From: a virus
Lineage: Duplodnaviria; Caudoviricetes
Virus record (IMG/VR): IMGVR_UViG_3300028025_002403
Span: 1 to 35,211 of that record
Reading direction: 5' to 3' (one strand)
Length of the DNA stretch: 35,211 nt
Shown here: one piece after another, positions 1 through 35,211 of the stretch
Numbering within the stretch: the first letter of the stretch is position 1
How the letters are laid out: each line of letters starts with the position of its first letter
Notes under the pieces: model-generated
Database searches by the model: none
The model's input: only the letters and a program-made list of their open reading frames with translations
What the model was told of the DNA's origin: nothing
Made by a program: the position numbers and the translations under genes

Positions 1-91
1 GAATAGGGATAAGTCAAGGGTACCCCCCTCTAAGCAAAAGCAATGAGGGGTATTTGCTGGTGCTGAAACGTCGATTCTGGCAAGGCACGTT
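1..91. repeat. 91-bp exact inverted repeat, left copy (partner 34967-35057)
   Basis: 1-91 (gaatagggataagtc...ggcaaggcacgtt) is the exact reverse complement of 34967-35057; the match ends at base 92. Confidence 0.95.
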
Positions 92-168
92 ACCCTCCCC
101 CCTGGCCAGCCACTATGGGCGGGGTGTCTCCCTCAAATTTTCCTGTGTTTTTTAAGAAAGGTAGCAAA

Positions 169-339
169 ATGGATGACCAACTAAAACTCCAAAGAGAAGT
201 GCATAGCGTAGTACTTGGTTTACTGAGACAAGGGTTTACCCTACAATCCGTAATTCATGCGCTAATAGTGGAATCAGAGAAGTTGTCTGAGTCAGCGGCC
301 GTAGTAGAGGCTATTAATGAATTTAACCAAAAACCATAG
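169..339 (+). CDS. hypothetical phage protein
   Basis: ORF 115-339; ATG at 169 follows GAAAGGTAG RBS. Confidence 0.65.
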   Translation: MDDQLKLQREVHSVVLGLLRQGFTLQSVIHALIVESEKLSESAAVVEAINEFNQKP

Positions 340-354
340 ATCGGGATAAACAAC

Positions 355-657
355 ATGGCATACGATAAGCCTTTTGAATTAAAGCCAGGCAATTTTCAAC
401 TCTTTAAAAACCAAAAGAAAACAGACGAGAAACACGCTGACTGGACTGGTACTATCAAACTATCAGACGGGCGCGAGTATTGGTTTAATATGTATAACAA
501 AGAAGGTAGCAAGGGGCCTTATTTTTCTGGATATATCGGAAAAGAGAAACAACAGTTAAATGCCCCAGCGTCTTTTAATTCTTTTGCGCCATCGGGAGTC
601 ATCGGTCGCCCTGAGAATTATGCAGAGGTCGCCCCATTGGATGATGTGCCGTTCTAA
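355..657 (+). CDS. putative ssDNA-binding protein (DUF736-like beta fold, acidic tail)
   Basis: LFKNQKKTDEKHADWTG motif, aromatic beta strands, SSB-type C-terminus DDVPF. Confidence 0.6.
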   Translation: MAYDKPFELKPGNFQLFKNQKKTDEKHADWTGTIKLSDGREYWFNMYNKEGSKGPYFSGYIGKEKQQLNAPASFNSFAPSGVIGRPENYAEVAPLDDVPF

Positions 658-1088
658 TGGCATCGACTAGACCCAAGGCTAAGGTAGCCAGCCAGATTCC
701 ATCCCTACAAAACTGGGGTGGGATTCGGTCTATTCAAAAGAGATTAGAGCGCTCAGCTACGATCTCAGAGAATAGGGAGGCCGTAGCCTATTCCTTGCTT
801 TGTATGGCTAATACGAAGATTACAGACATTATGGAGTGGGATGAGGATGGCCAGGTTAAGGTTAAGGCTAGTAAAGATATTCCAGAACACGCCCTACAAG
901 CCATTAAGTCAATCAAAGTAAACAAGGATGGCAATTTAGAGCTAGAGCTATACGACAAGGTTGGCGTCTTGCGTCTCCTGGCCAAGGCCTCTGGCCTCTT
1001 GGATAACCCAGAAGAGTCAGATAAGCCATCTGTAATTGGAATTAATATCAAACCGCCAGACGTAATGGATATTGAGGTCGGCGAGTGA
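657..1088 (+). CDS. terS: terminase small subunit
   Basis: ITDIMEWD...DIPEHALQAIKSIK...LELELYDKVGVLRLLAK pattern typical of TerS C-terminal region. Confidence 0.7.
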   Translation: MASTRPKAKVASQIPSLQNWGGIRSIQKRLERSATISENREAVAYSLLCMANTKITDIMEWDEDGQVKVKASKDIPEHALQAIKSIKVNKDGNLELELYDKVGVLRLLAKASGLLDNPEESDKPSVIGINIKPPDVMDIEVGE

Positions 1089-1303
1089 ACTTGCTTTTAA
1101 TCAAATGGGCTGGCACTACGCTATGTTTGATTGGCATTTTGCTTACCAGCCTTAACATTTATCCTATTAACGTGGTCTTTGGCCTGGTTGGTAGTGGCTT
1201 TTGGACTCTGGCTGGTATTTATCAACGCGATATGCCATTGTTTTTAGTAGAGGCGGTGGCCGCTTTATTTTATCTAATGGGGTTAGCTCTATGGATGTAT
1301 TAA
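1085..1303 (+). CDS. small membrane protein (about 3 TM helices)
   Basis: 72 aa, almost entirely hydrophobic; GTGA overlap with terS. Confidence 0.7.
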   Translation: MNLLLIKWAGTTLCLIGILLTSLNIYPINVVFGLVGSGFWTLAGIYQRDMPLFLVEAVAALFYLMGLALWMY

Positions 1304-1455
1304 CGCCTTGCGTCATTGTGGACTCAGGTTCTAGCGATCAGCGCGATCGTTGCGAATATTGCAATAAAATATTGCCGATAGACGAGTTGCATCATTGCAA
1401 AACTAAGCCGATAAAGTATTTAAAAGATTTTGTAGCTAGTAAGCAACAACCCTAA
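1291..1455 (+). CDS. small Zn-finger-like hypothetical protein
   Basis: MDVLTP...CEYCNKILPIDELHHC (CxxC...HxC). Confidence 0.4.
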   Translation: MDVLTPCVIVDSGSSDQRDRCEYCNKILPIDELHHCKTKPIKYLKDFVASKQQP

Positions 1456-1515
1456 TACTTTTTATTCTGGTTATGCGATATCGTTTAGCCATAAACAGAA
1501 AAAGGAGTAGCGATC

Positions 1516-1845
1516 GTGAACAATGAACCAGTAGCGTGGATGGAAGCTGATGTATTGCCACTAACGCATATTATCAAAGCCGTAGTTCGCAGAGAACAGG
1601 ATGAGCAACACACTATTCCACTCTATACCCATCCAGTAAAAGAACTAACGGATGAGGAAACTATTAAAAAACTAAAAGCCGAAATATCAAGTTTAAAGCG
1701 TAAAGTAAATCACGAATATATCCGTGCGGAGTTGGCATTAGCAAATAACAAGCTAACCGATAAAGAAATAACTGAAATTTATTTTGATGACCCTGATATT
1801 TTGGTTTTTGCTAGAGCAATACTAAGAAAGGCACAAGAGAAATGA
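1516..1845 (+). CDS. hypothetical phage protein (EPVAW...PLYTHP...LTDEEI family)
   Basis: NNEPVAWM, IPLYTHPVKELTDEE, FARAILRKAQEK modules common in phage accessory genes; AAGGAG RBS. Confidence 0.75.
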   Translation: MNNEPVAWMEADVLPLTHIIKAVVRREQDEQHTIPLYTHPVKELTDEETIKKLKAEISSLKRKVNHEYIRAELALANNKLTDKEITEIYFDDPDILVFARAILRKAQEK

Positions 1846-2012
1846 ACGAACAAAAAGCATACAAAGATTATGCAATGACTCAGGATGAGGTAGCTGAAAA
1901 GCTATTTCTACACCCTAAAAGCATTTTGGATATTGAAAAGAGAGCGCTAGCCAAGCTCAGAGTCATTATGCAAGAACGCGGCTTGACTGCACAAGACTTA
2001 CTGGCTGACTAA
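1842..2012 (+). CDS. sigma-70 region-4-like HTH mini-protein (56 aa, not in ORF track)
   Basis: MNEQKAYKDYAMTQDEVAEKLFLHPKSILDIEKRALAKLRVIMQERGLTAQDLLAD; MTxxEVAxxL...IExRALxKLR; ATGA and TAATG coupling to neighbours. Confidence 0.75.
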   Translation: MNEQKAYKDYAMTQDEVAEKLFLHPKSILDIEKRALAKLRVIMQERGLTAQDLLAD

Positions 2013-2311
2013 TGCGTAAAATATTCTACATTTTATTGCTCTCAGCTGGCGTTTGCCAGGCTGAGACTAAGCTCTACTCTGACGGACTTAACCTACCAGC
2101 TGGCTCATCGTATCAAGTTGGTAATATGACGCTATACCAAGACGCTTTAAATCTGCCGTACGCTAGCAAAACTGATTTAGGGTCTATCTCGGTATTCGCC
2201 AACTCTTTAAACCTACCGTCTGGCGCAGTAGTAGTCGCTGGGCCTAATGTATTTGGTAACGACTATCAACCTATCTGGGAATCGAAAGGATTTAACTATG
2301 AGCCATTTTGA
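2012..2311 (+). CDS. secreted/periplasmic protein with three internal repeats
   Basis: signal peptide MRKIFYILLLSAGVCQA; repeats LYSDGLNLPAGS / LYQDALNLPYAS / VFANSLNLPSGA. Confidence 0.7.
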   Translation: MRKIFYILLLSAGVCQAETKLYSDGLNLPAGSSYQVGNMTLYQDALNLPYASKTDLGSISVFANSLNLPSGAVVVAGPNVFGNDYQPIWESKGFNYEPF

Positions 2312-2621
2312 GCCTAACAATCCAGGCAATGTTTTAGTAATGGAATATGACCCAGAAGAAGCTAAAGAGTCAATTCAAAGATTAGCAAAGGCGCTTACTC
2401 CAGAACATATTGCAACAAAGCATGATGCGGTCAACCATCCAAAGCACTATACCAGCCATCCATCTGGCATTGAGTGTATTCAGATTACAGAGCATATGGG
2501 CTTTTGCCTTGGCAACGCGGTTAAGTACATCTGGCGAGCTGACGAAAAGCATGACGCCATAGAAGATCTGCGTAAAGCCAAGTGGTATATCGAGCGCGAG
2601 ATAGCTAAAAGATTAAAATAG
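2298..2621 (+). CDS. DUF3310 (SaV-like) domain protein
   Basis: DAVNHPKHYTSHPSGIECI...GFCLGNAVKYIWRA...EDLRKAKWYIEREI; ATG 2298 after GAAAGGA. Confidence 0.9.
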   Translation: MSHFEPNNPGNVLVMEYDPEEAKESIQRLAKALTPEHIATKHDAVNHPKHYTSHPSGIECIQITEHMGFCLGNAVKYIWRADEKHDAIEDLRKAKWYIEREIAKRLK

Positions 2622-2635
2622 TAATGTCTTATTTT

Positions 2636-2664
2636 TGCATGATTTTTTATTCAAATTTCATGCA
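2636..2664. terminator. hairpin between convergent genes (possible terminator)
   Basis: TGCATGA (2636-2642) / TCATGCA (2658-2664) arms; no clean U-tract on either strand. Confidence 0.35.
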
Positions 2665-2687
2665 CTTACAGGAGTTTTTAAAATAGG

Positions 2688-3113
2688 TTACAGCTCTAAC
2701 GGGTACGTTTTAATTGGCTCGCTACTTTTTAGGTCAACATGACAAGCCCATTTAACCGACTCTTCTGCGCTAAGCCCCATTCTCATGCAGACCTCAGCGG
2801 CCATTGCGCCGCTACCTATTGCCATAAAAGTCTTAGCTCTTTCCCATTCCAAGTCATCCCCGCAATAAAAAAGACCGTCTTGGGTTAGTTTAATAAACGA
2901 GCTATCTGGTTTTAGCTTTGGCTTAGCCTTGGTTTTTTTATTGATGTAGTCAACAACCTTTTCGCAGTCAACCCAGTTTCCAGCAACGCCAAGCCAGCCG
3001 CCGTCAATAGCTACAACCTTTTCGTCAAAGTATTTAATACCAGTATCGTCGTCAGAAAATTGACTATCAGATACTAATATTTTTCTATTCCAGTCGCCGA
3101 TAATAGTAGTCAT
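2688..3113 (-). CDS. Ntn-hydrolase, proteasome-beta/HslV-like peptidase
   Basis: N-terminal M-TT-II, SDSQ, conserved K, GVAG, AIGSGA. Confidence 0.75.
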   Translation of the reverse strand: MTTIIGDWNRKILVSDSQFSDDDTGIKYFDEKVVAIDGGWLGVAGNWVDCEKVVDYINKKTKAKPKLKPDSSFIKLTQDGLFYCGDDLEWERAKTFMAIGSGAMAAEVCMRMGLSAEESVKWACHVDLKSSEPIKTYPLEL

Positions 3114-3115
3114 GT

Positions 3116-4081
3116 TTAAACTTTGTTAATACATCCCCTAAATTCAAACTCATCCTCGCCGCATACCTGGATAAGCTCAGGTAGCATAAGGCGCCCACGT
3201 TCAAAGGATAACAGGGCAAAACCTGATCGCCAATCCTTTGGGTTATCTTCGGTGTAATGTACGAATTGCTCTGAGTCTGGGTCTGCTAAGGTGCCAGTTT
3301 GCACCCCGTATCGCGTACCGTTGTAGTCTGTAATAGGCTGAACCGCTAAATTGTGAGTATGGCCAGTAATGATATTTACCCCAGAGTTAAGGGCATTAGA
3401 TCTACCAGCCGCAAACCCACCTTTCCAGCGATGTTTAATAACTGTATCTTCATTTACCCAGTAACTCCAGCAAGGTTTCCATAGTGGGAAGTGGTCTTTT
3501 AGAGTCATTCCTGGTACGCCCTCATACTGCGGAGCTTGCGCGGCTAAGAATGTTTCAAAGCGAGCATCGTGATTACCCATAGTCCAGATCAGCTCAGCGC
3601 CGATAGCGGCCTTTTCAATACCACTCATAAACTCTTGGCAAGCCTCCAGCTCTTCTTTAACCGATGGCGTCTTAGACCAACCGATACGGGGATGGCGTGA
3701 GGCTTGTGAGCCGTCAAATACGTCGCCGTTAGCGATCACTACCTTTGGTCTGAACTCTTTAATAATCATCAAGAGCGCTTTGTATGCGGTGGTATAGTCA
3801 TCTGGCCAGAAATGGGCGTCAGAAAATACAACTACGCGCCCTTTCTCCATCTCAATGCCACGTCTTGCGTTGCCAGGCGTTTGCTCTATTCTTTTGACTA
3901 TTGCATCTACTCTTTGACTATTAAAAGTATCTAGCGTGATGCCATACCTACATTCGATTGATCTACGGCGATTCATTACAGACCGAGGGTTTAATTTATG
4001 CTTTTGAGCGAATAGGTTGGGGCTACCTATTTTTTTCCACTCTTCAATGAATTGGTCGTCTGTAAGGTGATATCCTGACAT
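3116..4081 (-). CDS. calcineurin-like metallophosphoesterase with N-terminal helical domain
   Basis: all five motifs: SDAH, GDVFD, GNHD, KH, GHTH. Confidence 0.9.
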   Translation of the reverse strand: MSGYHLTDDQFIEEWKKIGSPNLFAQKHKLNPRSVMNRRRSIECRYGITLDTFNSQRVDAIVKRIEQTPGNARRGIEMEKGRVVVFSDAHFWPDDYTTAYKALLMIIKEFRPKVVIANGDVFDGSQASRHPRIGWSKTPSVKEELEACQEFMSGIEKAAIGAELIWTMGNHDARFETFLAAQAPQYEGVPGMTLKDHFPLWKPCWSYWVNEDTVIKHRWKGGFAAGRSNALNSGVNIITGHTHNLAVQPITDYNGTRYGVQTGTLADPDSEQFVHYTEDNPKDWRSGFALLSFERGRLMLPELIQVCGEDEFEFRGCINKV

Positions 4082-4152
4082 ATAATCCCTAAGAATTTTG
4101 TATATCGTTGTTTATACAGTATATTTATAAAAATATCATTAAAAAGGTAGCT

Positions 4153-5712
4153 ATGTCTCGTACAAAAGAAAAAAGCTCCAAAGAAATACCGAACTCTGGA
4201 TTAAATTTAGACTTCTCTAAAAGCCCAGAGATATACAAGTTCTTAACCAGTAACGCTTTCGTGCGTGGAATGATGGGGCCAGTAGGCTCTGGCAAGTCAT
4301 ACGGGTGCGCCGCTGAGGTATTCATTCGAGCAATTCAGCAAAAGCCTAGCCCTATCGATGGCATTCGATATAGCCGTTTTGTTATTGTACGTAATAGTTA
4401 TCCAGAACTAAAGACTACGACGATAAAAACTTGGCTTGACTTATTCCCAGAAAATACGTTCGGGCCAATGTTGCATACGCCACCGATTACTCACCATATC
4501 CGCTTGCCTAGTCGCGATGGCGCCGCTGGTATTGACTGCGAGGTAATCTTCTTAGCCCTTGACCAACCTAAAGACGTACGTAAGCTACTATCCCTAGAGC
4601 TAACAGGCGCATGGGTGAACGAGGCGCGAGAGTTGCCAAAGGCGGTGATCGATGGATTGACTCACCGCGTAGGTCGTTACCCTACTAAGCGTGATGGTGG
4701 CGCGAGCTGGCATGGTATTTGGATGGACACCAACCCAATGGATGACGACCATTGGTGGTTTAGGATGGCTGAGAAGGAAAAGATGACGGGCGCGTATGCC
4801 TGGAAGTTTTTTAGGCAACCAGGCGGCGTAATTGAGATGGCCAAGGAAGATCTGCCAGAAAACCCAGAGGCTAATGATTGTATTTTTTCAGCTGGTAAAT
4901 GGTGGGTTCAAAATCCTAAAGCCGAGAATATTGAGAATTTACCGCCAGGCTATTACCAACAGATGTTACTTGGTAAGAATTTAGACTGGATTAGATGTTA
5001 TGCCGAGGGCAAATATACCTACGTTCAAGAGGGTAAGTCGGTGTGGCCAGAATACAACGATAATATTATGGCTTGCGATGTTGAGGTTGACCCTAGCGTA
5101 CCTATCCAAGTCGGTCTTGACTTTGGTTTAACCCCAGCGGCGGTGATTGGCCAGCGTTTACCTAGCGGTACATGGCAGATATTGGATGAGGTAGTTACCT
5201 TTGACATGGGATTAGAGCGTTTTGGTACTCAACTACTAGCGGATATCAACCTAAAGTACCCAGGGATGCAAGTTTTAGTATGGGGAGACCCAGCTGGTAT
5301 GGCTAGAGACGCGATCTATGAGGTAACTGCGTTCGATTACTTAAAGACTCTAGGCTTTCGCGCCCAGCCAACCCCATCTAATGATTTCAAAGTACGTCGC
5401 GAGGCTGGTGCCGCGCCCATGCAGAGACTTATTAACGGTAAGCCAGGGCTATTAGTTGCAACTCATTGCAAAATGCTACGTAAATCCCTTGCTGGTGGCT
5501 ATCACTTCAAGCGTGTAACCGTAGGCTCAGGGCAAGAACGCTTTAGAGACGCGCCCAATAAGAATGAACACTCCCACGTAGGCGATGCTTTTGGATATTT
5601 GCTACTTGGCGGGGGAGAGCATAGACGATTAACTAAGGCTAACAATCCTAATAGCAGAACCTTTGTAGCTCAGACCGTAGCTAACGGTGAATTTGACGTA
5701 TTTAGCAGATGA
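4153..5712 (+). CDS. terL: terminase large subunit
   Basis: Walker A GPVGSGKS, Walker B AWVNE, DTNP coupling motif, nuclease GLDFG and SHVGDA; ATG 4153 after AAGGTAG. Confidence 0.95.
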   Translation: MSRTKEKSSKEIPNSGLNLDFSKSPEIYKFLTSNAFVRGMMGPVGSGKSYGCAAEVFIRAIQQKPSPIDGIRYSRFVIVRNSYPELKTTTIKTWLDLFPENTFGPMLHTPPITHHIRLPSRDGAAGIDCEVIFLALDQPKDVRKLLSLELTGAWVNEARELPKAVIDGLTHRVGRYPTKRDGGASWHGIWMDTNPMDDDHWWFRMAEKEKMTGAYAWKFFRQPGGVIEMAKEDLPENPEANDCIFSAGKWWVQNPKAENIENLPPGYYQQMLLGKNLDWIRCYAEGKYTYVQEGKSVWPEYNDNIMACDVEVDPSVPIQVGLDFGLTPAAVIGQRLPSGTWQILDEVVTFDMGLERFGTQLLADINLKYPGMQVLVWGDPAGMARDAIYEVTAFDYLKTLGFRAQPTPSNDFKVRREAGAAPMQRLINGKPGLLVATHCKMLRKSLAGGYHFKRVTVGSGQERFRDAPNKNEHSHVGDAFGYLLLGGGEHRRLTKANNPNSRTFVAQTVANGEFDVFSR

Positions 5713-6203
5713 GAGTCTCATTACCTTACGATCTCCTTAATGAAGAGATGCACCGCCGCAAAGGAGTGTATTACTTACCCTTTGCCCCAGAGCATTTTGA
5801 CCATTTAGATTTTGACCACAAAGAGATATCGGTATTGTCTAAAGGTTACGATATTAAATCCATGATCGCTAACCAAGCTGAGCTAGGTACCGCGTTTACT
5901 GCGTTTAGATACGGTAGGCCTATCGCCATAGTGGGCGTGGTTATCATCTGGAATGGCGTAGGAGAGATGTGGAGTATCTTTGATAACCAAGCTAGAGATA
6001 TTCCAACAACTATGCTTAGAGCGGCTATTGACTTTAGCGATATCGCAATGAGATATCTACACTTGCATAGATTACAAATAACGGTTAGAACTGACGATAA
6101 TCGAGCTAAACGATATGCAGAAGCGATCGGGTTTAAGACTGAAAACGTGATGCAAAAGTATGGCCCAGATCAAGTTAATTATTTACTTATGACGAGGTTT
6201 TAA
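5709..6203 (+). CDS. GNAT-fold acetyltransferase-like protein (T7 gp13/DUF2833-like)
   Basis: GVGEMW...HRLQITVRTDDNRAKRYAEAIGFKTE...YGPD C-terminal GNAT pattern. Confidence 0.7.
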   Translation: MRVSLPYDLLNEEMHRRKGVYYLPFAPEHFDHLDFDHKEISVLSKGYDIKSMIANQAELGTAFTAFRYGRPIAIVGVVIIWNGVGEMWSIFDNQARDIPTTMLRAAIDFSDIAMRYLHLHRLQITVRTDDNRAKRYAEAIGFKTENVMQKYGPDQVNYLLMTRF

Positions 6204-6204
6204 T

Positions 6205-6450
6205 ATGGGTGCAATGTTTGGAGGCGGCGGTAGTCCAGATATGTCTGGTCAGATCAATGCGCAAAAAGAAGAGAACGCAAGACTAAAAGAGCAAGCAGAT
6301 CAAGAGCGTCGCGATCTAGCTGAGCAAGCCGCTGGCCGAGTTGCGGCCCGTCGTCGTGGCGGTTCACGTATGCTTTTAGCAGATACACGCTTAACTCCAG
6401 AGATGGGTGTTGAGCAGACTTTAGGTACTAACAAAGGAACGGGAGTTTAA
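6205..6450 (+). CDS. small virion protein (T7 gp6.7/gp7.3-like position)
   Basis: MG-rich start, coiled coil, ARRRGG..LL..TLG end; precedes portal. Confidence 0.6.
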   Translation: MGAMFGGGGSPDMSGQINAQKEENARLKEQADQERRDLAEQAAGRVAARRRGGSRMLLADTRLTPEMGVEQTLGTNKGTGV

Positions 6451-6451
6451 T

Positions 6452-6700
6452 ATGGGTGGAGTCGTCAGTCCAGTAGCACAAATGGTAGGTTTGGCAAAAA
6501 AGACAGTAGGTCAAACTGCTCAAAACGTAGCTGACTTTGCGTCGGAAAAACCAGCTGAAACTAAAGCTAGCCGTATGGATGAAGAGCAAGGCGCACGTAT
6601 GCGTGGCGCTCGCCGTCGTGGCCGTCAGCTTTTATCTGATGCTCGTTTAAATCCTGAGTCTGGTACAGAGACTTTAGGTGGGGGACAAAGCCTTGGATAA
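6452..6700 (+). CDS. small virion protein, paralogue of upstream gene
   Basis: ARRRGRQLLSDARLNPESGTETLG aligns with ARRRGGSRMLLADTRLTPEMGVEQTLG. Confidence 0.6.
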   Translation: MGGVVSPVAQMVGLAKKTVGQTAQNVADFASEKPAETKASRMDEEQGARMRGARRRGRQLLSDARLNPESGTETLGGGQSLG

Positions 6701-6701
6701 A

Positions 6702-6839
6702 ATGAAATCTAAAGTTGAAAAAGTTATGCGCGAGTATAAAGCTGGAAAATTAAAATCTGGCTCTGGCGATAAAGTTAAATCACGCGATCAAGCCGTAGCT
6801 ATTGCTATGTCTGAGGCTGGAATGGCTAAGAAGAAATAA
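6702..6839 (+). CDS. small basic protein, DUF6496-like (45 aa, not in ORF track)
   Basis: MKSKVEKVMREYKAGKLKSGSGDKVKSRDQAVAIAMSEAGMAKKK. Confidence 0.8.
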   Translation: MKSKVEKVMREYKAGKLKSGSGDKVKSRDQAVAIAMSEAGMAKKK

Positions 6840-7417
6840 TGGCTATTGAAGTTAAGCGTGAGTCGCTTGATACTAAAGCACGTCATGTATCTCCAGCATA
6901 TGTGGATAAAGACGGTAATAGCTACATATCTAGCTCTGATAGACCATTCCCTGTAATTGATGTAAATCACTTACGCTTGCATGAAGGTCGAGCTTATTAC
7001 GCTTATAAGCAATATCCATATGCCGCTGGTCTTGCCGCTGGCTCTAGTATTGATATTGCCGTAGCTTTTCCAGCTGGCGTTACTCCTCATGCAGTTTTTG
7101 GGTATGGCGGTTCTGGTGAAGCTGAATTTTATGTGTATGAAGATCCTATTACTAGCGGTGGAACGTCTTTAACAATTAATAGGCGTAATAGAAATTTAGC
7201 TACAACTAGCTCTGGTGTTGCAGTAGTGGCACCAACTGTTACATCAACTGGCACCGAGTTAATGGCTGAGTTTGTACCAGCTGATAAACAAGGTGGTGGC
7301 GGTCAAAACTATACTTTTGAAATGGTTTTAAAACCATTAACTACTTATTTGTTTAGGTTGACCAATGTTAACGCTCAACCTCATGCGGCTAACCTTATAA
7401 TTGAATGGTACGAATAA
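6839..7417 (+). CDS. hypothetical beta-rich structural protein
   Basis: 192 aa, TAATG-coupled, in head module, ends WYE. Confidence 0.7.
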   Translation: MAIEVKRESLDTKARHVSPAYVDKDGNSYISSSDRPFPVIDVNHLRLHEGRAYYAYKQYPYAAGLAAGSSIDIAVAFPAGVTPHAVFGYGGSGEAEFYVYEDPITSGGTSLTINRRNRNLATTSSGVAVVAPTVTSTGTELMAEFVPADKQGGGGQNYTFEMVLKPLTTYLFRLTNVNAQPHAANLIIEWYE

Positions 7418-7842
7418 TGGAAGATTACACAAAAGGCAGATGTCCAGAAGTGCTTATGGATAAAAAAATGAGCATCTTTAATCATCGCGTTTGTATTACT
7501 AAAGCTGATCTTGGGCCAGCCAATCCTAAAATGCCAGAGACAATTTTTTGGCTAATGAAGTCTGCTAAATGGAATGTTAGCGAATGTGCCGCGCGCGAAA
7601 TGATTTGCGGTAATTGTGGCCATTATTGGAAAACTAAATTTATTGATGACTGCATGAAGAAATATGAGCAAGTAACTCCACCAGAGGTTGACCCAGCATG
7701 GGTTGATACTGGTGAGTCTGGAGGTTATTGCGATGAGTGGGATATTCCATGCACTCATTCACGTACTTGCGATACATGGGAGCCAGGCGGCCCCATTACT
7801 GACGCTACAAAAAAGAACCCGTTTGAGGATGAGGAAGAATAA
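7417..7842 (+). CDS. Cys-rich protein, HiPIP-like or metal-binding
   Basis: CGNC...GYCDEWDIPCTHSRTCDTW; TAATG coupling at both ends. Confidence 0.6.
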   Translation: MEDYTKGRCPEVLMDKKMSIFNHRVCITKADLGPANPKMPETIFWLMKSAKWNVSECAAREMICGNCGHYWKTKFIDDCMKKYEQVTPPEVDPAWVDTGESGGYCDEWDIPCTHSRTCDTWEPGGPITDATKKNPFEDEEE

Positions 7843-9407
7843 TGGCTGAGATGAGACTTAAACCAGAAGATGTATTAAAGCGCCATGAGATAGCTCTGCG
7901 CAAAAAAGAGGACTTTAGAGATCTCTATGACGAGGCCTATGAGTTTGCTCTCCCTCAGAGAAATCTGTATGACGGGTATTATGATGGTAAGGTTGGCGGC
8001 GCTAAGAAAATGAACCGCGTCTTTGACGCAACGGCGATCAACTCCACTCAGCGTTTCGCCAACCGATTACAGTCTGGTATTTTCCCTCCTCAGCGTAAAT
8101 GGTGTCGCTTAGAGGCTGGCCCAGATATTCCAGACGATCGTAAAGCCGAGGCTAATGCGGCATTAGATATTTACACCGAAAAGATGTTTGCCACAATCAA
8201 ACAATCTAACTTTGATATTGCGGTTGGTGAGTTTTTGCTAGACCTATCCGTAGGTACTGCGGTAATGATGGTTCAGCCTGGAGATGATATTTCTCCTATT
8301 AACTATATCCCCGTACCGCAATTCTTAGTAGCCTTTGAAGAGGGCGCGAATGGTCAAGTAGATAACGTTTATCGCCGTATGCGCATTAAAGGCGAGGCAA
8401 TTATCCAGCAATGGAAAGATGCCAAAATTCCAGCTGATCTACAAACCAAAATTGATAATAAGCCAACTGAGGACTTTGAACTTATTGAGGCTACGGTATT
8501 TGACCCTGATCGTGGTGATTACACTTACTACGTAATCCATAAAGAGTCTAAGCAAGAGATTGTATATCGTCGTTTAAAGCATAGCCCTTGGGTAGTTAGC
8601 CGTTATATGAAGGTTGCTGGCGAGATCTACGGTCGCGGCCCATTGATTACTGCATTGCCAGACATCAAGACTTTGAATAAGGTTAAAGAGTTAGTATTGA
8701 AAAATGCTAGCTTGGCAATCTCAGGCGTATATACGGCGGCAGATGATGGCGTTCTTAATCCAGCTACCGTCAAGATTATCCCTGGCGCAATTATCCCAGT
8801 AGCGCGTAATGGTGGCCCACAAGGCGAATCATTAAAACCGTTGCCTCGCGCTGGGGATTTCAACGTATCTCAGATCATTATTAACGATCTCGTTATGAAT
8901 ATTAAGCGCATCCTCTTAGATGAGAGCTTGCCGCCTGATAACATGAGCGCCCGTTCTGCTACTGAAGTAGTAGAGCGTATGAAGGAATTAAGCCAAAACT
9001 TAGGCTCAGCTTTTGGTCGTTTGATTAACGAAACGATGATTCCATTGGTTAGCAAGACATTACAAGTAATGGATGAGCGTGGTCTGGTTGATCTGCCATT
9101 ACGGGTTAATGGATTAGAGATTAAGGTCTCTCCAGTAGCTCCATTGGCTATGGCTCAGAATATGGAAGATGTAACCAATACAATGCAGTTTGTACAGATG
9201 GCCGCTCAGTTAGGGCCAGAAGGTCAAGCTACTCCTAAGTATGGTGAAATCATTGACTTCATTGGTGATAAACTTGGCGTACCAACAAAACTAAGGGCAT
9301 CGGCTGAAGAGCGACGCTTTAACATGGAGCAGATGGCGCAACAGGCTCAACAGTTAGCACAAGAAAATCCAGAGGTTGCCGCTGAAGTAGTTAAACAGGG
9401 AATGTAA
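7842..9407 (+). CDS. portal (head-tail connector) protein, T7 gp8/BPP-1 type
   Basis: FDATA, GEIYGRGP...ALPDIKTLN, SATEVVER, LGSAFGRL motifs; 521 aa. Confidence 0.95.
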   Translation: MAEMRLKPEDVLKRHEIALRKKEDFRDLYDEAYEFALPQRNLYDGYYDGKVGGAKKMNRVFDATAINSTQRFANRLQSGIFPPQRKWCRLEAGPDIPDDRKAEANAALDIYTEKMFATIKQSNFDIAVGEFLLDLSVGTAVMMVQPGDDISPINYIPVPQFLVAFEEGANGQVDNVYRRMRIKGEAIIQQWKDAKIPADLQTKIDNKPTEDFELIEATVFDPDRGDYTYYVIHKESKQEIVYRRLKHSPWVVSRYMKVAGEIYGRGPLITALPDIKTLNKVKELVLKNASLAISGVYTAADDGVLNPATVKIIPGAIIPVARNGGPQGESLKPLPRAGDFNVSQIIINDLVMNIKRILLDESLPPDNMSARSATEVVERMKELSQNLGSAFGRLINETMIPLVSKTLQVMDERGLVDLPLRVNGLEIKVSPVAPLAMAQNMEDVTNTMQFVQMAAQLGPEGQATPKYGEIIDFIGDKLGVPTKLRASAEERRFNMEQMAQQAQQLAQENPEVAAEVVKQGM

Positions 9408-9408
9408 A

Positions 9409-9780
9409 ATGCCAGTATTTACAGGAAAATATACTAAGGTAGGTCGCCCATTATGGAGTCCTACTGCTGAAGATATTAAAGATTACGGATTGTCTAAGTA
9501 TGGATTTACCGAAAAATCACAATACTCGGAAATTACCAGAACTATCCCTGTAAGCATGGATAAAGAAGGTAATCCAATGCCAGGCACAAAATGGGTTAAT
9601 GTGCCTAGTGTATTTGATGGTGGAAAAATTATGGATGATGAGGATTTTCTTGCTAAATTTTATAAAGAAAATGATTACAAAGACCCAATCACTAATAAAG
9701 CAATAGAGATGTTTAGTGATGCTGAAACGGCAGTAAAGGCCGCTAAGAATAGATCAGCTAATGAGTTGCTAGACGAATGA
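9409..9780 (+). CDS. hypothetical protein
   Basis: 123-aa ORF between portal and Bbp19-like gene. Confidence 0.7.
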   Translation: MPVFTGKYTKVGRPLWSPTAEDIKDYGLSKYGFTEKSQYSEITRTIPVSMDKEGNPMPGTKWVNVPSVFDGGKIMDDEDFLAKFYKENDYKDPITNKAIEMFSDAETAVKAAKNRSANELLDE

Positions 9781-10064
9781 GTACAAAACTAGAGCAAGCA
9801 ATAACAGACGGATGGGAAGGCTTAAATGAGATATCCCTAGATATTAGGGATTCTCAGCAAGCCGTAGAAGATTTGAATAAGCTATGCCTCAGAGTATTAG
9901 GTACTGAGGATGGCCAAAAGCTCATGGGATGGCTACGTGCCTCCATACTAGAGCAACCAGTCGCCACGCCTGGTAGCGACTCCAGCTATGCTTACTACCG
10001 AGAAGGTCAGAATAGCATCGTTAGAGACCTTGAAGCGCGGCTAATTAAAGCTAGGAAAATGTAA
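9777..10064 (+). CDS. Bbp19-like phage protein
   Basis: GTEDGQKLMGWL...YREGQNSIV; position between portal and scaffold. Confidence 0.7.
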   Translation: MSTKLEQAITDGWEGLNEISLDIRDSQQAVEDLNKLCLRVLGTEDGQKLMGWLRASILEQPVATPGSDSSYAYYREGQNSIVRDLEARLIKARKM

Positions 10065-10066
10065 AA

Positions 10067-10840
10067 ATGGATAACGAAGCGAACCAACCCGCAGATCAAG
10101 GCGGCCTATTGGATTCAGCAACAGTTGATGACAATGCCGCAGAGCAACAAACCCCAGAGCAGACCTCTATTAGCCATCTTGCTCCTAAAGAAGATGACAC
10201 CCCATTAGAGCGCCCTGATTGGTGGCCAGAGAATTTCTGGAAAAAAGAAGGTGCTGAGCCTGACTTAGAAGGCATTGCAAAATCATGGATGGATTTGCGC
10301 AAGCAGATTAGCCAGGGTAAGCATAAGGCGCCAGTTGACGGCAATTATGATGTCTCTGCTTTTGGAGATATCCCTGATACAGACCCAGTAAAAGGACACG
10401 TTTTAAGCTGGGCTAAGGAATATGGCGTATCGCAAGCCGCGCTAGATACCTTGGTTGGTGAAGTAGTTAAAATGGGCGTTAGCAATGTCGAGCAAACCCA
10501 GCAATCATTAGCTCAGGAAAAAGCGGCTTTAGGCCCTAATGCTGATGTTATGATTAAGGGTATGACTGACTGGGCTAGAGGCCTAGTAAACAAAGGCATC
10601 TGGGGTAAGGATGACTTTGAAGAGTTTAAGTACATGGGCGGTACGGCTAATGGTTTAAAAGCCCTAGCTAAGATTAGATCGGCGTATGAGGGTACTCGTA
10701 TTCCTACTCAATCTATGCCAGTTGAAGGCGCTCCATCTAAAGATGAGTTGTATCAGATGGTTGCAGACCCTAAATATAAGTCTGACCCAGCGTACCGAGC
10801 TAAGGTAGAGAAGATGTTTAACTCTACTTTTGGCCAGTAA
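10067..10840 (+). CDS. capsid scaffolding protein
   Basis: acidic N-terminus, RPDWWPENFW, C-terminal DPKYKSDPAYRAKVE; precedes capsid gene. Confidence 0.85.
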   Translation: MDNEANQPADQGGLLDSATVDDNAAEQQTPEQTSISHLAPKEDDTPLERPDWWPENFWKKEGAEPDLEGIAKSWMDLRKQISQGKHKAPVDGNYDVSAFGDIPDTDPVKGHVLSWAKEYGVSQAALDTLVGEVVKMGVSNVEQTQQSLAQEKAALGPNADVMIKGMTDWARGLVNKGIWGKDDFEEFKYMGGTANGLKALAKIRSAYEGTRIPTQSMPVEGAPSKDELYQMVADPKYKSDPAYRAKVEKMFNSTFGQ

Positions 10841-10861
10841 AGTCTCCTCACGAGAGCTTTT

Positions 10862-10887
10862 GCCCCGCCTAGTGCGGGGTTTTTTTT
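10862..10887 (+). terminator. rho-independent terminator
   Basis: CCCCGC-CTAGT-GCGGGG followed by T8. Confidence 0.9.
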
Positions 10888-10918
10888 ACAATAAATTTAA
10901 AATACTTTACAAATAGTG

Positions 10919-10947
10919 TTGTATTTGGGTAACACTTCTGCTAGAAA
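10919..10947 (+). promoter_or_regulatory. candidate sigma70-type promoter for capsid operon
   Basis: TTGTAT-N17-TAGAAA with TG extension, downstream of a terminator, AT-rich upstream. Confidence 0.4.
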
Positions 10948-10952
10948 CTCCA

Positions 10953-11048
10953 TAAGGCATACCATTTAATTGGCCCTTAATGCAGATAGTTCTGACGATT
11001 GGCTAGCGTAACTAGCAAGCATACGGCCCTGGAAGTACAGGCTAACCG
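10953..11048 (+). ncRNA. structured 5' leader of capsid mRNA (candidate cis-regulatory RNA)
   Basis: four stem-loops; two share a GG-C-CC / GG-CWWA-CC 1x4 internal loop. Confidence 0.6.
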
Positions 11049-11097
11049 AAGCAATAAACCTTAATTATTTTGTTTACCTATCTTAGGAGATTTTCAA

Positions 11098-11940
11098 ATG
11101 AGCGTATCTTTATCTAACGCCTTTGTAACTCTATTTGATGCTGAGGTAAAACAGTCCTACCAGGGCAAGGCTATGCTGGTTGGTGCTGTACGTCAGCGTC
11201 GTGGAGTTGAAGGTTCTACTGTTAAATTCCCAAAAGTCGGCAAGGGCGTGGCTACTCCACGTATTAGTCAGACTGATGTAACCCCATTGAACGTTGGCTT
11301 TTCTAACGTTACTTGTACTTTATCTGACTGGAACGCCGCTGAATATAGCGACATTTTCAGCCAAGCTAAAGTGAACTTTGACGAGCGCTCTGAGCTTGTA
11401 CAAGTTTTAGGTAACGCTATTGGCCGTCGTCAAGACCAATTAATTCTTGATGCTTTAGCTGGTTCTAGCACTTCATTGACAGTTAGCAACGATATCGGTG
11501 GTACTGACACCAATATGAACGTAGCTAAATTGCGTGAAGCTAAGAAGTTGTTGGATAAAAACAACGTACCTCCAGAAGGTCGTCATATTATTCTTCACGC
11601 CGCTGGTCTAGCATCATTGTTGTCTGAGACTGCCGTTACATCTTCTGACTTCAATACAGTTAAGGCTTTGGTAGCTGGTGAGATCAACACTTTCCTCGGC
11701 TTTACTTTCCATATCCTTGGCGATCGTTCTGAAGGTGGTTTAGCAATCGATGGTTCTAGCGACCGTACTTGCTTTGCTTTCCATAAAGACTCTATCGGCT
11801 ATGCTGAAGGTATTGCTCCACGCACCGAAATCAATTACATCCCAGAAAAGACATCGTTCTTAGTGAACTCTGTATTCTCTGCTGGTGCTATTGCTATCGA
11901 CGCTGAAGGCATCGTTCAGATCACCGCTCGCGAAGCATAA
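11098..11940 (+). CDS. major capsid protein
   Basis: SNAFVTLFDAEVKQSYQG, NAIGRRQDQLILDAL, VKALVAGEINTFLGFTF; TTAGGAGA RBS; strong codon bias. Confidence 0.92.
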   Translation: MSVSLSNAFVTLFDAEVKQSYQGKAMLVGAVRQRRGVEGSTVKFPKVGKGVATPRISQTDVTPLNVGFSNVTCTLSDWNAAEYSDIFSQAKVNFDERSELVQVLGNAIGRRQDQLILDALAGSSTSLTVSNDIGGTDTNMNVAKLREAKKLLDKNNVPPEGRHIILHAAGLASLLSETAVTSSDFNTVKALVAGEINTFLGFTFHILGDRSEGGLAIDGSSDRTCFAFHKDSIGYAEGIAPRTEINYIPEKTSFLVNSVFSAGAIAIDAEGIVQITAREA

Positions 11941-11957
11941 TTTAAGGAGAACTGAAA

Positions 11958-12230
11958 ATGGCTTATTCCGCAACTGGTTTAGTAACATTAGGTGCATCAA
12001 AATCTGGTAATGCACCATCAATGTTTTTGTACAAAACTGCTGACACACAAGCAACTGTTAATACCGCTGGTTATTTTGCGGCATTAAAAGACTTGATGGA
12101 AGTTGGCGATATCATCTTTATTTATGACACAACTACGCCTAGCCTAGTTTTGACATACGTAAACCAAGTAACTTCAACTTCTGTTGATATTGCTGATGGT
12201 ACAACTGTAAGTGCAACTGATACTGATTAA
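11958..12230 (+). CDS. small structural protein (head decoration/minor capsid candidate)
   Basis: TAAGGAG RBS, directly after MCP, YKTADTQATVNTAGYF...VGDII. Confidence 0.65.
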   Translation: MAYSATGLVTLGASKSGNAPSMFLYKTADTQATVNTAGYFAALKDLMEVGDIIFIYDTTTPSLVLTYVNQVTSTSVDIADGTTVSATDTD

Positions 12231-12246
12231 TAGTATTTAGTATCAA

Positions 12247-12284
12247 AATGGGCTATTTTCTGGTAAAACAGGAAGTAGCCCATT
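12247..12284 (+). terminator. 16-bp hairpin after capsid genes (leaky terminator or mRNA-stabilising stem)
   Basis: AATGGGCTATTTTCTG-GTAAAA-CAGGAAGTAGCCCATT with two G-U pairs; weak U tail. Confidence 0.55.
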
Positions 12285-12302
12285 ATTACATTGGAGAAGT
12301 AA

Positions 12303-12917
12303 ATGGCTAGCGGCGATACCTCACTTTCGATATGTTCTGACGCTTTACTCATGCTCGGCGCTAAGCCGATTTCGTCGTTTGACGAAGGGACAGATGAGGC
12401 CTCAGTTGCTAACCGTCTCTACCCAGATATCCGCGATCAAGCGCTACTGATGTACCCTTGGTCGTTTAGCTTTAAAAAGACCTCTATTGCGCGTTTAATC
12501 TCTACGCCTACCAATGAGTACAAATATGAGTATCAGCTCCCAGGAGACCGTTTAACGAGTCCTAGAGCCGTTTACGATAGCAATGCTACTGGCTTGCCTC
12601 CGCGCAAGGAATATCGCATTATTGGCGATAGGCTTTTAACTGATTACGAGCAAGTCTATATTGACTATCAATATGCCGTACCTGAGTACGATATGCCTAG
12701 CTATTTTGTACAGTTGCTAAAGTACATGATGAGCTGGCATTTAGCCTTACCGATTACAGATCAAACCGAGAAGAGTCAGTACTGGCAAAGCGTTGCAGTA
12801 GGTAGCCCATCTGATAATGGTCGTGGCGGCTACTTGCGTCAGGCTATGAATATTGACGGAGCTGGTAATCCTACAAACGCTATTAATGACTTCTCGTTAA
12901 TTGCGGTGAGATATTAA
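12303..12917 (+). CDS. tail tubular protein A (gp11-like adaptor)
   Basis: SICSDALLMLGAKPISSFDE...YPWSFS...YQLPGD. Confidence 0.9.
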   Translation: MASGDTSLSICSDALLMLGAKPISSFDEGTDEASVANRLYPDIRDQALLMYPWSFSFKKTSIARLISTPTNEYKYEYQLPGDRLTSPRAVYDSNATGLPPRKEYRIIGDRLLTDYEQVYIDYQYAVPEYDMPSYFVQLLKYMMSWHLALPITDQTEKSQYWQSVAVGSPSDNGRGGYLRQAMNIDGAGNPTNAINDFSLIAVRY

Positions 12918-14914
12918 TGGCTCGCTTTGTAAGCATCCAGACTAACTTCTCTACTGGAGAATTAGACCCTTTATTGCGTGCGCGTGTAGATTTAACTGCA
13001 TACGCTAACGCATTAGAAAAAGCTACAAACGTAGTATGTCAACCACAAGGCGGTATTCGCCGTAGGCCTGGCACTAAATATATTACCGCCTTACCTAACT
13101 CTGGTACTGAGTCAGCCGCTAATGGCGTACGTTTAATTGAGTTTGAGTTCTCTACATCTGATAGCTATATGCTTTGCTTTACGCATAATCGGATGTATAT
13201 ATTTAAGAATGAGACTTTAATTACAAATATTAACGGTACGGGTAATCCCTACCTTAATACGTCTGCCGTTGGTTTAGTTGGTTCTGCTTTAGCTAATATT
13301 GTATGGACTCAATCAGCTGATACCCTAATTGTGGTACATCCTGATATCGCTCCAGTTGAGATCGTACGTGGCGCAAATGATGCTAGCTGGACAGTTGGCG
13401 CCGTAGCCTTTGACTCTATTCCTAAATATGCTTTTACTGTATCAGTAACTAATCCAGCTGGTACTTTGACTCCATCTGGCGTATCTGGAAAAGTAACCTT
13501 AACCGCATCATCTAGCGTCTTTACGGCTGGTAGTGTTGGCCAATATGTCAATGCAACTCCACAAGGTCGCGCTAAAATTGTCAAATATAACTCTGGTACT
13601 TCAGTAGATGCAATTACTGAATTCCCATTTTTTAACACTTCTGCTATTGCAAACGGGTCTTGGGACTATGAATCTGGTTACGAATCTGTATGGTCTAGCA
13701 CAAAAGGCTGGCCACGCTCTGTTACTTTCCATGAAGGCCGTCTTTACTTTGGTGGTTCTAAGTCTCGCCCTAGTACTATATGGGGTTCTAAAGTTGGCCT
13801 ATTCTTTGATTTTGAGGCTACTGAAGGTTTAGATGATGACGCAGTTGAGGCTACGCTAGATACCAATACTTTCAATGCGATCGTCGATATTATCTCTGGT
13901 CGCGACTTACAAGTATTTACAACTGGCGGTGAGTTCTACGTACCTCAGAATGGCCTAGACCCAATCACCCCTACTAACTTCTTTGTTAAGACTGCTAGCC
14001 GTAATGGCACTAAGCAAGGTATTCGCGTTCAGCAATTAGAGTCAGGCACTCTATTCGTTCAACGCCAGGGCAAGTCTCTTAATGAGTTTGCCTATACCGA
14101 TACTCAGCTGACTTATGTTACTCAAAAGATCTCATTGCTTGCTGGCCATCTTCTAAAAGACCCTAGCCGTATGTCTTTACGTAGATCAGTTGCAACAGAT
14201 GAGAATGATTTGCTTTTAGTAACCAATGCTACTGATGGCACAATGGCCGTATTCTCATTATTGCGCTCCCAGAATGTGATCGCTCCATCTGAATTTATTA
14301 CGGTTGATGGCTCATTTATAGATGTCAACGTAGATATCTCAACCATCTATACCGTAGTCAAGCGTAATGTAAATGGCGCATTTCAGTACTATGTAGAGTA
14401 CTTTGATAATGATACTTTTACAGATTGTGCTAAGGCTGGGACTGGCGTAGCTAGTTCATTATCTATGGCACATCTAGCTACTGAAACTATCAATATTATT
14501 CTTGATGGTGCAGTACAAGCTAATCAGGCAGTACCAGCTGGCGGTACTGTAACTTTCCCTAGAGCATCTGCAACCAGCTATGAGCTGGGATTACCTATTA
14601 CTGTTTTAGCCACGACGATGCCAGTCGATTTGAAACTCCAAACTGGCACTCGTATTGGTTTTAAAAAGCGTATCGTTGAAGTCAATGCGATTGTGGCTGA
14701 TACCCAGCATATGAAAATTAACGGTACTCAAATTCCATTTAGAGCTTTTGGCGATATCTTAGATCAGCCAGTCGCAGAATATACTGGGACTAAGACTTTA
14801 AATGGAATATTAGGTTACTCGCAAGAGGCAAAAATTACTGTATCTCAGGACATACCTTTAAAGATGACTTTGCTGGGTATGGAGTACAAAGTAGCAACAC
14901 ACCAGGGGACATAA
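12917..14914 (+). CDS. tail tubular protein B (gp12-like nozzle)
   Basis: QTNFSTGELDP...GGIRRRPGT, TQSADTL, GWPRSVTFHEGRL. Confidence 0.92.
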   Translation: MARFVSIQTNFSTGELDPLLRARVDLTAYANALEKATNVVCQPQGGIRRRPGTKYITALPNSGTESAANGVRLIEFEFSTSDSYMLCFTHNRMYIFKNETLITNINGTGNPYLNTSAVGLVGSALANIVWTQSADTLIVVHPDIAPVEIVRGANDASWTVGAVAFDSIPKYAFTVSVTNPAGTLTPSGVSGKVTLTASSSVFTAGSVGQYVNATPQGRAKIVKYNSGTSVDAITEFPFFNTSAIANGSWDYESGYESVWSSTKGWPRSVTFHEGRLYFGGSKSRPSTIWGSKVGLFFDFEATEGLDDDAVEATLDTNTFNAIVDIISGRDLQVFTTGGEFYVPQNGLDPITPTNFFVKTASRNGTKQGIRVQQLESGTLFVQRQGKSLNEFAYTDTQLTYVTQKISLLAGHLLKDPSRMSLRRSVATDENDLLLVTNATDGTMAVFSLLRSQNVIAPSEFITVDGSFIDVNVDISTIYTVVKRNVNGAFQYYVEYFDNDTFTDCAKAGTGVASSLSMAHLATETINIILDGAVQANQAVPAGGTVTFPRASATSYELGLPITVLATTMPVDLKLQTGTRIGFKKRIVEVNAIVADTQHMKINGTQIPFRAFGDILDQPVAEYTGTKTLNGILGYSQEAKITVSQDIPLKMTLLGMEYKVATHQGT

Positions 14915-14918
14915 TATT

Positions 14919-15410
14919 ATGATGGTAGCGGCAGTCGCAATGGCGGCAATATCGGCTTATGGCTCGATTAAAGAAGGTCAAGATAAAAAGAATTACTACA
15001 ATCAGTTAGCGGCGCAGACGCGCGTAGAGACTGAGCGTAAAGCTATTCAATATGAATTTCAAGGTAATCAAATATTGCAACGCACCAATGCGGCTAATGC
15101 GGCGGCTATTGCTAAAGCGTTCTCTGGTGGCGTAAGCGCGTTTGATGGCTCAGCTCAGCTAGTCCAGCAAATAACAAACCAGCGTGGCGGTAAAGAGTTT
15201 ACATTTGCTTTATCTGGTGCTGACTCTGCAAGACGAAATGGTTTAATCCAGGCTAGCTTATATGAAGGCGCTGGCGTAACCGCTGAGCGTACTGGCTACT
15301 TTAATGCCGCTGGTAAATTAGGTAGTGCCGCTATGAGTGCTAGTTCTGCTGGTGGCGCACCTAGCACCCCAGCGCCAGTTACAGATTACAGTACACCATA
15401 TCCAAGCTAA
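14919..15410 (+). CDS. internal virion protein (gp14-like)
   Basis: Ala/Gly-rich, hydrophobic N-terminus, position after nozzle. Confidence 0.7.
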   Translation: MMVAAVAMAAISAYGSIKEGQDKKNYYNQLAAQTRVETERKAIQYEFQGNQILQRTNAANAAAIAKAFSGGVSAFDGSAQLVQQITNQRGGKEFTFALSGADSARRNGLIQASLYEGAGVTAERTGYFNAAGKLGSAAMSASSAGGAPSTPAPVTDYSTPYPS

Positions 15411-15419
15411 GGGTTATTT

Positions 15420-17033
15420 ATGCCATTGCCAATATACCAGCCAACAGGCTACCTACCAGCTGACATACCACGCTTAGATAGAGCAGACGTAAAGGAAAGA
15501 ACTTTACAACTTCAAACTATTGAAGGTTCGCTAGATAAACTATCTCAATTTGCCTTTAAGAAAGTTGGAGAACAAGCTGAGCGTGAAGGTTTGCAATATG
15601 GGGCTGAGAATCAGCCAAGCGCAGAGCAGATCTTAACTGCTCAAAAAGAAGGCAAAAGCATACAAGAGTTATTTGCTCAGCCTGGTACTATCTTTGGTGA
15701 TGCCGCTCGTAAAGTACAAGCCGCTCAGTTGCGTAATGAGTTGGAAGTTAAAGGCCGTAATAAGCTATCTGAGCTATCTGCCGCAGTTGACTCTGGCGCG
15801 TTTAACTTGGCTGACGTGCAAAAAGAAATTACTGCTTTAACTAATGGCTACGGTAAAACCATAGCTAGCATATCTCCAGAGGAGAGTTTGCGGTTTAGAG
15901 CCTCTATGGGTACCGCTGGTAATGCAGTCTATAACAAAGCCGCAGATAGAGCCGCCAAGATTTATCAAGAAGGCGTTAAGTTTAATGCTGATGAAATGGT
16001 ATCTCAGGTACCAACTATTCTTATGGACACAATCGCGGCTGAGAACGACCCAGTATTGCTAGGTGAGCGTTTTAAGGTTGAGGCATCTCGCGTATATGAC
16101 ATTGCTAAACAGACTGGCGACCCGCAGTTTGTTAAAGAAAAGATGGATGACTTTAGCCGCGCTAAGATGGGCGCAATTATTGATTACTCTGTAACTCCAG
16201 CTTTTGCTAAAACTCCAGCTGAGGGTATGCGCAAGATTATGGCTGGCGACTTTGGCAAGCTCGATGTAGTTATGCAGACCGTTGACCGTAATAAGCTAAT
16301 CAAGATGTATATGGATAGAAATGGTCAGATCGCATCTGCATGGAAAAATACTAACGAACTTAATGCCGCAGTAAACGCTGATAAAATGAACTTAGCTGAA
16401 GATGCTTTTTATGCTGGCAAGATTAATGGTACTCAACTATTAGGCACCGCTAGATCATTAGGGATTACCCTACCAGATGAGCAACGCAAGTCTTTGATTA
16501 GCGGTGAAGGAGCTGGAGCTAATCAAGAGCTATTCGGCAAGTTGCAGTCTTTGGCTGATAACCAGCAAGTAGGCGAAAGCTACTTTAATGATTTAGCCAG
16601 CAATAAAGTCATTAGTTGGAAACAAGCTAACGAATTAAAAAAGACAGTACGTAATGACAATCCTGAGATGACTCGCGCTAACCAGTTTATTGCTAACTCT
16701 TTGGGCGTATTGGATTACTCGGTACAAGGTAAAGACGCAGAGAAAAAAGCTATTGCTAACTTGCGTACTCAACTCCAAACCAAGCAACAAGAGGCTAGAG
16801 CAAATGGTGAGGCGTTTAACCCATTCCAAGCCGCTAACGATTTGCTAAAGGGCGAAGAGGCTCAGCAAATTATTAAGACTCAGGAATCTAAGCAAAAGCG
16901 TATTGAGAAAAAGTTTACAGACAATAACCTGACATACGATAAAAACCGTACTTATACTAAAGAAGATTTAGAAAAGATTGGTATTCGTAAATCTGACATT
17001 GACACAATTCTAAGAATACAAAAAGGTATTTGA
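15420..17033 (+). CDS. internal virion (ejectosome) protein, gp15-like position
   Basis: 537 aa, helical composition, synteny. Confidence 0.65.
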   Translation: MPLPIYQPTGYLPADIPRLDRADVKERTLQLQTIEGSLDKLSQFAFKKVGEQAEREGLQYGAENQPSAEQILTAQKEGKSIQELFAQPGTIFGDAARKVQAAQLRNELEVKGRNKLSELSAAVDSGAFNLADVQKEITALTNGYGKTIASISPEESLRFRASMGTAGNAVYNKAADRAAKIYQEGVKFNADEMVSQVPTILMDTIAAENDPVLLGERFKVEASRVYDIAKQTGDPQFVKEKMDDFSRAKMGAIIDYSVTPAFAKTPAEGMRKIMAGDFGKLDVVMQTVDRNKLIKMYMDRNGQIASAWKNTNELNAAVNADKMNLAEDAFYAGKINGTQLLGTARSLGITLPDEQRKSLISGEGAGANQELFGKLQSLADNQQVGESYFNDLASNKVISWKQANELKKTVRNDNPEMTRANQFIANSLGVLDYSVQGKDAEKKAIANLRTQLQTKQQEARANGEAFNPFQAANDLLKGEEAQQIIKTQESKQKRIEKKFTDNNLTYDKNRTYTKEDLEKIGIRKSDIDTILRIQKGI

Positions 17034-17034
17034 G

Positions 17035-18702
17035 ATGATTGACCAACTATTTATGCAAGACTTGGCTAGAGATCTAGCCCCGCCTTTAGAGCCAGTAGAG
17101 CAACCAGCTACATTGCTTGCCGCTGGCCCAGCAAGATCAGATGTTGGTCAAGTTACAGTACAAGGTTATAACGAGGCTAAGCCTAGTGGCGTAAGAGTCG
17201 GTAGAGCTGGTATTAGCCCAGAGCAATCTGCTAAAGCTGGTGGTTTAGATCGCCCATTAGTAGCTTTATTAGATACGCTTGCTGGCGCTTTAAAAGGTGC
17301 TACTGCGCAGACTCTTGGCTTGCCAGGAGATATCCGCTCTATCCTAGATTTGATTAGTCAAGAAGGCGCTCAAAAGTATTTAGGTGAGCCAGTCATGCCA
17401 ACTACTGAGCAGATGCAAGACATCCTACCAGCGGTAGTCCCACAAGGCGTAGCTAACCAATCAGAACGCGAGCAGACCGCTAAGATGGCTAGCGAGATTG
17501 GTACATTCCTACCAGCTCCAGGTATTCCAGAGGCCGCAGTCCAGGGTGTTAAGGCAGTTACTAAAGCCGTTAAAGCTACTAAGGGTTTACCAGTAGGTAT
17601 GAGTATTCAAGATGTAAGCAAGTCAGTACCAGAGGATGTCAAAACAGAGCCGTTTAAGAATTGGTTTGGAGATTGGATGGCTAACCCTGAGAGAGCATCT
17701 AAAGTGGTAAATGATGTTGGTGCGCCATTAGCCGTATATCATGGTACTGGCAGACCAGATCGCGTTGGTACTCAGTTTAAAAAAAGTAGAGCCACGTCTG
17801 GCCCTATGTCATTTTTTACTGATAGCCCAGAAATTGCTAGCGGATACGCAAAAGGAAAAACAGATACAAGTATTGCGTATGAAGATAATGCGTATGACTA
17901 CAACAACTGGTTTAAGAAAAAGGTTGGCCGCTCTACATTAAACCTAGAGCAAGCTGGGGCAAGAATGACCCAAGAAGAGCGTAAAGCCGTCATTGAAAAA
18001 TTAAAAGATATTACGCAAGACGAAGATACTGGTGAGATTGTTTATAAGCAAGGTGGCGGTTCTATCGTAGCTCCAAGTACGTTTGATTTTTATTTAAATC
18101 AAGAGTCCAAAGGGAACCCCTTGCTTGCGGCAAACAAGCTATGGTTGGAGTCTGGCAACTTATACAACAGAGAAGAGGAATTTGCTAAGGTATTAAACCT
18201 TGCTGGCGTAAAAGGATTTGACTATACATCTCCCCATGAACGCAATCCATTTTTGTACAAAGTTTATTTAGATATTAAAAACCCATTAGATACTGGCAAC
18301 ATTCCAGAAAATGTCATGCTTGGTCTTGAACAAAGCGCTAAAAAAGTTCGCAAGCCAGCTCAAAGAGGTGGGGCTGATAATTGGGATAAAAATACTATAT
18401 CTCCAAGCGATTGGATTGATAGATTAAAAAGCGACGTAAAAGATGGCACAACTCACGCTTGGACAAGTATTCCAGACTGGGTAACAAAAGCATTAAAGAG
18501 TCAAGGTTATGACGGCATAAAAGATACGGGCGGCAAGGCTGGTGGAATTAGTCATGCGGTTTGGATTCCGTTTGAGGAAAATCAAGTAAAGTCTGCTATT
18601 GGCAACAAAGGAACTTTTAGTAAAGAAAAGAAAGATATCCTTAGAGGTGTTGCAGTTACAGGCGGTGCTGGTGCAATGCAACAACAGGAAGAGAATAAAT
18701 GA
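17035..18702 (+). CDS. internal virion protein with ADP-ribosyltransferase-like (ART-PolyVal) domain
   Basis: FKNWFGDW..SKVV..GAPLAVYHGT, FFTDSPEIASGYA, VYLDIKNP, GYDGI, FEENQVKSAIGNKGTF. Confidence 0.75.
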   Translation: MIDQLFMQDLARDLAPPLEPVEQPATLLAAGPARSDVGQVTVQGYNEAKPSGVRVGRAGISPEQSAKAGGLDRPLVALLDTLAGALKGATAQTLGLPGDIRSILDLISQEGAQKYLGEPVMPTTEQMQDILPAVVPQGVANQSEREQTAKMASEIGTFLPAPGIPEAAVQGVKAVTKAVKATKGLPVGMSIQDVSKSVPEDVKTEPFKNWFGDWMANPERASKVVNDVGAPLAVYHGTGRPDRVGTQFKKSRATSGPMSFFTDSPEIASGYAKGKTDTSIAYEDNAYDYNNWFKKKVGRSTLNLEQAGARMTQEERKAVIEKLKDITQDEDTGEIVYKQGGGSIVAPSTFDFYLNQESKGNPLLAANKLWLESGNLYNREEEFAKVLNLAGVKGFDYTSPHERNPFLYKVYLDIKNPLDTGNIPENVMLGLEQSAKKVRKPAQRGGADNWDKNTISPSDWIDRLKSDVKDGTTHAWTSIPDWVTKALKSQGYDGIKDTGGKAGGISHAVWIPFEENQVKSAIGNKGTFSKEKKDILRGVAVTGGAGAMQQQEENK

Positions 18703-21593
18703 CAGTCCCATCTTTAAACGAGCGTATTGACCAATTAGCTGGAGCTGATAAAGAGTCTGCCGAGGTAGTGCCAGTCGCCGACCAGATGCAAGAGCTGGTA
18801 CCGCTGACTGATGCTGGCCAAGGATTTGAACCAACTCAGGTAGCTGGCCCAGCTAGTTTGATTAAGAGCGCAGTTAAAGCGGCTCCTAAGCGCACCGAGA
18901 GACTTATCATAGAGGGTGATAAGACCTTAGAGAAGATCGGGCCTTATACGACGTTTAAAGAGGCCAAGCCTGAGACTGCTAAAGTCATCGTTGAGTCTAT
19001 GCCTGAGATGCCTACTACGGGTAAACCCTCACCCAGCCCTATGGAAAAAGCGGCTGGTGTACCTGAGACTGCATTTAACTTAGACCTGATTAAAGATGAT
19101 GACGGGGTTAAGCAATTTATTGAGGCTACTGCCAGACAATACGGCGCAGATAAGATTGAGAAGATTAGCTATAAGCAGATGGCCGAGGAGTTATCTGTTA
19201 GTGGTTACGATGAGGGCTTTATTGCTCGCATCCTAGACCCGATGCAAGCTACCAAGGCTAGCCCACAAGATGCGTACAAAATGCAACTGGCTTTAGTGGA
19301 TGCTGGTAAACGCGCATACGATTTAGGTCAACAAGTAAAAGCGGCTAATGACGCTGGCAAATTAACTGCCGACCTATCATCTGCATTTATGCAAGCCGTA
19401 GCCCTAGAGGGTGAACTAACTAAGGCAGTACGCGGCCGTCAGACTGACATTGCCCGTACCCTTGGTATTCTCTCACAGGCTAGAGAGTCATCTGTAAATC
19501 GTGGTCAGATGCTAGAGTCAATTATGAATGAGGCTGGCGGTATCAGCTCAGTACATGACTTAGCTAATAAATATACGGCGCTTGCATCTGCTAGCGCTAG
19601 AGCCAACGTGGCTGAGAAGTCGCTTAGCGGTACTGCTACTGAGATCTGGACAAGCACTTGGATTAATGGCTTGCTATCTAACCCAGTAACCCATGCTAAG
19701 AATATCGCTGGTAACTTATTTTTTGGTGGCCTACAAATTCCTGAGCGCGCCCTGGCATCTGCTATTGGTACTACCCGTAACTTCATGTTTAAAGGTGGCG
19801 AGCAAGCGATTTCAGGCAATGAGCTATACGCTCAGGCCGTAGGGTTCTTACAAGGCATCCGCGAGGGTGGTGAGATCGCTGGTACTGCGTTTGTACACAA
19901 TGCTCCTACTGACGCGTTCTCTAAGATTGAGACTGGCCGAGTTGGGCGCGATGCTTTTGATATCGACTTTGGCGACTCTGCTACTGGCCAAGGCGTATCT
20001 AATGCTTTGAAATACTGGGGTAAGTTTGTAACTCTTCCAGGTCGCGCCCTAATGGCAGAGGATGAGTTCTTTAAAGCCGTTGGCTATCGCATGGAATTAA
20101 ACGCCTTGTCAGTACGTGAAGGCGATAAGATGTATCAGAACCTAGTTAAAGCTGGAGTTAGCCCAGACGATGCGTCTAAGCAATCCGCTGATCTGGTAGC
20201 TGAGTTGCTATCTAATCCAAGCCCTGATATTGAAGAGGCGGCTAAGTCTGTATCGCGCACCGTTACATTTACTCGCGAATTAGAGCCATCTTTACAGGGC
20301 ATCCAGAGAGCCGCGCAGAACCCTTTAATCAAGATGTTTGTACCGTTTATTAAGACGCCTACTAATATCGCGCTAGAGGCTATGGCTCGTACTCCTGGCC
20401 TTAATTTTGCAAGCCCTAGATTCTGGGGTGATTACAACGCTGGCGGTATTCGTCGCGATCAAGCTATCGCTCGCGTAACCCTAGGTGGCGCTATGATCTA
20501 CTCAGTATCAGCTGGCGTATTTGAAGGCCGTCTAACTGGCTATGGCCCTATGCGCTTAGAAGATAAGAAGGCGTTAGAGGGTACAGGCTGGCAACAATTC
20601 TCAGTAGCGTTTAACAAGTCAGACGTATCTGAAGAGCTGATGGCTGAGTTTGAAAAGCTGACCACCGTATCGCGTGGCCCAGATAAGATTTACGTAAGCT
20701 ATGCTGGCCTAGAGCCTATTGGTACTCTGCTCGGTATTGGCGCTACTTCTGGCGAATACGCTCAGATGACTCCAGGCGGTGATGACTTAGACAAGCTAGC
20801 TATGGGTGGCGCACTAGGGGTTTACCAGTACTTATCAGAGCAACCGATGTTAAAGGGCTTTAGCGATATCACTAAGGTATTTACCTCTGGTTCTAAAGAT
20901 GCACCTACAATTTTTTACGATTTAATCAAGGCAACTACCAAGCAAGCATCTAGCTTTGCTATTGGCGGCTCTCCATTAGGCGCCCATAGTTCTTTAGTTG
21001 CTGGCGTTACCCGTATTGTTGACCCTACTAAAGCCAATACAATGGCTAGCGAAATGGGTACCAAGGAAGGCTTTATCGAGCCAGCCGTACGCTCATTCTA
21101 TGAGGCAGTAAACTACGTTAAATCCCGTAACCCATTGACTTCAAACAGTTTGCCACGCGCACTAGACCCTATTACTGGGGATGTACAGACAGTTGGCAAG
21201 GGCAAGCTCTATGAGATGTTTAATCCATTTAAGTTATCTGACGGTAAGTTCAGCCAAGCCCATGCCGTATTAGTAGCTTATGGCGTACCGATGTATATCC
21301 CAGATAAGAGCTTTGATGGCATCCAGCTTTCAGCCCAGCAATATAACCGCTGGATTGAGCTAGCTACCCAAGATGGCCAGCTCGCAGAACAGATCAAGTA
21401 CTTAGGCGTATCAGATGGATTCCAAGAGAAGGCAAGCAATAATCTTGGAGAGGCTCAGGCCATGCTATCCATGATGATATCTAAGGCTTATTCAGATGCT
21501 AAGCAGAGATTAATCCAGGAAGATATCGATTTGTATGATGCGGTGCGTACGGCTGAAGAGGCCAAGCGTGATTATGGTAAGTATAAACGCTAG
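18699..21593 (+). CDS. large internal virion protein (gp16-like)
   Basis: 964 aa; NGLLSNPVTH..N, PFIKTPTNI, YVSYAGLEPIG motifs of podophage ejected proteins. Confidence 0.75.
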   Translation: MTVPSLNERIDQLAGADKESAEVVPVADQMQELVPLTDAGQGFEPTQVAGPASLIKSAVKAAPKRTERLIIEGDKTLEKIGPYTTFKEAKPETAKVIVESMPEMPTTGKPSPSPMEKAAGVPETAFNLDLIKDDDGVKQFIEATARQYGADKIEKISYKQMAEELSVSGYDEGFIARILDPMQATKASPQDAYKMQLALVDAGKRAYDLGQQVKAANDAGKLTADLSSAFMQAVALEGELTKAVRGRQTDIARTLGILSQARESSVNRGQMLESIMNEAGGISSVHDLANKYTALASASARANVAEKSLSGTATEIWTSTWINGLLSNPVTHAKNIAGNLFFGGLQIPERALASAIGTTRNFMFKGGEQAISGNELYAQAVGFLQGIREGGEIAGTAFVHNAPTDAFSKIETGRVGRDAFDIDFGDSATGQGVSNALKYWGKFVTLPGRALMAEDEFFKAVGYRMELNALSVREGDKMYQNLVKAGVSPDDASKQSADLVAELLSNPSPDIEEAAKSVSRTVTFTRELEPSLQGIQRAAQNPLIKMFVPFIKTPTNIALEAMARTPGLNFASPRFWGDYNAGGIRRDQAIARVTLGGAMIYSVSAGVFEGRLTGYGPMRLEDKKALEGTGWQQFSVAFNKSDVSEELMAEFEKLTTVSRGPDKIYVSYAGLEPIGTLLGIGATSGEYAQMTPGGDDLDKLAMGGALGVYQYLSEQPMLKGFSDITKVFTSGSKDAPTIFYDLIKATTKQASSFAIGGSPLGAHSSLVAGVTRIVDPTKANTMASEMGTKEGFIEPAVRSFYEAVNYVKSRNPLTSNSLPRALDPITGDVQTVGKGKLYEMFNPFKLSDGKFSQAHAVLVAYGVPMYIPDKSFDGIQLSAQQYNRWIELATQDGQLAEQIKYLGVSDGFQEKASNNLGEAQAMLSMMISKAYSDAKQRLIQEDIDLYDAVRTAEEAKRDYGKYKR

Positions 21594-21640
21594 ATTTTTT
21601 TAACTAAATCAGATAGATTTGACCAAAACAGGAATTTATT

Positions 21641-23212
21641 ATGGCCGATTACGCAATATCTAATGTACCCCGCAGAGTGGTCTATGCCAACTCAGGTGTA
21701 GGGCCGTACGCCTTTACCTTTGAAATCCTAGATGAGACCGATATCGCAGTATATCGTGGCTCTACATTATTGACTTTAACAACCAACTATTCAGTTACGA
21801 TTAATGCTAATGGTACTGGTTCTGTAACTTTGGTTACTGCGGGTACAGGCAATATCACAATCGTCGGCGCTAAGAATATCCAGCGCACTACTGACTTTAC
21901 AACTGGCGGCGATCTATTTGCTAATACTTTAAATGATGAGTTAGATAACCAGACCATTTTTATTCAGCAAGTAGCTGAGACCGCAGAGCGTGGACTTAAA
22001 GCCCCAGTAACAGACCCTACTGATATCGCTATGACTCTACCAGCTAAAGCATCTCGCGCTGGTAAGACTCTAGCGTTTGATGCTAACGGAAACCCAGTAG
22101 TCGGTGAGGATATCGGCAACTGGCGTGGTAACTGGGCTAGCGGTACTACATACACCGTACGCGACTTAGTTAAAGACGCTACAAACTACAATGTATATCG
22201 TTGTAACACCGCTCATACTTCTAGCGGCTCTGCTCCTATTAGTGGTAACGCTGACTCTGCTAAATGGGATTTAGTAATCGATGCTGAGTATGCGGCTGAC
22301 CAAGCTGACGCGGCGGCGGCTAGTGCATTAGCGGCTCAGACTGCTGAGACAAATGCAGAGACCGCTGAGACCAATGCTGAGACTGCGGCTACTAATGCCG
22401 CATCAAGCGCATCTGCGGCTAGTACATCTGCTACTAATGCGGCCAGCTCTGCATCTGCCGCTAGCTCTTCTGCTAGTTCTGCGTCAAGCTCTGCAAGTGC
22501 GGCTTCAACTTCAGCATCAAACGCATCAACTAGCGCCTCAACTGCATCGACTCAGGCTACTAATGCTAGCAACTCAGCTAGCGCGGCATCTACTAGCGCG
22601 AGCAATGCGGCAAGTTCAGCTAGCGCGGCTAGCACTTCTGCAAGCAACGCATCTACTTCAGCTACTAACGCGGCTAACTCTGCAACCTCAGCATCTAGCT
22701 CAGCTAGTACTGCTACTACCCAGGCTACCAATGCGGCTAATAGTGCAAGTGCGGCAAGCACAAGCGCGACTAATGCAAGTAATAGCGCAACTGCGGCCGC
22801 TAGCTCTGCTACTGCGGCGGCTGGTTCTGCTACATCTGCGGCCTCTAGCGCAACTGCGGCGGCGGCATCTGCGGCAGAGGCGGCTAATAAAGTAGCCAAG
22901 ACAAGTGATACTGGTTCAGCCGTATTGCCTAAAGGCACTACTGCTCAGAGAGACGGTACACCTCAGTCTGGCTACCTACGATTTAATACCACTACTGGCG
23001 CCCCAGAGATCTATAACGGCACTAGCTGGGGTTCAGTTGGTGGCGGCGCTACTGGTGCTGGTGGCGATACAGTATTCCAAGAAAATTCTAGGACTGTAAC
23101 TACAAACTACACACTTACAACTGGTAAGTCTGCATCTACTGTTGGCCCTATCACAGTAAATAGCGGTGTAACTTTAACTATTCCATCTGGCGAAAGATTG
23201 GTGATTTTATGA
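21641..23212 (+). CDS. tail fibre with T7 gp17-type N-terminal adaptor and Ala/Ser coiled stalk
   Basis: YAFTFEIL..DI.VY, RTTDF..GG....LNDELD N-terminus; long A/S/T/N repeat; LPKGTTAQR..G.LRFN distal motif. Confidence 0.9.
   Translation: MADYAISNVPRRVVYANSGVGPYAFTFEILDETDIAVYRGSTLLTLTTNYSVTINANGTGSVTLVTAGTGNITIVGAKNIQRTTDFTTGGDLFANTLNDELDNQTIFIQQVAETAERGLKAPVTDPTDIAMTLPAKASRAGKTLAFDANGNPVVGEDIGNWRGNWASGTTYTVRDLVKDATNYNVYRCNTAHTSSGSAPISGNADSAKWDLVIDAEYAADQADAAAASALAAQTAETNAETAETNAETAATNAASSASAASTSATNAASSASAASSSASSASSSASAASTSASNASTSASTASTQATNASNSASAASTSASNAASSASAASTSASNASTSATNAANSATSASSSASTATTQATNAANSASAASTSATNASNSATAAASSATAAAGSATSAASSATAAAASAAEAANKVAKTSDTGSAVLPKGTTAQRDGTPQSGYLRFNTTTGAPEIYNGTSWGSVGGGATGAGGDTVFQENSRTVTTNYTLTTGKSASTVGPITVNSGVTLTIPSGERLVIL
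22315..22885 (+). repeat. degenerate 7/14-aa Ala-Ser-Thr-Asn tandem repeats
   Basis: units such as AASSASAASTSATN / AASTSASNA recur; codons are diverged between units. Confidence 0.85.
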
Positions 23213-23751
23213 GCATAGTCTTACAATCAACTGGCGGTGGCTCAGTAACTTTACAAGAGCCATCTACTGCATCTAATGTAACTGTAACTATTCCAGCCGC
23301 TACTGGCACAGTAATGGTTAGCGGTAATATGCCAGCGTTTTTTGCATACGCTTCAGTAGACCAAAGCATAACTGCCGCTACATTTACTAAAGTTACATTA
23401 GGTGCAGAAGGGTTTGATACTAACAACAACTTTGCTTCTTCTACATTTACACCTACTGTTGCTGGATATTATCAAATAAGCGGTGGAGTTTCCAATTTAG
23501 GTGGAAATACTCCAACTAGAGTTATTGTTGCTTTATTTAAAAACGGCTCAGGATGGGTTTCTTTAGGTGATTACACTAACTCAAGCACATATAGAACTTA
23601 TGGTTCTGCGTTAATTTATTGCAACGGAACAACTGATTATATTGAGCTATATACATACTTTACTGGCTCTAGCCTTGCAATTCAAGGCGGCTCAAGCACA
23701 GGCGTTGGGTACAATACTTATATGACTGGTTCATTGGTAAGGGTGGCATAA
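23209..23751 (+). CDS. receptor-binding/tail-tip protein, C1q/TNF-like fold
   Basis: PAFFAY...FDTNNNF..STFTPTVAGYYQI...DYIELY. Confidence 0.7.
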   Translation: MSIVLQSTGGGSVTLQEPSTASNVTVTIPAATGTVMVSGNMPAFFAYASVDQSITAATFTKVTLGAEGFDTNNNFASSTFTPTVAGYYQISGGVSNLGGNTPTRVIVALFKNGSGWVSLGDYTNSSTYRTYGSALIYCNGTTDYIELYTYFTGSSLAIQGGSSTGVGYNTYMTGSLVRVA

Positions 23752-23752
23752 A

Positions 23753-23917
23753 ATGACTTTATTTGAAAAAATTATTGCTTTATATCCTGAACTTGCAACT
23801 TTTGATTTTTCAAGCGATGTTATTACACTTCAAAACGATTCAGACGGCAAAGGCGATTACATTGCTAAATGGGAACACCCTACACTAGCTAGACCAACAG
23901 ATGAGGAATTAGCATAA
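23753..23917 (+). CDS. XkdW-like tail-fibre chaperone (54 aa, not in ORF track)
   Basis: MTLFEKIIALYPEL...LQNDSDGKGDYIAKWEHPTLARPTDEELA. Confidence 0.75.
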   Translation: MTLFEKIIALYPELATFDFSSDVITLQNDSDGKGDYIAKWEHPTLARPTDEELA

Positions 23918-24993
23918 TGCCATACGGAACAGTAAACGCTGATGTAATTCAGACTTCTACTAGCGGTGGAATACTAGGTGCTGGTAACGCTTCTATTATG
24001 AAGAATCGCATTATCAATGGTGCAATGGTTATTGACCAAAGAAATGCTGGTGCTAGTGTTACTCCTACGCATGATGGTTTTACTATTGACCGCTATAAAT
24101 GGGCTTTATCCCAAGCGTCAAAACTTACATCGCAACAAAGCACAACAACTGCGGTAGGGTTTGCAAACTCTATGCTTGTAACATCAACTGCCGCAACCAC
24201 AGTAGGTTCTAGCGACTATTTTTTCTTTAGACAAGAAATTGAAGGTTTTAATACTGCCGACCTTAACTGGGGAACAGCAAACGCTAAAACAGTTACTTTG
24301 TCTTTTTGGGTTCGTTCTAGCTTAACTGGCACTTTTGGTGGTTCTTTAAGAAATAGTGCTGGCGATAGGTCATACCCATTTAGCTACACAATATCATCTG
24401 CCAATACATTTGAATACAAATCAGTAACAATAGCTGGCGATACAAGCGGAACATGGCTTACAACCAACGGCATTGGTATTTCTTGCTCATTTGGTTTGGG
24501 TGTTGGTTCATCATTTAGCGGTACTGCTGGTAGCTGGCAAGCTAGTAACTTATTCTCATGTACTGGTGCTACCAATGTTGTAAGCACAAACGGAGCAACT
24601 TTCTACATTACTGGTGTTCAACTAGAAGTAGGAAGTAGTGCTACTGGATTTGAGTATGTAAATTATCAGACTAGCCTAGCTAACTGCCAACGCTATTATC
24701 AAACAATTAATGGTGGTATTGGCATTGCTTATGAAGCCGCTTCTATGTCATTTAGCGTACCTTATAAAGTAACAATGCGAGCCGCACCAACTGCTTCATT
24801 GCCAAGTGGCACTATTGTTACAGACAGAGCTGGTTCAGGTGGCTTTACAAGCACAAGTGCAAATATTGTTGGTAGCAATATTCAAACCAATGCAGCATCT
24901 TTAAATGTGTCGGGATGGAGTGGATTATCTACTGGTTGGGCTCCTTTGATTTATCAAAGTGCGGCTTGGGTAAACTTTAGTGCGGAGTTATAA
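23917..24993 (+). CDS. receptor-binding protein with carbohydrate-binding-like jelly roll
   Basis: KNRIINGAMVIDQR, VTLSFWVRS, ITGVQLEVGS, LANCQRYY, MRAAPT. Confidence 0.8.
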   Translation: MPYGTVNADVIQTSTSGGILGAGNASIMKNRIINGAMVIDQRNAGASVTPTHDGFTIDRYKWALSQASKLTSQQSTTTAVGFANSMLVTSTAATTVGSSDYFFFRQEIEGFNTADLNWGTANAKTVTLSFWVRSSLTGTFGGSLRNSAGDRSYPFSYTISSANTFEYKSVTIAGDTSGTWLTTNGIGISCSFGLGVGSSFSGTAGSWQASNLFSCTGATNVVSTNGATFYITGVQLEVGSSATGFEYVNYQTSLANCQRYYQTINGGIGIAYEAASMSFSVPYKVTMRAAPTASLPSGTIVTDRAGSGGFTSTSANIVGSNIQTNAASLNVSGWSGLSTGWAPLIYQSAAWVNFSAEL

Positions 24994-24994
24994 A

Positions 24995-25147
24995 ATGTAT
25001 AAATTATTAAATTATCCTAATCAAGTGCGTAGAATATCTGATGGTGCAGTCATTCCTTTTGACCCTGACAACACAGACTACCAAGCCTACCTAAAATGGG
25101 TAGAAGAAGGCAATACACCACTACCAGCGGATGAGGTGAAGGCATAA
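24995..25147 (+). CDS. tail-fibre assembly chaperone-like peptide (50 aa, not in ORF track)
   Basis: RISDGAVIPFDPDNTDYQAYLKWVEEGNTP. Confidence 0.75.
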   Translation: MYKLLNYPNQVRRISDGAVIPFDPDNTDYQAYLKWVEEGNTPLPADEVKA

Positions 25148-25782
25148 TGTTTTATACATATGCGCACTATAAGCCTGAAGGTGGACTTTTCTATATTGGA
25201 AAAGGCGCTAAAAATCGAGCTTATGATATGAAGATGCGCAATGTATATTGGAAAAATGTAGTTGCAAAATATGGTCATCCAATTGTAGAAATACTTGCTA
25301 ATTGGAAAACTGAGCAAGAAGCATTAGACCATGAAAAATTACTTATTTCATCATTTAAAGATATGGGATTCAAATTAGCTAATTTAACTAATGGCGGAGA
25401 AGGTGTTTCAGGATATAAACATACACAAAAAGCATTAGAAAAAATGCGTGGCAGAACTGGAGAAAAAAGCCATATGTTTGGAAAACCTAAAAGTGCAGTA
25501 GTTAAATTAAAAATATCTCAAGCTAATATTGGAAAAAAACAAACTGAAGAATTTAAAAAGAAAATTAGCGAAAGATTTAAAGGAAGGATATTTTCTACTG
25601 AACATTTAATAAAAATAAGTTCATCATTAAAAGGTAGAGAATTTACAAAAGAACATAAAGATAAAATAAGAATTACCAGTCAAAGATTGGTTAAATGCGA
25701 TCATTGCGATAAAATTGGTGCAAGAATAGCTATGGGAAGATGGCATTTTAATAACTGCAAATTTAAGGATATATTGAAATGA
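25147..25782 (+). mobile_element. free-standing GIY-YIG-type homing endonuclease with NUMOD3 repeats
   Basis: FYTY...FYIGKG..RA, conserved E, NLTNGGEG, HMFGKPKS..KISQA repeats; visibly AT-richer than flanks. Confidence 0.85.
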
Positions 25783-25973
25783 TGTGCATATCTTGGTTAT
25801 TTGACAAGCTAGGCTATATGCCTAAGATTTCAGTTGATACTAGCTGGCCTTTCCCAGCAACTCAGCAAGACTATGTTGCGCCTGAGTGCGAAAAGCCAGT
25901 TGTTGCTAAGAAAAAGCCAGCGGCTAAAAAGCCGAAGGTAGTTGCTAAATCTGCACGCAAAAAGAAAGCATAA
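25779..25973 (+). CDS. small Lys-rich protein
   Basis: histone-like tail KKKPAAKKPKVVAKSARKKKA. Confidence 0.6.
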   Translation: MMCISWLFDKLGYMPKISVDTSWPFPATQQDYVAPECEKPVVAKKKPAAKKPKVVAKSARKKKA

Positions 25974-25975
25974 TC

Positions 25976-26173
25976 ATGGCTGACAAACCTAACCTACCCT
26001 TAACTGACGAGCAGATCGAGCATCTAGTTGAGAAGGTAACAGAGAGAGTAATCGAGAATGTATATACCTCGGTTGGTAAATCCGTTGTTACTAAATTCTT
26101 TTGGGTGGTTGGTGTTGGTGCTATCGGCCTGGTTACTTACCTCGCTGGTATCGGCCATATCAAGGTAGGTTAA
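25976..26173 (+). CDS. small membrane protein of lysis region
   Basis: C-terminal TM FFWVVGVGAIGLVTYLAGI. Confidence 0.7.
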   Translation: MADKPNLPLTDEQIEHLVEKVTERVIENVYTSVGKSVVTKFFWVVGVGAIGLVTYLAGIGHIKVG

Positions 26174-26177
26174 GAAT

Positions 26178-26630
26178 GTGGCTGACGATTTCGGATTTCT
26201 CGCTGGAGCCAAAGGTTTTAGCGAGGGTTTAAATACTGGTAAGGCCGCTGGCAAGGAGATTAGCAAGGGCATTGAGAGTATTAAGAATGAGGCAGTAGAG
26301 TCAGCGCAAGAGAGAGCCAGAGAACGTCGTAGAGCGCAGAGAGAAGTAGAGTTTAAAAAGCAAACTGCTACGATCAAAGCGCTCCAGGAATACCAAAGAC
26401 GTAAGCTCATTACTGACGAAGAGGCCAAGTTAAAGATAGATTTTTTAAGAAAGTACGGCGCTAAAGAATGGGAACAAGTGCTAAAGATTAAGACTGAGAT
26501 AGCTAGAGTTGAAGATGAGAACAATAAAGCCTTTCAGTCAGATCTCAGAGATCGCAACATTGCTTTAGCCTGGTGCTTTTTTGCGGCATTTTGGGTTACA
26601 GTTTTTCTTAAATACATAGGGGCTTTTTGA
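26178..26630 (+). CDS. coiled-coil protein with C-terminal TM
   Basis: charged helix followed by IALAWCFFAAFWVTVFL. Confidence 0.7.
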   Translation: MADDFGFLAGAKGFSEGLNTGKAAGKEISKGIESIKNEAVESAQERARERRRAQREVEFKKQTATIKALQEYQRRKLITDEEAKLKIDFLRKYGAKEWEQVLKIKTEIARVEDENNKAFQSDLRDRNIALAWCFFAAFWVTVFLKYIGAF

Positions 26631-27112
26631 TGTTTACTTTACTCACTACTTTGGTCTCATTCCTAGCTGGCGGTCTGCCAAAGCTCATGGATTTTTTTCA
26701 AGATAAATCAGACAAGGCTCACGAAATTGAGCTAGCCAAGATGCAGACTGAGCGTGAGTTGCAGATGCTCAAAGAGGGTTATGTAGCACAAGCCAAAGTA
26801 GAAGAGATTAGGACTGAGCAAATATCTATCCAGTCAGCCGAGAAGGAGCGCGAGGCTTTGTATGCACATGACATTGCTATTGGCCAGGGCGCGGCTCAAT
26901 GGGTAATCAATGCCAGAGCATTTACCCGTAGCTTTATTACCTATGGCTTGTTTATTCTTTTTGCCTTTGTAGAGATCTTTGGTTTTATGTATGCCTGGCG
27001 TACTGGAGTTGACTTTACTGTTGCTCTTGATGCTTTATGGGATAACGAGACTCAGATTATTTGGGCTAGCGTAGTCTCATTTTGGTTTGGAACCCAGGCA
27101 TTTAAAAAATGA
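26627..27112 (+). CDS. holin (GTA-type 3TM family-like)
   Basis: hydrophobic segments, R..ITY, C-terminal FWFG; directly upstream of endolysin. Confidence 0.7.
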   Translation: MMFTLLTTLVSFLAGGLPKLMDFFQDKSDKAHEIELAKMQTERELQMLKEGYVAQAKVEEIRTEQISIQSAEKEREALYAHDIAIGQGAAQWVINARAFTRSFITYGLFILFAFVEIFGFMYAWRTGVDFTVALDALWDNETQIIWASVVSFWFGTQAFKK

Positions 27113-27585
27113 GTTTAGATCATCGCGTTATTGAGATGATTAAGCACCATGAGGGCGTTCGTACTAAGCCGTACCAATGCCCCGCTTTGATTTGGACTGT
27201 TGGCGTAGGCCATGTAATCGATCAATCACATATCAAAATACCGTTAGCCGAACGTAAATCCTTGCCAATCCCTAACGGCTGGGACAGAACTTTATCTATG
27301 GGAGAAGTAGATGAGATGCTTACTAAAGATCTGGTCAGTTTTGAAAATGGCGTACGCCGACTATGCCCTAATGGCCTTACTCCTGGTCGCCTTGGTGCTT
27401 TAACTAGCTTTGCATTTAACGTTGGACTGGGTAATCTCCAGCGTTCTACTCTTAGAATGAAACACAATCGAGGTGATTATGAAGGTGCCGCCGAGGCCTT
27501 TCTTGATTGGACTAAGGCTGGCGGCAAGGTACTCAAAGGATTAGTTACAAGGCGCAATGATGAGCGCGCCCTGTACCTTAGCTAG
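27109..27585 (+). CDS. endolysin, GH24 lysozyme
   Basis: HEG..PY.C....WT.G.GH, ALTSFAFNVG, W.KAGGKVLKGLVTRR..E. Confidence 0.95.
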   Translation: MSLDHRVIEMIKHHEGVRTKPYQCPALIWTVGVGHVIDQSHIKIPLAERKSLPIPNGWDRTLSMGEVDEMLTKDLVSFENGVRRLCPNGLTPGRLGALTSFAFNVGLGNLQRSTLRMKHNRGDYEGAAEAFLDWTKAGGKVLKGLVTRRNDERALYLS

Positions 27586-28513
27586 CATCTAGCATTGCCC
27601 TACGCTTTTGCTTGTGCGCAGTCATGCCAGCCTTTTGAACTGCGGTCAACATTCCTAAGACATCTGCGTTAAGGGTGTTGAACTCACCAATCTTGCTAGC
27701 CTTAACCTCTTTGGACAGCTTTGATCTGGCAACCTTATCAGCCATATCGTTATAAGACTCCATCCAATCGTCAATACTTACGGCAAATAATGGCTCCTTG
27801 CCTGGGATGTTGAGTCTGAAAGTGCCAGGCTTTTGTAATGGCTCAGCTACCTCAACTGGTTCAACTGTTGTATTAATGAGACACTCTTCAGCTGGTACTT
27901 CCAAAATTTCTGGCTCTAAAACTGACAATTCTGGAATAGCATCTAGCGGGTTAGTGAACTGCTTGGGCGGCGTAATATCCTTTTCCTCTACTGGCATATC
28001 CTGAGCCTCTTCAGCGGTAATCAAACCCTTTAAGACATCTGGGAAAGCATCGCGTAAAGCAAACCCTCTAGCTCGCATCTGAAGCATACGCTTAGGGTAC
28101 TGAGACCAAGGCCCTTGCTTGCCCCATAAGCCAGCTCGCTTAGCATCCTCTACTGAGTACTTAGAGATGACTTCAGAACGGCCTTTACGCTTGACCTTGC
28201 AGATCGCGACAGGGTTGCTAGTGCCATCGCCCTCAATCGTCTCCTGGACATCCTCACAGACTGGGCTAGCTTGCACTAAAGCCATAGCCGCATCGCCATA
28301 TACGCTTGGCTTGCCATTGATAACGGATATGTTTTGCAATGCCTGGAGGGGTGCAAGACCAATCTCATATCCCCATTGAACCGCTACCAGTACATCCTCT
28401 GGTTTATTCTGGTAATTTTTTGGAACCATCTGGGAGCGAGATAGCATATTGCTGAACTCGATAGCCTCAGTCATTGTCTGCGGCGCAAAACCTTGATGTT
28501 TAATTAAACTCAT
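27578..28513 (-). CDS. recT: RecT/Bet-family ssDNA annealing recombinase
   Basis: G.EIGLAPLQALQNISVING, A.RAGLW.K.GPW..YPKRML..RA..FALRDAFPDVL.G. Confidence 0.85.
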   Translation of the reverse strand: MSLIKHQGFAPQTMTEAIEFSNMLSRSQMVPKNYQNKPEDVLVAVQWGYEIGLAPLQALQNISVINGKPSVYGDAAMALVQASPVCEDVQETIEGDGTSNPVAICKVKRKGRSEVISKYSVEDAKRAGLWGKQGPWSQYPKRMLQMRARGFALRDAFPDVLKGLITAEEAQDMPVEEKDITPPKQFTNPLDAIPELSVLEPEILEVPAEECLINTTVEPVEVAEPLQKPGTFRLNIPGKEPLFAVSIDDWMESYNDMADKVARSKLSKEVKASKIGEFNTLNADVLGMLTAVQKAGMTAHKQKRRAMLDAS

Positions 28514-28752
28514 TTTAAATCCTTTAGTGAATTGATAACTAATGCTGATATTTTTTTTGATAAACCAGCCTTGTTAAATACCTCATAAAAATCAATCTCC
28601 TCTTGTATGTAGTCTTGTAATGAGCCTTCCATCTGCTCAGCTAATACCTTAGGAGCTAGCTTTTTTGCCATGTCTGAAATCTGCTTTTCAGTCATAGACA
28701 TAATGGCGTTTTCTAACATTGACTGCGTAATTAATTCTCTAAAATCTTTCAT
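28510..28752 (-). CDS. hypothetical protein
   Basis: 80 aa, ATGA-coupled, GAAAGG RBS. Confidence 0.7.
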   Translation of the reverse strand: MKDFRELITQSMLENAIMSMTEKQISDMAKKLAPKVLAEQMEGSLQDYIQEEIDFYEVFNKAGLSKKISALVINSLKDLK

Positions 28753-28826
28753 TTTCTACCTTTCAGTTGTTTTCTATTTGCGATCTCTCGCTGGAGTATG
28801 TGCCAAAACGGCGACTTGATAATCAT
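28749..28826 (-). CDS. 25-aa peptide (not in ORF track)
   Basis: MIIKSPFWHILQREIANRKQLKGRK; ATGA overlaps with both neighbours. Confidence 0.55.
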   Translation of the reverse strand: MIIKSPFWHILQREIANRKQLKGRK

Positions 28827-29779
28827 TTCAAAGCCTTAATGGTTAAAGTTGATTGACGAATACTGTAAGCCTCTTTAGCTGGCGTAATGGTTGCTGGCTT
28901 AGCTTTGTAGTTGCGTACTGGCCAACTGATCTGATACTCGCCAGCAATGCCATGCGTATGCTCTCGCATGAGGTTCATTAGCTCAGTCTGAATATTACTA
29001 TTCTCCTCCTCCATCTTGGATATCTTCTGCTTGTTTTCCATTAGCAACTTGGTCAACTCACTAGCGTAATCATCCAGTACGACAGGCTCATCATCTGAGC
29101 CAGTAGCCCAAGTCCTTGCCGCATCTTTAGGATTGGTAGGGGGATAGTAGTCAATCTCGCCAGTCTCTTTGTATCGGTCTAATTTCTCTTGGAATTTTTT
29201 ACTAGTCTCCTCAATCAATCTCAGAGTAGGCAAGTGCTTCTCGAACAAGAAGATACGCAACTGAGTGCCTTGATACAGGGTAGCTACCGCACCCCAACTC
29301 GCTTTCATAATTGCCATCTGCGCTTGCAACTGGATTGGCCCACGATACAAAGGCAGTACATCCTCAGCTGGCATAGAGGTTAGCTTAGCCTCCAGTACGC
29401 CCATGCCATCTAGTTTGATAGAGCCACCGCTAACTACGTAGATGCCCTTGTCAGGGTCGCTTACGATCTCTTGACCTTTGCCGTAGCAAGTGCCATCCAA
29501 AGAGCATGAGAGCGGCCATTTATCATGGAAAAAAGCCTTGTCGTAATCGATCTCTAAATCCTTGCAATCAAGACGGTTAGCCGCCTCTAGCAAGATAGTC
29601 GGCTCCATCTTATTGCCCCAGTCCATAGACTCATTGCTGATATCTGGTGGAGCAATGCCATTGATCGCGTCGATAGAGGCTAATAGCTCATCGTTTGGTG
29701 ATCGATACTGACTCATCCCACAAACCGCTGGCAAGCGGCTTGCAGAGAGCATATCGTTTGGGGTTACTTTTCCGACCAT
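28823..29779 (-). CDS. YqaJ/lambda-exonuclease-like viral recombination nuclease
   Basis: LSAS, WG..ME, CSLDG, LEAK, IQLQAQM motifs; adjacent to RecT. Confidence 0.88.
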   Translation of the reverse strand: MVGKVTPNDMLSASRLPAVCGMSQYRSPNDELLASIDAINGIAPPDISNESMDWGNKMEPTILLEAANRLDCKDLEIDYDKAFFHDKWPLSCSLDGTCYGKGQEIVSDPDKGIYVVSGGSIKLDGMGVLEAKLTSMPAEDVLPLYRGPIQLQAQMAIMKASWGAVATLYQGTQLRIFLFEKHLPTLRLIEETSKKFQEKLDRYKETGEIDYYPPTNPKDAARTWATGSDDEPVVLDDYASELTKLLMENKQKISKMEEENSNIQTELMNLMREHTHGIAGEYQISWPVRNYKAKPATITPAKEAYSIRQSTLTIKALK

Positions 29780-29947
29780 TTAGATCACCGTTTCCGTTCT
29801 AGCCTCAAACCAGGCTGATAAGCTGATAGCGTAGCGCGCTACTTCTGCGGCCATCTCACTAGCTCGTTCGTGATTATTCGCTTGCGCGGCCTTGTGTACC
29901 TCTTGCATGAGGCGATTAATACGCAATAAGTATTCTGAGTAATCCAT
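29780..29947 (-). CDS. hypothetical protein (55 aa, not in ORF track)
   Basis: MDYSEYLLRINRLMQEVHKAAQANNHERASEMAAEVARYAISLSAWFEARTETVI; AAGGAG RBS. Confidence 0.7.
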   Translation of the reverse strand: MDYSEYLLRINRLMQEVHKAAQANNHERASEMAAEVARYAISLSAWFEARTETVI

Positions 29948-30171
29948 TATTTGCTACTCCTTTTGGGTGTTGATACCAGCCAGTAACGTTTCCATTTACG
30001 GGCGCCCTCTGACTCAAACTCGTCAGCGATCTTAAAGCCAGCGCGGCGTAAGTCATGGATGTACTTGGCCAGCCTGGTAATGCCGTAGGTTGTAATTGCA
30101 TCCCAGCTAGTAATACCTTTTTTACGCTTGATAAGATGCTCTTCTATAAGTTGTTGTTGAGTTAAGCTCAT
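29947..30171 (-). CDS. winged HTH protein (HTH_39-like)
   Basis: ITSWDAITTYGITRLAKYIHDLRRAGFKI. Confidence 0.8.
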   Translation of the reverse strand: MSLTQQQLIEEHLIKRKKGITSWDAITTYGITRLAKYIHDLRRAGFKIADEFESEGARKWKRYWLVSTPKRSSK

Positions 30172-30335
30172 TTAAGTTTCCTTTCGTTACGCATTGAGAT
30201 AGTCCGATAAAACTCCCACTTCTTTTGCATCTCTTTATCTTCAGATGGTGGAGTCCAGCCTGTACGTCTTAACGTACGACTGATATCAGTTTTGGCCGAT
30301 GGCACATGCGGGGTTTCAGAATTTAAGATACTCAT
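30168..30335 (-). CDS. hypothetical protein
   Basis: MSILNSETPHVPSAKTDI...GWTPPSE; start at 30335 follows the upstream stop. Confidence 0.6.
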   Translation of the reverse strand: MSILNSETPHVPSAKTDISRTLRRTGWTPPSEDKEMQKKWEFYRTISMRNERKLK

Positions 30336-30336
30336 A

Positions 30337-30480
30337 TCAGCACCCGATTGGTCTAAATGGGCCTTGACTCTGAATATCCCAGCAACACATACCGCCGCGC
30401 CCATCTGGCGCACATTTAACTTGTGCGTAAACTGAGCTAATTGTTAATACGGTTATTGCAATAGCGATTAATGACTTCAT
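30337..30480 (-). CDS. secreted 4-Cys mini-protein (47 aa, not in ORF track)
   Basis: MKSLIAIAITVLTISSVYA-QVKCAPDGRGGMCCWDIQSQGPFRPIGC; AAGGAG RBS, ATGA overlap. Confidence 0.75.
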   Translation of the reverse strand: MKSLIAIAITVLTISSVYAQVKCAPDGRGGMCCWDIQSQGPFRPIGC

Positions 30481-30671
30481 GTAAATCTCCTTGTGAATTT
30501 AAACCACCAACTTAATTTTGCCTCTCTTTTTGCTACATACTCTTCTGACTCTTTGTTGACTCTAGCTATAAATTCCTCAGCGGTTTCGGTTTTTTGCTTT
30601 GGGGTGCCAAGAGCCTTCATCATTGCTGGTGAATATTCGCTACATTGAAATACACCTCCTTCTATGGTCAT
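30477..30671 (-). CDS. hypothetical protein
   Basis: 64 aa; AAGGAG RBS. Confidence 0.65.
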   Translation of the reverse strand: MTIEGGVFQCSEYSPAMMKALGTPKQKTETAEEFIARVNKESEEYVAKREAKLSWWFKFTRRFT

Positions 30672-30682
30672 ACTTTTCTCCT

Positions 30683-30808
30683 TTAGGTAAGCGCAATGAT
30701 GACTACGAAAGCGATAAAGGCTACTGCGCCGATAACCTTATCTAGGGTTGACTCTTCAGACTTGTACAAGTCGCGTGATGACTGGTTATGCTGATTAAAT
30801 GACTTCAT
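30683..30808 (-). CDS. C-terminally anchored membrane peptide (41 aa, not in ORF track)
   Basis: MKSFNQHNQSSRDLYKSEESTLDKVIGAVAFIAFVVIIALT. Confidence 0.65.
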   Translation of the reverse strand: MKSFNQHNQSSRDLYKSEESTLDKVIGAVAFIAFVVIIALT

Positions 30809-30978
30809 TTTTTTAACTCTTCTAATTTAGTGTCAATGCAAATAGTGTTGGTGCGCTCATAAACCGAACCATTCATTCCAACTTGTATGTATAAGCGATC
30901 ATTCTTGCAAACTACTGCTGGGTTGTTATCACAAGCCGTAAGAAATAAAACTGGCAATAATAAAAATAGCTTTTTCAT
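30805..30978 (-). CDS. small lipoprotein (57 aa, not in ORF track)
   Basis: MKKLFLLLPVLFLTA-CD lipobox; GGAGG RBS; two further Cys. Confidence 0.8.
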   Translation of the reverse strand: MKKLFLLLPVLFLTACDNNPAVVCKNDRLYIQVGMNGSVYERTNTICIDTKLEELKK

Positions 30979-31154
30979 TTTTTTAAATCCTCCATGAATT
31001 TGTTAACTAACTTCTCTCTGCGAGCCAAGCGAATACGCCTGGCTAAATCTGAATCCATAATTGCTATGTAGGCACTGGCTAGAATGACGACTGACATCAA
31101 GGCGCATCCAAAAACCAATACCATGAATAGCATTAGGCTAAAGAACTCATACAT
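30975..31154 (-). CDS. single-pass membrane protein (59 aa, not in ORF track)
   Basis: MYEFFSLMLFMVLVFGCALMSVVILASAYIAIM followed by a basic tail; GAGGAG RBS. Confidence 0.7.
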   Translation of the reverse strand: MYEFFSLMLFMVLVFGCALMSVVILASAYIAIMDSDLARRIRLARREKLVNKFMEDLKK

Positions 31155-31798
31155 TCAACTCTCCTCATTAGTTTTGCTACTTGGGCTGGATGCCATTGGC
31201 TATTGCCTTTGGCGGTTTTGATACCGCGATTCTCTAATCCGATAGCGATATCTCGTAGGTTGCCACCTACTCTTGCTACTACTTCTTTTAGGCTTGGCGC
31301 TACTTGCATAGCGTAAGCATTAGACTTGGCAATGATGGCCTCTACGCCACGCTTAGAGCCGAGTTCTGGGTTTGGACTACCTAAGACAGTACCGCGCTCT
31401 TTGGCGGCCTGTAAGGCTGATTTAGTACGCTCTGAGATCTTGCGAGCCTCCCACTCTGCGAATACTGCGGCCATCTGTAAGAAGGTACGATCTGCCTCTG
31501 GCATATCTGCGGCTACAAACTGCACACCAGACTCCAGGAGGCCAGAGATAAAGTGAACGTTACGGGCAAGACGATCTAGCTTGGCGATAACTAAAGTAGC
31601 CTTATGCTTTTTAGCTAAGGCCAGAGCTTGCGCGAGCTGAGGGCGATCGTTCTTACGGCCAGACTCAACCTCTGTAAATTCAGCTACAAGCTGAGCGTCT
31701 TTGATAAAGGCTTTAACGGCTGACTGCTGAGCCTCCAGGCCAAGGCCTGACTGACCTTGGCGCTGGGTTGATACGCGATAGTAGGCTACGTAGCTCAT
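31133..31798 (-). CDS. serine recombinase (resolvase/invertase family) with short C-terminal DNA-binding region
   Basis: YYRVST (catalytic Ser), ESG...RPQL, KLDRLARN, AEWE...ISERTK..L..AK.RG..LG. Confidence 0.95.
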   Translation of the reverse strand: MSYVAYYRVSTQRQGQSGLGLEAQQSAVKAFIKDAQLVAEFTEVESGRKNDRPQLAQALALAKKHKATLVIAKLDRLARNVHFISGLLESGVQFVAADMPEADRTFLQMAAVFAEWEARKISERTKSALQAAKERGTVLGSPNPELGSKRGVEAIIAKSNAYAMQVAPSLKEVVARVGGNLRDIAIGLENRGIKTAKGNSQWHPAQVAKLMRRVECMSSLA

Positions 31799-32010
31799 AC
31801 AGTTACCTCACCGCGTGTATCTGTATGCTCAAAGAAATAAAACTTAACTTGATTGATAAGTTGGTTGGCTTGCTCGGTTCTACCCATTGCAATCAACTCT
31901 TGCGCGTCTGACAGTAAGCCAGCAACATACATATTGATATTGTATTGAGCGCTAAAATGCTTGCTTAGCGCCTCTTCTGTACAACCTAACATTTTTAATT
32001 CTGTACTCAT
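31795..32010 (-). CDS. hypothetical protein, first gene of leftward operon
   Basis: MSTELKMLGC...; AGGAG RBS before ATG 32010. Confidence 0.7.
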   Translation of the reverse strand: MSTELKMLGCTEEALSKHFSAQYNINMYVAGLLSDAQELIAMGRTEQANQLINQVKFYFFEHTDTRGEVTV

Positions 32011-32039
32011 GGTGTTAACTCCTGTATCTCGGTGGTTAA

Positions 32040-32053
32040 TAGCGATATCGCTA
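32040..32053. promoter_or_regulatory. perfect 14-bp palindrome (candidate operator or res core)
   Basis: TAGCGATATCGCTA just downstream of the leftward -10. Confidence 0.6.
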
Positions 32054-32059
32054 AGTGAT

Positions 32060-32087
32060 AATTTAACACAGTCAGAATGGTGGTCAA
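32060..32087 (-). promoter_or_regulatory. leftward sigma70 promoter
   Basis: minus strand TTGACC-N16-TAAATT with TG extension. Confidence 0.65.
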
Positions 32088-32103
32088 GCACAATATGTTG
32101 TGT
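32088..32103. promoter_or_regulatory. NrdR box 1
   Basis: GCACAATATGTTGTGT, 14/16 to consensus acaCwAtATaTwGtgt with all core positions kept. Confidence 0.7.
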
Positions 32104-32140
32104 TTGTTGTAAAAAAGTCTAAGGAATACCCTAATACGCA

Positions 32141-32156
32141 ACACTACATCTTGTGT
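32141..32156. promoter_or_regulatory. NrdR box 2
   Basis: ACACTACATCTTGTGT, 14/16 to consensus; 53 bp from box 1. Confidence 0.7.
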
Positions 32157-32172
32157 TTTCTTAATGTATGAT
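32144..32172 (+). promoter_or_regulatory. rightward promoter (-10 TATGAT, weak -35 inside NrdR box 2)
   Basis: TATGAT at 32167-32172; predicted +1 near 32179. Confidence 0.5.
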
Positions 32173-32178
32173 CTGAGA

Positions 32179-32251
32179 TATCGGGTAGTACTGACACTAT
32201 TCAGCTCAAGTACCGCGAGGCCGAACGACTAAAAAGACTTGCTACCCGATG
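32179..32251 (+). ncRNA. closed multi-stem leader RNA or candidate small RNA
   Basis: ATCGGGTAGTA pairs with TGCTACCCGAT; encloses CTGA-cactat-TCAG and CC-GCGA-GG hairpins. Confidence 0.55.
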
Positions 32252-32270
32252 CCTATAACTGGAGATCAGA

Positions 32271-32444
32271 ATGACCTTACTAATTCCATTCCTGGTGCGC
32301 TTGCGGCCAGATGTTTATAGCCTCTTGCAGACCGTATCTAAAGACCGTAGCAAGTCCATAGCGGCCGTAATCAATGAAGAGTTGAGCAATGCCCTGAGTA
32401 AGAGCGCTGACCTTGATACACGCCTGGATAAGTTGTTAGGATGA
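32271..32444 (+). CDS. Arc-like ribbon-helix-helix regulator (57 aa, not in ORF track)
   Basis: PFLVRLRPDVYSLLQTVSKDRSKSIAAVINEEL; GGAG RBS; first gene of rightward operon. Confidence 0.75.
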   Translation: MTLLIPFLVRLRPDVYSLLQTVSKDRSKSIAAVINEELSNALSKSADLDTRLDKLLG

Positions 32445-32800
32445 TTGTCCTAAATCTGCCATTCCCACCCAGCGTTAATACGTATTACAGACGCGGCGCT
32501 CATGCTACTTACATGAGTAAGCAAGGGCGCGAATATAAGAAGGCCGTAGCTGAGTACATCGCTGAGAGCAACACGCCTAAGCTGGGCGCGGCAAGGCTTA
32601 GCCTGGAGATCGTGCTATGGCCCAAAGACAAGCGTAAATACGATATCGATAACCGCATCAAGGCCTTGTTAGATAGCTTGCAAGATGCTGGCGTATTCGA
32701 TGACGATGAGCAGATAGATCAGATCAACGTCTATCGCGGTACTGGTGAGCATAAAGGTGGCCAGGCAAGGGTTTTAATATGGTTAGAAGGTGAGCAATGA
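32441..32800 (+). CDS. rusA: RusA-family Holliday junction resolvase
   Basis: LPFPPSVNTYY, DIDNRIKALLDSL..AGVFDDDEQI. Confidence 0.92.
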   Translation: MIVLNLPFPPSVNTYYRRGAHATYMSKQGREYKKAVAEYIAESNTPKLGAARLSLEIVLWPKDKRKYDIDNRIKALLDSLQDAGVFDDDEQIDQINVYRGTGEHKGGQARVLIWLEGEQ

Positions 32801-33393
32801 AGGTATTAGTAGCTTGTGAGTTTAGCGGTACTGTTAGGGATGCTTTTATCAAAGCTGGCCATGATGCTATGAGTTGCGATTTAGAGCCAACTTCTACACA
32901 AGGACCGCATTATCAAGGCGATGTAATGGATATTATTAATGATGGATGGGATTTAATGATCGCTCACCCACCATGCACTCACTTGGCCGTATCAGGCGCT
33001 AGGCATTTTTCTAAGAAGATCGCGGATGGGCGCCAGCAACAGGGTATTGACTTCTTTATGGCATTGGCCAACTCAAACATACCTAAATACGCTATTGAGA
33101 ACCCAATAGGAATTATGAGTAGCAAGTGGCGTAAACCAGATCAGATTATCAATCCTTGGGAGTATGGCCATAGCGTTACCAAAGCTACTTGCTTATGGTT
33201 AAAGGGTTTGCCGCCTCTTAAACCTACAAACGTTGTAGATAAGGGAGTTGTATGGGTTGCCAAGAGTGGTAAAAGGATGAGTCAATGGTATTACGATAGC
33301 TCTTGCTTACCACCTAAAGAGAGAGAACGCATGAGGAATAAGACTTTTCAAGGGATAGCTGATGCAATGGCAGAGCAATGGGGCGCGGTATGA
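32797..33393 (+). CDS. C5 DNA cytosine methyltransferase-like protein (short form)
   Basis: VLVACEFSG, WDLMIAHPPC (catalytic PC), IENP, K.TCLW. Confidence 0.7.
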   Translation: MKVLVACEFSGTVRDAFIKAGHDAMSCDLEPTSTQGPHYQGDVMDIINDGWDLMIAHPPCTHLAVSGARHFSKKIADGRQQQGIDFFMALANSNIPKYAIENPIGIMSSKWRKPDQIINPWEYGHSVTKATCLWLKGLPPLKPTNVVDKGVVWVAKSGKRMSQWYYDSSCLPPKERERMRNKTFQGIADAMAEQWGAV

Positions 33394-33587
33394 GCCACGA
33401 GAATGATGTATATACAAAGGCCGTAGAGGCTGATAGTTCAATTACTGGCAAGCGCTGGTGTAGCAACTGCCAGATGGGTAAAGATTATCGGAATGGAGCA
33501 TGGATAATAAGCGCAAACAAAAGGCAAAAAAGGTGGATGTGCAAGGACTGTTACGAGCGGAAGTTAGTGAGGGAGAACCGCAAGTAA
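33390..33587 (+). CDS. small Zn-ribbon protein
   Basis: WCSNC...WMCKDC; ATGA overlap with MTase-like gene. Confidence 0.7.
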   Translation: MSHENDVYTKAVEADSSITGKRWCSNCQMGKDYRNGAWIISANKRQKRWMCKDCYERKLVRENRK

Positions 33588-33850
33588 ATGAGGACAGGCT
33601 CAGATGTTTCGCTTGTAATCAAATTCACCCAGGAGGGCGGTTACTTCGTTTGCCTAATGGCCAGACAGTCGGAAGTTACTCGGAAGAGTACCGCTTGTAT
33701 GCTGAGGCTAGAACCGTACTTAAAAGATTTACAACTCGAAAGACCAGGCAACTGCACCTCGCGAGGGTGGCAGAGATGCGTGGCCATGCTGGCTATGACG
33801 CACTCCGCAACGCCATGCTAGAGATATACAACCGAGAGAATAAAGAATGA
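33500..33850 (+). CDS. hypothetical protein (start uncertain)
   Basis: CFAC..H, YSEEYRLYAEAR...R...L..V...RG pattern seen in phage early genes. Confidence 0.55.
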   Translation: MDNKRKQKAKKVDVQGLLRAEVSEGEPQVNEDRLRCFACNQIHPGGRLLRLPNGQTVGSYSEEYRLYAEARTVLKRFTTRKTRQLHLARVAEMRGHAGYDALRNAMLEIYNRENKE

Positions 33851-34122
33851 TTAAATGTATCGTTAAGGATTGTGAAAACCATAAGCATGAGGGTGGTTCT
33901 GCTGGTGATGTTTGTATGCCATGCTACGAATTTATAACTACTGGCAAAGGTATATATTCTCAGGCTTACAGAAATACATTGCTTAAAGATTTAACTGACG
34001 AAATCTATCAACTTAAAGAGATTATGTATTACGCAATCAAGGCTGGAGACTGGAAAGTAGATGGCGCTTGCGACCCATCTGAGTTGCTTGATGACTTTGT
34101 ACCTAAAGGCCAGGATATATGA
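33847..34122 (+). CDS. hypothetical Cys-containing protein
   Basis: CIVKDC...CMPC, GDWKVDGACDP. Confidence 0.65.
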   Translation: MIKCIVKDCENHKHEGGSAGDVCMPCYEFITTGKGIYSQAYRNTLLKDLTDEIYQLKEIMYYAIKAGDWKVDGACDPSELLDDFVPKGQDI

Positions 34123-34298
34123 TCTGCGTATTACCTGAGTGCGATAGTCAAGATATCAAGGTAGTGGACTCACGCCCGCATGATGGCATGAATTGGATTC
34201 GCAGACGTAGGCTCTGTATGGCTTGCGGGTACAGATGGAATACGATTGAGTTGGCTGAGTTTGAGCTAGATGATTTAACTGGTTGCCAAGATGAGTAA
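34119..34298 (+). CDS. NrdR N-terminal zinc-ribbon homologue lacking ATP-cone (59 aa, not in ORF track)
   Basis: MICVLPECDSQDIKVVDSRPHDGMNWIRRRRLCMACGYRWNTIE matches NrdR signature C..C...KVxDSR...RRRRxCxxCxxRFxTxE; ATGA overlap. Confidence 0.88.
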   Translation: MICVLPECDSQDIKVVDSRPHDGMNWIRRRRLCMACGYRWNTIELAEFELDDLTGCQDE

Positions 34299-34503
34299 TA
34301 TAGGATTAGTATTACGAAACGGGGCCATAACCCAGCCCTTTGGAATGGAGTATCGCCAGACCAAGATAAACGCAGTCGAATCACTAGGGATGACCATCGA
34401 ACAGATCGGGCCTAGCATAGTGAGAGCCAAAGAAGGCTTAGACACAGCGATAAACGATAGATACATCGCGAAAGCGATATCAACCCCTTTTTATAGCGGG
34501 TGA
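34291..34503 (+). CDS. hypothetical protein
   Basis: 70-aa ORF overlapping upstream stop; no motif recognised. Confidence 0.4.
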   Translation: MSNIGLVLRNGAITQPFGMEYRQTKINAVESLGMTIEQIGPSIVRAKEGLDTAINDRYIAKAISTPFYSG

Positions 34504-34512
34504 GGTTCTATT

Positions 34513-35028
34513 GTGTTTAACGCAGAAGGTAAAAAGTTCTTAATTCCCAAACAACCAAAGGTAAAGCTAAAGCCAGCATTACCAGATAGACGGCAGATAG
34601 CCGTATTGCCACTCAGAGCGATACAAGACAAGACCCTCAATCACGCCGCAGTCAGAGTCTTGGCTCTGGTATGCAGTTACGCCAACAGAGCTGGAATAAC
34701 CTGGGTCGGGCAAGCTCGCCTTGCTAGTGATATTGGGGTTACTTTCAGAGCTATATCAAGACAAATAAATATATTAAAAAAAAAGAAATACATAGAAATA
34801 CTCGTCAAGGGCGGGAAACTCAGCCATACCGCGACGATGAGAGTGATTTACAACCCTACAATCGGGGTTGATGATGCGATAGCGTTACAGACCGATGATA
34901 TGAGAAGTCCAGCGATGGCAATACTAGAGGAGATGGAGATGGAAAAGAAGCTCAGCAAGGCATCTAAACGTGCCTTGCCAGAATCGACGTTTCAGCACCA
35001 GCAAATACCCCTCATTGCTTTTGCTTAG
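34513..35028 (+). CDS. HTH replication-initiator-like protein, probably truncated by inversion at about 34967
   Basis: DKTLNHAAVRVLALVCSYANRAG..W.GQARLA...GVT.RAISRQI..L...YI wHTH; last ~20 codons are the inverted copy of 1-91. Confidence 0.7.
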   Translation: MFNAEGKKFLIPKQPKVKLKPALPDRRQIAVLPLRAIQDKTLNHAAVRVLALVCSYANRAGITWVGQARLASDIGVTFRAISRQINILKKKKYIEILVKGGKLSHTATMRVIYNPTIGVDDAIALQTDDMRSPAMAILEEMEMEKKLSKASKRALPESTFQHQQIPLIAFA

Positions 35029-35057
35029 AGGGGGGTACCCTTGACTTATCCCTATTC
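34967..35057. repeat. 91-bp exact inverted repeat, right copy
   Basis: reverse complement of 1-91. Confidence 0.95.
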
Positions 35058-35086
35058 CATACCACCGTTTGGTTCGCATACAAGCC

Positions 35087-35209
35087 TTATTCCACCGTTA
35101 GTAGGCTCTTGCTGAACTCCAGAATGGTATCTGGCTCGCCTGTCCTAGCCCTGAGCCATAGTTCTAGGCACTCGGTCAGCTCTGACTCCAATATCTCAGC
35201 CATTGCTAT
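35087..35209 (-). CDS. 3' fragment of a gene running off the window (candidate true C-terminus of the replication protein)
   Basis: open frame IAMAEILESELTECLELWLRARTGEPDTILEFSKSLLTVE-stop. Confidence 0.45.
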   Translation of the reverse strand: MAMAEILESELTECLELWLRARTGEPDTILEFSKSLLTVE

Positions 35210-35211
35210 CC

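Follow-up and report, generated by a model that had tools for sequence, protein, structure and literature searches.

Why would a phage carry the DNA-binding part of NrdR without its sensor, together with NrdR-type boxes at its own early promoters, and which protein reads these boxes? The question is raised by a virus record of 35.2 kb, rated complete and with podovirus-like head and tail genes, the whole of which (35,211 nucleotides) is the window analysed here. A sequence-only reading of this DNA had suggested that host NrdR gates early transcription on host dNTP status, and that the truncated phage protein either poisons host NrdR or acts as a nucleotide-blind repressor.

The mini-NrdR and the early control region

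Early genes are organized in two divergent operons. The leftward operon holds a small serine recombinase (31133..31798, minus strand) with RecE-like and RecT-like genes. The rightward operon starts at 32271 with a predicted Arc/CopG-like ribbon-helix-helix (RHH) protein (32271..32444, plus strand), continues with the RusA resolvase (32441..32800, plus), a methyltransferase, a DUF7696 gene and the mini-NrdR (34119..34298, plus), and is closed by a replication initiator-like HTH protein (34513..35028, plus). Positions 1-91 and 34967-35057, at the two ends of the contig, are exact inverted copies of each other, probably an assembly artefact that shortens this last ORF. An HslV-like peptidase and a metallophosphoesterase (2688-4081, minus) lie between the small and large terminase genes, on the opposite strand. 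No ribonucleotide reductase and no CI-like protein were found among the 55 ORFs in the PHROGs scan (24 of them also scanned with Pfam), as the sequence-only reading had stated, but the genome is not free of candidate repressors, with the weakly matched Arc-like protein and a winged helix protein (29947-30171, a domain match) both present. A full integrase was not found either, the window holding only a resolvase-type domain, and the homologue of the recombinase in Methylophilales phage MEP301 is judged likely non-functional as an integrase in the accessible part of its description (PMC8024684).

Pfam, PDB and model comparisons all describe the mini-NrdR as a protein of 59 amino acids made of a zinc ribbon and one C-terminal helix. 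It matches PF22811 (Zn_ribbon_NrdR) with an E-value of 5e-16, its PDB sequence matches are exclusively to NrdR, and its predicted model (pLDDT 87.7), an NrdR ribbon with a helix at residues 47-56, retrieved NrdR chains at ranks 1-13 of a structure search (rmsd 1.5-2.3 Å, best E-value 1.4e-3). The cysteine pairs of a zinc ribbon are present, the first as C-x4-C. No ATP-cone follows the ribbon, since a stop codon comes after the single helix here and in all relatives, and the earlier description of a zinc-ribbon-only NrdR gene in the rightward operon is thus confirmed. According to the accessible text on Streptomyces coelicolor NrdR, D15 and R17 read bases, while residues 12, 26-29 and 37 contact the backbone (PMC9110341), and the ribbons of Escherichia coli NrdR are described, in the part of that paper available, as dimerising via R27, R29 and E42 (PMC12176259). 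With a numbering shift of +2, the first set corresponds to D17, R19, K14, R28-R31 and R39 in the window, position 12 being Lys as in E. coli, and the dimer bridge corresponds to R29, R31 and E44, which are invariant in 22 aligned proteins. The mini-NrdR has therefore kept the base-reading (D15/R17), backbone-binding (RRRR, R37) and dimer residues of NrdR. Within the phage, no ribonucleotide reductase gene for it to control was found among the 55 ORFs scanned.

Two NrdR-type palindromes of 16 bp lie between the operons: box 1, GCACAATATGTTGTGT (32088-32103), directly adjoins the leftward -35 and box 2, ACACTACATCTTGTGT (32141-32156), covers the -35/spacer stretch of the rightward promoter. The leftward promoter (32060..32087, minus) is a sigma70-like prediction of the promoter scan, with a -35 TTGACC at 32087-32082 and an extended -10 TAAATT at 32065-32060; the rightward -10, TATGAT (32167-32172, plus), was read in the sequence and is absent from the scan output. 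Both promoters are consensus matches only. A loose search with the NrdR box consensus gave 16 matches at 3 mismatches against 14.9 expected, which is not significant alone, and at 1 mismatch it found box 1 and box 2 only. Boxes of clades D2 and D3 (7 in all, with the window's own clade excluded) were used for a matrix, which scored box 1 at 22.4 bits and box 2 at 20.4 bits; the next site in the genome scored 11.5 bits and the best across 200 shuffled genomes 17.8 bits. The boxes noticed earlier at the divergent early promoters are thus the top two sites of the genome, and they are paired 16-bp palindromes with conserved C/G, as in host NrdR operators. The layout is kept in relatives, where box 1 abuts the leftward -35 (TTGAC, kept in the long variants) or overlies the extended -10 in short variants, and where box 2 is just upstream of the rightward -10, whose place is taken by TATGAT, TATGCT or TACAAT. 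In clade D3, box 2 lies exactly between TTGCAC and the -10 at 17-bp spacing. Two relatives (L126 at 3696 and L135 at 4474; 11-13 bits) have a possible third box, of the Glu type described below, some 3.3 kb inside the leftward operon.

Other elements share this region. A perfect palindrome, TAGCGATATCGCTA (32040..32053), at the predicted leftward start and a second GATATC (32177..32182) at the predicted rightward start are candidate sites of the Arc-like protein; neither this gene nor these sites figured in the sequence-only reading. GATATC sites are found at both predicted starts in relatives, and sites of this type persist in box-less relatives too, although with 32 copies in the window GATATC is informative by position only. 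The Arc-like assignment itself comes from weak matches (PDB E-values of 0.22-0.95, and an Atlas RHH_1 cluster of 0.91 at rank 8), with no family match in the Pfam and PHROGs scans. Between the boxes, a motif of the AGG..ACCCTA type (TAGG..ACCCTA, 32120..32133) is conserved, also in box-less relatives, and is probably a host-factor site. A leader RNA hairpin (32180..32250, plus), confined to clades D1 and E1, shows compensatory change at two of its pairs across 14 distinct sequences and has a z-score of -1.8 alone; it is present in 20 of the 53 typed phages, with other leaders in its place in L084 and clade D3. Rfam had no match in 31700-35211, and the hairpin is possibly an antitermination or translation element.

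Boxes and recognition residues in related phages

Relatives were collected by alignments of the recombinase, RHH and mini-NrdR proteins and by a DNA pattern independent of the boxes. This gave 245 loci with an RHH gene and the GCGATATC palindrome, or 79 after dereplication, with the window's own contig (L286) excluded and L298 and L299 left out of the dereplicated set. Two boxes are present in 73 of the 79 loci, the remaining 6 being one more distant clade, so that the conservation on which the earlier proposal depended was found. The switch and the mini gene occur together in 53 phages, with the gene 955-3200 bp downstream, and the 20 boxed loci without it either are stubs of 600 bp or stop short of rep. 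Six relatives with the RHH gene (L079, L082, L083, which is the complete record G001, L206, L207 and the complete MEP301) have neither a PF22811 match nor any box above 10.9 bits. Boxes and truncated nrdR, whose co-occurrence the sequence-only reading had proposed to test, are thus together in 53 phages and both missing in six.

The 53 phages fall into two types according to NrdR positions 15-17, which are D-S-R in 14 and E-T-R in 39, and the boxes follow this division. Box 1 reads [AG]CACAA..TTGTGT in 14/14 Asp phages and in 0/39 Glu phages; the box type is ACAA..TTGT with Asp (14/14) and CTA..TAG with Glu (39/39). The fifth position of the half-site is T in all 156 Glu half-sites (CTA) and A in 46 of the 56 Asp half-sites (CAA). 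Five protein columns separate the two types cleanly (window 17, 18, 34, 39 and 41), those that correspond to D15, S16 and R37 among them. The boxes on the predicted promoters thus change with residue 17 of the mini-NrdR.

The history of this match was followed in trees with 11-14 Asp rows each, from which identical and short rows were dropped. The Asp/Glu split is one branch in the mini-NrdR tree (support 94) and in the RHH tree (88). It is not rejected for the recombinase (p-AU 0.58), which co-segregates with box type, or for orf70 (0.12), and it is rejected for RusA (0.019), which does not co-segregate, DUF7696 (0.0004) and rep (0.0002), so that the genes flanking the mini gene on both sides give different trees. 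At the DNA level, the window and its best Glu relative (clade E1) share 89% identity in the leader, 86% in RusA, 91% in DUF7696 and 88% in orf70, against 72% in the mini gene, 72% in the RHH gene and 77% in the recombinase. Identities and trees together indicate three separate islands, namely the boxes, the RHH gene and the mini gene, which remained matched to one another through the exchange of their surroundings. The Asp-to-Glu change has a single origin on the tree, and the residue-box match therefore counts as one event. A mini-NrdR tree without the 8 Asp/Glu columns follows the backbone, a circular test that was not used as evidence.

Asp and Glu phages form one close group, with TerL 86-89% and tail proteins 83-88% identical, and tail fibres vary without a clear Asp/Glu split. 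The recent exchange of DNA between the two types (86-91%) points to shared hosts, which argues against two types of host NrdR. A search of bacterial genomes with the RHH alignment for prophages or hosts returned 2 weak matches and no usable host.

Candidate readers of the boxes

We consider it probable that the mini-NrdR is the phage's own nucleotide-blind autorepressor, with a predicted dimer on each box lowering both early promoters. Of the roles offered for it by the sequence-only reading, that of a nucleotide-blind repressor is the best supported, on the basis of residue-box covariation, the contact residues that were kept, the joint absence of gene and boxes in some relatives and the single box upstream of the mini gene in a second phage lineage (below), and poisoning of host NrdR is possible, judging from the dimer residues retained in the sequence. 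The protein would dimerise like NrdR ribbon pairs, bind both boxes and damp both promoters once the rightward operon is expressed. As the mini gene itself is in that operon, the effect would be a delayed negative feedback that, in the course of infection, damps the early genes for recombination and replication regardless of ATP/dATP. The Arc-like protein may form a second layer at the GATATC sites, maybe jointly with the mini-NrdR, and the Asp and Glu versions would be two operator specificities, akin to immunity types.

A more extensive version of this idea, which we regard as unlikely as a whole, is that phages made the NrdR ribbon into sensor-free repressors with switchable operators, that the Asp type also frees the host reductase for a phage in which none was found, either through pairing with host NrdR or by occupying the operators of the latter, and that host NrdR in turn reads the phage boxes.

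The spacing of the boxes bears on whether host NrdR could be the reader. In the window they are 53 bp apart from start to start, with a 37-bp spacer, and across the 73 loci the distances are 40 (5 loci), 43 (11), 44 (1), 45 (10), 52-55 (35) and 62-63 bp (11). As far as the accessible part of the paper states, host NrdR uses spacers of 14-17 or 24-27 bp, those above 27 bp being untested there, and full-length NrdR needs two boxes and cannot bind a single one (PMC12051234); a bare mini-NrdR dimer may therefore bind weakly. The 37-bp spacer of the window is outside both of these ranges. The usual 30-33 bp spacing occurs in 0/73 loci and 40-43 bp in 16/73, leaving 57/73 outside known ranges. The distances group around 4, 5 and 6 turns of the helix (40-45, 52-55 and 62-63 bp), which suggests binding on the same face of the DNA and fits both an autorepressor and host NrdR, since spacing near whole turns would also suit a tetramer that bridges the boxes, host NrdR for example.

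The proposal that host NrdR gates early transcription on dATP/ATP is weakened by these spacings and by the 39 of 53 relatives with the other box, which tracks the phage's own residue. In its full form, which we hold to be distinctly unlikely, the mini-NrdR would pair with the zinc ribbons of host NrdR and break its tetramer, which would free host nrdAB as well as the phage promoters, and the Asp and Glu types would mirror the NrdRs of two hosts. The Asp-type boxes do fit the bacterial pattern, the near-whole-turn spacings and the 16/73 loci in the accepted 40-43 bp range are compatible with it, and so are the retained dimer residues and the lack of any phage reductase among the ORFs scanned; some Comamonadaceae NrdRs have Glu-Thr-Arg at positions 15-17. 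Nevertheless, the close relationship of Asp and Glu phages, with DNA swapped between them, speaks for shared hosts, the second phage lineage described below has single boxes, and poisoning alone would give no need to retain a DNA-reading face.

A role of the Arc-like protein as reader or co-reader of the boxes, by itself or complexed with the mini-NrdR, is improbable in our judgement, even though RHH co-segregates with box type equally well: its tree splits by box type and it stays matched despite swapped neighbours, having DNA of the Glu type on both sides in the window. Its predicted base-reading strand is constant across box types, with PFLVRL in 73/79 loci, Asp and Glu types alike, and in L206, L207 and MEP301, and PFMVRL in the 6 box-less loci; box-less phages also keep the GATATC sites.

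It is very improbable, in our estimate, that the host chromosome is the main target, with the mini-NrdR sitting on host nrd operators, either as a repressor or in place of the host's own, and with the phage boxes serving only to limit its dose. The Asp-type protein shares its reading residues with host NrdR, and stand-alone viral ribbons are common, many without nearby boxes, but Glu-type proteins (39/53) are paired with a different box. Finally, linkage of boxes and mini gene by descent only, as leftovers without present interaction, would agree with the single origin of the Asp/Glu split and is scarcely credible given that both are intact in 53/53 phages, matched across recombination and jointly missing in six relatives.

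Known systems and other mini-NrdRs

The autorepressor proposed here for the mini-NrdR shares with bacterial NrdR (S. coelicolor 7P37/7P3F; E. coli 9FXK, 9FVR and 9GEX) the zinc-ribbon fold, D15/R17, the RRRR stretch, the dimer bridge and tandem 16-bp palindromic boxes over promoters. It differs in having one C-terminal helix in place of the ATP-cone, in its predicted targets, which are phage early promoters and not reductase genes, in box spacing (40-63 bp, not 31-32), in a Glu variant with an altered box and in predicted autoregulation. In Proteobacteria, autoregulation has never been found for NrdR according to the accessible text of PMC5343134.

Small early-switch repressors with operators between divergent promoters are represented by lambda Cro and P22 Arc/Mnt. 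Like them, the mini-NrdR is a small predicted repressor from the rightward early operon with operators between divergent promoters and specificity variants among relatives; unlike them, it is built from the NrdR zinc ribbon and its gene is 1-3 kb from the sites. In contrast to phage early-switch repressors, neither a CI partner nor a full integrase was found with it, so that a lysis/lysogeny switch is not supported. The closest cultured relative found is MEP301, a phage of marine OM43 bacteria (TerL 76%), which resembles the window in genome size, small serine recombinase, YqaJ, RusA and an RHH protein with the PFLVRL strand, but has no mini-NrdR and no boxes.

Phage genes labelled 'transcriptional regulator NrdR' or nrdR appear in table rows of the accessible parts of PMC8790148 and PMC10294663. 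The domain of such genes (PF22811) is the same and is already in databases; operator, mechanism and missing sensor are not described in the portions of these sources available. In the open literature searched, which was partly accessible and included PMC13670838, we found no account of a sensor-less NrdR in phages or of operators for one; in the accessible text, the word 'phage' is absent from PMC9110341 and PMC12176259, and 'NrdR' from PMC8024684. Genes of this class carry the database label 'NrdR' in many uncultured phages; our reading offers a testable function for them and cautions against taking the label to mean nucleotide sensing. With its matched boxes, the Asp/Glu pair would be a natural specificity switch at a residue shown to confer NrdR specificity, usable to probe how the ribbon reads DNA and functions without an ATP-cone, and if the mini-NrdR also pairs with host NrdR, the phage would have a route to higher host dNTP supply.

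Stand-alone NrdR ribbons are widespread and common in viruses. PF22811-type ribbons number 9737 representatives at E-values up to 0.001, full-length NrdR included, and most of the best 150 of these 9737 are under 125 amino acids, with viral clusters also in Atlas. A divergent ribbon (E-S-R, no RRRR) lies past the small terminase in L212 (9215-9406) and L225 (8578-8769), neither with boxes at the switch. Synechococcus phage S-CRES1 (L305, OQ587939.1) has an unannotated mini-NrdR (E-S-R, about 11995-12195) and its own reductase, with no box in the 24 kb searched, and no intergenic box was found near the mini gene in L315-L320 and 14 further loci (L322-L335). In genome G009, four exact box matches (C1, positions 601, 767, 14958 and 25760; none in the reversed control) include one inside the mini gene itself. 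As a third example of boxes with a mini-NrdR, this genome (locus L114) was rejected, all four matches being in coding DNA. Together, the mini-NrdRs with no intergenic box nearby weigh against the proposed autorepressor as a general arrangement.

A second phage lineage has its mini-NrdR gene between the large terminase and portal genes. At 74-93 bp upstream of it, a single core C[AT]A.AT.T[AT]G is found in 5 of 7 distinct loci against 0.02 expected; the exceptions are L306, with one mismatch, and L311, which has no intergenic gap. The five loci with the core (L003, L310, L312, L313 and L314) have surrounding DNA that is otherwise unalignable.
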